The notes beneath the pieces are model-generated. The model was not told the origin of the DNA, did not search any database, and worked only from the letters and a program-made list of their open reading frames with translations. Shown piece after piece: positions 1 through 48,156 of a DNA stretch of 48,156 nucleotides. Position 1 is the first letter of the stretch, and every line of letters starts with the position of its first letter. Source of the stretch: a virus (Duplodnaviria > Caudoviricetes); IMG/VR virus record IMGVR_UViG_3300042196_000043, positions 1 to 48,156 of that record. One strand, given 5' to 3'. Both the position numbers and the translations under genes were made by a program.

Positions 1-44
1 CCGCGCAACTCTCGCAGCCGTTACCGGCGGTAAGGTGGAGTGAT

Positions 45-320
45 ATGGAACTGAAGCCATGCCCGTTCTGTGGTGGCCCCGCGAAAGAGGTCGTTGGTCT
101 TGTCGGGTGCGAACCGTGCGCCATTGGGCGTCGCAACGCGGCATCGTGGAACACCCGCGCTCCCGACCCCATCCACGCGCAGCTTATTGCGGCGCTGGAG
201 GGTGCAATGGATGAATTGGCTGAACTGCTGATCACGCTCAGCAGGGACCCGCTCGACAACGACCCATTCCGGCAGGCCCGCGCAACTCTCGCAGCCGTTA
301 CCGGCGGTAAGGTGGAGTAG
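45..320 (+). CDS. Lar-like (restriction alleviation family) zinc-ribbon protein, copy 2
   Basis: MELKPCPFCGG...CEPC...WNTR pattern; GGAG RBS; same protein as 47797-48072. Confidence 0.7.
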   Translation: MELKPCPFCGGPAKEVVGLVGCEPCAIGRRNAASWNTRAPDPIHAQLIAALEGAMDELAELLITLSRDPLDNDPFRQARATLAAVTGGKVE

Positions 321-324
321 GGGG

Positions 325-516
325 ATGTACGAACGCAAGTGCGTCCAGAATTACTTTCTGGAAGACGAGAGCGGCGCCCGCGCAGAAATCCGTAAAGGCA
401 AGACCTACACCGTGTCCGAAGAGAGCAACGGCAAGGTCGTGGTCTTCTCGCGGTTTTGGTTTCCGGCGCCGGCAAACTGCTTCGCGCCCACCCGCGCCGC
501 CACTAAGGAGTCGTGA
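325..516 (+). CDS. Hypothetical protein
   Basis: ORF in a tightly packed early operon. Confidence 0.65.
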   Translation: MYERKCVQNYFLEDESGARAEIRKGKTYTVSEESNGKVVVFSRFWFPAPANCFAPTRAATKES

Positions 517-517
517 G

Positions 518-865
518 ATGACGCCCGCTGAAATTCTGAAGGCCGCACGCGCGAAGATCGAGAAGCCGGAGAACTGGTGCCAGGGGCACTACGCAGAGAA
601 CGCGGAGGGGGAAACTGTTTCTTACCTCTCAGACTCCGCCTGCCGCCTATGCGCGAGTGGTGCCTGCGCAATCTTCAGCGGCAGCATCGGCGCCTCAGGC
701 GAAGTCGTGCGGCTGTTGCGTGTTTCGGCCTTGGAGATTCTTGGCGCGACCCATGCGCCGGAGCACAAGTACCCGCCGGTCTACATCAACGACAACACCG
801 ACCACCCCACCGTGATGGCGATGTTTTCTGGCGCGATTGCCCTTGCAGAGCAAGAGGAGAGGTAG
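518..865 (+). CDS. Hypothetical phage protein (WCQG...C.LCASGA motif, DUF6197-like)
   Basis: AGGAG RBS; motif common in phage early genes. Confidence 0.65.
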   Translation: MTPAEILKAARAKIEKPENWCQGHYAENAEGETVSYLSDSACRLCASGACAIFSGSIGASGEVVRLLRVSALEILGATHAPEHKYPPVYINDNTDHPTVMAMFSGAIALAEQEER

Positions 866-1081
866 ATGAAGTTGTACCGCGCATTCGACGACCAGGAATT
901 TCACTGGTTCACGAACAAAGCCGAAGCGATTGCCACGGCCAAGGAATGGGGCGGCAAGAACGAGGTGGAGCTGTGCGAAATAGCCACGCCGTCGAAGTCC
1001 GTCGTGCTGGCAATCCTCAATGGCGACGGCTTTGTCATCAAGTCCACTGTCGTCTGGACAAGCCGCCCACAGGACTCCTGA
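866..1081 (+). CDS. Hypothetical protein
   Basis: Start immediately follows the previous stop; GAGG RBS. Confidence 0.65.
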   Translation: MKLYRAFDDQEFHWFTNKAEAIATAKEWGGKNEVELCEIATPSKSVVLAILNGDGFVIKSTVVWTSRPQDS

Positions 1082-1082
1082 C

Positions 1083-1391
1083 ATGACCCCCACCAGTGAG
1101 AAGCCGGGAGAGGCGGAGGAGAGGTGTGTGGACCATCTGGCTTTCTGCAGTGAGACCTGCCCGGATTGTGGGCTTGAGGTGGACGCTTACGGTAACACCG
1201 AGGGTCAATTTGACAACTGCTGCTGGCCCGATTGCGGCTGCGACGGAGCGCGACTTTGTATGGCTGGCGAAGCCTCTGAGCGCGCCCTTGGGCAAAACGT
1301 CGAGGGCATGTGGCGCGGGAAGACGAAAGAGCAGCGCCGCGCCGTCTTCAGTCTACTCGGATCACTGGCCGACGAAAAGAAACGAGGCTGA
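1083..1391 (+). CDS. Cys-rich hypothetical protein
   Basis: CPDC and CCWPDCGC motifs; start placed just after the upstream stop. Confidence 0.6.
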   Translation: MTPTSEKPGEAEERCVDHLAFCSETCPDCGLEVDAYGNTEGQFDNCCWPDCGCDGARLCMAGEASERALGQNVEGMWRGKTKEQRRAVFSLLGSLADEKKRG

Positions 1392-1392
1392 C

Positions 1393-1728
1393 ATGACCAC
1401 CCCACTGGATGACAACGTGTCTGGCTACCTCAGGAGGCCACTTCGCAGCCTAGCAGATATCGAAGCGGAACGGTACTGCCTGCCCAGCTTCGTACTGGAC
1501 TGCAAGACGGCTGCGGACTGTGACACGGCGCATTTTGAGGCGATGGCAACGGCGAAGTTCTGGGAACTGCACGCGGCAGCCATGGCAGAGGGCGACACTC
1601 ACGAGCAAGCCTGCTTTCGCGTGTACGACCACGAGATTTCCGACATGATCGACATGCTGGAGCGGCACAAGAACTACTGCCTCAGCCTGAAGTGGCCGGA
1701 CTACCTGTGGGATCGCGGCTTTGACTGA
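1393..1728 (+). CDS. Hypothetical protein
   Basis: GAGG RBS; 3' part of track ORF 1096-1728. Confidence 0.6.
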   Translation: MTTPLDDNVSGYLRRPLRSLADIEAERYCLPSFVLDCKTAADCDTAHFEAMATAKFWELHAAAMAEGDTHEQACFRVYDHEISDMIDMLERHKNYCLSLKWPDYLWDRGFD

Positions 1729-1769
1729 CCGCACTGCAATCCGGCGGATGCTGGGATAGGAGGAGAGTA

Positions 1770-2036
1770 ATGGGTGAAGACAAGATCGAGGGTAGCGACT
1801 TCGTGTCTACCGCCGACTTCCGGCGCCAGTGTGTGGAAATGAACTTCTGCAACGGCTTCGACACCGCCGCCCTGGAGAAGACCAGCCTGCGGGAGGTGAT
1901 CGCGGAGCTTCGGCGCATCACGGACCATTTAGATGTGTGGACGAAAGACCGCCCGGAGGACTGCACGACAGAAACCTTCGCGGCGATCCACTGCGCCCGC
2001 GCCCTGCTCAAAACCCTCGGAGGCGATAATGGGTGA
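1770..2036 (+). CDS. Hypothetical protein
   Basis: AGGAGGAG RBS. Confidence 0.65.
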   Translation: MGEDKIEGSDFVSTADFRRQCVEMNFCNGFDTAALEKTSLREVIAELRRITDHLDVWTKDRPEDCTTETFAAIHCARALLKTLGGDNG

Positions 2037-2388
2037 ACTGCTGCCATGTCCGTTCTGTGGCGAGCCGGCAGAGGCTATCACTGGCGAGCGTTTATTTACC
2101 GTTCGCTGCGTCGATGGCTGCGCCGAGATGTGTTCGTCAATTGATGACTTTCCCTATGAGGAATACGCCATCAACGCATGGAACGCCCGCCCCTCCCCCG
2201 TCTCCTGCGGGCACTGCGAAGAGATGGAACGGCTGGCCGACAAGCTAGCCTCGTGGGAGGACATGATCGAAAGCTGCGCCGGTGTGGTGAACACCCCCGA
2301 CAGCCTGCCCCAAATGCTGCTGGTGGAAATCAGCACTCTCCGGGCCGAACTCCGCGCCCGCGCCGCCCGCACGGGAAAGGATGGCTGA
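2029..2388 (+). CDS. Second Lar-like zinc-ribbon protein
   Basis: LLPCPFCGE...CVDGC...AINAWNAR; GGAGG RBS. Confidence 0.7.
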   Translation: MGELLPCPFCGEPAEAITGERLFTVRCVDGCAEMCSSIDDFPYEEYAINAWNARPSPVSCGHCEEMERLADKLASWEDMIESCAGVVNTPDSLPQMLLVEISTLRAELRARAARTGKDG

Positions 2389-2569
2389 CATGACCGTCGA
2401 CCGCACGAACAACGACTTGAGCCGCTTTCAGTTCAGCGCCCCCGCATGGTGGGCCGGCTTCAACGCCGGCCGGCAGACCGCGCGCGAGCAGGCGCAGAAG
2501 GAATTGGCCGACTGGCGGGCGAGCGATTGGCAGCGCGACGCGGCGGGGAAGATTGGAGAAGCAGCGTAA
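2381..2569 (+). CDS. Hypothetical protein
   Basis: Overlaps both neighbours in operon style. Confidence 0.55.
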   Translation: MADMTVDRTNNDLSRFQFSAPAWWAGFNAGRQTAREQAQKELADWRASDWQRDAAGKIGEAA

Positions 2570-3570
2570 TGACATGGACTCTCGGAGAGCCCGTCGCGCC
2601 CGGCGCCTACTTCGACATGCCGGAGGACGTTTACCACGCGGCGCCGGCCCTGTCGTCGTCTGGCATCCGCTGGCTGCTGGTCAGCAATCTGGACTTCTGG
2701 GCTCGCTCTTGGATGAATCCTAACCCGATCGAGAATGGCAGCAGCGCAGCGCAGATCAGCGGCACAGCCTACCACAAGCGCATCCTGGAGGGCGGCGCGG
2801 CCTTCTACGACCGCTATGCGCCGGACCTGTTGCCCGAAGAGCATCCCGACGCGCTGAAGACGGCCGACGACATCCGGCGCCAGTTGAAAGAGCTTAGCCT
2901 GAAGGTGGGCGGCAACAAGCCCGAGTTGATCAACCGCCTGAAGGAAGCGGGCAACTTCCCCATCTGGGATGACATCTACGCGGCGCACTGCGAGAAGCAC
3001 GCGGGCAAGATACTGCTGCCGCAGGAGCAGATCAGCGAGATTGAGATCGCCGCGGCGATGATCGAGAAGCACCCGGACCTGTCCAGGGCATTTTCCGGCG
3101 GCCATCCAGAGGTGTCGATCTTCTGGATCGACGAACAAACCGGCATCCTCTGCAAGGCGCGCCTGGACTACCTGAAGGCCCGCGCCATCGTGGATCTGAA
3201 GACTTTCAGCAACCCCCTTGCGAAGCCGATCGACCGGGCGATCAGCACGGCGGTCGCGAGCGGCCGGCTGCATATCCAGGCGACCCACTACATGGAAGCC
3301 GTGGCTATGGCCTGTCATCACGGATGGATCGAGGGCAGCCCTGACCGGACGTTCCTGTTTGTCTGGCAGCAGAGCGGCAAGGTGCCGCTGGCGCGCGGCA
3401 AGGTGTTCCCGAAGGGCTCCACGTTCCAACTCGCCTACCTGCAAATTCGCGAGGCGATGGAGCGGTTCAAGGCGTGCCGGGAGAAGTTCGGGGATGACCC
3501 CTGGATTGATGAGACGCCTATTGAGGAATTTGATGATGCCGGTTTCCCGGCCTACATCGCGGAAGGATGA
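2569..3570 (+). CDS. RecE/exonuclease VIII-like PD-(D/E)XK nuclease (DUF3799-like) with an internal SAP motif
   Basis: YH..PALSSSG, GTAYH, EVSIFW, CKARLD...IVDLKT and Q...Y motifs; adjacent to a RecT-like gene. Confidence 0.85.
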   Translation: MTWTLGEPVAPGAYFDMPEDVYHAAPALSSSGIRWLLVSNLDFWARSWMNPNPIENGSSAAQISGTAYHKRILEGGAAFYDRYAPDLLPEEHPDALKTADDIRRQLKELSLKVGGNKPELINRLKEAGNFPIWDDIYAAHCEKHAGKILLPQEQISEIEIAAAMIEKHPDLSRAFSGGHPEVSIFWIDEQTGILCKARLDYLKARAIVDLKTFSNPLAKPIDRAISTAVASGRLHIQATHYMEAVAMACHHGWIEGSPDRTFLFVWQQSGKVPLARGKVFPKGSTFQLAYLQIREAMERFKACREKFGDDPWIDETPIEEFDDAGFPAYIAEG

Positions 3571-3573
3571 AAC

Positions 3574-4395
3574 ATGAGCGAGAGCAAGGAAGTTGCGACC
3601 CTGGACGAGCCGCGCGAGGGTGTGCGGAGGGTGATGGCGTCGCTCGAGAGCGGACAGCGCGTGGCCCCCATCGTGCCGCGAAATGTGGAAGAGGCTTTCC
3701 GCATCGCGCAGGCCGTGGTGAATGCTGGGCTGGCGCCGGCCTCTTACGAGCGCGACGCACCGAACCCGGACAAGCTGCCCGACGTGCAGAAGATCCTTAT
3801 CGGCATCCTGAAGGGCGCCGAAGTGGGCTTGCCGCCGATCACGGCGCTGTCGACCATCGCGATCATCAACAAGCGCCCTTGCATCTGGGGCGACGGCGCG
3901 GTGGCGCTCTGCCAACAGTCGGGCCACGTGGAGAAGGTGGAGCAGAAGTGGGAAGGCGAGGACGGCAAGGAGGATTGGGCCGCCGTCTATCGCATCTGGC
4001 GCCGTGGGCAGTCCCAGCCCTATGAGGGCCGGTTTTCGGTCAAGGACGCCAAGCGGGCCGGACTGTGGATGAAGCGGTCAACGTGGGTTCAATACCCGCA
4101 ACGGATGCTCATGGCCCGCGCCCGCGCCTACGCCCTTCGCGACGGCTTCGCGGACTGCCTCATGGGCCTCAGCATCGCGGAGGAGATGCGGGATCTTCCG
4201 GCGGAGCCGCAGATGGTGGACAAGTCCTTCCTGGAGGACAGCGCCAGCGACGCGCCGCAGATCACGCACCAGCCAGAGGAGCCGGCGACCGACCCGGACT
4301 TCGCGGAGGTGGACGAAGAGCCGGTCGCCGTGCCAGCCGAGCCGGAAGACACCTTCCCCGGCGATCTGCCATTCCCCGACAGGGCCGCCGAATGA
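3574..4395 (+). CDS. RecT-like single-strand annealing protein
   Basis: GAEVGLPP...IAIINKRP.IWGD, AKRAGLW...W.QYPQRML.ARA...LRD.FAD; acidic tail; follows the exonuclease. Confidence 0.8.
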   Translation: MSESKEVATLDEPREGVRRVMASLESGQRVAPIVPRNVEEAFRIAQAVVNAGLAPASYERDAPNPDKLPDVQKILIGILKGAEVGLPPITALSTIAIINKRPCIWGDGAVALCQQSGHVEKVEQKWEGEDGKEDWAAVYRIWRRGQSQPYEGRFSVKDAKRAGLWMKRSTWVQYPQRMLMARARAYALRDGFADCLMGLSIAEEMRDLPAEPQMVDKSFLEDSASDAPQITHQPEEPATDPDFAEVDEEPVAVPAEPEDTFPGDLPFPDRAAE

Positions 4396-4454
4396 CCCGC
4401 GAGGACGAATACGCCTTCCTGGACATGCTAACACTTAAGAAAGAGGGATAGACG

Positions 4455-4823
4455 ATGGTGATGGATAAAAACGACCTCAGCAAACCCATGTCGGAATTCG
4501 ACTGGCAAGTGCTGTGCCACGTCTACCGCAAGAACGGCCTGCCGACGCTCCCCAGGGCGCGCCTGGACATTCCCCTGGGCTCCACGCTGGAGCGGTGCCA
4601 CACCATTGCGCATCGCCTCGCAGCCCTCTCGCAGGGCATTGGAACGGCCATCCGGCTGGCCCCCACCGCCCGCGCCGGAATGCTTGAGGTGAAGGGGCTG
4701 ATCAACCAGGCCCGGCTGGGCTTCCACGAGCTGGGCAAGGAGTGGGAAGCGGAGTTGCGCGAAGAAGAGGCCAAGCAGAAAAAGCCCGCCGATTCCGAGG
4801 AACACTTGCGGGTGGTAAGGTGA
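4455..4823 (+). CDS. Hypothetical helical protein immediately upstream of the att-like region
   Basis: 122-aa ORF with no recognised motif. Confidence 0.6.
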   Translation: MVMDKNDLSKPMSEFDWQVLCHVYRKNGLPTLPRARLDIPLGSTLERCHTIAHRLAALSQGIGTAIRLAPTARAGMLEVKGLINQARLGFHELGKEWEAELREEEAKQKKPADSEEHLRVVR

Positions 4824-4886
4824 ACAGCTATACTTGGCAGACCTGAGTGACCTACTACAGCTTGTTATTCAGGTCTCCCAAGTAGA

Positions 4887-4914
4887 AGTTACCTGAATAT
4901 AAATTATGCGCCCT
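4887..4914 (-). other. dif-like XerC/XerD site (candidate attP)
   Basis: - strand AGGGCGCATAA-TTTATA-TTCAGGTAACT vs E. coli dif GGTGCGCATAA-TGTATA-TTATGTTAAAT: 21/28 identical with 11-6-11 spacing. Confidence 0.6.
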
Positions 4915-4927
4915 TATCAATGACTTA
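4915..4927 (+). promoter_or_regulatory. IHF-consensus binding site
   Basis: TATCAATGACTTA matches WATCAANNNNTTR and abuts the dif-like site. Confidence 0.55.
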
Positions 4928-5126
4928 GTTAATTGCGCAGACTGGACCCGGCAGGAACCCTTGGTAATATTCTTTCGTTCCCGGTTAAGTCCCTGTCTGT
5001 ACTGACTCTACTAATAGACCCGTTGCGCTTGCAACATGTTTGTCGGAGACGGAAAGCAAGTTTGTTGCCCTGCCCTGTGAGGGGCGAAGCCGGATATTTT
5101 TAATTATGCGCGCTTTGGAGGATGGG

Positions 5127-5303
5127 ATGGAGTGGCGTAGCGACATGCAGAACGCGCCGAAGGATCGCAATATTATGCTTGCCGGGCAGTGGTTGAGCGG
5201 GGAATGGGACGTTCAGATTGGCCAATGGCTGGTCAATAGATTTCCGTTCGTGGGACAGGGACAGCCTACGCGATGGGCAGAAGTCCCGACTCCTAAAGAA
5301 TGA
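5127..5303 (+). CDS. DUF551-like small protein
   Basis: WR.DMQNAPKD...PTRWAEVP pattern; GGAGG RBS. Confidence 0.6.
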   Translation: MEWRSDMQNAPKDRNIMLAGQWLSGEWDVQIGQWLVNRFPFVGQGQPTRWAEVPTPKE

Positions 5304-5554
5304 CCGGGCGGTATCTCGCCCCTGAGGAGGTGAAAGTGGGCTGGCGTAAAGACTTTGAGAACGCGCCGATGGATGGGACGGTGATTCTCGTCTACCGCCG
5401 GGATGTAGACGTGTTCGCTGCGCACTACGTATCGCCGGCCGATATGGGCGCCAGCGACGACGACGAACCGCGCTGGTGGACCATCTACGGCGAAGACCTC
5501 ACACGGGACATGCCGACCCATTGGGCGCCCCTCCCCGCCCCACCCCAGGAGTGA
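5300..5554 (+). CDS. DUF551-like small protein
   Basis: FENAPMDGT.ILV...PTHWAPLPAPP. Confidence 0.7.
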   Translation: MTGRYLAPEEVKVGWRKDFENAPMDGTVILVYRRDVDVFAAHYVSPADMGASDDDEPRWWTIYGEDLTRDMPTHWAPLPAPPQE

Positions 5555-5558
5555 GAAG

Positions 5559-5759
5559 ATGGATGAAGCAAGATGGACCAGTGCCGACCTGGAGCGCCTG
5601 CTGGAGGCCAAGGAGAAAGAGACGTTCAGGAAAGCGGCGGGGTGGGCTGAGGAGGAGGCTGCCGGATGGCGTGACAGGCCATGTGCTGGCCCTGGATACC
5701 GAGGCCGGGCGGATGCTCTGTTTCGCTTCGCCAAGCGCCTCCGCACAGCAGCGGAATAG
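5559..5759 (+). CDS. Hypothetical protein
   Basis: AGGAG RBS; operon packing. Confidence 0.55.
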   Translation: MDEARWTSADLERLLEAKEKETFRKAAGWAEEEAAGWRDRPCAGPGYRGRADALFRFAKRLRTAAE

Positions 5760-5771
5760 GAGGAGAGGACA

Positions 5772-5986
5772 TGGCGGGATGCACTAAATCAGTCCACAAT
5801 TACACGCGCGGCATGTGCGACTGCAAGCAAGCTGAGGCCCTGGCCGCTGCCCGCGCAGACGAGCGGCGGCTGGTGTGGCTGGAGGCTGCGGAGATTGTAG
5901 ACCGAGTGAATCATCGGCTTGGAGAGCGCTGTTCTCTTCAGGCAATATCCGACAGCTTCCGCGCCCGTGCCAATGGGGAGGAGTAG
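5772..5986 (+). CDS. Hypothetical protein (start approximate)
   Basis: Strong GGAGGAGAGG RBS before MAGCTK. Confidence 0.5.
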
Positions 5987-6002
5987 ATGAAAGACCTTAG
6001 GT

Positions 6003-6542
6003 ATGCATGGTTTATGTACGGAACGTGGTTCGGCAGCCTGCTGGCGACCATCACTTGGATTGTCCTGGACAATCTTTAGCATGCTCCGCGTAGCAGCCGC
6101 CCTTCACCGCCTGGAGAAGTGGCTTTGCAGTGCGGTAGCCCGCCGTCCTATCTGTTCTTGCTATGACTGCGGACTACCGTACAACGACCCAGGCTTTGCC
6201 GATCTGGTTGTTCCCAACGACATTTGGGCGAAGATCGGCCCGATAGGACACGAAGGCGGGTTGCTGTGCCCTACCTGCCTGGTGAGGGCGGCAGAAAGAT
6301 CTGGCGTTCAATGCCACGCGGAATTTAGGTCAGGGCCATTTTCAAGCGATTGGCAGGGGATTGAGACTGCGCCCGTTGATGGCCGCGTTGTCGAGGTGCG
6401 GGAGCCAAGCGGAGCTTGGGGCAAGGCAAGAGTCATTGGGCTGCGAGACCCGAATGAATGCCACGAATTCCAGTATGTCTGGGCGTGGGAGGGGCTGTCC
6501 GGGAAGGCGTATCCTGTCAAGTGGCGCCATTGTAGGAAGTGA
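6003..6542 (+). CDS. Hypothetical protein, Cys-rich N-terminal part plus DUF551-like C-terminal part (start uncertain)
   Basis: CYDC and LCPTC motifs; WQGIETAPVDGR. Confidence 0.5.
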   Translation: MHGLCTERGSAACWRPSLGLSWTIFSMLRVAAALHRLEKWLCSAVARRPICSCYDCGLPYNDPGFADLVVPNDIWAKIGPIGHEGGLLCPTCLVRAAERSGVQCHAEFRSGPFSSDWQGIETAPVDGRVVEVREPSGAWGKARVIGLRDPNECHEFQYVWAWEGLSGKAYPVKWRHCRK

Positions 6543-6779
6543 GTGATGGGCGAGATCGAACGCTTTCGAGCAGGCGGCCGTGTGCGCCACCTGAAAATGG
6601 GGATTGGTACGGTCGCCTCTGTGGATGGAGACAACGTGCGTGTGATTTACGATGCTGCTTGGCCTGCGCGGCAGGACGGGAAACCCACAATCGGCGTCTA
6701 CGATAAGGCGTGGTTCCGGCGTTCGGGATCGTTACTATTCCCCCTCCCCGCCCCACGTCCTGGAACGGGCGGAGAATAG
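6543..6779 (+). CDS. Small SH3/KOW-like hypothetical protein
   Basis: GGRVRHLKMGIGTVASV pattern. Confidence 0.55.
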   Translation: MMGEIERFRAGGRVRHLKMGIGTVASVDGDNVRVIYDAAWPARQDGKPTIGVYDKAWFRRSGSLLFPLPAPRPGTGGE

Positions 6780-6853
6780 CATGAGCCACGCCGCACCAAC
6801 AGACATACGGCGGGGCAACGCCTGTCAAGCAGCATGCGGCTTGTCTCTCGCCT

Positions 6854-7156
6854 GTGCGAGGCAAGCGAGGTTGTGTCTCGTGCGGTAGGGAAACTGAGAC
6901 GCAAAGGCTAGGCGGCCTACAGGATGTAAGAAAGGATGAGAATGTGACACGTTGGCTGGATGAAAGGCTGAACCCGTTCGCGCACCAAGTTGTCGGGATC
7001 AGTATTGGCATCATTCTCTGTTCGTGGTATCTCGACGCCACATCAGAGGAAATCGGGCCAGTTAGGCTGCTGGCTTGGCTGATTCTGACAGCCTATGTTT
7101 GGGGTGGAATTGGCATCTGGGTTTGGCGATGGTATTTGCGTCCAATGGGAAAATAA
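6854..7156 (+). CDS. Two-TM membrane protein (true start probably near 6943)
   Basis: Two hydrophobic segments. Confidence 0.5.
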   Translation: MRGKRGCVSCGRETETQRLGGLQDVRKDENVTRWLDERLNPFAHQVVGISIGIILCSWYLDATSEEIGPVRLLAWLILTAYVWGGIGIWVWRWYLRPMGK

Positions 7157-7157
7157 G

Positions 7158-7427
7158 ATGAAGCTTACAGACCCGGTAGAGTGCATTATCCAAGAGGCGC
7201 TAGACGAGGCTGGCATTGTCTACCTGACTGGAGACGGTGGAGAAAACCCGGCGGGGCTTGACTTCTACCTGCCGGCCTATGCCCTGCATATCGAGGTGAA
7301 GCGCCTGCACTCAGATCGCATTGCTGAGCAGATGAGCCGTGTTCAGAATGTAATCGCCGTGCAGGGCATTCATGCAGCACAGGTTTTGGCTGACTTCATC
7401 CGCCGAGGCCGGCCTATTGAGGAATAG
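7158..7427 (+). CDS. Small PD-(D/E)XK-type nuclease-fold protein
   Basis: E..I..ALD...LDFYLP...HIEVKR motif. Confidence 0.6.
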   Translation: MKLTDPVECIIQEALDEAGIVYLTGDGGENPAGLDFYLPAYALHIEVKRLHSDRIAEQMSRVQNVIAVQGIHAAQVLADFIRRGRPIEE

Positions 7428-7452
7428 GGCCGTCCCGAAGAACGGCCCTATT
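7423..7452. terminator. Hairpin where the early and late arms converge
   Basis: AATAGGGCCGT-N8-ACGGCCCTATT, a perfect 11-bp stem. Confidence 0.75.
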
Positions 7453-7524
7453 GGTTTAGCCCACCGCCACTCGGCATCTGCCGAAAAATGGAGCCCGGTT
7501 CGCGCCGGTAGCATAGCCCCATCA
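7423..7524 (-). ncRNA. Candidate small RNA (about 100 nt)
   Basis: - strand TTGCCT-N17-TATATT promoter (7559-7531), internal hairpins, ends at the terminator hairpin. Confidence 0.4.
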
Positions 7525-7538
7525 CCCACCAATATACC

Positions 7539-7904
7539 CTACTCATCTGCCTGAGGCAAGGCGCGCAGGGCATCAATGGCCTCAAGCCCCTCGCGCAGCA
7601 GCTCGATAGTGGCGAGCTTCGGATAAGCCTCCTCCAGGAAGGCCAGACAGACCTCGATACGCTCCCTGGCCTCTGTCATGTCCTGGTCGAACTTGGCTGC
7701 CCTGGCCCAGTCCTTGCAGGAGGCGATGACCTCGTTCTCGAAGTCGTACAACTGCCGGCGGATTTCCTGCCGCCTGCTGTGGTTCTCCTGCACGAAGGCG
7801 GCGCCGTCTACAATAGTCAACTGCCTCGCCACGATGGCATCGCTGGCCGTGCAGCCGGTCAGGCCCGCCACGAGGCCCAGGGCTACCAGGAAGCATTTCA
7901 GCAT
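7539..7904 (-). CDS. Lipoprotein, spanin candidate
   Basis: MLKCFLVALGLVAGLTG-C lipobox; helical body; last gene of the late arm. Confidence 0.65.
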   Translation of the reverse strand: MLKCFLVALGLVAGLTGCTASDAIVARQLTIVDGAAFVQENHSRRQEIRRQLYDFENEVIASCKDWARAAKFDQDMTEARERIEVCLAFLEEAYPKLATIELLREGLEAIDALRALPQADE

Positions 7905-7909
7905 GGGGA

Positions 7910-8197
7910 TTACTCCTTGGTGGTGAAGATGTTAGAAAGGTCCACGCCCACCGCCTTCGCTACTTTGCGAAGCAGGGCAACCTTATCCTCCATCTCGCAG
8001 TTCGGCTGGCCGGTGCGCTCGTCGTACTCCTTGGCGCGCTTCAGAAGGGCTTTCATCTCCTCCACGTCACGCCTTAGAGCGTCGAACTCTTCTCGGCTTA
8101 TGGTCGGCTGGTTTGGCGCGTAAGTAAAAATCCGCTGCAGGTCGAATTGCTGCCACTTGTCTGAATAGTGATCGCCAACCGCTGAAACGGCACACAT
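7910..8197 (-). CDS. Hypothetical coiled-coil protein
   Basis: AAGGAG RBS. Confidence 0.65.
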   Translation of the reverse strand: MCAVSAVGDHYSDKWQQFDLQRIFTYAPNQPTISREEFDALRRDVEEMKALLKRAKEYDERTGQPNCEMEDKVALLRKVAKAVGVDLSNIFTTKE

Positions 8198-8200
8198 GGG

Positions 8201-8404
8201 TTACTCCTTCGTCTCGGACTTGACGCCAGCGCGCAGCGCCATGAGGCCCAGGCCGCCGAGGATTTCCGGCAACTGGTCGATGAGCTGCACGAGGGTTGTG
8301 TCTCCAACGGCCCAGGAGGCGACGGCCTGCGCCGCCAGCAGGAAGCCGAGGATGTAGGTACGAGACCCGGCGAGGAAGCCGCCGGAGAAGATGTGCATCA
8401 GCAT
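8201..8404 (-). CDS. Holin-like small two-TM protein
   Basis: G.RTYI.G motif, two hydrophobic helices, charged C-tail (ALRAGVKSETKE). Confidence 0.65.
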   Translation of the reverse strand: MLMHIFSGGFLAGSRTYILGFLLAAQAVASWAVGDTTLVQLIDQLPEILGGLGLMALRAGVKSETKE

Positions 8405-8439
8405 TGCTTGATTCCTTCAGTGGTGGTAGGATTTCTGTT

Positions 8440-8567
8440 GGTGCGGTAGTGGGGTGCCTAACCAGCGCCTCCGCTGCGTAGCTCAATTGGATAGAGCGCC
8501 GGCAAAAGCGGGTGGTTCCGTGAGTACCTAGGTGGTTGCCGGTTCGAGTCCGGCCCAGCACCGCACC
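8440..8567 (+). ncRNA. tRNA-like structured RNA (D and T arms, no canonical anticodon arm)
   Basis: TTGCTT-N17-TAGGAT promoter (8404-8432); TAGCTCAATTGGATAGAGC and GCCGG-TTCGAGT-CCGGC; closing stem GGTGCGGT/ACCGCACC. Confidence 0.7.
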
Positions 8568-9082
8568 TACTCTCCCGGCAGCAGCCTCTCCAGCGACACC
8601 GGCTCGGTAGCCTCCAGGCTTTCCCAAGCCCGTCCCGGCCCTTCCCAGGCTATCCAGGCGTAGTGTTCCCAGTTGTCGCTATCGAGCGGCCAGCAGCCGG
8701 TTATGTTGCAGCACAGCATGGTTCCTGCGTCGGTCTCGATTGCCAGCAGCATGTGCCCTCTCTCGCCCATGTCGCAGATTACCAGCCGGAGCGCGTCCTC
8801 CGGCAGGCCGGCGGCAACAAGGGTGCGACGGAGCATGGGAGCAAAATCGTTACAGTTGCCCTTGAAAGCGCTGCGGCCCGAGGCTGTCGTGAAGGGCTCG
8901 GCGCAGTCCCACTCGGTATCCGGCTTGGGATCGAACTGCCACCGGGCCATGAGGTCGCGGAACTCGCGCAGCACCAGCGCATTTTTCTCCGCGTCCCATG
9001 GTATGAGAACGGCATTGCGCAGGTACATTTCGCGGGCGGCCTGTGGCGTGGGGATTGGGCGGGTGCCGCGGAAGTGCTTCAT
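8567..9082 (-). CDS. Transglutaminase-like cysteine protease (BTLCP/peptidase C93, LapG-like)
   Basis: GNCNDFA..LRR.L.AAGLP..ALRL...GHMLLAIETD.G...CCN resembles the GDCEDYA...GHAVL...LDN family pattern. Confidence 0.75.
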   Translation of the reverse strand: MKHFRGTRPIPTPQAAREMYLRNAVLIPWDAEKNALVLREFRDLMARWQFDPKPDTEWDCAEPFTTASGRSAFKGNCNDFAPMLRRTLVAAGLPEDALRLVICDMGERGHMLLAIETDAGTMLCCNITGCWPLDSDNWEHYAWIAWEGPGRAWESLEATEPVSLERLLPGE

Positions 9083-9120
9083 GGATTGCCAATGTCCTTG
9101 GATTTAGGTAGAGTTTGACT

Positions 9121-9205
9121 GTGGGCATTGCCCGGGGGTCGGCGCTTGGCGCCGGCCGGGAATGAGGGCCAGTCGCTCAACGTCTGAGCCCCGTTCCTCA
9201 CCACA
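9121..9205 (+). ncRNA. Candidate structured small RNA
   Basis: TTGCCA-N17-TAGAGT promoter (9086-9114); GTGG/CCAC closure around two long hairpins. Confidence 0.55.
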
Positions 9206-9219
9206 CCAAGAACCCTTCA

Positions 9220-9564
9220 TCAGAACAGCGCCCGGTCAAAGCCGTGATGCCGGCAGGCTTGATCCGCGAGGCGCTGCCAGACGGCCCCGTGCTGGGTGCG
9301 GTCGCCAAGCATCTCTTGGCGAAGGTGGCAGACCTCATGGGCCATGACGGGGATCAAAGTTCCGGTCTGCACGATGCAGCGCCGAGATACGCCAATCTGG
9401 TGGCGTGGGTTCTTGAATTTGTACTCCCCGCGCGACTTGGCCCAATCCCCTATGTAGAACCGGACCTCGCTGCCATGTGGCAGCCCCCATCGTTTGAACG
9501 GCAGCGTAGCCCTCAGATACTCATAGGCAGCCGCCAGAACGTCAGGGGTGAGCTTTAGCGCCAT
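9220..9564 (-). CDS. SprT-like zinc metallopeptidase
   Basis: MAHEVCH (HExxH) plus downstream HGAVWQ. Confidence 0.75.
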   Translation of the reverse strand: MALKLTPDVLAAAYEYLRATLPFKRWGLPHGSEVRFYIGDWAKSRGEYKFKNPRHQIGVSRRCIVQTGTLIPVMAHEVCHLRQEMLGDRTQHGAVWQRLADQACRHHGFDRALF

Positions 9565-9838
9565 TGCCGGCCTTCCGCCTGTCGATACACATGACCGCCG
9601 TGCGGGCGTAGCCAGCAATGTCTATCCAGGAATCAACGTGGTTCGGAGTGTGGATCAGCCGAGCCAGCTTGACGCAGATCATCTCCATGGCGTGCCTGAC
9701 GACAGGGTCCTGACACTCGGCCACAACTGCCTTCAGGGCATCGGCTCGCATGAAGTCGTCTAGCGGGTGCCCGTAGACGGCGCCCCGGTCCTGAGTGACG
9801 CGCTGAATAGCAGCGTCAAACTCCTCCAGCGGGGTCAT
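9542..9838 (-). CDS. DUF6378-like protein
   Basis: DRG.VYGHP.D.F...MI.VKLARL...H.DSW.DIAGYA. Confidence 0.75.
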   Translation of the reverse strand: MTPLEEFDAAIQRVTQDRGAVYGHPLDDFMRADALKAVVAECQDPVVRHAMEMICVKLARLIHTPNHVDSWIDIAGYARTAVMCIDRRKAGNGAKAHP

Positions 9839-10224
9839 GCAACAAGGCTCAGCTTGCGGGTGAACGGCGCCATGTAGATGATGGGCCGGCCGCGATCCTT
9901 GAAGTTCTCGATCTCCACCCCGATCCCGTAGGACTCGCGCCACGTCTCCATCATGCAGATGATGAGGCCGTGAGCGGCGCGCATTAGCGGTTCGTCGGCT
10001 GGGAGCCAGATGCCGTGGTCGAGCGGGTCCATGCCGCCGTGAATGGCGATGGGGTGCGTGTGGGCGATGGGGCTGTAGACTTTCACCCCCTCCCCGATGA
10101 GGTAGGCAGTGGACTTGCAAACGTCCCTGAAAGCGTTCTCCAGGCCGTCAGGGTACTTGCTATATGGGCTTGCCAAATACCAGTAGCCCGGCGCCCGGCG
10201 GAGATAATCGAGATCAACGCTCAC
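9835..10224 (-). CDS. DUF1937 / nucleoside deoxyribosyltransferase-like protein
   Basis: YLASPYS, VYSPIAHTH and W.ES.G...EI motifs. Confidence 0.75.
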   Translation of the reverse strand: MSVDLDYLRRAPGYWYLASPYSKYPDGLENAFRDVCKSTAYLIGEGVKVYSPIAHTHPIAIHGGMDPLDHGIWLPADEPLMRAAHGLIICMMETWRESYGIGVEIENFKDRGRPIIYMAPFTRKLSLVA

Positions 10225-11312
10225 TTTCGGCTCCTCTTGAAAGTTAAGAAGTCCGCCGCCTCTTCCGGGTCGTGAATCACCGTAATAAGGCGGGAGTCAT
10301 CGTCCGCGCACTGCGGGTCAATAATGGTGGTCGCAGACGGCGAAATGTTCTGGTCCGGCAAGCCCAGCTCCTTGGCGTAACGGTCAAGGATCTTGAAGCC
10401 CGCCACGCGCAGGACGTGGCTGATTAGGCCGCTCGCCGGGTCCTTCAGAAGCTGATAGCCCGATGTGTGCTTATGCCCGCAGATGAGGACGTGATCGCGC
10501 CAGCCCATCTGGGCGGCCTTGGCTGCCCCGTGAGCAGTGTTCCACATACTGTGACCGGGAAAATCATGGCGGGCGTTCACGCGGATTCCCCTGCCATTGG
10601 GGCAGACCAGATTGAGACGCGCCCCCCAGTTCTCCGAAATGCCCGCGATGTCCCGCGTCATCCACTTGACAGGATCGCCGGCACCCGACCATGCGTCGTG
10701 GTTGCCGCCGAGGATGTAGAGCCAGTTAACGGAGGTCACCAGCCATTCGGTCAGCACCCACGCCTCGGCTGCGGACGTAGACTGCTCGCCATAGAGCCGG
10801 GCAAGGCGGCCCACCCAGTTGTTCTGGTGGTCACCTACGTTGGCCCCGAAGAGTCCTTCCGTCGCGTTGATGATCTTGACGTGACGCTCGATGTCCGCCA
10901 CGTCCGTCCCGTCGTCATCCACATGCGGATCACCCAGGTGGCAAATGCCAAAGGGGCCATCAGTGCTAACCTTAACAGTGATAAGGCGACGCGCATCGTC
11001 AGCGGCCTTTTTCCGGGCGTATTGCTTTCGCCGCCTTGCCAAGATTTCCTCGGCAGGCGGTAGGTCTTCTGGTAGAATCTCTGCCTCGAACTCGGCGGGT
11101 TTGGGTTTGGGGCGCGGCGCACTGTCCTGGTGCAGGAGCGCCGAGTGATAGCGGCTCTGAACCGTCTGCCGCGCAAGGCCGAGCGCCTTAGCTGCCGCCG
11201 AGATTGAGCCGTATTCTTCGACGGCAGCCAGGGCTGCAATGCGGTCGCGCTCTATCTGATCCAACTGCTGTTGGCTTCTACCGGGATGAGGCACGACGGC
11301 CCCTCCTGTCAT
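10221..11312 (-). CDS. Calcineurin-like metallophosphoesterase with an N-terminal HTH
   Basis: GDPH, GD..NN, GGNHD and GHKH motifs; GSISAAAKALGLARQTV helix-turn-helix. Confidence 0.85.
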   Translation of the reverse strand: MTGGAVVPHPGRSQQQLDQIERDRIAALAAVEEYGSISAAAKALGLARQTVQSRYHSALLHQDSAPRPKPKPAEFEAEILPEDLPPAEEILARRRKQYARKKAADDARRLITVKVSTDGPFGICHLGDPHVDDDGTDVADIERHVKIINATEGLFGANVGDHQNNWVGRLARLYGEQSTSAAEAWVLTEWLVTSVNWLYILGGNHDAWSGAGDPVKWMTRDIAGISENWGARLNLVCPNGRGIRVNARHDFPGHSMWNTAHGAAKAAQMGWRDHVLICGHKHTSGYQLLKDPASGLISHVLRVAGFKILDRYAKELGLPDQNISPSATTIIDPQCADDDSRLITVIHDPEEAADFLTFKRSRK

Positions 11313-11323
11313 TGTGGAAGGGG

Positions 11324-11530
11324 CTACTTGTCGGCCTTAGGCGGGGTATCTCTTAGCTCCCGCCGGATCTTCAGGACCGCCCAGCATAGGCCCGCCACCA
11401 TGCTGGCGATGGAGAGTCCCCATTCCAGCCAGTCCATCCACACCCACAGGGGGGCTGGCGTTACAGCGGCAATCAGCAGCCAGTCCGCAGCCTTGTCAGC
11501 CGCAGCCTTGGTCGTATCCATGAGGGCCAA
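11324..11530 (-). CDS. Small membrane protein (holin/antiholin-like)
   Basis: Two hydrophobic segments and a basic C-tail. Confidence 0.55.
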   Translation of the reverse strand: MALMDTTKAAADKAADWLLIAAVTPAPLWVWMDWLEWGLSIASMVAGLCWAVLKIRRELRDTPPKADK

Positions 11531-11533
11531 GAG

Positions 11534-11917
11534 CTACGCCCCCTGCCCTGCGGTAAACTCGGCATTTATGCCCGGCCAAGCGATGGTGAACCGCTTATCC
11601 ACGGGCTGGTTTGTGCGGACCTCCACCACATGGGCAGCGTCGCCCTCGAAGTCCTCTACAGGCCCGGCCCCAATGGCGACGATCTGCATTTGAATGTGGC
11701 GGGGGAACCGCGCGCACTCTGGGCCGTCGATTACCTCGCCCGCATCAGCCCTGGATTTGGTGAATGCCTGCAGGGCTGCCATGGCGCCGCTTTCCGTGCA
11801 TACCCAGGCGCCAGCCACCCGGCCCAAGTCAGCCTGCTGCGCATAAGCGGTACTGCAAATACCGCCCACGATTAGGATAGACAGCGCGAGAAACGCTGCC
11901 CAGAGTCGTGCGGCCAT
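11534..11917 (-). CDS. Secreted hypothetical protein
   Basis: Signal peptide ending in AYA; cysteine pair. Confidence 0.65.
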   Translation of the reverse strand: MAARLWAAFLALSILIVGGICSTAYAQQADLGRVAGAWVCTESGAMAALQAFTKSRADAGEVIDGPECARFPRHIQMQIVAIGAGPVEDFEGDAAHVVEVRTNQPVDKRFTIAWPGINAEFTAGQGA

Positions 11918-12008
11918 GGGCCTACTCCGTGATGGTAGGTTGATGGAAGTGCCCGGCGTCTTTGGCGTGACCCTGGACGCCGGGCGCGCTGTCTAAGTGG
12001 TGGGGGAA

Positions 12009-13316
12009 TCACGCCCAGGCCAGCACTACCCAGCGCCAGGAGGTCGTCGTTACCGTCTCCAAGTTAAAACTGGCCTTGCCAATAACATTGATTCCGGCCG
12101 ACTGGATGAGCGATACGTGAGTGGCGTCCACCAAGATCGACGCGCCCCGGTCGGTGGTGCTGCCGACAACGCCTGTAAAGACCTCATCTCCGGCGACATA
12201 TCCGTCGTCGTCCACCGCGCAGCGCAGGATGACCTCCACTTGTAGCGGCGCGGAAGTGAGGCCGTGCTCTACATCAAGTTTCGTATCAGCCGTGACAGTC
12301 TGCTCGGACGAGGTAAACCTAAGTTCGCCACCGAACAGCACCTGCACGAACTGATCTGCAACAATGTTGGCGCTGCCATCCGTAAACACTGCGCCCAGAA
12401 GGCGCCTCTGGTCGTAGTTCGTCGGCATCGTGGGGCTGCTGGAGCTGGTGCTGAACAGCGCGTCCACCACGCCGGTATCACTGCGCCGGATCAGCCAAAC
12501 ATAGTACCATGTGGCATTGCCGACAGAACCTGTATCCAGGCCACCGTTGCCGTCCCCTACCGCCCACGCCGCATCAATCGCCTTGGTGAGAGTGGTGGAC
12601 AGCGACAGGTTGGCCGCGTCGTCTTCGTCCCGAGCGGCGCCAGTCGCAATGTCAATGTCGTGCTCTGCGTCAGCGCCGTTGTTCGATATGGTAAATCCAT
12701 CGATATACCCCCTCGGCAGCGGCGTGGTGATGCTCGACGGGCGCACCGTGGAGAACCACTCCGAACCGTCTGAACGTAGAACTACCGAATCGAACTGGTC
12801 GGCTAGCTCAAGGTCCGACTCGTCGTTGATCGTTTCCGACCCGTCGCCGTCGATAGTGACCGCGTTGGCTGAGGAGTCTATCTTCACAACGGAAATCTCG
12901 AAGCCGTCGCCGGCTGTGGCGGCCGGAGGAAGCGTGATAGTAAACGCCCCGCCTGTGGCATCCGCTGCAATCAGCTTGCCGTCATCGCCTGCGGCCACCG
13001 TGTACGTGGTGGTTTTGGAGATAACGACAGAGGTCTTGGGCGTTGCCGAGCGTACCGGATCGGCAGTCCAGATGGTTACGTCATCGGCGTCACTCAGGAC
13101 AACCTTGTAATCGTCGCCCGACAGGAAAATGTCATCGAACATCCCTGCAGAATCGGCCACTACCGGGTTGGCGTTGGCCGTCGTAAGGGCGTCGTCGCTA
13201 AAGGTGTCCAGTGGCGTGCTGGTGCCGGATTCGAAAAACTCCAATTTGGCCCCTGAGCGAGGGACGCCGTTGGCATCGAACACGCTTTCCAGCGGCAGGG
13301 CGAAACGACCAGCCAT
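12009..13316 (-). CDS. Tail fibre/spike with a virion-attachment N-domain
   Basis: FDANG.P.SGAKL.FF..GTSTP.DT..D...T.AN.NPV..DS.G is typical of podophage fibre N-termini; follows the ejection genes. Confidence 0.75.
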   Translation of the reverse strand: MAGRFALPLESVFDANGVPRSGAKLEFFESGTSTPLDTFSDDALTTANANPVVADSAGMFDDIFLSGDDYKVVLSDADDVTIWTADPVRSATPKTSVVISKTTTYTVAAGDDGKLIAADATGGAFTITLPPAATAGDGFEISVVKIDSSANAVTIDGDGSETINDESDLELADQFDSVVLRSDGSEWFSTVRPSSITTPLPRGYIDGFTISNNGADAEHDIDIATGAARDEDDAANLSLSTTLTKAIDAAWAVGDGNGGLDTGSVGNATWYYVWLIRRSDTGVVDALFSTSSSSPTMPTNYDQRRLLGAVFTDGSANIVADQFVQVLFGGELRFTSSEQTVTADTKLDVEHGLTSAPLQVEVILRCAVDDDGYVAGDEVFTGVVGSTTDRGASILVDATHVSLIQSAGINVIGKASFNLETVTTTSWRWVVLAWA

Positions 13317-13340
13317 TAAGGACTCCACTTATTTTCAATG

Positions 13341-13363
13341 GAAAAAACCGCCCGAAGGCGGCT
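13341..13363 (-). terminator. Intrinsic terminator
   Basis: - strand GCCGCC-TTCG-GGCGG followed by T6. Confidence 0.75.
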
Positions 13364-13374
13364 ATTCTCTGCGG

Positions 13375-13539
13375 ATGTGGGAAACACTGGCCCGCTGGGC
13401 GGGAAACTCTCAATGGCGGCACCTGCTGATACAGGGCAGCGTCGGCTTGGCCATCCTCTACGGCGCCGAATGGCTGTTAGGGCCTTGGGTAAAGCCCCTG
13501 ATCCACCTTGGCGTCTGTCAGTTCATCGGGCCGTGTTAG
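13375..13539 (+). CDS. Small membrane protein (antisense moron)
   Basis: MWETLARW...LAILYGAEWLLG; TATTCT -10 box lies 6 nt before the ATG. Confidence 0.5.
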   Translation: MWETLARWAGNSQWRHLLIQGSVGLAILYGAEWLLGPWVKPLIHLGVCQFIGPC

Positions 13540-15046
13540 GCTGGCGCAGCGCGCTCAGTGCGTTGGCCTCAGCCGGAATGGGCGCCAGCAGCATTGCCCT
13601 GAGGGCGTTGACCTGACCTGAGGACAGCGGCGCCGCTTGCGCGGAAGCCCCCCCCATCCGCGCCAACTCCGAGGCTGCGTTGGCCGCTCGCTGCGTCATG
13701 GCGGTTGCCCCGGCCCGACCGGCAAACCCGATGGCCGGCAGAGCCACGGCGCCCACTGGCCCGCCGATACCGTAGCCGGCGCCACCGGAGAGCACGCTGC
13801 TTACAACGCCCGTGGGGGCAAACTTGCCAACCATGCGCAGTACGTTTGTCAGCGGCTCGCCCTGCCCGACCTTCTTGATCGCCGCCTGCTCGGCTTTGCT
13901 GAAGAGACGCATTTTCTTCGGGTTCATGGCAAGCTGGCGGAACTCTGTCCGCAGGGCATTTTCCATGCCCGAACCTGAGAACTGCGCCTGGCGGTCGTGC
14001 GCGCGGGAGATCAGGCCCTCAATAGTCTCGCCCTTGCTGGCGCGGCTCCACAGCGAGCGGGCATCTCTCAGGGCCTCGGTAGCTTGCTTGACATTGCCGG
14101 CAATCACGTCTCCGGGGGTAAGCCTGTCCAGGGTATCGTCAAGCTGGCCAATGAGCTGCTGGGCAAGGCGCCGCTCGGCCTTCTCCAGACTGCCAGAAGC
14201 CTGCTTCAGGATGCGGCGCAGATTGTCCACCTGCTGGAGCGTCGGGGTCTGACCCTTCAGCGCCGAGAACTCCTCTAGCGCCGCACTGACCTTCGGGTGG
14301 ATCTTTGGGTGAAACCCTTCCTTCTGGGCGGCAGACACCATGTCGTCTGCAATGCCGGCGAAGCGGTTGCCCGTCAGGGTCACGCCCGTATTCAGGGCCG
14401 TGTCATACGCCTTCCCGGCCTGGCCCTTGAGAGCGGCGGCGGTGGGCGCCTTGGGTAGTCCGGACTGTGCCACCTTGCCAGCGACGGCGCCAAAGCCACC
14501 GCCCGTCAGCGCCCCCAGGAGGGTGCCCCAGGCGGCCCCCTCAGCGCGTTCCTGCATCCCGCCCTCGGCATGGCCCGCACCGTGGAGAGCGCCATAGGCG
14601 GCGCCCTCAGCGGCGCCACGGCCCGCCATAGAGGCAACGGTGGGCTTGGCAGCGTTCAGGAGGGTAAGCCCTGCCCTGCCCGCCCCCAGCCCCGTGGTGA
14701 GGGCGCCGGCAATCTGGCCTGGGATGGCAATGCTGGCCGGAATAGCCTCGTCCCGGCCGCGCTCCGCAGCGAGGTTGCTGGAGTAGTCACCCTGCCCGCC
14801 AGGCTGTGCGCCAACGCCCGTCAGGCTGGACGCGCCCGCCGCCAGTTCGTCGGCAAAGCCGAAGCTCATGCCGGAAGCTACGGACCGCCCGAAATCATCC
14901 ACCGCCCGCAAGCCCTCGGTGAGGCTGCCCTGGCCCTGCCCGGCCCCCTGGTCGCTGCCGACGTTGCCGACGTTGCCAGCCCCCGCCTGCCGAGCCTTGA
15001 CGGCCGCCAGCTTCTGCCGGCGCTGGACTTCTTCAACCGTTGCCAT
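13523..15046 (-). CDS. DNA ejection/internal virion protein (P22 gp16 position)
   Basis: Ala/Gly-rich helical protein; G.SFGFADE motif; synteny. Confidence 0.7.
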   Translation of the reverse strand: MATVEEVQRRQKLAAVKARQAGAGNVGNVGSDQGAGQGQGSLTEGLRAVDDFGRSVASGMSFGFADELAAGASSLTGVGAQPGGQGDYSSNLAAERGRDEAIPASIAIPGQIAGALTTGLGAGRAGLTLLNAAKPTVASMAGRGAAEGAAYGALHGAGHAEGGMQERAEGAAWGTLLGALTGGGFGAVAGKVAQSGLPKAPTAAALKGQAGKAYDTALNTGVTLTGNRFAGIADDMVSAAQKEGFHPKIHPKVSAALEEFSALKGQTPTLQQVDNLRRILKQASGSLEKAERRLAQQLIGQLDDTLDRLTPGDVIAGNVKQATEALRDARSLWSRASKGETIEGLISRAHDRQAQFSGSGMENALRTEFRQLAMNPKKMRLFSKAEQAAIKKVGQGEPLTNVLRMVGKFAPTGVVSSVLSGGAGYGIGGPVGAVALPAIGFAGRAGATAMTQRAANAASELARMGGASAQAAPLSSGQVNALRAMLLAPIPAEANALSALRQPNTAR

Positions 15047-16335
15047 TACAGCCCCGCATCGTCCATTGCCTTCATGAGAGCGTCCAGTTGATCGGTGTCG
15101 AGTTTGGTGGCATCCACATTCAGCAGATCGGCCGGCGCCATGGTGGAGAAGTCAGCGACCTTCCCGCTTTCGCTCTCCTGTGGCCGTTCGCCGACGCCAT
15201 GCACGATATCCAGGAACACCTCCTGCACGCGCTCCAGGTTACGGCGGAACTGCTCGGGGCTTTGCGACTGCTCCAGGTTGCCGAGCACGCTTTGCAAGAG
15301 GCGGTTTTCGTTTTCCGACACCTGACCGAGCGCGCCACCAGTCGGAGACGCCTCGCGCATGGCCTGGAGCTTGTCAAAGCCAACATTGGCCTTCACGGTA
15401 TCGACTAGGCGCGCCACGTCATGCTGTGGCGTGCCGGGTACGCCAGAAACCCACGAGCCGAAGCCCGCCACCGGAAGCGTGGACGAGTCCATGGTCTGGA
15501 AAATTCTGTCGATATCGTCGGATACAATCTGCGCCGTCGTGGCCCTGGATTTCTTGCCCTTGGCCTCAGCAGCCTCCGCGGCGGCCTTCTTCTCAGCTTC
15601 CGCCTGGATTTCCTGCTCCGCCGGCCCGCCACGGATCGGCACGAGCTGGGCGCCATCGGGTCCCTCGACAAGCTGATAGCCCGTCGGGATAGTGCCGTAC
15701 TTTCCGCCGCCGACAGTGACGTTGGTTTCGGACTTGCCCGCCTTGGCGAGGGCCGTCTTGTAGTCCAAGAACGTGCCCTTGAAACCCTGTGCCACAGCCT
15801 GCTGATATTCCTGCATGCCGGACGTGGGCTTCAGATTGCTCGCCTCCTGCCCCATCGCCACCATGAGAGAGACGGTCTCCGGGTCGTACTGGTCCGGCAT
15901 GTCAGAGATATCGACGCCGCGCGACGCCGCCATATTGAGGGCACGGCCATAGGTGTCCTGGTCTTGCACGCCATCCATGGCACGGGCCAGCAGGGGCGCT
16001 TCGAACTCCATCTGCTTACGGGTGTTCTCAGCCATCTTTGCAGAGTGTTCCTGAAACCGCATGCCGAAGTCGGGATCGATAGCGCCCGCGCGGCCGGCAA
16101 ACTGCTTGTCCGTCATCGCGCCCGGTCCCTGGCGACCCGTATCCCACGTGATGCCGCTGGTAGGGTCAGTGCCGCCGTACTGCTCGGCAAAGAGCGAGCT
16201 AAGCGCGCCCTGCTTCTGCTGCCCCGCCTTGGCCGCGTCCATCTGCATCTGCAGAAGTTGATTCTGCATCTGGCCCGTCTTGTGCTGCTGCACAGCGCCG
16301 TAGACAGCCGGGAGATTGACCTGGGTGATTGCCAT
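15046..16335 (-). CDS. DNA ejection protein (P22 gp20 position)
   Basis: Gln/Ala-rich; LQAMR.ASPTGGALGQVSE.E motif; synteny. Confidence 0.7.
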   Translation of the reverse strand: MAITQVNLPAVYGAVQQHKTGQMQNQLLQMQMDAAKAGQQKQGALSSLFAEQYGGTDPTSGITWDTGRQGPGAMTDKQFAGRAGAIDPDFGMRFQEHSAKMAENTRKQMEFEAPLLARAMDGVQDQDTYGRALNMAASRGVDISDMPDQYDPETVSLMVAMGQEASNLKPTSGMQEYQQAVAQGFKGTFLDYKTALAKAGKSETNVTVGGGKYGTIPTGYQLVEGPDGAQLVPIRGGPAEQEIQAEAEKKAAAEAAEAKGKKSRATTAQIVSDDIDRIFQTMDSSTLPVAGFGSWVSGVPGTPQHDVARLVDTVKANVGFDKLQAMREASPTGGALGQVSENENRLLQSVLGNLEQSQSPEQFRRNLERVQEVFLDIVHGVGERPQESESGKVADFSTMAPADLLNVDATKLDTDQLDALMKAMDDAGL

Positions 16336-16363
16336 GCTAAGCCTTTTGCCCTAAAATGGGTGC

Positions 16364-16526
16364 TCGTGTGGTGCTTATAGCGTGGTAGGACAGTACGACT
16401 TCTAAGGGGCGTCCGCCCGGGCCGAGGGCTCCAAATGATCGTGATACGGCCGATCACGCCTTAGAAATCGGGGGCTGAGAGTGTCCGCCAGCCAGATTCG
16501 GCAAAAGCCTGGATTGGTCCACACGG
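16364..16526 (+). ncRNA. Candidate multi-helix structured RNA (about 160 nt)
   Basis: TTGCCA-N17-TAAAAT promoter (16329-16357); nested stems closed by CGTGTGG/CCACACG. Confidence 0.6.
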
Positions 16527-16531
16527 TTCCG

Positions 16532-17119
16532 TTACTGCTGCATCATGTAGAAGAGGGCATTATTGATCCCCGAATTGACGCTGCTGGCCGCGTTCTCGTA
16601 AGCCGAGCCCCGCGCCTGCCCGGCAGCCATCTGGGCCTGTCCGATATTCCCCGCCGCACCCATGCCAGCCGCGCCAGTCTGCTGCGTGGCCGTCTGCCCA
16701 AGGCCCGCAAGGGAGGAGAGGCGGTTGGCGTAGTTGTTGAACTCGCTGCTCGCATAGTCCTGGCCGTACCGCTGCAGGGCCTTCAACTGAGGGCCGGAGC
16801 GCCTAAGGCCCCGAGCTGATGCCGAGCGGTCAACGGCCTTCTGCCCCTCGCCCATGCGGAAGTCATAGCCGGGCGACTTCTCGAAACCGGAATAGTCCCC
16901 GCCAATAAACATCTTCTCCAGCTCGGAAAGCGCCTTGCCGCCAGTCGCGCGATAGGGTGCCTGGTCCGCGCGCAACTGATTGAACATCTGCGCTTGCGTC
17001 TTGGCCGCTTTGCCGGCGGCCTTGGACTGCGCAGAGGCGGACAGCGCTCCGCCAGCGATAGAGCCAACGGCGCCGACGCCAGCCCCGATGATAGGCGCAA
17101 GACTGCTAAACCAACCCAT
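16532..17119 (-). CDS. DNA transfer/pilot protein (P22 gp7-like)
   Basis: Gly/Ala-rich N-terminus; SPGYDFR..EG..A..RSASARG...SG..LKAL.RYGQ motif. Confidence 0.75.
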   Translation of the reverse strand: MGWFSSLAPIIGAGVGAVGSIAGGALSASAQSKAAGKAAKTQAQMFNQLRADQAPYRATGGKALSELEKMFIGGDYSGFEKSPGYDFRMGEGQKAVDRSASARGLRRSGPQLKALQRYGQDYASSEFNNYANRLSSLAGLGQTATQQTGAAGMGAAGNIGQAQMAAGQARGSAYENAASSVNSGINNALFYMMQQ

Positions 17120-17358
17120 TACAAGCCCCTCGCCGCTTCTAGAAGTTCGTCTATTTTGTCGCTGATCGCCTGCACCTGTGCTTGCGTAGGCGGGTTACTA
17201 ATCGTCTGTCCCAAGTCATCCACCTCGCCAATAGCCGCGATCCGATCCGCGAACTGCTGCAACAGAGCAAGATGTTCACGGCCAAGCCCAAGACTTGCAG
17301 GGATGTAGACTTTCTTAGAATCAGCCACTGCTACCCCTGCCCTCCACAAAGTCCGCAT
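17119..17358 (-). CDS. Hypothetical virion protein (start uncertain)
   Basis: Synteny; ISNPPTQAQVQAI motif. Confidence 0.55.
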   Translation of the reverse strand: MRTLWRAGVAVADSKKVYIPASLGLGREHLALLQQFADRIAAIGEVDDLGQTISNPPTQAQVQAISDKIDELLEAARGL

Positions 17359-18724
17359 ACCCGCCGAGCAGGCCGCGCTTTACCGGGTCGGAAATGCTCA
17401 ATTCCATGATGCGGCGCTCAAACATGCCAAGGCGGCGCCATTCGGCGGAGACCGTGTATTCACCCTTCTTACCCATGCCGGCGAAGAGCTGATTTGACCA
17501 TGTGCGCCCGCCATCGTCGGACCAGCGGAGCATGATCTGAGGATCGCTGCCCTGCCCATCCGTGAGACCAACGCCAGCTTCCATGTCCACCTGAAAGCGG
17601 CTCATCACGGTGCGGTTCGTCTCTCCCCAGATGGTGGGCGTGATGGCGGTGCTGATTAGGGCGTCGCCGTCTTCATCGAAGGTGTCAAGGTCCAGCTCGT
17701 AAAGCTTGCCGTTCACCGCGTCGCCGACGATGTTCTTGCCGTACACGAACGCATGGGTATGCACGCGCCAATCGTTGCGGTTCAGGCTCTTCCGGTGATG
17801 CCAATAGCCGGTTGCCACGTCGTAAACCACCGTGAACTCATCCGGCTTGGTCAGGACGTAGAACTGGTGCCCTTCCTGGCTGTACTCGAAAGCCCGGAGA
17901 TCCGAAACGCTGTCGAGCTTTGTCAGAAGGGCTTCAATGCCATGGTTGGAAATGCGCTTGGGCGTGTAGCCCTCTGCCCGGTAGACAATGCGGTTGTCGC
18001 CGAGCCAGTAAACCGTGTTGTCAACTTTTGCAACACTGCCCGCCGCCCCCAGGCCGCGCTCCAGGTAGGCGCCAGAGGCCCGCGCGAAGGGGAAATCCGC
18101 CTCGCCAGAGTTGTACCAAATCTCTACTGACTTCCGCCCGAAGACCCACAGCTCCCGGTGATCCGAGAAGATACGCACCGCATCGTCCGGATCGCCCTCC
18201 GCCGTGGCGAAGTCCAGCGCATCCCATGAGGTGCCGTCGTCGGAAGCAGAGATGTAAAAGCGCCCGGAGTCCGTCTCGGTATAGATGAAGAACCCGTCCT
18301 GATAGGTGACAGAGGACGCGCCGACGAAATCCGCGTCGCTGATTTGCGTTACCGTCGTCGTGGTGACAATGAAGCTGTCTGAGTCATCCCCGCCCGTGCG
18401 GACGAAGATCTGGTCGCCGTTGTGGGCCATATCAACCGGCCCGACACCGCCGATGTCTCCAATTAGATTAGTAAGCCCCGTGCTGCCCACCGAGAAAATG
18501 CGCCCACCCGAGACCACGAACAGCAGGTTGTCCATCTCGATCATGCCCCGGATGGGGCCAACGCCTACCGTGGCGAAGAGCTTCAGGCCGGGCGTGCCAA
18601 AGAGGGCTGCCTGGGTATGCGCGTCCTCAGGCGCTGCCTCGGCATAGAAATTAACCAATTTCTGCGCAGATAGCGGTAACGAGCGCGATTCGTAGCTCTG
18701 CACTGCGAATTTCACTCGCGGCAT
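17321..18724 (-). CDS. Packaged-DNA stabilisation/tail hub protein (P22 gp10-like)
   Basis: GTPGL, ATAEGDPD and ML.WSDDGG.TWS motifs; 467 aa. Confidence 0.85.
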   Translation of the reverse strand: MPRVKFAVQSYESRSLPLSAQKLVNFYAEAAPEDAHTQAALFGTPGLKLFATVGVGPIRGMIEMDNLLFVVSGGRIFSVGSTGLTNLIGDIGGVGPVDMAHNGDQIFVRTGGDDSDSFIVTTTTVTQISDADFVGASSVTYQDGFFIYTETDSGRFYISASDDGTSWDALDFATAEGDPDDAVRIFSDHRELWVFGRKSVEIWYNSGEADFPFARASGAYLERGLGAAGSVAKVDNTVYWLGDNRIVYRAEGYTPKRISNHGIEALLTKLDSVSDLRAFEYSQEGHQFYVLTKPDEFTVVYDVATGYWHHRKSLNRNDWRVHTHAFVYGKNIVGDAVNGKLYELDLDTFDEDGDALISTAITPTIWGETNRTVMSRFQVDMEAGVGLTDGQGSDPQIMLRWSDDGGRTWSNQLFAGMGKKGEYTVSAEWRRLGMFERRIMELSISDPVKRGLLGGYADFVEGRGSSG

Positions 18725-18811
18725 TCGTGGTACCTACAATTTGTGGTGCAGATTTGGATTGCCGCCGGGAGCCGGTGGCGCTACCTAGAAGAGAGACAAG
18801 AGGAGAGAGCC

Positions 18812-19108
18812 ATGAGGCACATGTTCCTATTGGCGAGCGTCGCCCTGTTGCTGGGCGGCTGTAGCGCGGCGGACTTGGAAAGCGCGTTCGGCCCAGACGA
18901 CTACACGGCTGAAGACGACCAGGAATGCCAGTCCATGGGGCTATCGTTTGGTTCGTCTTCCTACGCTGACTGCCGGATGCGCCTTGTCGAGCTGCGCGAG
19001 GCCAGGAAGCGGACCGCGATGCAGTACTACATTCAAAACCAGCCAATGCAGCCGACAACTACCAATTGCTACTCATACGGCTACAGCGTCACTTGCAAGA
19101 CGCGGTGA
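18812..19108 (+). CDS. Lipoprotein (antisense moron; superinfection-exclusion candidate)
   Basis: LLLGG-C lipobox; C...G...GS..YA.C motif; AGGAG RBS. Confidence 0.7.
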   Translation: MRHMFLLASVALLLGGCSAADLESAFGPDDYTAEDDQECQSMGLSFGSSSYADCRMRLVELREARKRTAMQYYIQNQPMQPTTTNCYSYGYSVTCKTR

Positions 19109-19113
19109 TCATC

Positions 19114-19368
19114 ATGTTCAAGGCCTTATTTCTGCCGGGCCTCGTTTTCCTAGGCTTCGGCGCCTGCGTCACCATGGCCCAGCAAGCGCCAGAGGCAGCC
19201 ACGACTTGCGACGATCCGACAGTCGAGTGTGTCGATATCTACACCAGCGTTTTTTCGCCAGATGCGGTCAAGAAGCGAGCCCTTGATAGGGTAGGGCCGC
19301 TGGACTTCTTCGTTGCCCCTGAGGACGTACCTTCGCCCTGCAAAGAGGAAGACGCGGCCTGCGATTAG
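19114..19368 (+). CDS. Exported or lipoprotein Cys-rich small protein (moron)
   Basis: Hydrophobic N-terminus ending FGAC; several Cys. Confidence 0.55.
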   Translation: MFKALFLPGLVFLGFGACVTMAQQAPEAATTCDDPTVECVDIYTSVFSPDAVKKRALDRVGPLDFFVAPEDVPSPCKEEDAACD

Positions 19369-20474
19369 CGCGCTGGGTAGTGCTGCTGACCCATCATCCG
19401 GGCTAGGCTGTTCATGCGTTCGAAGGTCTGCGGGCCGACCATATCCACCGCCTCCGGGCTCATCACGTACTCGCCGGCCAGGAGGTCGTGGTTGACTTCC
19501 TCGCCGGGCATACCGTAGACCGGGCCGCCCTGGTGACGCGGGCCGCCGGCCCTGTCGGCCCTATCCCCACCCAAATCACCGCCGCCACCATGGCCCTGAT
19601 CGCCGCCCCTATCGCCGCCTCGGTCGCGCGCACCCCTGCGGCCCGGAGACGTGTCTCGGTAGCTGCTGCGGCCAGTACCAGCCGCCCCGGCGGCGCCGTA
19701 TGCGCCGCCGGTACCACCTGCACCGCTCACGCTGCCGGAAAAATCCAACGGCCCAACCCTCGATTGGGCGCGCGCCGCTGCGAAGCTGCCAACACCACCA
19801 GGGGACATGGGGCCTTCAAGGCCGGCGTTGAAGGCGTCGAATTGGTCAAGATTTCCGCCGGCTGCGCGACGTTCGCGCACCTGTCGGTCAATCTCCGACA
19901 AATATCCGCGCAAGTCGCCCGTGCCGTAGTCATTCGTCCCAATTGCGGCGCCAATCTGGTCGAAAAATCCAAGCCCCTCCAGGCCAAGACGGTCCAGGGC
20001 GTCGTCAAACGTGCTGGCGTTGGATGCCCTCATTCCAGCCGCCCCAAGCTTGCCGACCATATCGAGCGGGAATGGGGCGAAGCGGCCCACCATTTCTGGC
20101 AACGTCGGGTCAACGTAGCCGGCAAGGCCGCCCCACTCGTTTTCCGAGCCGAGACCCTCGCCGCCCTGCCCGCCCTCACGCTCCAGCCAGCGCCGCGCCA
20201 TCTCGGCTTGCTGCGGGTCGTTCCAATCAATGCCGGACAGGTCTAGGCCACCGCCACCCCCACCAGAGCCGCCCCCATCGGCACCGGCATAGCGGAAAGC
20301 AGGCATGTTGATGGAGCCGCCGCCCTGCTGAGCGCCGTCGCTCTGTCCAGGGGTGCCACCAAGCACCGCCATGGTGTTGTTGCCGTCCTGAGTGGACTGG
20401 CCGCCGGGGCCGAACTCGATGATTCCCTGGTTTGGCTGGTAGATTTTCACCAGCATTTCGCGAAGTGTGGCCAT
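19365..20474 (-). CDS. Gly-rich virion-associated protein
   Basis: Low-complexity G/D/R segments; C-terminal GGPV...GEYVM...AV..VG....ERMN motif. Confidence 0.65.
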   Translation of the reverse strand: MATLREMLVKIYQPNQGIIEFGPGGQSTQDGNNTMAVLGGTPGQSDGAQQGGGSINMPAFRYAGADGGGSGGGGGGLDLSGIDWNDPQQAEMARRWLEREGGQGGEGLGSENEWGGLAGYVDPTLPEMVGRFAPFPLDMVGKLGAAGMRASNASTFDDALDRLGLEGLGFFDQIGAAIGTNDYGTGDLRGYLSEIDRQVRERRAAGGNLDQFDAFNAGLEGPMSPGGVGSFAAARAQSRVGPLDFSGSVSGAGGTGGAYGAAGAAGTGRSSYRDTSPGRRGARDRGGDRGGDQGHGGGGDLGGDRADRAGGPRHQGGPVYGMPGEEVNHDLLAGEYVMSPEAVDMVGPQTFERMNSLARMMGQQHYPAR

Positions 20475-21421
20475 CAGTAGGGCATCTCCGGCTCGAATTG
20501 AATGGGTTCCATCTCGCGATCCCAGTTCAGCAGGGCCTCGCGCGTGTTGGTCGCCTGCGCGATCACCTCCGGGAAGGGCCTGAGACCGAATTTGGGCGCG
20601 ATATCGACGGCCAAATTGTAAACGAGCGCCTTAATCCACTCGGTTGGGAAATCCGGGTCGTCCGCAAGGCCATCGAAGTCCTGCAGGGGCCGCGAATAGG
20701 TGAATCTCAGGTGATCATCCACCGTATCCGGCGCCGGCCAGACGTAAAGCTTGCCCGTGGTGGTTTGCGGGTCGTAATAGGCCTGCACGGGGATTCCCGT
20801 ATTGGCCTTGCTGGGCAGCATGAAGTAATCCCGGCGGCCCAGCATCAGCGTAACGGGCGTATCCAGATCGTCCGACGACCCCTTGGCGTGGCGCCTGCGC
20901 ATGTCCGTGATGCGGTTTGGGCGCTCGATGGTGTCGCTGTAGATCCAGACCCGGTTATCCTCACTGGCAGCGGCCGTAAGCCCCACGGTGAGCACTACTG
21001 TGGCACCCGAAGGAGAGCCGCTGACGGTCGTCCAGTGGATCGTGTCATCATCCTGCACGATCCCGATAGTTTCCGTGTCGGCGATGCCGGCGATGCTGTC
21101 CGCCGTGATGGATGTCGCACCAGAGGCAGCATCGGCCCCCAGCGCGGTTTCCGTCAGGCTGGACACCTTCGCCACATTGGCACCCGGCAGGTCGTATTCT
21201 GCCTGCCCATCCACCAGGAACAGCGCAGCCTCGGTGTGCAGCCAGAGGTGCAGCCCGTCCGTTTGCCAGGACTTCACCATCATGTTGAGCGAGCGCTTGC
21301 AGGACTGCAGTTCGTCTGCAGTAGCTACAATCCCAGGCCCGAGGACGCCCAACACCTCCAGAGCCTCGCTAATGATTTGGGTGCACGTGAGGCTGAAGTT
21401 TGTAGAACCGGAAGTCGCCAT
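20474..21421 (-). CDS. Head-tail adaptor / tail tubular A-like protein
   Basis: MATSG...I..AL..LG...LN.M...W, G.P.Q.YY, YVWPAPD and DFP.EW..AL.YNLA motifs. Confidence 0.75.
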   Translation of the reverse strand: MATSGSTNFSLTCTQIISEALEVLGVLGPGIVATADELQSCKRSLNMMVKSWQTDGLHLWLHTEAALFLVDGQAEYDLPGANVAKVSSLTETALGADAASGATSITADSIAGIADTETIGIVQDDDTIHWTTVSGSPSGATVVLTVGLTAAASEDNRVWIYSDTIERPNRITDMRRRHAKGSSDDLDTPVTLMLGRRDYFMLPSKANTGIPVQAYYDPQTTTGKLYVWPAPDTVDDHLRFTYSRPLQDFDGLADDPDFPTEWIKALVYNLAVDIAPKFGLRPFPEVIAQATNTREALLNWDREMEPIQFEPEMPY

Positions 21422-21666
21422 TAAAGCGAATCCGCCGTGACTTCATTGGTGGCGAGGAAGTAGTCAGCGGGGCGGGGCCTCGCATCAGGCACGCCCTGCC
21501 GGTCAATGCGGCCCTTCACGTGATCCTGCGGATGGCGCTGCTCAGCCGACTCCCGGCGCACGCGCAGGCCGGTCCATTCCTTCACCGTGTCCTCGGCGTA
21601 GACGACGAAGCCAGTTCGGTCACAGACAACCAAATGCGCCCCAGGACGGTAAGTCTTGCGGATCAT
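21421..21666 (-). CDS. Hypothetical structural-region protein
   Basis: CDRTGF...EWTGLRV...E.RHPQ...DARP pattern. Confidence 0.7.
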   Translation of the reverse strand: MIRKTYRPGAHLVVCDRTGFVVYAEDTVKEWTGLRVRRESAEQRHPQDHVKGRIDRQGVPDARPRPADYFLATNEVTADSL

Positions 21667-21667
21667 G

Positions 21668-21880
21668 TCAGATACTCATGTCAAGTAAGAGGATCATCCC
21701 GGACTGGGGAACCGCGTCTGCCGGCGCTGGGGTGCCACTGGCCGCGATGCCCGGATAGCCCCTGCCCGCCTCCTGGCGCCACTCGGCGTCCTGGCTGGCA
21801 TTGGGCGTAACGCCAGCCCCGCTCCATCTGCGGGCTATGTGGGCGATGCTGCGGCGTTTCTCTGCAGAGTCGATTGCCAT
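21668..21880 (-). CDS. Hypothetical protein
   Basis: MAIDSAEKRRS; operon packing. Confidence 0.6.
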   Translation of the reverse strand: MAIDSAEKRRSIAHIARRWSGAGVTPNASQDAEWRQEAGRGYPGIAASGTPAPADAVPQSGMILLLDMSI

Positions 21881-21882
21881 GG

Positions 21883-22953
21883 CTATATGACGTTACCCTC
21901 GGTCTCCGTATACGTCGTGCCGTCGTCGCTCAAATCCTTCTCCCACTCGGCTGCGCCGCCGTCATCGAAGAACGTCATCTTCGTCGCCGTGATGGTGAGC
22001 TGGTTGCGCAGCGCCATATGGAGCCTTCCGATCTTTGTTAGGGGGCTGTCGTTCGCCGCCGGCACCCCCGTTGGCTCGCTCTGGGCCGCATCCAACTTGT
22101 CCACCTCCGTCTGGACGTTTGCGACGTCAGTCGCAAGATCCGTGTCAGTCGGTGTGCCTAGAACGCCAGGGATGGTAGTCCCGGTATCGACCAGGATGGC
22201 CGCGATTTCTGTGGCGATCTCGCCAAAGGTGCCGGCACCTACATGCGCGCTCTGGAGTTCATTCCACACTGTATCGGCGATCTCTTCGCTAGCACTGTCG
22301 TCCAACGATACATCTGTAATCGCCGCATCATCTACTGATGCCACCCTGGCGCCCGTACCGGAAACGCCCGCAACAAACGCGGAGCCGAAAGTACCCGCTG
22401 ACGTATGGCCACTCTGCGCCTCATCCCAAACCGCATCCGCCGCCTCTGCATGTACATCCGCAGCCACCTTGGCGGCCGTGATTGCGTCACTCGCGATAGC
22501 CGTTGCCGTTATGGCGTTAGCTGCAATAGCCCCTACGCTTGCATCTACACGCCCGCTTACCAGGGAGTTAACCGCCGTGTTATTCCATGCGGTAATGTTC
22601 GCACCGCCGTTCGCGGTAATGATGGTCTGGCCCGCAGTAATCTTCGGCCGGTAAAGCTCAATCGTCCGCGTGACCGGCGCCATGCTGGCTTGCGTGATGT
22701 GGAAGGCCATCTCCTCGCTGTCGTTGCCAGTTCCAATGGTCATGTCCTCATCCAACAGCAGGGTGTACACGCCCGGCATATTGGTATCGTCCACCTCCGC
22801 GACGGTGGGCGTGGTGAAGGCTGCCGCTGCGGCGCCATTCCTCGCCCGGTAGGCCGTGAACGTGGTAAGGCCGGTCTCGCGCGTCGTCAGATCGGTGCTG
22901 TCTACGGCAACAAAGTAAATCACCTGATCCGTTGTACCGCTCGGGATTCTCAT
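21883..22953 (-). CDS. Fibre-like virion protein with IADAVW-type repeats
   Basis: Duplicated ADAVWDE..S.H..AGTFG / ADTVWNE..S.H..AGTFG and AITA repeats. Confidence 0.65.
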   Translation of the reverse strand: MRIPSGTTDQVIYFVAVDSTDLTTRETGLTTFTAYRARNGAAAAAFTTPTVAEVDDTNMPGVYTLLLDEDMTIGTGNDSEEMAFHITQASMAPVTRTIELYRPKITAGQTIITANGGANITAWNNTAVNSLVSGRVDASVGAIAANAITATAIASDAITAAKVAADVHAEAADAVWDEAQSGHTSAGTFGSAFVAGVSGTGARVASVDDAAITDVSLDDSASEEIADTVWNELQSAHVGAGTFGEIATEIAAILVDTGTTIPGVLGTPTDTDLATDVANVQTEVDKLDAAQSEPTGVPAANDSPLTKIGRLHMALRNQLTITATKMTFFDDGGAAEWEKDLSDDGTTYTETEGNVI

Positions 22954-23687
22954 GATGCCCAGCCTTGTTCAATTGGATGCAGGCCAGCCACTCCCGCGAC
23001 ACTGCCAGTCTCTACGGAGTGCAGGCGGCTCTCGCTGGTAACGGCAGCCCCGCCCGCTTCCTCGGTCAGCGCGAAGCCGAGCATGTTGTAGTCGAACGTG
23101 TTGGCCCCGGCGGCGATGCCGAAGGTCACGTCTGCGGAGTCAACGGTGTTGTAGGTGTAGAGCGAGCAGCACTCGGTGCCGAGGTCCACCTCGCCCCGGT
23201 CTGTCCAACCCGTCAGCGGCGCGAAGCCGCCAACCGCATTGGCACCGTTCCACACCAGCACGCCGCAGAAGCAGACGTTGCCGCCAAGCGACAACGTGCC
23301 GGTTATGTCCCCCGTGCCATCTTCGCCCGCCAAAACCGTGGTGTCCTGCACCACCACGTCCGCATCCGCCGTGACGGTAAGCGCAAAGCCGGCCTTGTTG
23401 CTGCCGCCGGTCTCATTGACCGCGACCGTCTGCTCTCCGGTTGGAACGCTGGCCCCGAGAAAGTCCAAGTGGACCGTTCCGCCCTCGCCAAGAGCAAATT
23501 CAGACGGCGAGCCGGTTACTGCCGTGGGCGTGGCCGCGCCGTAGGCGGTATCGTCCACCTGTTCTGCGGAGGCGTGCTGGGCCACACCAACCAGCGCGCC
23601 ACGCGGTGTCCCGACCGGCGTGTGCTGGAAAGTGAAATCGACTGTCTGTAGCCCGGAGCTGGTGGCTGCGTCAAATGCTACGGCCAT
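22950..23687 (-). CDS. Beta-rich accessory virion protein
   Basis: MAVAFDA start; G/T/V-rich; synteny. Confidence 0.6.
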   Translation of the reverse strand: MAVAFDAATSSGLQTVDFTFQHTPVGTPRGALVGVAQHASAEQVDDTAYGAATPTAVTGSPSEFALGEGGTVHLDFLGASVPTGEQTVAVNETGGSNKAGFALTVTADADVVVQDTTVLAGEDGTGDITGTLSLGGNVCFCGVLVWNGANAVGGFAPLTGWTDRGEVDLGTECCSLYTYNTVDSADVTFGIAAGANTFDYNMLGFALTEEAGGAAVTSESRLHSVETGSVAGVAGLHPIEQGWAS

Positions 23688-23762
23688 TAACTATTCCCGG
23701 CTGTGTTTTGGCCTTCCATGACTCCCTGGCAGTTGCTAGGCTCTACCCAGGGAGGAGTGCGA

Positions 23763-23873
23763 ATGATCGACATTCTTGTATTGGCCGCCATTGCCGTTGC
23801 GGTCGTCTGGCTCTGGTGGGTGCGTCCGTCCAAGACTGCCCCACGGAACGACAAGGAACCGCCCCTACTGTAG
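23763..23873 (+). CDS. 36-aa single-TM peptide (antisense moron, not in the ORF track)
   Basis: MIDILVLAAIAVAVVWLWWVRPSKTAPRNDKEPPLL; GGAGGAG RBS; fills an intergenic gap. Confidence 0.6.
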   Translation: MIDILVLAAIAVAVVWLWWVRPSKTAPRNDKEPPLL

Positions 23874-26800
23874 TGGGATGAGCCTGGGCGGGCTTGCCAT
23901 CGGCACGTCATCCCAGGGCGATGGGTCATCGTCAATCGCATAAGGGCCGCGCTCAGCGCACTCCGATCCGTCCGCATTGCAGGCGATGTATGTCTGCGCC
24001 TCATCCCAGAAGACGCCCGTGCGCTCCACCCAGCTGGAAGGAGCGCGGATAGGCAGGCTGTTGGGCACCTCTATCCGGCCATTCCCGTTGCCGTGGATCA
24101 TGGTGTCATGCCAGGACGGGGGGATGTGATCATGGACGTAGAGGACTTCCTCGCTCGCGCTCGCAAACCAACACTCGTCATAGGTCGCGAAGTCCGCATT
24201 GCCCGTGCAGAACGCCAGCAGGGCCACGAGCTGCGCCTTAAGGTCGGCCTCGACGGTGTTGTCAGCAATCGGCCGCATGCTGTGGATGGTCAGCGCCCGT
24301 GGCGTGACGCCTGACTTGCCATCAAACACGATGAAGGTGTTGCCCTCGATAAGGTGCGTGAACAGCTCCGGGTTGGCCCTTGCCGCCTCGTAGCCGGCCG
24401 CGAAGTCCTGCGCCGCAACGGCGATCTCGGACCACCGCTGCTCGTTCAGGTATTCCTCGCTCTCGGGCGGGAACAACTCGCGGCTGCCGTCGGCCTGGCG
24501 CCGGCCCTTGTCGCAGTTGCCCCAGGCGTTGCGCCCGCGCAGGGTCAGCAGCGTGGCGACGTTCCCGGAGGTGCGGAACACGATGGTGTTGTTGCGGATG
24601 ATGCTATCGGTACAGGCGTAGTGATCCAGCGGGAAGAGGCCGATCACGTCATGGACGCCATCGCGCGAGAATGGCTGGCCGTCCAGCCCGACGTTGGAGA
24701 AGACGTTGCCCTCGATGCGGGAGCGGTTCGCAAGGTTCTTCAGCGCGTGCCCGGCATTTCCGGAGGCATGGAAGACGTTGCTGAGAGCGACCAACTGCCC
24801 GATGGAGCGCTCCAGGTACATGCCGTGCCAATCCAGGTTCGGCCCGAAGAAGTTGCCGCGCAGTTCCAGATAGGTTGTGGGCAGCGTAGGATCGGCGTCG
24901 CCCACCAACCCAGCGCCCCCGATGCGGTTGTCGTGCAGCACCATGAATGCCGGGCAGACTCGCGCGGACTGGAGACAGCCCCAGCCAACGTTGCTCTTCG
25001 ATCCGCCAACGAAGTCAACCCCGCGCACAATGCCGCCGGTGGCCGTCTTGGGAAAGCTCACGCTGAGATTGGTAGAAGGGCGCACGCCATTGGCCGGAAC
25101 GCCAACCACCTCCCCGCACTGAGTCTTGTCGAATACCAGGGCCGAGACGTAAGGCCCCGGCGCGTCCTCCCTCGGATGGAGGTGCACCCGCACATTGGGC
25201 GTTCCACCCGAGACGAGGCCCCGCATCTGTGCCGCCGAGCCGGCAAGGTCCGCATCGGTTCGGTAGTCCACCTCGGCCCAGGGACCTGGGCAGAGCGCGT
25301 CATAGTCCGGTGCCTCCGGCTGGCGCTCGATGGGCTCATTCCAGGCAGCAGGCGTCCAGGCAGCGGGCGCCACCACATGGCCGGCAAACACGGGCCAGTC
25401 GCCTGGCTGCGGCCCTGGGTCGGGCTCCGGGTCCGGTTCTGGATCGGGCGGCGGCAGGCCGGCCTCCTGCCAGTCTGAGAAGTCAGGCCGCCATGCGTCA
25501 ATCCCGCGGGCCCACGACCACGCGCCAAGGCAGACGCCGAGGTCATCGTTCCAGCGCCACTTGTTCAGCACCGTACTGGAGGACGTCGCGGGCTGGCCCA
25601 CCTGTCCGGTCACCGTGGAAAGCGCCGCGCCGTCCCACCGTAGCAGGGTCGCATTGCTGCCCCAGATCACCGGGTTAGCGCCGTTCACAGTCGGCACAAG
25701 GCAAATGCCCGCCCGGCCCACGTTGGCGCCGGCCAGCGTCGCGTCAACCACGCTCAAGGCCGGGTCCTCATCCCAGACCCCAGCCGTCTCGCGCAGGAGA
25801 ACGATACGAGTAAACTGCGGGTCAACCACCCAGACGCCCTGCCGACCCTCGTCCCAGGCCATGGAGGCTGTGTTGCTTACGTTGATCGGATTGGTGGTGC
25901 AATCGTATGTCCCAGCCGCCATGTCGGCTTCGCAGACCCTGCTACCGGAGAACATCAGCACGCCACGGCCGGGAACGCCCACAAGGTTGGCGTTGTAACC
26001 ACCATAGGTCTCGCCTCTACCGCCAGCCCCGGCTGGGTTCCATCGGTCCGGCTGGCGCTCGATGGTGTTGGCGGGATCGTTCACGTTGAAGCGCCACACC
26101 TGGGCGTCTCCGCTGCCGGAGCCGAAGATGGCGCCCACCATCAGGTAGATGTGATCCCCGATCCGAAGCATATTGTTGTACGTGTGGCTGGAGCGCGGAC
26201 GCAGGAACTGGCCGAAGGTTGCCGCCACATTCAGCCAGTCGTCCTTGTCGATCGTCGGGCCATTGGCCAAGCGATCCGCCTTGGACAGGTTGTCACAGTT
26301 CGGTCCCTGTCCCACGCAGGCAGGCCAGGGCGTATCGCTCACATAGGGCTCGTTCCAGCCATCCGTCGGATTACCTTGCTCGTCGTACCTGTAGGTCCGC
26401 AGCAGTGGCATGTTGAGTGCAAGGTGCGGGACAACCACTTCAGCCTGGGCGGTCTCCAGGTTATAGCGGATAATGCCGTTGAAGCAGCCGTCTCCATGCC
26501 CGCCACCCGCCCATAACCACACATCCCGGCCATCCCATACTGCGCCGTTCCATGCGCCGACAATGCTGTCCAGGCCCTTGCCGCAGTTGTCACGAATCCG
26601 CTGCAACTCGCCGCTGGTCTCCAGATCCGACCACGGCGCCCCATAGGCCAGCCAGGAGCCGGCCGGCATGTCGAGGATGGCCTGGAGATTCAGTCCGGGA
26701 TCGGGTTCTGGGTCAGGATCTGGCTCTGGATCTGGATCTGGATCTGGCTCTGGTTCCGGGTCAGGCTCAGGGTCCGGCTCGGGATCGGGATCTGGATCGG

Positions 26801-26954
26801 GTTCTGGCTCTTCCGCGTGCAGCAGTTCCAGAGCTTCAACGCGCGACTCCAGGTCAAGAAATTCCTGATTGGTCGGAACCTCGACAGCGTTGGCGTGCGA
26901 GACGAAGCCGATGCCGAGAACAGCCAGGAGGGCGAAGAGAAAGCGCATGGTCAT
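23865..26954 (-). CDS. 1029-aa signal-peptide protein: Pro-Asp/Glu linker, propeller-like domain, beta-helix-like domain
   Basis: MRFLFALLAVLGIGFVSHANA signal; (PE/PD)n; Kelch-like GGGH and SHTY motifs; xxNxF repeats. Confidence 0.7.
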   Translation of the reverse strand: MTMRFLFALLAVLGIGFVSHANAVEVPTNQEFLDLESRVEALELLHAEEPEPDPDPDPEPDPEPDPEPEPDPDPDPEPDPDPEPDPGLNLQAILDMPAGSWLAYGAPWSDLETSGELQRIRDNCGKGLDSIVGAWNGAVWDGRDVWLWAGGGHGDGCFNGIIRYNLETAQAEVVVPHLALNMPLLRTYRYDEQGNPTDGWNEPYVSDTPWPACVGQGPNCDNLSKADRLANGPTIDKDDWLNVAATFGQFLRPRSSHTYNNMLRIGDHIYLMVGAIFGSGSGDAQVWRFNVNDPANTIERQPDRWNPAGAGGRGETYGGYNANLVGVPGRGVLMFSGSRVCEADMAAGTYDCTTNPINVSNTASMAWDEGRQGVWVVDPQFTRIVLLRETAGVWDEDPALSVVDATLAGANVGRAGICLVPTVNGANPVIWGSNATLLRWDGAALSTVTGQVGQPATSSSTVLNKWRWNDDLGVCLGAWSWARGIDAWRPDFSDWQEAGLPPPDPEPDPEPDPGPQPGDWPVFAGHVVAPAAWTPAAWNEPIERQPEAPDYDALCPGPWAEVDYRTDADLAGSAAQMRGLVSGGTPNVRVHLHPREDAPGPYVSALVFDKTQCGEVVGVPANGVRPSTNLSVSFPKTATGGIVRGVDFVGGSKSNVGWGCLQSARVCPAFMVLHDNRIGGAGLVGDADPTLPTTYLELRGNFFGPNLDWHGMYLERSIGQLVALSNVFHASGNAGHALKNLANRSRIEGNVFSNVGLDGQPFSRDGVHDVIGLFPLDHYACTDSIIRNNTIVFRTSGNVATLLTLRGRNAWGNCDKGRRQADGSRELFPPESEEYLNEQRWSEIAVAAQDFAAGYEAARANPELFTHLIEGNTFIVFDGKSGVTPRALTIHSMRPIADNTVEADLKAQLVALLAFCTGNADFATYDECWFASASEEVLYVHDHIPPSWHDTMIHGNGNGRIEVPNSLPIRAPSSWVERTGVFWDEAQTYIACNADGSECAERGPYAIDDDPSPWDDVPMASPPRLIPLQ
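26695..26810 (-). repeat. Degenerate hexamer repeat encoding a PEPDPD linker (a second, shorter copy lies at about 25410-25455)
   Basis: GGATCT/GGCTCT/GGGTCA-type tandem hexamers. Confidence 0.9.
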
Positions 26955-27487
26955 GCCTCCGCCGCTTTGAGCAACCGCTCTCGGCGGGCCTCGTACTCGA
27001 CAATGAGAGCGTCGGCCCTGGCATGGGACTCTACGGCCCCGGCCTCTTGGCGCTTCGCTGCAACTTCCTGTTTTACCAGTTCCGCCGCGCGCCGCTTCAA
27101 TTCGTCTTCGCGCATGTTCAGCCCCTCGTCACGGACCTTGCAGGTTACCTCGAATGCCGCGCGCTCGGTTGCCAGCGCAGCCTCATCCACAACAAGGGCG
27201 GCCCGCAAGGCAACAACCGCGTCACTCTCGTCGCTCAGCTTCTCCGCCTTGGACTGCAGGCGCTTGTTGACCTCGATATTCATCTGGATAGCCGCGGCGG
27301 TGACAGCCTCAGCCTCCTTCATCAGGTCGCGAGCCCTGTGCTGTGCCTCCTCAGCCGCCTCTCGGCGCTCGGAAAACGTCTTCAGCGCCTCGGCAAGATT
27401 TTCCTTGCTGTCGAGTACCCGCAGGATCACGCCAAGCAAACCCTCGGCCTGTGCAGCGCGGCTCCCGTAGAGGACCGTGTTCGCCAT
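26951..27487 (-). CDS. Coiled-coil protein
   Basis: A/E/R-rich helical composition. Confidence 0.65.
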   Translation of the reverse strand: MANTVLYGSRAAQAEGLLGVILRVLDSKENLAEALKTFSERREAAEEAQHRARDLMKEAEAVTAAAIQMNIEVNKRLQSKAEKLSDESDAVVALRAALVVDEAALATERAAFEVTCKVRDEGLNMREDELKRRAAELVKQEVAAKRQEAGAVESHARADALIVEYEARRERLLKAAEA

Positions 27488-27499
27488 CGTATCGGGCTC

Positions 27500-27778
27500 C
27501 TATTCGACAATAAACGACATGACCCAATCTTCATTGGCGGCCACGTCACGAGATTCGACCACCTCAGCCGGGCGGTACTGGGATGCGCGCGTGGCCTCTG
27601 CTTTCACGCCCAAACGCCAGCGGTGTGAAACGTTTCCGCTAACGCGAACGGAAGAGGTGCGGCTGTGAAACTTCTCAGAAACGCCATAGCCAAGCGACAG
27701 GTCCACTTGCTGCTCACGGATAAGAAACCGCTGCCGGTCTTTGGCTTCCGCATACTCGCCGATTGTCACGAAATCCAT
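27500..27778 (-). CDS. Hypothetical protein
   Basis: Fills a gap in the late operon. Confidence 0.5.
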   Translation of the reverse strand: MDFVTIGEYAEAKDRQRFLIREQQVDLSLGYGVSEKFHSRTSSVRVSGNVSHRWRLGVKAEATRASQYRPAEVVESRDVAANEDWVMSFIVE

Positions 27779-27787
27779 AGTCTGTCC

Positions 27788-28111
27788 CTATGCCTCGTCA
27801 ATGACGCTGATCTTGCCCGCAACAGTAATCTCGATTTCCCGCGCAATATCTGGCTGGAGGAGAAAGCCGCTTGTCGTCGTGGCTGTGCCGCCGCCGAGGA
27901 CAACGCGGCCCATCTCGTCATTGACGATATGCAGGACGAAGCCAACGGGGAACGTGATCTCATCCCCGCTACCCGCTGCCCCATCGGTGAGATTGCCCGC
28001 CGTTGTGCTGGTCGTGGTGTTACCGGATTTGTAGAACTCGCCGATGACCGTGCCCGCAGCGCTGCCGCGATTGCGGCCGTAAGCTGCAGCGTCCCAACGT
28101 ACTGTGCCCAT
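27788..28111 (-). CDS. Small beta-rich structural protein
   Basis: AAGGAG RBS; T/G-rich. Confidence 0.6.
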   Translation of the reverse strand: MGTVRWDAAAYGRNRGSAAGTVIGEFYKSGNTTTSTTAGNLTDGAAGSGDEITFPVGFVLHIVNDEMGRVVLGGGTATTTSGFLLQPDIAREIEITVAGKISVIDEA

Positions 28112-28125
28112 GAGTGCTCCTTCGG

Positions 28126-28153
28126 AAAAGAGGCGGAGCCGAAGCCCCGCCCC
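28126..28153 (-). terminator. Intrinsic terminator
   Basis: - strand GGGGCGGGGC-TTCG-GCTCCGCCTC-TTTT. Confidence 0.7.
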
Positions 28154-28160
28154 ATCGCCG

Positions 28161-29171
28161 TTACTGGGTGGTCAGGATGCCGCCGGCCGCAGCCACAGCC
28201 GCAGCAACAGAATTGTTCCAGATGATGTTTCGATCACCCGAATCCCATTCCGCCGCCCCGCCGTCAGTGCCCGCAAAGGTGTTCCACAGGATGATGGCGC
28301 CCTGGCTGATGGCAGGGATCGAGAACACGGTGGTTTGCGCCGTGGCTGCGTTGTCCGACTTCGCGAAGAACATGCAGTCCTTGAACACGATGGTTCGGTC
28401 AATGCCCGTCGCGTCCTCCACCGTCACCGTCTGGTTGTCGGCCGACAGGTAGGTGGTGAACAGGCAACCCTCAAACCACATACGAGAGGCGCCGCCATCA
28501 AACCACAGCTCACCCTTGGAATCACCGTCTCGGGCGATGGTGTCGAGGCCGATGATGCAGTCTTTCCAGACGTTCTCGGTGCCGCCGTTGACCTTCAGCG
28601 AGGTGGCGCCCGCCACCCCGGCCAGAGCCGTGGTGCCCATGCCGGCAAAGTGAATGTTCTCAAAGTAGTTGTGATTGCCCGTGACCTCGCAGGCCACAAG
28701 GTTACCGTCGTCGTTGCCGCAGAAGATCTGGAAATTGGCGAAGACACAGCCGGAGCCGGAAATCGTGATCATCGGCGTTACGTCGGTGCCGGTGTTGTTG
28801 AACCGGCAGCGCTGGCCGTACTTGTTGCGCGACGTGCCGATCAGGTGGACTAAATCCTTGTTCCAATCCTGCTCGGTTGTGATGTCCTCGGTCGTCTCGG
28901 ACGCACTGTCGCCGCTCGCGAGCATGACAATCGTGTCATTCTTGTTGGCGCGGCACTTGCTGAAAGCGCCGTTGGTCCCGAACACAGTCCTGAGGGCGCG
29001 CTTCGGGCTCAGGCCGTCGTTGCCGTCAGAGGCACCATTCGCCTCGGTTCGGTACGGGGCGACGAAGAACACCTTCGAGTCCACGCCGAAGGGAAGGTTT
29101 CCGGGAAGAACAGGCACCCCAAAGCTCGTGATGCCACTGCGGCCGAAGCCGGTAAGACGATTACTGCCCAT
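28161..29171 (-). CDS. Pectin-lyase-like beta-helix protein (capsid-decoration candidate)
   Basis: ASDGNDGLSP..A.RT motif and repeated F.N/F.DC.F turns; directly after the capsid gene. Confidence 0.65.
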   Translation of the reverse strand: MGSNRLTGFGRSGITSFGVPVLPGNLPFGVDSKVFFVAPYRTEANGASDGNDGLSPKRALRTVFGTNGAFSKCRANKNDTIVMLASGDSASETTEDITTEQDWNKDLVHLIGTSRNKYGQRCRFNNTGTDVTPMITISGSGCVFANFQIFCGNDDGNLVACEVTGNHNYFENIHFAGMGTTALAGVAGATSLKVNGGTENVWKDCIIGLDTIARDGDSKGELWFDGGASRMWFEGCLFTTYLSADNQTVTVEDATGIDRTIVFKDCMFFAKSDNAATAQTTVFSIPAISQGAIILWNTFAGTDGGAAEWDSGDRNIIWNNSVAAAVAAAGGILTTQ

Positions 29172-29234
29172 TAGTCAGACTCCTTGAGAAATGCGCCGCA
29201 GCCGGAGCAGCCAGGGTGGGTAGCCCCACAGCGC

Positions 29235-29267
29235 AGAGAAGAAGGGGCGAGCCCGGAAGCCCGCCCC
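29235..29267 (-). terminator. Intrinsic terminator after the capsid gene
   Basis: - strand GGGGCGGGC-TTCC-GGGCTCGCCCC-TTCTTCT. Confidence 0.65.
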
Positions 29268-29283
29268 ACATTACCGGCCGCTA

Positions 29284-30192
29284 TCAGGCGCCCGGAGAAC
29301 CGAACAGACCACGCCAGTCCGTATTGCCGAAGCTGCAACGGAAGTAGACCGCAGCCTTGGCATTCTTCGTGTCGAAGTCGTTGTCCTGGTCGAAGGTCGC
29401 CGCCTCGCGCTCGAAGTAGATCATTCCGCGAGGGGCGTTGGTGCGGAGGAACCACGCATCGGCATCCGTGAAGTAGTGGTTCATCTTGACGCCACCCGGC
29501 AGAGCGTTGGTGGCCTTCAGCACGTTGATCGCGTTGTTGGCCGTGTCGTACTGCAGGGTGGACTTCAGGATGCGGTTTGCCTCAAACCAGTTCTGACGGG
29601 CCACAAGGAGAGTCTTCGGCATGAGGCTGATCTTCAGGCCGCGGTCGTTGGTCGCGCCCATGATGTCTACGATCAAATCCTCAAGCGAGGCCTCGGACAG
29701 GTCCGCAGCCACGGCCAGTTCGTTGGACTGGTCACCGTTTAGCGTCGGATGGTCAGTCGCCAGCAGTTCCTTGCCGTCGCCGAAGGTGAAGCCGCTGTTG
29801 AACGCCCTGTTGTAGACGTTCGCCGCAACGGTCTCCTTCGTCTGGCGTGCGGAGAACGCCAGCGCACCAGCGCGTCGCTTGGATACAACCTCATAGAGAT
29901 TGTCCTTCAGCTCCTCGTAGGTGACGATATAGCCTCCAGCGTAGGCCACGTGCGTGTAGCGCGTGGTATAGCCCTGGGTCTCGCTGTCAAACGAGATAGC
30001 GCCGCCTTCCGACTTCTGAGCCACGAGCCCGAAGCCGGTAACCTGCACGTCCTCCTCGTATGACTTCTCAGACGAGTCGCTCTCGAACAGGTCAGGATAT
30101 TCGAGCGGATGCTCGTTATACGACCGCCCCCACCAGGCCTTGACGCCGGGCCAGAGAGCCTTGGGGTGATTGCCCGTTGTGATGATAGCCAT
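29284..30192 (-). CDS. Major capsid protein
   Basis: K.L.PG, SEK.YEE...GFG...KSEG..I.FD, DGK.L..TDHP and D.DFDT.N...WRG..GSPGA motifs; 302 aa. Confidence 0.85.
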   Translation of the reverse strand: MAIITTGNHPKALWPGVKAWWGRSYNEHPLEYPDLFESDSSEKSYEEDVQVTGFGLVAQKSEGGAISFDSETQGYTTRYTHVAYAGGYIVTYEELKDNLYEVVSKRRAGALAFSARQTKETVAANVYNRAFNSGFTFGDGKELLATDHPTLNGDQSNELAVAADLSEASLEDLIVDIMGATNDRGLKISLMPKTLLVARQNWFEANRILKSTLQYDTANNAINVLKATNALPGGVKMNHYFTDADAWFLRTNAPRGMIYFEREAATFDQDNDFDTKNAKAAVYFRCSFGNTDWRGLFGSPGA

Positions 30193-30206
30193 TGTTCAGC
30201 CCTCCG

Positions 30207-30848
30207 TTAGATGCCCAGAGCCCCGTCACCGTCGCCGGTAGACAGGTCGCTGTGCATGTTGATGACGACGAGGGCCTTCTGATTGGCAGACTCGGTGTCG
30301 TTGTCCTCGCGATTCACCATGCCGACGATGCGCAGCATGAGGCTGGCATTGGCGACAGGCGTGGTGGATGTGCCGGTGTCAAGTTCCTCACCCGAAAGCC
30401 CGGTCACGGTAGAGCCGGCATGGGTTCGGATGAAGGTGGCATTGAGACCGATCAGCGACTCCGTCAGGTCGCCATCGGCCTGGATCTCATAGACGACAGT
30501 CGGATCAGTGCAGACCAGAGCAATGCGCTCATTCGAGGTGGGATTGTGCCGCTGGTCCAGGTTGGACGGATTGACCGCGAAGGCAACGATCACACCAGAT
30601 GCATAGGTGCCGTCCGTGACCACCGCCAGCTCAATATTCGGAAGCGTGCCCGGCGGAAAAGAGCCCACGCCCGGCGCCGATTCCCTAGCGGTGTTGGAAC
30701 CGTCCGCGACCTTAACAATCAGATCGCCGACAAACATTGCGCCGTTAGCGTCAGCGTCAATGTACATCGGCGTAACAGCCCCATTATAGGGCGTGCCATT
30801 GAGGTGCCGAACGGGTCGAAACCCGAACCGCGAGTCCACGTTCGCCAT
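30207..30848 (-). CDS. Capsid cement/decoration protein
   Basis: MAN.DS.FGFRPV, DP.VVYEIQ and TGLSG motifs; precedes the capsid gene. Confidence 0.7.
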   Translation of the reverse strand: MANVDSRFGFRPVRHLNGTPYNGAVTPMYIDADANGAMFVGDLIVKVADGSNTARESAPGVGSFPPGTLPNIELAVVTDGTYASGVIVAFAVNPSNLDQRHNPTSNERIALVCTDPTVVYEIQADGDLTESLIGLNATFIRTHAGSTVTGLSGEELDTGTSTTPVANASLMLRIVGMVNREDNDTESANQKALVVINMHSDLSTGDGDGALGI

Positions 30849-30898
30849 AGTTACAGTCCTTAGATTTGGGTTGGTCGAGCGGGACTCGGATAGCGCGA

Positions 30899-31378
30899 TC
30901 AGTCGCGCTTGTAGGTGATGCCCTGCGAGGGGGTATACCGGCCGTCCTGGCCAACTTGTCCCGCGATGTTTCCGCGCCGGATGGCCTCATCGACCTGATC
31001 CAGCTCCTTGTTCTTCTCGGCCTGGTCCTCGTCGTACCACTCCTGCTTTTGCTCCATCAGGAAGGCATACATAGGCTGGCCATTCTCGTGCACGCCGACA
31101 CGGCGGCTGACGCGGCTTCCCTCGCCGTCCGTGTGGACACCCTCGTCCTCCACGAACGCATAGCCCGCGCGCTCGAAGTTCTGCGGGCGGCCACCCTCAT
31201 CGTTCACCCAGCGACGGGTGAACCCTTTCCTCTCGGGGGCATGCAGCTTCTGGCGCATGGCGCTGAGCGGAACCCGCTCACGACGCTTCGGTGGGCGGCC
31301 CGGACCGCGCTTCTCCTGGGTAGCGGCATCCGCCGCCTCTCTCTCTTCGCGCGTCGGTCGCTTGCTCATGTCGGTCAT
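30899..31378 (-). CDS. Head-region hypothetical protein
   Basis: GF.RRWVND..GR....ERAGY.FV...AFLME...WY.ED. Confidence 0.65.
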   Translation of the reverse strand: MTDMSKRPTREEREAADAATQEKRGPGRPPKRRERVPLSAMRQKLHAPERKGFTRRWVNDEGGRPQNFERAGYAFVEDEGVHTDGEGSRVSRRVGVHENGQPMYAFLMEQKQEWYDEDQAEKNKELDQVDEAIRRGNIAGQVGQDGRYTPSQGITYKRD

Positions 31379-31382
31379 GTCT

Positions 31383-32210
31383 CTAGCTCCAGTCATATTC
31401 TTTGACGTAATCCTCACGCTTCATCAGCCCTTGTTTGACAAAGCGATCACAGGCCTGCTTGGCCTCGGGAGGAAGATCGGTGTAGCCCTTGCCGCCACTC
31501 CTGCGCCCGGCTGGATTGCCCTCGACAGGCGAGGGCTTGGCGCGGTTGGGGTTGGTGAACTTCTCCGGGAAGGCACGCTTCACGAACTTCGTGACCGCCT
31601 CCAGATTGTCCTCCAGCGACATGTCCGGCTTAGTGCGCAGCAGCAGCTCATGATGCGTGGTCGCGGCCGTGGCCATTTCCTCGCTCTGCGAGAACCACTG
31701 GTTCTGGTCGCGCCATGACATCGCCGCTGGGTCGATATCGGGCTGCCTCTGCTGGGGCTTCCCAACGTTCTGCGCGGCCTCGCGCACCACAGCCTGCTTC
31801 TGCTGTTCCAGTTGGTCGTACTGCGCCAGGTTGCCGGCCTCGGCAGCCTCGCGCTGTGCGGCCTGGATATCGCGGATGGCCTTCTGGTACATCCGGGCTT
31901 CGGTCTTGGTGTGGTGCTCGCCGAACTCTTTCAGCGTCTTCTTGATCTCGGCGTTTTCCGCCTCGAACTTGCGTAACTGCGCCTTCAGGATGGGCATCAC
32001 CTCTTCGCCGCGCTTGACGAAGACGTCCGCATCTACCCAGCGCTCATCGGGGCCGCGCCACTCGTCCTTGGGAGACCAGCCCATGGCTCTGGCGCGGGAT
32101 TCCGTCTCCGGGTCGGGAGCGGTCTCGACGGCCGTCTCAGTTCCGGCTTCGGCCTCGGTATCGGCCGCCGCCTCTGCTTCGGCCTCTACGGCCTTGGCTT
32201 CCTCGGTCAT
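31383..32210 (-). CDS. Scaffolding protein
   Basis: Acidic N-terminus, ARAMGW.PK.EWRG motif, coiled coil, Y.DLP.EAK C-terminus. Confidence 0.75.
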   Translation of the reverse strand: MTEEAKAVEAEAEAAADTEAEAGTETAVETAPDPETESRARAMGWSPKDEWRGPDERWVDADVFVKRGEEVMPILKAQLRKFEAENAEIKKTLKEFGEHHTKTEARMYQKAIRDIQAAQREAAEAGNLAQYDQLEQQKQAVVREAAQNVGKPQQRQPDIDPAAMSWRDQNQWFSQSEEMATAATTHHELLLRTKPDMSLEDNLEAVTKFVKRAFPEKFTNPNRAKPSPVEGNPAGRRSGGKGYTDLPPEAKQACDRFVKQGLMKREDYVKEYDWS

Positions 32211-32232
32211 GTTTTCTCTCTTTTGCTCATGG

Positions 32233-32253
32233 AAAAGCCGCCCGGAGGCGGCT
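32233..32253 (-). terminator. Intrinsic terminator
   Basis: - strand AGCCGCC-TCCG-GGCGGCT-TTT. Confidence 0.65.
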
Positions 32254-32293
32254 GGGATTGCGCTTCCTAGGGGCGCGATGTACTATTCAAGCC

Positions 32294-32476
32294 ATGTCAG
32301 ACAACACTTGGCACGTCTGGAAGGCCACGCACCGGGAAACCGGCGATTCCTATGCGTTCTCGACCGCCTCAGAGGTCAGCCCGAACGTAGATGGCTATGA
32401 ATACAAATACTTAGGTGCATCGCCGGTCAAGATTACCGACCATAGAATAGCCGAGAAGCCGGCGGGCAACGCCTAA
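32294..32476 (+). CDS. Small protein, leaderless antisense moron
   Basis: TTGCGC-N17-TACTAT promoter (32258-32286) with the ATG 7 nt downstream. Confidence 0.6.
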   Translation: MSDNTWHVWKATHRETGDSYAFSTASEVSPNVDGYEYKYLGASPVKITDHRIAEKPAGNA

Positions 32477-32649
32477 ACCGGCCTCCCCTGCTTAAAGGCG
32501 GGCTTCACAATAGGCCTCAGGAAGCGCCAGAAGGGCACCGGGACGCGCTGAACAGCAAGCGTCACCTCCACACCCTCACCCGCCAGCTTGGCCGTCTCGG
32601 CGTTTAGCTGCTCGACTAGAGCGGCTATGCGCGGGATGCTGTCAGTCAT
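32473..32649 (-). CDS. Hypothetical protein
   Basis: Operon overlap. Confidence 0.5.
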   Translation of the reverse strand: MTDSIPRIAALVEQLNAETAKLAGEGVEVTLAVQRVPVPFWRFLRPIVKPAFKQGRPV

Positions 32650-32869
32650 TGCCCTCTTTCGCCTCGTAGAAGTAGTTCGCCTCCAGATCGGCCAGATATG
32701 CTGCGTGGTCAACGGTCTCCTCGTTTAAGATGCTGGCGGCCTTGGCCAAGTCGAAGAGGCCGTCAAGCCCGGCCGTCTTTCCGTCGTCATCCAGGCCGCA
32801 AGCGCAAACGTCAATCCGAGACTCGGCCAGCGCGGCAAGCAGGCTCTCGGCCGTGATGCCGCCACTCAT
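32642..32869 (-). CDS. Hypothetical protein
   Basis: ATGA overlap with the GroES stop. Confidence 0.55.
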   Translation of the reverse strand: MSGGITAESLLAALAESRIDVCACGLDDDGKTAGLDGLFDLAKAASILNEETVDHAAYLADLEANYFYEAKEGND

Positions 32870-33291
32870 CCCAGCACCGCGCAGATATCGGAATCGTTGC
32901 ACAGGCGGTACTCTTCGCCGTCGTCGCCCTTGGTCACGATGCCGGCATACTTGGCGATGAGGACGCGCTGGCCGGGGCTGGGCTTGGAGCCCTTCACCTC
33001 GCAAAAGGCATTCTCGCCCACAGCTACCAGCGTAGCGCGGCACTCCGCCATCCCGCGCCGCTCTCGTTCCTGGTCCGGAATGAAAATGCTGCCAATCTTG
33101 TCCGCTACGGCGTCCGGCTTCACCAGAACGCGCAGGTCAAGCGGATTGATCCCGCTCGGGTTCTTCATCGTCGCCGGACCGCCGGTCACTGCCCATTTAG
33201 ACTCGGGCGCGAGTCCCATATCTTTCTTGATCTTGCCCACCGCCTCATCCATCTCATTCCGGGTGATCGGGACCACCATCTTCGTCTTCAT
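32866..33291 (-). CDS. groES: GroES-like co-chaperonin
   Basis: INPLDLRVLVKP...SIFIP...LVAVG...GQRVL.AKYAG...GEEYRL.NDSDI.AV. Confidence 0.85.
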   Translation of the reverse strand: MKTKMVVPITRNEMDEAVGKIKKDMGLAPESKWAVTGGPATMKNPSGINPLDLRVLVKPDAVADKIGSIFIPDQERERRGMAECRATLVAVGENAFCEVKGSKPSPGQRVLIAKYAGIVTKGDDGEEYRLCNDSDICAVLG

Positions 33292-33473
33292 TAGCTCAGC
33301 CCCTTCTTCTCTTTATAGAAGTTGCCGATCAGGTCGCCGCTGGAATCCTCAATGAAGCGGTAGCCCGCCTGAGTCCATGTGTAGATATAGCGCGCGTCCT
33401 CGCCCAAAAACCACAGGTCGCGCTCGTGCGCCTCCAGCCCGAAAATCTCAACCTTCGCCTTCGTCGTCTCCAT
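33291..33473 (-). CDS. Hypothetical protein
   Basis: Operon overlap. Confidence 0.5.
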   Translation of the reverse strand: METTKAKVEIFGLEAHERDLWFLGEDARYIYTWTQAGYRFIEDSSGDLIGNFYKEKKGLS

Positions 33474-33702
33474 TGTCTCTCGGCTCCTCTAATGACTCGT
33501 AGAATTTCTCTATGTCCTGAAAGGTCAGCCCCTCCAGGTCGCCCAATATCTGTGCGTAGGCCTGCTGCGCGTCGGTCAGCTTCTCACCAGAAGCCCACCG
33601 CTCCATCAGGCTCTGGCGGTAGTCTCGCCAGTATTGCCTGACCTTCTGTGTGGCGGCCCGCTGGCGCCACTCGCCGTACTCAGCCTCCGTTAGCCGGTCC
33701 AT
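33448..33702 (-). CDS. Small protein downstream of the portal
   Basis: EY.EW....ATQ motif; synteny. Confidence 0.6.
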   Translation of the reverse strand: MDRLTEAEYGEWRQRAATQKVRQYWRDYRQSLMERWASGEKLTDAQQAYAQILGDLEGLTFQDIEKFYESLEEPRDNGDDEGEG

Positions 33703-35683
33703 TTGCCCTCTGCTGTGCCTGCTGGCCCTGCTGCTCCGCCTTGGCCATGCCTAGCAGAGCGTTTATCTCGGCCTTGTAGATGTCCAACTGCGGCCCAGCC
33801 TCGGCAGCCTCAGCCTGCGCAACGGACTTCAGGGCGTCGGCAATCGCCTTGGCTATCTGCGCCTCGATAAGCCGCACATTTGCTGCGCGCTCGATAATCT
33901 CGCTGTCCACCCTCTTCGACTCGGTCTGCGCCTGGATCATCTCCGGCGTGGGACCGGGCTGCTCCTTGGCCATGACCTCATCCACCCTGTCGATGCTGGC
34001 GGCCTCCAGGATGCGCTGTGTGATCTCCATGCGGTCCATTGCCGGATCTTCCCGGAACTGCATCAGAAACTCAGCCCGGGCCAGCTTCTGCATGTCGCTG
34101 ACCATCGTGGGGTCAGACACGGGCACCACATCAATGTCATCGCCCGCATAGTCCTTCTGCGCGATAGCGCGGGGCTCGTCCAGCACGTTGAAATACGCCT
34201 CGGGTGGCATATAGATCCGGTTCAGCCTGTAGAGCTTCTTCAGTTCCGACTTCAGGGACCGATGGATGCGCTTGTAGATCGCGCTGAACACCTTCTGCCC
34301 CTGCTCGACAAGAGCAAGCGTCGTCGTGGCCGTCTGGTTGGCTCCCTGCTGGTCGCCCAGCATGGTGTCCTTGACGCTTGAGATGTCCTTTCCGGCCTCG
34401 ATCAGCAGGCCCAGCAGATTAAACAGGACCGCAGACGGCTCCTTATCGATATGCGGGACAATGTTGTCCCTCACTGTGGTACCGGACGCATTGACAGGCT
34501 GCCACTTGCCCGGCTTCCTCGTGATCGGCCCAGATCCCATGCGAAGGCCCGAGCCGATGAAGCCGCCACCGGCATTCGCCAGCGTGCCGGCGTCCAATAG
34601 CTGGTTAATGACCGTGTTGACCGACTCGTTCAGCGGATTCAGCAGGGAGGCGAAGCCAACATCGTAGAACGAGCCGTCAGGTGCGGGAATAAAGCCGTAC
34701 TTGGTGCAGTAATCTACAGAAGCGATGCGGTTTACCTGCCCCGACGGCTCGTCTACCTCTACCGAATCCTCATCATAGTTCGCCACGATGCGGACAACCT
34801 TGCAGGTGTCCTTGTGCAGCGTGACAATGTAGGGCTCGGCATAGCCATCATCGTCCAGATCCAGACGCCTGTACTGCTCCAGGAAGCAATGCGGGGCGTC
34901 ATCATCATTAGCCTGTGGCTGCTTCTCAGTGCCCTGGGATGGGCCTAGATCCACATCGCGGAAGATCCCAGACCTGACACGCTCCTGCACCTCGTAAGGG
35001 TACAGCTCGATCTCATGGGTATACCGCGGCACCGTGGCGAAGCTCTTGGCCCAGTAATTCACCACCAGTTTATCAGCCGGCACCATCTCAGAGCGGTTGC
35101 GGCCCATAACACGGTCGAACCATGTCTTGCGAAACACCGTGCCCACGATAGGCAGGACATGCAGGAGACGGTCTGTGTCCTCCTCCCACTCCTCCATTTC
35201 TTCAGTGAGCTGGTAGGACATGTGCTCGCCGATGCGGGCGGCCCTGTCCCGCTTCGAGCCGTCCTTATCCTGGCCGATCACCTTGCCGCGCACCACGGAA
35301 GTACCAGGCACAATGGCCGGATATGCCCTGGCCGCGAACTGGATAGCCGCGGTCGTGACAAGCGGGAACTTAACATTGGCCGCCTTAGGCCACGGGAAGG
35401 TCTTGTCCTCCGCTACCTGCATGGCGAGCTTCATGCCCGCCTCGCTGCGCTTCTTCCAATCCGCGCGGGACTGTACATCAATGTCGTATTCGCGTTTGAC
35501 CCGCTCGCCAATGCGGCCCAGCTCGTCATCCTCAAGCCAGCCCTCGGCTGCAATGTTTGGGCTATCAATCAAACCCTTCAGGACAAGCGCGCGGGCCTGA
35601 TCGTCCGGCATGTCTGGCGCGTCACCGCCCTCCATAGCAGCCGGGAAGTCGCCGCTGTCGATGATCTGCCCAGCCATTGCCAT
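33680..35683 (-). CDS. Portal protein
   Basis: 667 aa; PWP.AANV.FP....AA.QF.ARAY, QL.DAGTLAN..GGF and T.ALVEQG.KVFSAIYKR motifs. Confidence 0.88.
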   Translation of the reverse strand: MAMAGQIIDSGDFPAAMEGGDAPDMPDDQARALVLKGLIDSPNIAAEGWLEDDELGRIGERVKREYDIDVQSRADWKKRSEAGMKLAMQVAEDKTFPWPKAANVKFPLVTTAAIQFAARAYPAIVPGTSVVRGKVIGQDKDGSKRDRAARIGEHMSYQLTEEMEEWEEDTDRLLHVLPIVGTVFRKTWFDRVMGRNRSEMVPADKLVVNYWAKSFATVPRYTHEIELYPYEVQERVRSGIFRDVDLGPSQGTEKQPQANDDDAPHCFLEQYRRLDLDDDGYAEPYIVTLHKDTCKVVRIVANYDEDSVEVDEPSGQVNRIASVDYCTKYGFIPAPDGSFYDVGFASLLNPLNESVNTVINQLLDAGTLANAGGGFIGSGLRMGSGPITRKPGKWQPVNASGTTVRDNIVPHIDKEPSAVLFNLLGLLIEAGKDISSVKDTMLGDQQGANQTATTTLALVEQGQKVFSAIYKRIHRSLKSELKKLYRLNRIYMPPEAYFNVLDEPRAIAQKDYAGDDIDVVPVSDPTMVSDMQKLARAEFLMQFREDPAMDRMEITQRILEAASIDRVDEVMAKEQPGPTPEMIQAQTESKRVDSEIIERAANVRLIEAQIAKAIADALKSVAQAEAAEAGPQLDIYKAEINALLGMAKAEQQGQQAQQRANGPANGG

Positions 35684-35862
35684 CAGGTGTACTCAGCCAG
35701 CCCGCGCAGGAACATGTCGATCATACTACCGAGCGCCTTGTCACGCGCCTCGCGGTGCTGCTTAGCATCCTTCACCATGTGGCCCGGGATATAGATTTCC
35801 AGAGCGCCCGTCTCCTTGTTCCACTTGAACGTGGCGCCCATCTGCGGATGGTCATGGTCCAT
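35683..35862 (-). CDS. Hypothetical protein (MDHDHPQMG...)
   Basis: 59-aa ORF coupled to both neighbours. Confidence 0.5.
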   Translation of the reverse strand: MDHDHPQMGATFKWNKETGALEIYIPGHMVKDAKQHREARDKALGSMIDMFLRGLAEYT

Positions 35863-36110
35863 TATAGCTTAAGCTCCAGGCCGAGCGCCTCGATATCCTT
35901 GGAAATTGCAGTGATTTGATCGCTCACCACGCATCCACCAGCCAGAATCAGCGCGCGCGCCATTATTGCAGCGTCCTCATCAGCCAACTGGTTGTCGGTA
36001 AAGTCTTTGGCTCTCGCCATGCCGGGGGTCTGCGTCAAATCCAACAGATCCAACAAGGCCTTCCGGCGCGCCATCAGATGCTGAAGCTTCTTGAATGTAT
36101 CTTCCTGCAT
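35862..36110 (-). CDS. Hypothetical protein
   Basis: GAGGAAGG RBS before MQEDTF. Confidence 0.55.
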   Translation of the reverse strand: MQEDTFKKLQHLMARRKALLDLLDLTQTPGMARAKDFTDNQLADEDAAIMARALILAGGCVVSDQITAISKDIEALGLELKL

Positions 36111-36121
36111 GCGCCTTCCTC

Positions 36122-37645
36122 TCAGTAACCCGTTGCCTCGCTGCGGCCGGTCTCGGTCTGGTAATCGTCGCCGTCGCCTGCCCATTCCTCGCCAAACGGG
36201 AAGGCAAAGGTGAGTGCAAGGGCGTCGCCGTCATCCGGGGAACGCAGGCCGCGCTTGCGCATGTCTTCCTTGCGCTCCAACTTCAGCCGCGTGTTGCTGT
36301 CATAGCTATAGAGCGGGCCAGTCAGATCGCCGTGCAGCACATCATCATCCGGGATCTGTGCCGGCTGGTCCTTGAGCCACTCTCGCATCTCGCCCCACAT
36401 CTCCGCGCGCTTGTTGAAGTATTTCTGGCTGTCCAAGGGCTTCTCGCCGCCGTTCACGGGGATTACCATGTTTCGGTAGCCCAGCTCCCTTAGGCGGTCC
36501 ACCACGCCAGCACCAAGGCCGCCCACGTCCACAAACATCTTCTCCAGCCGCTCGCGCTGCATGGCCTGCACGCACAGCCCGGCTACTTCCATGGTGTCTT
36601 TCTTCTCCCATGAGCCGTACTTGCGCGCCTGGCGGCCCTGGCGGACGAAGATTGACGTGCTGTCATCGCCGAACCGTGCCGGATCGCAGCCGCCAACACG
36701 CGGGCCGTATGGATCTGCAGTAACCTTGCGGGCTCGCATGACCAGCATGGGCGGAATAAACGAATCCTCGCCGCTGGTCTGGAATGCCTCGGCTGGCGTC
36801 GCCGGGTATTCCTGCTTGAACAGCCACTCGTCCTTAAGCTCGATAATCTTGGCCCGGCGCCAAGCCATCTGCTCCTGGTCTAGGCCGTAGGTCTCCCGAT
36901 ATTCCTCTTCCTCGATATCGAGGCTGAAGGCATCAGACACAGGCCGGCGATACTCGTCCTGCCAATACCAGGGAATGAATATCGCCTGATATTCAGACTT
37001 CCCGGTCTCAGCCATCTGCCATTGGGCATGGTAGAAATTACCGATGCCGTTGGCCGTACTCTCCAGGATGGATTCCGTGCCAGGTTCATCCGGCACCGCC
37101 TGCAGGATGCCCGCCGCGTGCGTGTCCGCATAGGGCCAGAACGCCACCTCAGACCCGTGGAAGAGCTGAATGGTCTGTGAGCGCCCCACGGCCTTCTTGC
37201 CGGCAGTGCCAACCTTGTAACCGCTGTCCAAGCGGTCGAAGGCCAATTCCTTCGCGTTCGCCGTGCCTGCCGAGGGCCGCACCAACTCCGGGCAGTGCTC
37301 ATGGAACCGTTCAACCATGTTGAACAGGTTGTCGGTCGCCTCCTGCTCGTGTGTCAGGATGAACACCCGCTGCCCATGCGCGTGCGTCACGCGGTGGTAG
37401 AAACGCCCGCCAATGTAGGTAGAGCAGCCCTGCTGCCGCCCCTTCAGCACGATGGCGCGGACTAGGCCAGCTTCCCGCCGCTGCGCCTCTAGCCGCTCAT
37501 GCAAGTACATCTGCGCCCGGTTTAGGGCCAGCGGCAGAACGGCGCCAGACTTGGTGCGGATCTTCAGGCACTTGGCCGCGTAGTGCTCGAAATCGTCCTT
37601 GAGGCGCTGGCGGATTTCCCGCTCGCGCTCACTCATGGCGCTCAT
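36122..37645 (-). CDS. terL: Terminase large subunit
   Basis: LKGRQQG.ST (Walker A region), HGSEVAFW (Walker B), ESTANG, G.DPARFGDD and SPD.GDAL motifs. Confidence 0.93.
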   Translation of the reverse strand: MSAMSEREREIRQRLKDDFEHYAAKCLKIRTKSGAVLPLALNRAQMYLHERLEAQRREAGLVRAIVLKGRQQGCSTYIGGRFYHRVTHAHGQRVFILTHEQEATDNLFNMVERFHEHCPELVRPSAGTANAKELAFDRLDSGYKVGTAGKKAVGRSQTIQLFHGSEVAFWPYADTHAAGILQAVPDEPGTESILESTANGIGNFYHAQWQMAETGKSEYQAIFIPWYWQDEYRRPVSDAFSLDIEEEEYRETYGLDQEQMAWRRAKIIELKDEWLFKQEYPATPAEAFQTSGEDSFIPPMLVMRARKVTADPYGPRVGGCDPARFGDDSTSIFVRQGRQARKYGSWEKKDTMEVAGLCVQAMQRERLEKMFVDVGGLGAGVVDRLRELGYRNMVIPVNGGEKPLDSQKYFNKRAEMWGEMREWLKDQPAQIPDDDVLHGDLTGPLYSYDSNTRLKLERKEDMRKRGLRSPDDGDALALTFAFPFGEEWAGDGDDYQTETGRSEATGY

Positions 37646-37911
37646 TCAAGCTCGCCCAGCCGGTCCTCGTGGCTGATTGTTAGGTTGCCGGTCAATTCGG
37701 TTGAAGCCAATTTAGGATGGATGTAGGGGGCCGCCCTCTCCGCAGCCCACATGCGTTGGGCCTCTTCAGCCTTCTCGTCCCGCAGCATGGCCAGCATGTA
37801 CTCCAGCGGAGTAAGCCCCCCACTGGCCGCCTTGTCTGCAATCTCTCTGGTCTTGCGCGTGGACGCACCCTTGGGCCGGCCCGCGCCCTCACGCTTACCG
37901 CCTCGGGCCAC
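37642..37911 (-). CDS. terS: Terminase small subunit
   Basis: RGGKREGAGRPKG...TPLEYML...AAPYIHPKL; directly upstream of terL. Confidence 0.8.
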   Translation of the reverse strand: MARGGKREGAGRPKGASTRKTREIADKAASGGLTPLEYMLAMLRDEKAEEAQRMWAAERAAPYIHPKLASTELTGNLTISHEDRLGELE

Positions 37912-37929
37912 AGCTTGATTTCCTATGAT

Positions 37930-38283
37930 TTATTTCAGTCTAAACCCCATAGGAAGCCTGTCCGCCACCCGGCACAGCTCATTGCCGTGCTGATCCAGCA
38001 GGCCAGTCCATTGCGGGCCATTATCGGACTCATGGACCGTGATTTGGTCGGGGCCGCCCCGATCCAACCAGTCGTCGTAATCGGCCTTAGGCCGCTGCGT
38101 CAGGGCCACACCATGGGCCATGCGCCAAGCCTTGCTGTTGCGCGGATCGGAGAGGACTTTCCTGACCGCTCGCTCCAGTCTTGTATCGCCAGGCCTGCGG
38201 GTGATGTAAGCCACTCGACCTCCAGACACGCAAACGCCCGCAACGGCTGGGCCGGGCGGGCTGATAAGTAGTTTGCTTGGCAC
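37930..38283 (-). CDS. Hypothetical protein
   Basis: First ORF after the candidate late promoter. Confidence 0.45.
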   Translation of the reverse strand: MPSKLLISPPGPAVAGVCVSGGRVAYITRRPGDTRLERAVRKVLSDPRNSKAWRMAHGVALTQRPKADYDDWLDRGGPDQITVHESDNGPQWTGLLDQHGNELCRVADRLPMGFRLK

Positions 38284-38368
38284 GCCTCATCCCAGGTGGG
38301 CTTAACGGACCTTCCCCGAGGGCTTCAAGCTGGGTGCTGGTTAATACAAGAATTCCAGCACAGCAGGA

Positions 38369-38397
38369 ATACTGCCACCATATTTCTGGGAAGTCAA
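38369..38397 (-). promoter_or_regulatory. Late promoter (pR'-like) followed by hairpins
   Basis: TTGACT-N17-CAGTAT at the end of the Q-like gene; GTGCTGG/CCAGCAC hairpin downstream. Confidence 0.55.
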
Positions 38398-38864
38398 GCC
38401 CAACCTCGCACCTCAATCCACCTGTCCAGGCAGCGTCCGATATTAGCCCTGGGCCAGCCGGAAGCCCGCCCATAAGCCTTGGCTGCCTCGGTGATGCTCA
38501 TGCGCTCGAATAGCACCGCTATGCATGCTGACCGCTCTACGGGCCTCAGGCGCATACGCCACTGGTGATAGGCCTTGGTGAGCTGCACGGATATGTCCAC
38601 CGCGCTGTCCTGCCCCCTGTCCAGGCGCTCGTACTGCTGCGCCCTGGCTGTTAGGCCGGCCGTGATGTAGGACCAGACCCGGCCCAACTCCTGTGCCGCT
38701 CGCTGCTCGTCAGGGTTAAGCCCAGACCATAGCCGCTCATCTGCGGCCCGGCGGCGATAGGCTATCCTGGTCCTGCCCCCGCCCTGGTGGGATACGACGT
38801 TTTCCACCAACACTGTTGGCGAGTGCAGTTCAGCCCAGTCTTCAGGCTCGCGGCCCATGTCCAC
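38394..38864 (-). CDS. Late-gene regulator (antiterminator Q position, C-terminal HTH)
   Basis: SITEAAKAYGR HTH-like C-terminus; last gene before the late operon. Confidence 0.6.
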   Translation of the reverse strand: MDMGREPEDWAELHSPTVLVENVVSHQGGGRTRIAYRRRAADERLWSGLNPDEQRAAQELGRVWSYITAGLTARAQQYERLDRGQDSAVDISVQLTKAYHQWRMRLRPVERSACIAVLFERMSITEAAKAYGRASGWPRANIGRCLDRWIEVRGWA

Positions 38865-39383
38865 TTACTGCTCCTTGGGGAGGGGGCCGCCGAGACGCCA
38901 AGTGCCTAAGCTGCTTTCCAGGCCGTCCAGCGTTAGGTTGTCCCAGAATGTGTGAAGGTGTTCCCCGTCGAAATAGACCGGCTCGGGATCGCCGTCAGGG
39001 CTAGTCGGCGCCCAACCCCAGTACCACCCCTCTTCCGGCCTCACGCCATCTGGCTGGAGGGAGGCTTGATAAGCACGTATGACAGGCAGCAACGGGCGCA
39101 TCGCTATGTCGGCAGCGGCGAAGAAGTCAGCCTCGCTAAACACCTCCACCGCCTCCAGTACGGCCCTTGCCTGTGGGGAGAGGGGTTCAGGGGTGGCGTC
39201 GTGACACGGCTGCGATGGACCGTTGTTAATTGAGGTCCAACCCATAGGATGGCTGCGCCCGGCTCGGCAATTGGGACATGCTGCATCCGTCGAAAAGGCC
39301 CCGTAATAGCCGTGGACATTGCAATAGTACGCGCCGCGGTAGCTCATCGCGTCTCTGGCTCCTTTGTTGGGTGGGCGAGGCAC
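38865..39383 (-). CDS. Hypothetical protein (start uncertain)
   Basis: CNVH..CPNC; EGWYW motif. Confidence 0.5.
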   Translation of the reverse strand: MPRPPNKGARDAMSYRGAYYCNVHGYYGAFSTDAACPNCRAGRSHPMGWTSINNGPSQPCHDATPEPLSPQARAVLEAVEVFSEADFFAAADIAMRPLLPVIRAYQASLQPDGVRPEEGWYWGWAPTSPDGDPEPVYFDGEHLHTFWDNLTLDGLESSLGTWRLGGPLPKEQ

Positions 39384-39604
39384 TTGAGCCCAACGACCTT
39401 GAACGGTGAGCGGCCTGCCTTGGCCTCGGGATCGGGCACCATCACGGCGTAGGTTTCGTGCGCTCCCCTGTAGAGGTTCAAGTCCTGAGCGCCGGCTGCG
39501 AACTCCATAACCGTGTCCACGTTCAGCAGCATCGCGCCTGGCGGTAGGTGGGCAAACATCCGCTCGCGCTCTCGCCTGTCGGAAAGATTCACGACCTCAG
39601 CCAT
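39344..39604 (-). CDS. Hypothetical protein
   Basis: GGAGG RBS before MAEVVNLSDRR. Confidence 0.55.
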   Translation of the reverse strand: MAEVVNLSDRRERERMFAHLPPGAMLLNVDTVMEFAAGAQDLNLYRGAHETYAVMVPDPEAKAGRSPFKVVGLKCLAHPTKEPETR

Positions 39605-39606
39605 AG

Positions 39607-39954
39607 CTAGCCCTCCTTCTGGGTGGGGCGGGCAAGCGGGGCAAGGTAACCGTCGCGACTGCGCACCGTTGCCTGATAGGCCTCCTCGTCGTCCGCGATG
39701 CCACAGTTCCAGCCCCGCTTCAGCCCGGCCAGATAGGCGCTGTCGCATAACGCATCGCACGGGCCATCCCCCGCCTGTGCCGGGAGAGCGCGGATGGCGC
39801 ACAACAGGCGGGCACACAGGTTCATTTCCGCACCGTAGGGCTCCGCGCTGAACGGGTCCGCGCCGTTTAGCCTCTTGGTGTATTCGGCCGTAGCTTGCCT
39901 GTGCTCGGCATCAAGAGCCGCCTCTACCTCTGCCCTTGAGATGAGATCAGTCAT
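39607..39954 (-). CDS. Hypothetical protein (DLISR...IRALPA type)
   Basis: Common phage small-ORF motif. Confidence 0.55.
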   Translation of the reverse strand: MTDLISRAEVEAALDAEHRQATAEYTKRLNGADPFSAEPYGAEMNLCARLLCAIRALPAQAGDGPCDALCDSAYLAGLKRGWNCGIADDEEAYQATVRSRDGYLAPLARPTQKEG

Positions 39955-40319
39955 GGAGAACTCCAGTCCGGTACACTGCTGCACGCCGCACAGCCATCCT
40001 CTGTCGGATAGTCCACGTTGTGCAGGGTGCAGTGGGAATGGCCGGCAGGCGTGGGATCGTCCCAACGGGCCTTGCGGGCGGAGAGGGCGGCGTCTGCAAG
40101 CTGGCGAGCAGCCGATACAACGCTATCGAAGTGAACTTCACCAGGCGCGGCGAGAAGCCCGTTAAACGCCCAGCCGTAAGCCTCCCACCACGCGTCCTTG
40201 TACTCTTCCAGCAGTGCGGCTGCATAGGCTTCCGGGCTGGCTTGAGGTGGAGACAGCATCTCCTCTATCCTGTCCAACCGCTCGCAAACGCCGCTCCCTT
40301 GAGAGGCTTTACCGTGCAT
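39951..40319 (-). CDS. Hypothetical protein
   Basis: GGAGG RBS before MHGKAS. Confidence 0.5.
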   Translation of the reverse strand: MHGKASQGSGVCERLDRIEEMLSPPQASPEAYAAALLEEYKDAWWEAYGWAFNGLLAAPGEVHFDSVVSAARQLADAALSARKARWDDPTPAGHSHCTLHNVDYPTEDGCAACSSVPDWSSP

Positions 40320-40511
40320 TATTTTGGTCCTCCAGTGTGGTGGCCGTCGCGGAAGAAATGGCCCGCCGCAGATCAGCCGGCATTTGCTCGTCAAATATCG
40401 GCTCGTAGATGACGCCGGGCGGATCGCCGAGCAGGTTGTGGACGTACCACACCTGCATAAGACGATCAGGGCCGGGGATGATCGGGCCGCGCGTACGATA
40501 GATGCCCCCAT

Positions 40512-40799
40512 CTACTTGTCCTCCAGTGTGGTGCCCAGGGCAGTGCGGGCGATGGGCTTGATGATATGGGCGAGCCAGTTCGATCGCGCGTCTGTCGCGT
40601 GGCAGCGCAGCGCGATCTTCTCCAGCGCCGCCCGCAGCGCAGCCACCTCACCGTCATGGCTGGCGGGCGGGAGGGCGGCGATAGCGTTGGCAATATTGCC
40701 AAGCACGGCGTTGGCTGGGGTGCCGGCGTCCATCATGAGGCGGCGTACTTTCTCCACCACCGCCAGCACCTCATCGGCGCGTAGGAGTTTGTCTGTCAT
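40512..40799 (-). CDS. Hypothetical protein
   Basis: ATGA overlap. Confidence 0.55.
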   Translation of the reverse strand: MTDKLLRADEVLAVVEKVRRLMMDAGTPANAVLGNIANAIAALPPASHDGEVAALRAALEKIALRCHATDARSNWLAHIIKPIARTALGTTLEDK

Positions 40800-41269
40800 A
40801 GGATATTCCTTGGGCCGTGCGCCGGCCGCGCCTTCATTGCCGCTTTCTTCTCAAGCCACTCCCGGCGCTGTTCTAACTCGGCAATGAGCGCGTCGAACTC
40901 TTCGCGGTGCGTCTCGATCAGTGCTGCGATTGCAAGCAGTTCATCCCTAAGGCGCTGGCCGCGTTCGTTTCTTGCCACCGCCTCCCCTCTCGCATAATAC
41001 GGCCCGGACCGTTCCCACTCCACTTCCCGCCCAATAGCCAGCCTTGGATCATCATCCCAAGTTCCCCAGCGTTGGACTGTGCCGGAACAAGTCATGCAGG
41101 TCAGCATCGCAGCGCGCTGTTTGCCCAGGTTCTTCTGTCGGTCGAAAAATTGATGTCGCGTGATCGTCTTGCCCTTGGATGCGTCCTGGCCGCACTCGGT
41201 AATGGCTGGCGCGTCAGCATCCCGCCACGGCAGGCGCGGCCTCAAAATATGGTCAACCGGCTCTTTCAT
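40796..41269 (-). CDS. Hypothetical zinc-binding protein
   Basis: H.....TECG...CMTC motif. Confidence 0.65.
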   Translation of the reverse strand: MKEPVDHILRPRLPWRDADAPAITECGQDASKGKTITRHQFFDRQKNLGKQRAAMLTCMTCSGTVQRWGTWDDDPRLAIGREVEWERSGPYYARGEAVARNERGQRLRDELLAIAALIETHREEFDALIAELEQRREWLEKKAAMKARPAHGPRNIL

Positions 41270-41278
41270 CCTCTGCTC

Positions 41279-41869
41279 CTATGCTGTTCTGGCTGGATCA
41301 CAAGCGAAGTCTATTCGTGTTTCCCAAGCCCTCTGGACCGCGCCAGTTCCGGGAAACAGATCGTCTATCCGGTCGCCGGGCAGCCACCCAAGAAGGTCCA
41401 GCAGCCAAAGGCTGAACGCCGCCGGCTTGCGCCCGACAAATGTGCTTCCGTCCCTGATGGCAGCCTTATCCATCGCGTATCTGGGCTGCCCCGCCGGCAA
41501 CGGCTCCTGCCGAGTCACGATGTAATCAGCGGTCCTGTTCCCAGTGTCGCTATACGGCCTGCCACCGCAGAAAATGACCGGCTCAAAATGCCGACGCACC
41601 GGAACTGCCTTTCCTGCATAGCGCGGCCTGTCAGTGCACCACGCAGCCACCCGCGCCTCTTCCGGGCACATGGGAAGCAACGTCCGCAAGCTGCGCTCGC
41701 TCAGGCTCAGTGCCCATCCGTCTGGGTACTCGTCATGCAAGCGCCGCATCAGCGCGCGGTGCGTCTCTGGGTCATTCCAGGCCATGGCATCAGGATGGTG
41801 CGCCCGGTAATATTCACCGCGCCCGAGGTACGGCGGGTCTGCAAAAGCGAATCGCATGGCCGCCCTCAT
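41279..41869 (-). CDS. DNA amino-methyltransferase (N6A/N4C, beta-type motif order)
   Basis: N-terminal DPPY and C-terminal KP...DLFPGTG motifs. Confidence 0.82.
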   Translation of the reverse strand: MRAAMRFAFADPPYLGRGEYYRAHHPDAMAWNDPETHRALMRRLHDEYPDGWALSLSERSLRTLLPMCPEEARVAAWCTDRPRYAGKAVPVRRHFEPVIFCGGRPYSDTGNRTADYIVTRQEPLPAGQPRYAMDKAAIRDGSTFVGRKPAAFSLWLLDLLGWLPGDRIDDLFPGTGAVQRAWETRIDFACDPARTA

Positions 41870-42072
41870 GCTGTGCGGGCTGTGGGGAGACGGCGCTTGG
41901 CGCAGCACTCGTGCGGGCTAGCGCATTCCTGCCGCCGCTCGCAATGGGTGGACGGGCATCGCCGCCAGCGGTCTGGCTGCTGCCGTTTCTCCCACTGGTC
42001 GGCCCTGAAAGCCGCGTCCGCATGGTCATGGCCGCGCTTGACATAGCGGTTGTATATGGCGCCCCAGGTCAT
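41866..42072 (-). CDS. Cys-rich hypothetical protein
   Basis: GGAGAG RBS; operon overlap. Confidence 0.55.
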   Translation of the reverse strand: MTWGAIYNRYVKRGHDHADAAFRADQWEKRQQPDRWRRCPSTHCERRQECASPHECCAKRRLPTARTA

Positions 42073-42124
42073 GCTGCCCTCTCCCTCTCCAGGCGGCGCA
42101 GGGCTTCTGCCTTGCAGTCGGCCG

Positions 42125-42577
42125 TCATGCTGTGGCCCTAGCGCGGGACAGTATCTCCGCTGCTCGCCGGTTGATCTCTTCCAAGCTGGTCTGCCAGGGG
42201 TCGATGCCCTGCGCCCGCATGATCTCCATTGCCTCTAGGCGCGCCTTCTTGTGCGCTACCTGCTCTGGCGTCTCTTGTGGCCTGTCGTCTGCACGACTGC
42301 GCAGGTACTGCGGCATGGGGCGCGGTTCTGTGCTGACCGTCTCTGTCTTGCTCTGCACGTCAGCGGGCTGATCTTCCCAGCGGCCCTGGTGCAGCCATGT
42401 CATCGGGTTGCACCATGCTTTCCAAGCGGGCTTGGTTTCCTTGTAGAGAGCAAGCCCGTGCATGATTGCCTCGTGCGAAACATCGCGCCGGACAACCCAA
42501 TATTTCTTCTCTGCGGCCTTCTTGCCTACCTTGTGGGGGTAGGCGGACCAGAAGGCATCGAACATGGAGTCGGTCAC
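42125..42577 (-). CDS. Replication-initiator C-terminal-domain-like protein
   Basis: FDAFW.AYP.KVGK..A and P.TWL.QGRWED motifs seen in phage replication proteins; no N-terminal HTH. Confidence 0.65.
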   Translation of the reverse strand: MTDSMFDAFWSAYPHKVGKKAAEKKYWVVRRDVSHEAIMHGLALYKETKPAWKAWCNPMTWLHQGRWEDQPADVQSKTETVSTEPRPMPQYLRSRADDRPQETPEQVAHKKARLEAMEIMRAQGIDPWQTSLEEINRRAAEILSRARATA

Positions 42578-42753
42578 AGCTCGTCAAACTCCACAATCTG
42601 CCATGGCACCACCATCAGATACGGAAGGCCTAGCGCGCACTCGATAGCCTCGTCACGATTGGCGAAGATCGCCGCGCCGCCGCACTCGTCCTCGCTGTCC
42701 AAGATAAATTCGACCTTGCCGCCGTTGTGCCTGTAGGCGATTGCACACTCCAT
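42574..42753 (-). CDS. Small protein translationally coupled to the replication gene
   Basis: GAGGAGG RBS before MECAIAY; GTGA overlap with the next gene. Confidence 0.55.
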   Translation of the reverse strand: MECAIAYRHNGGKVEFILDSEDECGGAAIFANRDEAIECALGLPYLMVVPWQIVEFDEL

Positions 42754-43115
42754 CTCGTCCTCCTCGTGCCCTGGACAAACTTCACTCCTTTCCCTCCTTG
42801 GTATGGCCTGACAGCCGGTCCCAAGTGCCCCAGCCAAGGGCGGCATTACTGCCAGGTACTAGTTACCCTCGGGCTCTCGCCCTCGTGTCCCTCTAGGAAG
42901 CGTTAAGGCCCTTCCTAACCGGCTAAAATTGGGCGCTGGCTTCTGCACCCACCGGCCTCGTGTGCCTACACCGCTTGCGCGGCGCCAAGTCGCGGGGCGG
43001 AATGAGTCACCGTTGCCCGCTCTGTGTTTTTTCGGCCCTTTGCTGGAAGGGAGAGCCGAGAACCTTGGGCGGCAGATTGTGCTTGACACGGGGAGAACGT
43101 TTCGCTAACGTAACG

Positions 43116-43172
43116 GTCCTCACTCGTGTTGGAAGGGCTCCGGACTGCCGCCGCAGACGGGGCCCTTTCCAT
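43116..43172 (+). ncRNA. Candidate antisense RNA (about 57 nt)
   Basis: TTGACA-N17-TAACGT promoter (43083-43111); 3' hairpin GGAAGGGCTCCG/CGGGGCCCTTTCC. Confidence 0.6.
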
Positions 43173-43252
43173 GTCTGATTGTACCCCAACGCACCGGAAC
43201 GAACAAGCAACGCGGCCTGTTTTTGCCTTGCGGATTAAGGGGATAAGATGCC

Positions 43253-43567
43253 TCACTCAGCGGCCTCCAAGCGGTCGTCCAGGATGGCGCCCACCAGTCC
43301 GTCCCGCGCGATAATCTCCAGAAGGCGGGCCTCCAACTCCGGCACCGATAGGCCGCGCAGCCGGGCCTCATATGTGAGGGTGAAGGATGCGTAGGTGGGC
43401 CGCATGTTCTTCTTGGCCCAGCGCAGCGTGGCGCGGGCGTTGTCCTCGCGAATGCCTACGCGCTCGGCGATTGCCTTGACGCCCAAGCCCTGCTGGTGAA
43501 GCGCGAACACCGCGTGGCAGCGGGACGGGTAGCCAAGAGTAGGCTTGCGGACGCCGACGTGGTTCAC
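43253..43567 (-). CDS. HTH DNA-binding protein
   Basis: GLGVKAIAERVGI...RATL. Confidence 0.6.
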   Translation of the reverse strand: MNHVGVRKPTLGYPSRCHAVFALHQQGLGVKAIAERVGIREDNARATLRWAKKNMRPTYASFTLTYEARLRGLSVPELEARLLEIIARDGLVGAILDDRLEAAE

Positions 43568-43950
43568 TCTGTCCCTCCCTGTGTATCTGCCAGCCTGGAC
43601 TTGCTTCCCCACTGGTACGGCATGGTGCGCTTCTGGAATGGCCTGGACGGGATGCGCTTCTTCGGCCCGGTCTTGGTAATGCCGCGTAGGCGCTTGTCCT
43701 TCGCGATGGCATGTGAATCGCTGCCGTAGGACGTCGCTGGAGAGCCGTTCGTCTTCCGGGCGGCGCAGGGGCGGCAGAGGAGACAGTCGGGCTTGGCGGC
43801 GTTCCCTAGGGCGACGGGCGTCCAGTGTTCCGCAATGCATCTACCGCCCTCGAAAGCGTTCCCGCACCGGGCGCACTTACCGCCCTGGGACTCGTACATT
43901 GCAACTCGCTCTTTCTCGGTGAGATACTTGCGCTTAGCCACGGCTGTCAT
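43564..43950 (-). CDS. HNH endonuclease-like protein
   Basis: CARC...EH..PVALG...LLCRPC..RKT. Confidence 0.75.
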   Translation of the reverse strand: MTAVAKRKYLTEKERVAMYESQGGKCARCGNAFEGGRCIAEHWTPVALGNAAKPDCLLCRPCAARKTNGSPATSYGSDSHAIAKDKRLRGITKTGPKKRIPSRPFQKRTMPYQWGSKSRLADTQGGTE

Positions 43951-44146
43951 CCTGGCAAAGCACTTTCAAGTATCTGCCATTCCCCGCTAGGCGCGTGCTG
44001 GCAATAATTTCCATAGCCACCATTGCGCATTCTGTGGGCGTTACAGGCTGCTCGGAAACGAGCGGGGCGTAATGTGTCGCTGTTTCGCGCGTGCATTCTG
44101 CTGGAGCTATGGTAGACAGGCAGATGAGGACGATGGCTTGGATCAT
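43934..44146 (-). CDS. Small Cys-containing hydrophobic protein
   Basis: MIQAIVLICL...C...C...C. Confidence 0.55.
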   Translation of the reverse strand: MIQAIVLICLSTIAPAECTRETATHYAPLVSEQPVTPTECAMVAMEIIASTRLAGNGRYLKVLCQDDSRG

Positions 44147-44490
44147 CAGAACCCCGCCGGCTCGGGAAAGAAGCATCTGAGGTCGCCCGCATAGGCGCAG
44201 ACGTAGTGCTCTAGTCGCTGGCTCGGATAGACGCTCTTGTCGCCCTCTCGGAACACCCTGGAGGCGCCGTTCGGCACCGCCGGATGCGTGCCTGGCGGGA
44301 TAGTCACCAGCCATTCGCCGGGGCCTACTTCCTCCACCGTGCCGTTGTAGACGCGCACGGGGCCGCAGTCGTTGATGCCGCAGCAATGCCGGGTAGCCGG
44401 ATCGTCGGCGATCCACTGGGCATCGCCGTGGGCCCATGCCAGCGGGATAAGCACCAGGAAGGCAGCGGTGGCCAGCATGGCGAGCTTCAT
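44146..44490 (-). CDS. Secreted Cys-rich protein
   Basis: Signal peptide AWA-H; CC...DC...C...CF motif. Confidence 0.65.
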   Translation of the reverse strand: MKLAMLATAAFLVLIPLAWAHGDAQWIADDPATRHCCGINDCGPVRVYNGTVEEVGPGEWLVTIPPGTHPAVPNGASRVFREGDKSVYPSQRLEHYVCAYAGDLRCFFPEPAGF

Positions 44491-44491
44491 G

Positions 44492-44917
44492 TCAGGCCAC
44501 CCGCTTCAGGGTCGGCATAGCAGCAATCTCGCTTGGCAGGTCTACGTCCAGGAAGCCGTGCGCCTTGTCCCCCTTGTAGCGGCAGGGACAGGCCGGCAGA
44601 CGCATACCGCGATAGTCGAACCACGGGTCGATGCGGACAGTCACGCGACGGACACCAGCACCGCGCGTCGCCAGCTTGATGCCAGTGCCACCAAGCCCGG
44701 CGTTTATGGGCGCGATGCGGATCTTCCCGGCATCCTGCATCTTGCCGATGTGGGCGGTTACGTAGTCGCCATGCTGCCATCCAAGGGCTTCAGCAAGGTC
44801 GGTGGAGATGCTGATGTAGATACGCGGTTCCTTGCCGCCATCCCGCCTGCGAAGGCTGATGGACACATCGGCGCCGCGCGTAGACGGCCGTTTCGTTTCG
44901 ATGGGGTCAAAGCTCAT
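44492..44917 (-). CDS. Hypothetical protein (AbrB-like segment)
   Basis: ISISTDLAEALGW.HGD.V. Confidence 0.5.
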   Translation of the reverse strand: MSFDPIETKRPSTRGADVSISLRRRDGGKEPRIYISISTDLAEALGWQHGDYVTAHIGKMQDAGKIRIAPINAGLGGTGIKLATRGAGVRRVTVRIDPWFDYRGMRLPACPCRYKGDKAHGFLDVDLPSEIAAMPTLKRVA

Positions 44918-45282
44918 GCTGCGGCCTCCTCCACAAACGGCTCAATCTCGATGCGCACCCCGAAGACATGCGGCGACCACTGGACGGTTCCGCGCTCTAC
45001 AAGGCTGTCGTCTTCAATGATTCCGTGCTTCACCAGAAAGTCCTCCGGGGCCTTCACCAGATTGAAAACGTCCCGGCGCCTCTTATCGGGGCGGCCAAAG
45101 GTGAAGGTCAGCGACACCGGGCCATGAATTGGCTTAACGTTCTGCTTCCGCAGTGCTAAAATTGCTTCTTCCTGCCATGCCTTGTAGGACTTGCTTGGGA
45201 AGCGCCCGCCAGTCTTGCGGCTGTTCACGAACAGGTTGTTGACTGAGGGCGGCCACGGAAGAAAAAGGCAGGTGTAGTTCAT
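44914..45282 (-). CDS. rusA: RusA-like Holliday junction resolvase
   Basis: LPWPPSVN, PDKRRRD.FN..KA..D.L...G.IEDDS.V. Confidence 0.88.
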   Translation of the reverse strand: MNYTCLFLPWPPSVNNLFVNSRKTGGRFPSKSYKAWQEEAILALRKQNVKPIHGPVSLTFTFGRPDKRRRDVFNLVKAPEDFLVKHGIIEDDSLVERGTVQWSPHVFGVRIEIEPFVEEAAA

Positions 45283-45627
45283 GCGTCCGGCACCCACTTG
45301 TAGGTATGGCGCGCGCGGATCTTCCAGATAGCGACCTGGGAGACGGAGCGGCCGAACTCTTCCGAGTACGCCTCAGCCAGCTTCCTGCACGTGCAAAGGC
45401 TGCTGCGGATCTGACGCACTTGCTCCACGGTGAACTTGCGGCGGCGCTTGTCCATCAGCCGCCATAGCCCTCGTGGAGACGAAACAGCTCCTCCACAGTC
45501 GGCAGCGGCACCCGCTCATCAAGCATCCGCTCCTGGGCCATCGCATCAATGCGCTCGGCTTCTGCATGAAGCTGCTTTGCAAGCGTTGCGAGCTTCTCCG
45601 CCGAGTATCTCTGGACGATGTGCTGTG

Positions 45628-45852
45628 TCATGACAGGTGCTCCTTCATGGTCCGATCCCAGCGGGCGGACAGTTCAGCGGGGATGCCATCGCGCCACTCG
45701 GTGATATGCAGGGCCTCTTGTGGCACCAGCCATGCGTCTGCATCGCGATAGACCGCAGCCTTTGCCGCTCGGATAGCCCTGGTCTGGGTATAGCGGTAGG
45801 CCGGATCGCTCCACCGCTTGCGAGCGGCGATCTGTGAGGCGGACTCGCCCAT
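45628..45852 (-). CDS. Hypothetical protein
   Basis: GGAGG RBS; RKRWSDP.YR motif. Confidence 0.5.
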   Translation of the reverse strand: MGESASQIAARKRWSDPAYRYTQTRAIRAAKAAVYRDADAWLVPQEALHITEWRDGIPAELSARWDRTMKEHLS

Positions 45853-46109
45853 CAATGCACCCTCCCCTTCACCGGCAGCGAGTAAACGTTCGCGCCTTCG
45901 ACGGCACCGCCGCACCATGCGTCATCCTCTTCCGGGATGCGCCCACCTGAGAAGAGGGCGCACAGCCCCGCCGCCGCAATGCCTGCTGCCTGCACCGCGA
46001 ACGCAGCAGCAGCCCAGCCGATGCCGAGAAAGACGGCCGCCAGAAGGATCACGCCGAAGCCCACCGCAAGGCCGCAAAACAGGATGAGGTATGCAAGGAT
46101 GGTTCTCAT
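45852..46109 (-). CDS. Membrane protein
   Basis: Long hydrophobic stretch; GAGGAG RBS. Confidence 0.6.
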   Translation of the reverse strand: MRTILAYLILFCGLAVGFGVILLAAVFLGIGWAAAAFAVQAAGIAAAGLCALFSGGRIPEEDDAWCGGAVEGANVYSLPVKGRVH

Positions 46110-46449
46110 GTCAGGCTCCTCACAAAGGGGGCCCCGACTGCCGGGGGGCGACAGCCGGGGCCAGTGGTCGCCAGCGCGCAGGGGATGGCGCGGCGCTTCG
46201 CCGGCAGGGAGGCGCCGGGAAGAGGGTTGCGCGATTTAGCGGTAATCCGTTGTCGCGTTTGGTTTGCCGGGCTGGGTATGCCTACATCCCGGGCCATGGA
46301 CGAACCAATCGCATTTGTGACATTTTGTGGGCATTCCATGCTTGCGCCGTTTACTCCAAAGCGAGTAGGCTTCTGGAAAGCACGCACAGAACGTGCGGTC
46401 ACAGGAGATGGCAGCAGGAGGTTCGCCCCGATATGGCAGGAAAGCGCCA

Positions 46450-46662
46450 CTACTCCCCTCCCCGGCTTGTCTGGGATAATCCGAAGAAGTCTTCCGCCGT
46501 CACGGCGCCTTTGGTCGCTCGGTACAGGCCCTCCAAGGACCCCCTTGACGGGAAGCGCTCGCCGTTGCGCCAGCGGTTCACCGAAACCCGAGACACCTTC
46601 AGCAGGTTGGCCAGGGCTTTCTCTGAAAGGCCATGCTCGGCCATGTACTCGTTGAGCGTCAT
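46450..46662 (-). CDS. cro: Cro-like HTH repressor
   Basis: MTLNEYM...S...LA..L.VS..SVNRW.NG.RFP....T.GAVT..DF; divergent from cI. Confidence 0.85.
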   Translation of the reverse strand: MTLNEYMAEHGLSEKALANLLKVSRVSVNRWRNGERFPSRGSLEGLYRATKGAVTAEDFFGLSQTSRGGE

Positions 46663-46670
46663 GGGAACAA

Positions 46671-46687
46671 TGTACCTAGACGGTACA
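46671..46687. promoter_or_regulatory. Operator OR inside PR (- strand TTGCGC-N17-TACATT; leaderless cro)
   Basis: TGTACC-TAGAC-GGTACA; extra half-site at about 46706. Confidence 0.8.
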
Positions 46688-46756
46688 ATTAGCGCAACAG
46701 GAAAATGTACCCCGCCCGTCGTGGCGGGAACCCTGGATTTGTCGCAAAGTCATGGC

Positions 46757-47080
46757 ATGGAAAAGCGGCCCAACAGAATCGCTGAGTGGCGCAAGGCCAA
46801 GCGGATGAGCCAGGAGCGCCTGGCCGAGCTGTGCGGCACCACCCATGCCACGATCAGCCGGCTCGAGCGCGGCAAGCTTCCTCTGTCAGAACACTGGCTC
46901 CGCACGATAGGCCGCGTCCTGCGCGTCTCCATGGCCGACCTGCTAGTGGCCGAGGAGCAGGAGGCGCTGGAGAGCGCCGCCGACCTTGCCCGCGATATCC
47001 TGGCCTCCCTCCCGCACGAGCAGCGCCGCCAGTGGCTCGAAATGGGCGAGGCCCTAGCCTTCCGGCAGAAGGCGTCTTAA
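46757..47080 (+). CDS. cI: CI-like XRE repressor without an S24 peptidase domain
   Basis: NRIAEWRKAKRMSQERLAELCGTTHATISRLERG; 107 aa; flanked by operators. Confidence 0.82.
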   Translation: MEKRPNRIAEWRKAKRMSQERLAELCGTTHATISRLERGKLPLSEHWLRTIGRVLRVSMADLLVAEEQEALESAADLARDILASLPHEQRRQWLEMGEALAFRQKAS

Positions 47081-47097
47081 TCCCCTCCTGAGAAAAT

Positions 47098-47152
47098 TGT
47101 ACCACATGGGTACATTTTCCGCTTGACCTTCTCTGTACCTTAGCGGTACATT
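47098..47152 (+). promoter_or_regulatory. Two OL operators and PL (TTGACC...TACATT)
   Basis: TGTACC-ACATG-GGTACA (47098-47114) and TGTACC-TTAGC-GGTACA (47134-47150). Confidence 0.82.
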
Positions 47153-47170
47153 GTTCTCATCAACAGCCAG

Positions 47171-47374
47171 ATGAGGACGAGAGAGATGGCCGCGATGCTG
47201 AAAGACCTGGACGGGCTGAGTTTCCGCAACAACAGCGCGAACCTGCCGCACCCGGTGGACCTGTCTCGCTGGTACGACGCCGGCTACTACCGGATCGACA
47301 CCGCCAATGACTGCTTCCGCCTGACCGAGGCCGGCAAGCTCGCGGCGCTCGGGTTCGCTGGCGGAGCCGCCTGA
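47171..47374 (+). CDS. First early-left gene, hypothetical
   Basis: Follows PL; FRLTEAGK winged-helix-like end. Confidence 0.55.
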   Translation: MRTREMAAMLKDLDGLSFRNNSANLPHPVDLSRWYDAGYYRIDTANDCFRLTEAGKLAALGFAGGAA

Positions 47375-47540
47375 TGAGCGAGACACAGGACAAGCTGGCG
47401 AGCGCGATGCGGCGGTTGCTGGACCAATTCGACGGCGAAGAGGGCACCATCAACGCGCGGCCGGAGCCATCCTGCCTGGACTGCACGATGGGCGTGACGC
47501 CGGCCAAGTTCGACAAGGGTCCGTGCCCGAGATAGAGACG

Positions 47541-47795
47541 ATGACCGCATTCAAGGAAACGCCGTGGGCGGCAGAGGGAGCCGGGAAAGATGGCAGCGCC
47601 TTCGTCGTTGATTGCGACGGAAAGAGCGTCGCCATCGCACAGAATGCCGACCTCGCCCGCGCCATAGCCGCAGTCCCGCAGCTTATTGCGGCGCTGGACG
47701 CGGCGGAAATGGCGTTGGCCTACGGCGCCCGCAACAACGCCTTAGAGTTGATCCGCGCAACTCTCGCAGCCGTTACCGGCGGTAAGGTGGAGTGA
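47541..47795 (+). CDS. Hypothetical protein (TPW...NA.L..IAAVPQL..AL type)
   Basis: Common phage early-gene motif; shares its C-terminus with the Lar-like gene. Confidence 0.65.
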   Translation: MTAFKETPWAAEGAGKDGSAFVVDCDGKSVAIAQNADLARAIAAVPQLIAALDAAEMALAYGARNNALELIRATLAAVTGGKVE

Positions 47796-48029
47796 TATGG
47801 AACTGAAGCCATGCCCGTTCTGTGGTGGCCCCGCGAAAGAGGTCGTTGGTCTTGTCGGGTGCGAACCGTGCGCCATTGGGCGTCGCAACGCGGCATCGTG
47901 GAACACCCGCGCTCCCGACCCCATCCACGCGCAGCTTATTGCGGCGCTGGAGGGTGCAATGGATGAATTGGCTGAACTGCTGATCACGCTCAGCAGGGAC
48001 CCGCTCGACAACGACCCATTCCGGCAGGC
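47753..48029 (+). repeat. 277-bp unit duplicated in tandem across the junction (other copy 1-277), bounded by a 41-bp direct repeat
   Basis: CCGCGCAACTCTCGCAGCCGTTACCGGCGGTAAGGTGGAGT occurs at 1-41, 278-318, 47753-47793 and 48030-48070. Confidence 0.9.
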
Positions 48030-48072
48030 CCGCGCAACTCTCGCAGCCGTTACCGGCGGTAAGGTGGAGTGA
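47797..48072 (+). CDS. Lar-like zinc-ribbon protein, copy 1
   Basis: Same protein as 45-320. Confidence 0.7.
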   Translation: MELKPCPFCGGPAKEVVGLVGCEPCAIGRRNAASWNTRAPDPIHAQLIAALEGAMDELAELLITLSRDPLDNDPFRQARATLAAVTGGKVE

Positions 48073-48156
48073 TATGGAACTGAAGCCATGCCCGTTCTGT
48101 GGTGGCCCCGCGAAAGAGGTCGTTGGTCTTGTCGGGTGCGAACCGTGCGCCATTGG
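48030..48156 (+). repeat. 127-bp terminal overlap identical to nt 1-127 (probable assembly k-mer overlap)
   Basis: Direct comparison of both ends; 127 is a common assembler k value. Confidence 0.85.

Follow-up and report, generated by a model that had tools for sequence, protein, structure and literature searches.

The 48,156-nt stretch of DNA analysed here (the window) is a complete circular podophage genome of 48 kb with a repressor switch, and at positions 4887–4914 of its minus strand it carries a dif-like 28-mer that is real and well beyond chance. Sequence comparison indicates that this dif mimic is conserved and that it lies within a mobile cassette carried by tailed phages that probably infect Alphaproteobacteria. 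We favour, at a probability of about 0.6, the reading that the 28-mer is an attP for integration at the host dif by the host's XerC and XerD recombinases, like those of TLC-phi and the gonococcal genetic island (GGI), probably helped by IHF and perhaps by the 122-aa protein encoded next to it.

The ends of the record overlap by 127 nt and IMG/VR classes it under direct terminal repeats as 100% complete, as the preliminary description of this DNA had supposed. Of the 399 frames of at least 50 aa, 117 ORFs were hand-chosen for PHROG searches and 103 for Pfam searches, which found matches to terminase, portal and capsid proteins, P22-like head-closure and ejection proteins, RusA, a replication initiator, RecE/RecT and cI/cro. 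The terminase, portal, capsid and P22-like head-closure proteins, together with a divergent cI/cro pair and its operators, are those of a temperate lambdoid-type tailed phage. The lambda-like switch named in the preliminary description is likewise present: the frame with the cI-like repressor (46433–47080, plus strand, the true start lying further in) matches HTH_31 at E 1e-10, an HTH-only match in which the S24 domain was not found, and a cro-like HTH gene (46450–46662, minus strand; phrog_35 at E 3e-7, and HTH_3) diverges from it. Within positions 46660–47170 several palindromic TGTACC-N5-GGTACA-type repeats flank cI on either side as an OR/OL-like operator set. In the early arm, an exonuclease VIII-like (RecE) protein (2569–3570, plus strand; phrog_412, E 7.5e-49) is followed by a RecT-like annealing protein (3574–4395, plus strand; phrog_561, E 4e-21). 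The replication-initiator match (PHROG, 42125–42577) is compatible with upkeep either as a prophage or in a plasmid-like state. Two smaller features may be recorded here: a GroES-like co-chaperonin gene within the head module (32866–33291, minus strand) is present in each of the four capsid-related prophage regions used for comparison, and a marginal Rfam tRNA match (29.4 bits against a cut-off of 29) lies at 8473–8560 on the plus strand, where ARAGORN makes no call.

Six-frame profile searches of the phage genome gave no candidate at E ≤ 10 for a tyrosine recombinase (PF00589) or resolvase (PF00239), no match to the protelomerase (PF16684), large serine recombinase (PF07508) or rve transposase (PF00665) profiles, and none to ParA (PF13614) or ParB (PF02195), in agreement with the earlier remark that no such function was recognised. 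DUF3653/XafT (PF12375) was also without a match at E ≤ 10 in the six frames; the phage may therefore act in the manner of TLC, but it is not counted among the elements that bear XafT. By these profile searches the phage encodes no recombinase family of its own; structure modelling covered only the 122-aa ORF. Two early-arm ORFs, at 1126–1728 (200 aa) and 6003–6542 (179 aa), have no family match in PHROG or Pfam.

Read on the minus strand from 4914 to 4887, the site is AGGGCGCATAA-TTTATA-TTCAGGTAACT, which has the 11-6-11 anatomy of a 28-bp dif-like site. Compared with the 28-mer that we take to be E. coli dif it is identical at 21/28 positions (XerC arm 9/11, spacer 5/6, XerD arm 7/11), and it is the sole site in the genome with at least 17/28; more than 19 identities were reached in 0 of 500 block shuffles. 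As a broader standard, dif-pattern matches were gathered from 106 of 201 alphaproteobacterial and 94 of 201 gammaproteobacterial genomes, and a host dif matrix was built from 24 sites, 20 of them hand-picked from the 106 matching alphaproteobacterial genomes and four from capsid-bearing genomes; this matrix is biased, since its invariant core was set by the search pattern and the alphaproteobacterial picks favoured the closest look-alikes. On it the 28-mer scores 28.5 bits, the next site in the genome 0.0 bits and the host dif sites themselves 34.7–46.8 bits, and 28.5 bits was reached by 0/5306 and 0/4844 shuffles in 30- and 50-nt blocks, respectively (0/10,150 together). The closest single host dif (G198/L169) is alphaproteobacterial, with 24/28 identities and the identical TTTATA spacer. 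Thus, the likeness to E. coli dif that was first described holds as counted, down to the figures for each part, but the best host match is alphaproteobacterial and not E. coli-like. The three parts of the site contribute unequally: the XerC-type arm (4904–4914) scores 15.5 of 18.2 possible bits and is the best such arm genome-wide, the 6-bp central spacer (4898–4903) scores 7.9 of 10.0 bits, and the XerD-type arm (4887–4897) is degenerate, with 5.0 of 19.4 bits and 8/11 identities to that of the G198 dif.

The exact IHF-consensus box that had been reported to abut the site is indeed there, adjoining the XerC arm at 4915–4927 on the plus strand, and it is the only exact box in the genome. By itself such a box is weak evidence, 105 of 500 shuffles holding one somewhere, but for any given point the chance of one lying no more than 30 nt away is about 0.001; such an exact box is present somewhere in the fetched flank at 3 of the 24 host dif loci. 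Beyond the box lies a non-coding block (4928–5082) that is 75.8% identical over 186 nt to its counterpart in a second phage, G432, with 50/60 identities at 4951–5010 and 14/16 at 5067–5082; we regard it as a candidate accessory arm and/or promoter. No Rfam match and no CtrA-type box was found in this block, and one sigma70-like site, with 0.4 expected by chance, overlaps the XerC arm. A second copy of the XerC arm (5102–5115, minus strand) lies 200 bp away from the first in direct orientation and has no XerD arm beside it. The core is thus accompanied by a conserved accessory block (4915–5115), as in cer and psi.

On the XerD side there is an inverted repeat with 21-bp arms (4831–4884) that bear copies of the XerD-arm motif (DNA fold z −2.4/−3.2); its G432 counterpart has no stable fold, and identity over 4824–4886 is 36/63. 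The XerD-arm motif occurs three times at steps of about 25 bp within 4831–4899 (4841 plus, 4866–4874 minus and 4891 plus), two of the copies forming the 21-bp inverted repeat, and this triple arrangement is not clearly retained in G432. Paired inverted att sites of the CTX type, in which a single-stranded DNA hairpin makes the attP, were considered and rejected, since the second XerC arm has the same orientation as the first and the inverted repeat does not rebuild a XerC arm.

G432, the sole relative with the 122-aa gene that could be retrieved with its DNA, is 48,144 nt long, 100% complete by CheckV and without an end repeat. Only 12 of 95 window proteins are shared with it; it has ERF/SSB and an SU10-type capsid instead, it encodes GcrA, and profile searches found no PF00589, PF07508, PF00665, PF13614 or PF02195 match in it. 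It nevertheless keeps the 122-aa gene and the whole intergenic block in the same position, so that the cassette appears common to two otherwise different phages, in a comparison of two genomes only. Identity to the window is 6/6 in the spacer, 9/11 in the XerC arm, 6/11 in the XerD arm and 11/13 in the IHF box, both changes in the box falling at free positions; the second XerC-arm copy is 13/14 identical at a spacing of 198 bp, and the 19 nt before it match at only 4/19. For a comparison level, the fourfold sites of the adjacent 122-aa gene are identical at 24/41. The preliminary description had looked to conservation in relatives as a check, and in G432 the XerC arm, the spacer and the IHF box are kept whereas the XerD arm drifts, so that a conserved XerC arm and centre beside a degenerate XerD arm, the TLC-type arrangement, are seen in the comparison of the two phages. 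The G432 site as a whole scores 14.9 bits (XerC arm 7.1, spacer 7.9, XerD arm −0.1), a value reached by 5/5444 and 7/5639 shuffles, or about 1 in 1000, and its XerC arm ends in CATAT, with one change at a base that is fixed in the host set. The cassette is also wider than the site first described, comprising the 122-aa gene, a conserved block of about 200 bp and the second XerC arm.

G432 holds a second Xer-like site (C1:4409–4436, plus strand, in L294) of 17.3 bits, with an exact alphaproteobacterial XerD arm, a near-XerC arm and a non-host spacer, and with an exact IHF box at a distance of 14 bp on its XerC side; that score was reached by 1/5444 and 4/5639 shuffles. The window has no counterpart of this site, which is possibly a resolution site. 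The same genome has two terminase-like ORFs (C1:2578–4071 and 45233–46750), a LexA-type HTH protein and an FkbM methyltransferase.

The linked gene itself (4455–4823, plus strand) encodes 122 aa and ends 63 nt before the dif-like site. Its product has 18 homologues at 50–97% identity, none with a family label and none (0/18) from an NCBI source, and searches of Pfam, PHROG and PDB gave no family for it. The model (pLDDT 82) consists of a short N-terminal part and a long helical hairpin; a fold search with it returned only generic helical hairpins (best Z 8.4) and was uninformative, and ESM Atlas gave no usable match. From its gene linkage, we consider the protein a candidate Xer helper or directionality factor.

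The cassette lies where int and attP usually do, a point made in the preliminary description that can be stated more exactly from capsid relatives. GTDB genomes contain 23 relatives of the capsid protein; the nearest belong to Zavarzinia (74%), Minwuia and Gluconacetobacter, and one comes from Hyphomonas. Along the Zavarzinia and Minwuia prophages, a repressor gene is followed by those for an annealing protein, SSB and a tyrosine integrase and then by a tRNA and host genes, and the integrase lies 24–25 kb upstream of the capsid gene; in the phage the dif-like site comes just after recE-recT and one small gene, 22.7 kb upstream of the capsid gene. By this equivalent gene order and distance, the site occupies the int/att slot. 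In this capsid family a missing integrase says little by itself, since four of the five near-complete IMG/VR capsid relatives have neither an integrase nor a dif-like site. The site is not tied to either the capsid or the RecT lineage: a matrix scan of 18 relative genomes and prophage regions peaked at 13.7 bits, and one of 178 capsid/RecT loci at 15.2 bits (L039:2606–2633, plus strand, a capsid-family contig with a good XerD arm). The phage's host probably belongs to the Alphaproteobacteria, as the bacteria carrying capsid-related prophages (Zavarzinia, Minwuia, Gluconacetobacter and Hyphomonas) and the GcrA gene of G432 agree with an alphaproteobacterial dif as the best match to the site.

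Our comparisons with known Xer-exploiting elements draw on the available portions of the papers cited. The signature described for the TLC-phi attP and for difGGI is a XerD arm that diverges beside a XerC arm and centre that are conserved (PMC5357621, PMC9226527). XafT offsets the weak arm in TLC (PMC6744903), XafT-like IMEXs are reported in gamma- and betaproteobacteria (PMC9226527, PMC6744903), and it is posed as an open question whether an activator of another family serves those elements that have degenerate XerD arms but no XafT, the gonococcal island among them (PMC6744903). TLC-phi of Vibrio cholerae resembles the phage in its double-stranded dif-like site, of which the XerC arm and centre are good and the XerD arm degenerate, in having no recombinase of its own (PMC9226527, PMC6744903) and in a candidate helper gene near the site; however, it is a small satellite and the phage a 48-kb autonomous tailed phage with cI/cro, which lacks DUF3653/XafT, has the IHF box and second XerC arm in addition, and likely has an alphaproteobacterial host. 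The GGI and EludIMEX-1 are, like the phage, large double-stranded elements (57 and 29 kb) at dif (PMC5357621), and the GGI shares the conserved XerC arm and centre, the divergent XerD arm and the lack of XafT (PMC6744903), but these are islands rather than phages that form virions, and they are documented in the integrated form whereas the phage is known from its circular form only. The dif-type double jelly-roll prophages of Vibrio (NO16 group) are double-stranded and temperate, with no integrase and a dif-like attP, and within that one group dif-type and int-type lysogeny modules both occur, as they do among the phage's capsid relatives (PMC12715192, PMC9966536); they are small and tailless with xafT as a terminal gene, whereas the phage is tailed and its linked gene is unrelated by profile. 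Enterogokushovirus also has a dif motif in non-coding DNA with a variable XerD arm, and its integration needs XerC and XerD, but its genome is single-stranded DNA of 4.3–4.7 kb, its spacer varies too, and no accessory block is described in the available part of the paper (PMC7062461). The plasmid sites cer and psi have a Xer core with about 180–200 bp of accessory DNA (PMC5357621, PMC6744903); cer uses PepA/ArgR and an 8-bp centre, in contrast to the 6-bp host-like spacer, decayed XerD arm and IHF-type box of the phage. Published dif integration thus covers filamentous phages, gokushoviruses, tailless double jelly-roll phages and islands (PMC12715192, PMC9966536, PMC7062461, PMC5357621), and no tailed phage integrating at dif was found in the accessible portions of the open-licence literature, to which the search was confined.

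If the 28-mer is an attP, integration might proceed as follows: the circular phage genome would recombine with the host dif through host XerC and XerD, as in TLC-phi and the gonococcal island, with XerC binding the conserved arm; the conserved TTTATA spacer would be identical to that of the host dif, which would allow both strand exchanges to be completed. The crossover would regenerate a dif, made of the phage XerC arm and the host XerD arm, beside the IHF box, and the second junction would hold the weak phage XerD arm beside the 122-aa gene. The latter junction would be poorly activated by FtsK, as described for difGGI, and the prophage would therefore stay put. Bending of the ~200-bp block by IHF, together with the second XerC arm, may help to build a synapse for which the weak XerD arm by itself would not suffice. 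The most speculative step is that the 122-aa protein may be a functional analogue of XafT outside DUF3653, or a directionality factor. A bolder version of this reading, which we hold only tentatively and think more probably wrong than right, is that a portable cassette (122-aa hairpin gene, TLC-like attP, IHF box, ~200-bp arm and second XerC arm) replaces int-attP in alphaproteobacterial tailed phages, that host XerCD builds an IHF-assisted synapse like the lambda intasome, and that the 122-aa proteins are a new family of Xer activators or directionality factors unrelated to FtsK-gamma and DUF3653. Were integration at dif to hold, lifestyle predictors based on integrases would call some temperate tailed phages virulent, dif-like sites could point to the hosts of uncultured phages, IHF would be added as a possible Xer accessory factor, and XerCD-exploiting elements would extend to the Alphaproteobacteria. 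The cassette is also a testable candidate for the question of a XafT-independent activator, as that question is put in the available text of PMC6744903.

Three other explanations of the site deserve consideration. The phage could persist as a plasmid-like circular lysogen in which XerCD, IHF and the ~200-bp block act as a cer/psi-like system that resolves dimers made by RecET. The conserved non-coding block beside the core is of the size given for plasmid accessory sequences in the parts of the papers available (PMC6744903; ~180 bp for cer, PMC5357621), only the circular form has been seen, and the site adjoins recE/recT. We nonetheless find this unlikely, and dimer resolution fits less well than attP: no ParA/ParB family was found in the phage genome, the XerD arm is the decaying part and the spacer is host-like, which is the TLC/GGI pattern, the cassette sits in the int/att slot, and the separate 4409–4436 site of G432, with its exact XerD arm and non-host spacer, could serve resolution there.

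It is quite improbable, in our estimate, that the region is a promoter or regulatory region for the genes from 5127 on, in which a regulator of phage or host origin, possibly the 122-aa protein, binds the 14-mer repeat and the resemblance to dif is secondary or a relic. This would account for the double occurrence of the XerC-arm motif, of which the second copy is better kept (13/14) yet stands without a XerD arm, for the IHF box, such boxes being common at promoters, and for the sigma70-like site over the arm, which is to be set against the 0.4 expected by chance; it leaves unexplained the full-length match of 28.5 bits, the exact conservation of the spacer and the 8/11 identity of the XerD arm to that of the G198 dif, and it leaves a cI/cro phage without a route to lysogeny. 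We give very little weight to a phage recombinase that is too divergent for the profiles, or is supplied in trans by a helper, and that acts on the site and targets the host dif. A lambda-type attP consists of a core, an IHF box and a distant repeated arm, which the region resembles, and the two early-arm ORFs without a family could encode such an enzyme; however, neither PF00589 nor PF00239 gave a candidate at E ≤ 10 in six frames, the ORFs at 1126–1728 and 6003–6542 have no tblastn match in the cassette-bearing G432, and the only linked conserved gene is modelled as a helical hairpin of 122 aa.

Returning to the favoured reading of the 28-mer as an attP, integrated copies and further carriers were sought in several collections. 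The sole sequencing run that holds the region, and is probably its source, contains one 36,306-nt contig at depth 31.8 that spans the site, and no joint or loose end was found at the site among the contigs of this run, which drop rare forms. With the 122-aa profile, neither the 73 genomes from the order of G198 nor the 401 Alphaproteobacteria, sets that include no positive-control genome, gave a credible match; the only match among the 401 (G211; E 6e-4, over 55 positions of a 763-aa frame) was judged, without inspection, a likely coiled-coil chance match. Metagenome scans found nothing, and neither the 122-aa protein nor the block had a match in phage and plasmid collections. Lysogeny via host XerCD, as first proposed, is thus favoured by the site, its slot, the lack of any recombinase match in the profile searches and the conservation in G432, but the source run yielded no junction and the searched genomes no prophage copy. 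Pattern scans of IMG/VR led back to the second phage: one of them gave 29 matches, 28 with negative dif scores and one being G432, and another gave G432 only. Four matches of a further scan all lay within a T4-like helicase gene, and one scan returned, with G432, an AT-rich phage that was set aside (9.0 bits, no shared proteins).

Portals of the SU10 type were also surveyed; they occur in 24 of the 401 alphaproteobacterial genomes, 12 of which have a dif-pattern match, and in 0 of these 12 does the match lie within 100 kb of the portal. One locus (G690:C1:1031648–1142212) has three portal genes in a row about 45–50 kb apart, with two integrases within and no dif-like site; this array represents tandem prophages that are not at dif. 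Among the bacterial genomes with capsid relatives, eleven from Gluconacetobacter (L088–L097 and L099) carry the head module at about 63% capsid identity, which suggests a vertically kept or domesticated element.

What the first reader, a model, noticed from the sequence alone, without database searches (positions are those of the whole stretch)
8404..8567. tRNA-elbow mimic without an anticodon arm
Seen: a canonical D arm (TA-GCTC-AATTGGATA-GAGC, 8479-8497) and T arm (GCCGG-TTCGAGT-CCGGC, 8538-8554). Between them are about 40 nt with a 4-nt AAAA-loop hairpin and a second hairpin instead of a 7-nt anticodon loop. The acceptor-like pairing is imperfect and there is no CCA. The unit has an extra 5' hairpin, is closed by a perfect 8-bp GGTGCGGT/ACCGCACC stem, and has its own promoter. 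The intact elbow and added helices argue against simple decay. Known: tRNA-like modules occur in YrlA Y RNAs and tmRNA, and many defence systems and toxins target tRNAs. Inference: a decoy or scaffold for tRNA-binding proteins (anticodon nucleases, RelA, RNase P, Ro60).
Basis: partly seen in the sequence, partly recalled or inferred. Interest (0 to 1): 0.78.

Follow-up and report, generated by a model that had tools for sequence, protein, structure and literature searches.

The report
Loop-locked tRNA-shaped phage RNA family
An uncultured phage carries a predicted 128-base RNA that keeps the corner of a tRNA but has paired ends and no anticodon; it belongs to a small phage family I could not find described, whose two conserved loops (CUAACCA and GUGGU) likely pair to lock it into a stable, non-decoding tRNA look-alike, possibly a decoy for host tRNA-binding factors.

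Summary
The element is real: 8440-8567 (+), with tRNA D and T arms, ends closed by 8 bp, and no CCA or anticodon. It is not a decayed tRNA. Pattern scans of viral contigs gave 10 further members (50-72% pairwise identity among the 10 aligned sequences) with one architecture: a hairpin with loop YUAACCA inserted into the acceptor stem, and a long anticodon-position arm capped by RYGGY. Of 24 pairs, 17 show compensatory change, and the Levitt 15-48 pair covaries. ACCA and UGGU are complementary in 38 of 40 cells but never covary, so the loop-loop kiss is inferred. Phages sharing the flanking genes lack the RNA, so it is an accessory insertion. Eight of 11 members lie near terminase or portal genes; this one does not. 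Best reading: a self-locked, elbow-presenting decoy, analogous to T4 rnaC. Rivals: a pRNA-like ring, or a catcher of tRNA CCA ends. It is not YrlA or tmRNA. Expression is untested. The scan noted other anticodon-less tRNA mimics on other DNA, but no look-alike of this one.

The parts
8404..8432 (+). Promoter-like site TTGCTT-17-TG-G-TAGGAT, overlapping the start codon and ribosome-binding site of the divergent holin-like gene; predicted +1 near 8440
   Evidence: Sequence. Weak: 7/12, background 6.9%, not listed by the scan. Same spacing in L323 (8/12) and L174 (TTGACA-17-TATATG, read by eye).
8440..8567 (+). Predicted 128-nt tRNA-shaped non-coding RNA (whole unit)
8440..8447 (+). P1a 5' strand; pairs with 8560-8567 and closes the ends (8 bp)
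   Evidence: An end-closing helix of different sequence is seen in the other members.
8451..8471 (+). P2 hairpin (7 bp) inserted into the acceptor stem; loop CUAACCA at 8458-8464 begins with a YUNR motif
   Evidence: 6 of 6 P2 pairs show compensatory change. Loop is YUAACCA in 11 of 11 (fixed by the search pattern for 8 of the 10 relatives). YUNR: PMC6562991, passages.
8473..8478 (+). P1b, inner acceptor stem (GCTG-C-G with 8555-8559; one bulge)
   Evidence: 5 of 5 pairs show compensatory change
8479..8497 (+). U8, A9 and D arm with A14, A15, G18, G19
   Evidence: A15 pairs with U48 (8537); 15-48 is G-C in 8 and A-U in 2 aligned members, and A-U in L279.
8498..8532 (+). Remodelled anticodon-position arm: short lower stem, CAAAA/GAGUA internal loop (loop-E-like, inferred), 4-bp P5 stem, apical loop GUGGUU at 8512-8517 complementary to AACCA of the P2 loop
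8533..8554 (+). Variable loop and canonical T arm (TTCGAGT loop)
8555..8567 (+). 3' strand of P1b and P1a; ends paired, no CCA; last base abuts the stop codon of the BTLCP gene on the other strand
8201..8404 (-). Neighbour: holin-like small membrane protein (67 aa; named from its hydrophobic profile and position, no family hit)
8567..9082 (-). Neighbour: transglutaminase-like cysteine peptidase (BTLCP, PF06035)

Best explanation
This is a tRNA-shaped phage element with paired ends and no CCA or anticodon, predicted to be transcribed as a 128-nt RNA whose CUAACCA loop likely pairs with its own GUGGU loop, giving a closed, probably nuclease-resistant triangle that would present an intact tRNA elbow as a decoy for host elbow-reading factors. 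Shown: the helices, the conserved tRNA core, the absence of CCA and anticodon, the co-conservation and complementarity of the two loops, and accessory insertion. Inferred: transcription from the weak promoter; that the arm's internal loops (loop-E-like here, kink-turn-like in other members) bend or twist it towards P2; that the kiss forms within one molecule; resistance to RNase P, CCA addition and charging; and the decoy role (candidates RNase P, tRNA-modifying enzymes, ribosomal L1 stalk, elbow-reading defence proteins).
For: Family of 11; 50-72% identity among the 10 aligned. 96.2% of cells pair, 17 of 24 pairs change on both sides, 0 of 500 shuffles reach it, slid controls give 39-43%. Levitt pair: 8 G-C and 2 A-U. 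A scan fixing only the second loop found YTAACCA upstream in 7 of 11 elements with that loop on a stem of 3 bp or more, against 0 of 79 others; 2 of the 7 were new loci. ACCA/UGGU pairs in 38 of 40 cells and both central C-G pairs are invariant; chance of such a 4-nt complement is 0.028. The P2 loop starts with YUNR, which presents the next bases for pairing (PMC6562991 passages). Different internal-loop modules sit at the same place in the arm (read by eye; motif consensus recalled). T4 rnaC has two complementary hairpin loops beside a T arm.
Against: No covariation in the kiss: 0 of 4 pairs change on both sides, and two members each break one outer A-U pair. No member with other loop sequences turned up. 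Alignment A6 was fitted to the model, so its pair counts lean towards it. The family fold of the window is 13.5 kcal/mol above the MFE in ViennaRNA (-46.7 vs -60.2), although fixing only the D and T arms costs 3.8. The held-out window scores 59 bits with R1 while ordinary or other odd tRNAs reach 54. L178 and L279 have altered T loops, which weakens a strict elbow-decoy role. There are no expression data, no terminator and no partner gene common to all members.
Confidence: 0.45

Rival explanations
1. The loops pair between molecules, hand in hand, giving a ring or oligomer like phi29 pRNA, possibly linked to head assembly or DNA packaging.
For: phi29 pRNA uses AACC with GGUU between neighbours, and NMR saw only the two central G-C pairs (PMC2241910 passages). 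This family has AACC(A) and (U)GGU(U), with the two C-G pairs invariant. Terminase or portal genes lie within about 2.5 kb for 8 of 11 members, against 3 of 24 ordinary phage tRNA loci (Fisher p 0.0008).
Against: The window copy is about 25 kb from the portal gene and antisense to the late genes. It is missing from phages with the same flanking genes, so it is not essential. These phages have terminase-type motors, not the phi29 type. The controls were not matched for lifestyle, and the start of the late operon is a common place for RNA genes (own knowledge).
Confidence: 0.17
2. The UGGU loop catches the 3' NCCA end of uncharged host tRNAs in trans, as the T-box antiterminator bulge does, or the CUAACCA loop is a decoy for CCA-reading toxins; either would damp stringent-response or tRNA-end-based defences.
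For: UGGU is the complement of ACCA. The window arm reads GGGUGGUUCCGUG, close to the T-box consensus (recalled). Kink-turn and loop E modules also occur in T-boxes (PMC4919913 passages). Invariant loops without covariation fit binding to an unchangeable outside partner.
Against: The T-box antiterminator cannot bind the tRNA end unassisted (PMC4919913 section 3.2), and this RNA has no specifier or double T-loop domain. L199 has CGGU, which mismatches A76. An internal ACCA has no free 3' hydroxyl. Rfam gave no T-box hit.
Confidence: 0.15
3. It is an antisense or cis regulator of the neighbouring late genes (lysis here), with the tRNA body serving only as a stabilising frame.
For: In the window it is antisense to the late transcript and its promoter-like site overlaps the holin-like start. 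L323 is antisense between terminase and portal.
Against: 8 of 11 members are on the sense strand and their neighbours differ, yet the loops are the same. The RNA does not overlap the holin ribosome-binding site. No second CTAACCA or TGGTTAG target exists elsewhere in this genome.
Confidence: 0.1
4. It is a decayed or scrambled tRNA gene with no function.
For: Rfam tRNA barely passes; odd tRNA-like genes are common in phages (about 1700 stored stretches match a long-middle pattern); weak promoter; the family fold is not the MFE.
Against: Non-tRNA features (P2 loop, apical loop, three-way junction) are conserved across 11 divergent phages with compensatory change. None of 4 relatives has an intact tRNA at this site.
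Confidence: 0.05
5. It is a precursor that is cut, given CCA and charged like an unusual tRNA, as M. smegmatis YrlA is cut and receives CCA.
For: M. smegmatis YrlA is cut by RNase P and receives CCA (PMC4201824 passages).
Against: The same paper ties cleavage to a 7-bp acceptor stem. Here P1b is 3-6 bp and opens into a three-way junction. There is no anticodon loop.
Confidence: 0.05

Closest known systems
Phage T4 rnaC (species 1 RNA, T4s001)
   Same: Phage RNA of similar size (139 nt) and unknown function (PMC9697503 passages), with a T arm, paired ends and two hairpins with complementary loops (UUGACG/CGUCAA).
   Different: No TAGCTCA D arm, other loops with a 6-nt complement, lies in a tRNA operon; scores 13.3 bits with R1 and 11.5 with R2. 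An analogue, not a member.
Phage T5 RNA1 and RNA2 (annotated 'tRNA-like stable RNA with unknown functions')
   Same: D and T arms kept, anticodon arm replaced.
   Different: No inserted acceptor hairpin and no YUAACCA loop; 8.5 and 19.7 bits with R2; lie in tRNA arrays.
YrlA Y RNA (RF02553)
   Same: tRNA-like D/T elbow in a non-decoding RNA; occurs in phages (PMC4201824 passages).
   Different: YrlA has T, then acceptor-like stem-loop, then D; here D precedes T. No GNCGAAN0-1G motif, 15 bits vs 69, no Ro60 gene.
phi29 prohead RNA (pRNA)
   Same: AACC/GGUU loop complement with two central G-C pairs (PMC2241910 passages).
   Different: pRNA has no tRNA body and is essential to a phi29-type motor; this RNA is accessory, in terminase-encoding phages; no Rfam pRNA hit.
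Canonical bacterial tRNA (RF00005) and tmRNA
   Same: U8, A9, D arm, T arm, Levitt pair.
   Different: No 7-bp acceptor with NCCA, no 7-nt anticodon loop, no tag frame; ARAGORN finds neither.

Membership tests
Canonical tRNA (RF00005) | D arm and T arm with conserved elbow bases | tested here: met
Canonical tRNA (RF00005) | 7-bp acceptor stem ending in NCCA | tested here: not met
   5-bp bulged P1b, three-way junction, paired ends
Canonical tRNA (RF00005) | 5-bp anticodon stem with 7-nt loop | tested here: not met
Canonical tRNA (RF00005) | Aminoacylation | not testable with these tools
   Bench test
YrlA Y RNA (RF02553) | Rfam score over 69 bits; order T, AS, D | tested here: not met
   15.0 and 13.2 bits; D precedes T
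YrlA Y RNA (RF02553) | GNCGAAN0-1G motif and a Ro60/TROVE gene | tested here: not met
   Motif absent; TROVE in 0 of 1 own genome and 0 of 5 member records; the host genome is unknown
tmRNA | Alanine acceptor with CCA and a tag reading frame | tested here: not met
   ARAGORN 0 genes; no Rfam hit
T4 rnaC | Two hairpins with complementary loops next to a T arm | tested here: met
   Complementary loops in both; the pairing itself is untested
T4 rnaC | Shared sequence and structure model | tested here: not met
   13.3 bits with R1; no D-arm motif, no TAACCA
T5 RNA1/RNA2 | Shared architecture | tested here: not met
   8.5 and 19.7 bits with R2; no YTAACCA
phi29 pRNA | AACC/GGUU complementary loops | tested here: met
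   AACC at 8460-8463 and GGTT at 8514-8517; GGU in most relatives
phi29 pRNA | Intermolecular ring bound to the prohead and needed for packaging | not testable with these tools
   Context is suggestive for 8 of 11 members but not for the window
T-box riboswitch | Stem I with specifier loop, antiterminator/terminator, upstream of amino-acid genes | tested here: not met
   No Rfam hit; neighbours are phage genes
New CUAACCA/GUGGU family (this report) | P1a, P2 with YUAACCA loop, P1b, D arm, long arm with RYGGY loop, T arm | tested here: met
   All parts present; the held-out window scores 59 bits with a model built from 4 other members

The most novel reading that the evidence does not exclude
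Probability: 0.17. Interest if true: 0.9.

Novelty: new variant of a known kind. Interest (0 to 1): 0.66.

Why it matters
Phage tRNA-like RNAs (T4 rnaC, T5 RNA1 and RNA2) are still annotated as of unknown function. This family gives an unusually sharp handle: a 128-nt RNA with a covarying tRNA core and two short invariant complementary loops that can be broken and repaired by four-base swaps in vitro. That makes the question 'decoy, ring or tRNA catcher' directly testable. It also suggests that loop-loop locking of a tRNA frame arose more than once in phages. tRNA finders miss it or would likely label it a pseudo-tRNA.

Tried and rejected
Direct relatives by DNA: an exact 27-nt pattern in viral contigs gave 0. 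BLAST of the window element or of members against cultured phages and plasmids gave no record covering 80% of the query; the best plasmid hit was an ordinary tRNA-Arg. BTLCP found no confirmed locus in viral contigs; the DNA around its 87% and 85% relatives could not be fetched. Cellular genomes: no member in 127 genomes of the order or 401 of the class of Pelagibius; the matches viewed were ordinary tRNAs or chance. Loop variants, wanted for covariation of the kiss: none in a loop-free scan (109 loci, 79 distinct), in a descriptor scan of 168 long-middle elements, or in model searches. A CCG anticodon inside the arm (tRNA-Arg origin) was considered and dropped: it is not conserved in relatives. 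The 186-aa frame 8067-8627 (-) over the RNA has no Pfam hit and no tblastn hit in relatives. A temperate lifestyle is not shown: no tyrosine or serine integrase family hit. Searches scanned the holin-like gene in a wrong frame; this was redone, with no family hit. No sequencing reads were examined, so expression is open.

Full report
Setting. The window is a whole virus record of 48,156 bases with direct terminal repeats. It encodes terminase, portal, P22-like head closure and ejection proteins, RecE/RecT-like and RusA-like proteins and an HTH repressor-like protein. No tyrosine or serine integrase family was found, so a temperate lifestyle is not shown. The BTLCP gene beside the element has relatives in Pelagibius and Kiloniellaceae genomes, which hints at an alphaproteobacterial host; the nearest cultured terminases are about 50% identical and come from Pseudoalteromonas and Vibrio phages, so the host is uncertain.

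Observation. The D arm, T arm, 8-bp closing stem, 5' hairpin and missing CCA are at the stated coordinates. ARAGORN calls no gene. Rfam tRNA scores 29.4 bits at 8473-8560 and skips 30 central bases. The unit 8440-8567 folds with z -2.45. It fills the gap between the BTLCP stop (8567) and a holin-like gene (8201-8404), on the strand opposite the late genes. The promoter-like site scores 7 of 12, which 6.9% of random positions reach; the scan tool did not list it and found no terminator here.

Accessory insertion. Four loci with a BTLCP relative were fetched. None has the RNA or a tRNA directly after the gene. In L035 the downstream lipoprotein is 86% identical to the window's, yet the next gene starts 16 bases after the BTLCP stop; in L036 the two genes overlap.

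Finding the family. A broad pattern for D and T arms with a long middle returned 120 of an estimated 1700 stretches. Two of them had an upstream hairpin with the window's loop CTAACCA. A pattern fixing that loop and the D arm gave 88 loci; 8 distinct ones had a 5-9 bp stem round the loop, a long middle and a second shared loop RYGGY (L160, L167, L174, L178, L181, L199, L227, L244). The rest were ordinary tRNAs or chance. A pattern fixing only the second loop gave 107 loci, 90 distinct. Of 11 with that loop on a stem of 3 bp or more, 7 had YTAACCA within 35 bases upstream, against 0 of the other 79. Five of the 7 were known members and the pattern was drawn from them, so the independent evidence is the two new loci, L323 and L279. 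The family is thus 11 with the window. It was not found in 127 plus 401 alphaproteobacterial genomes or in cultured phages and plasmids. In 4 of 5 member records tested it is the only tRNA-model hit; the fifth gave none.

Structure. A model from 4 members scores the held-out window at 59.0 bits and the other held-out members at 42-71; non-members reach 54, so score alone separates thinly and membership rests on the motifs. In the model-fitted alignment of 10 (L279 left out) pairwise identity is 50-72%, and the window is closest to L323 (72%) and L174 (68%). 96.2% of cells pair and 17 of 24 pairs change on both sides, including all of P2 and P1b; 0 of 500 shuffles reach this, and slid controls pair at 39-43%. 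The alignment leans towards the model. The Levitt pair is G-C in 8 and A-U in 2, the window among them (10 of 500 shuffles), and A-U in L279, so the tertiary core is under selection. The acceptor end is a three-way junction: inner stem P1b, hairpin P2 and outer helix P1a. The anticodon-position arm is one long hairpin. Read by eye (motif consensus recalled), its internal loop is loop-E-like in the window, L174, L323 and L227 and kink-turn-like in L167, L178, L181, L199 and L244. Against this: ViennaRNA puts the family fold of the window at -46.7 against an MFE of -60.2 (no terms for loop E, kissing or tertiary contacts). Fixing only the D and T arms costs 3.8 kcal/mol, and L181 folds into the family structure unaided.

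The two loops. ACCA of P2 and UGGU of the arm pair in 38 of 40 cells; the two central C-G pairs never vary, and nothing covaries. The window can form five pairs (AACCA/UGGUU). An unrelated 5-base loop would offer such a 4-base complement with probability 0.028. [quoted passage not shown] Searches for members with other loops failed. The kiss is therefore likely, not shown.

Context. Terminase or portal genes lie within about 2.5 kb for 8 of 11 members (L167, L178, L181, L199, L227, L244, L279, L323), against 3 of 24 ordinary phage tRNA loci (p 0.0008). The controls were picked by hand, not matched for lifestyle, and only their six longest frames were scanned; L244 and L279 were judged on longer stretches. 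Eight members are on the sense strand, two of them right after a Q-like antiterminator gene. The window, L323 and apparently L174 stand alone on the antisense strand behind promoter-like sites (7, 8 and, by eye, 10 of 12). No protein gene is shared by all members.

Mechanism. I commit, at 0.45, to a self-locked monomer. P2 leaves the acceptor helix close to the core, and the bent arm brings UGGU to ACCA, closing the L into a triangle with paired ends and leaving the elbow as the main tRNA-like surface. RNase P, the T-box and the CCA-adding enzyme measure from the elbow (PMC4919913, passages and section 3.2); an RNA with an elbow but no cleavable leader or free 3' end would bind such factors without being turned over. 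Transcription, the kiss, resistance and the partner are all inferred. Altered T loops in L178 and L279 count against a strict elbow role. Rivals: a pRNA-like ring (0.17; phi29 pRNA uses AACC with GGUU and only its two G-C pairs were seen by NMR, PMC2241910 passages); a catcher of tRNA CCA ends (0.15); an antisense regulator (0.10); decay (0.05); a processed tRNA (0.05).

Comparison with what is known. It is not YrlA: 15 bits against 69, no GNCGAAN0-1G, no TROVE gene, and the arm order differs (PMC4201824, passages). It is not tmRNA or a T-box. Its function is given as unknown (PMC9697503, passages). T5 RNA1 and RNA2 lack the inserted hairpin. The allo-tRNAs and E-loop tRNAs of Mukai et al. have anticodons (PMC5389517, passages and one section; figures not seen).

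Novelty. Eight paper searches (listings and abstracts) showed no description of this family. The library lacks most subscription papers. Fremin et al. predicted 10,006 viral structured RNAs (PMC10690425, passages); a supplement search for the loop and four contig ids found nothing, but three of six held files were not searched and three more could not be read, so the family may be among their unnamed models. A 2026 preprint shows that RNAs under 200 nt can form oligomers (10.64898/2026.07.01.735769, first fifth read); the families it names are others. This scan has noted many anticodon-less phage tRNA mimics but no look-alike of this sequence or motif. Verdict: a real, selected, apparently undescribed family within a known kind (non-decoding tRNA-like phage RNAs); interest 0.66.

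Noticed in passing
L265:1574-1699 (-), L277:1950-2074 (-), also L267, L332, L351: A second group of tRNA-like elements with a 9-10 bp hairpin, loop CUCAACA, next to a full 7-bp acceptor without CCA; L265 and L277 lie between a late regulator and the small terminase gene. It keeps UGGUGG in the middle. Possibly a sister family; scores only 34 bits with R1.
   Followed up: partly
L279:1959-2082 (-): Divergent member with an extra hairpin between P2 and P1b and a UGAAAGU T loop, directly after a Q-like antiterminator gene.
   Followed up: partly
L328:about 150-285 (+): Odd element with CTAACCA, no normal D arm and the same T arm as the window, upstream of another abnormal tRNA-like gene.
   Followed up: no
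L002, L005; L014, L023, L030, L031; L010, L033; L040, L068, L109, L143; L042, L127, L189; L046, L066, L081, L128, L158: Several other recurring groups of phage tRNA-like genes with intact acceptor, D and T arms but a replaced anticodon arm, each with its own shared motif.
   Followed up: no
window 8440-8478: The 5' strand of P1a can also pair with the segment just after P2 (the MFE does this). A similar alternative looks possible by eye in several members; it may be a folding intermediate or a switch.
   Followed up: partly
whole window: Complete genome with a lambdoid-like layout and a repressor-like HTH gene (46091-47080) but no integrase family hit.
   Followed up: partly
window 32866-33291 (-), 9220-9618 (-), 1933-2388 (+): GroES-like, SprT-like and Lar-like genes.
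   Followed up: no
L323:1216-2130 (G529): The large terminase gene appears in two frames with an HNH gene between them, and the RNA sits antisense between terminase and portal.
   Followed up: no
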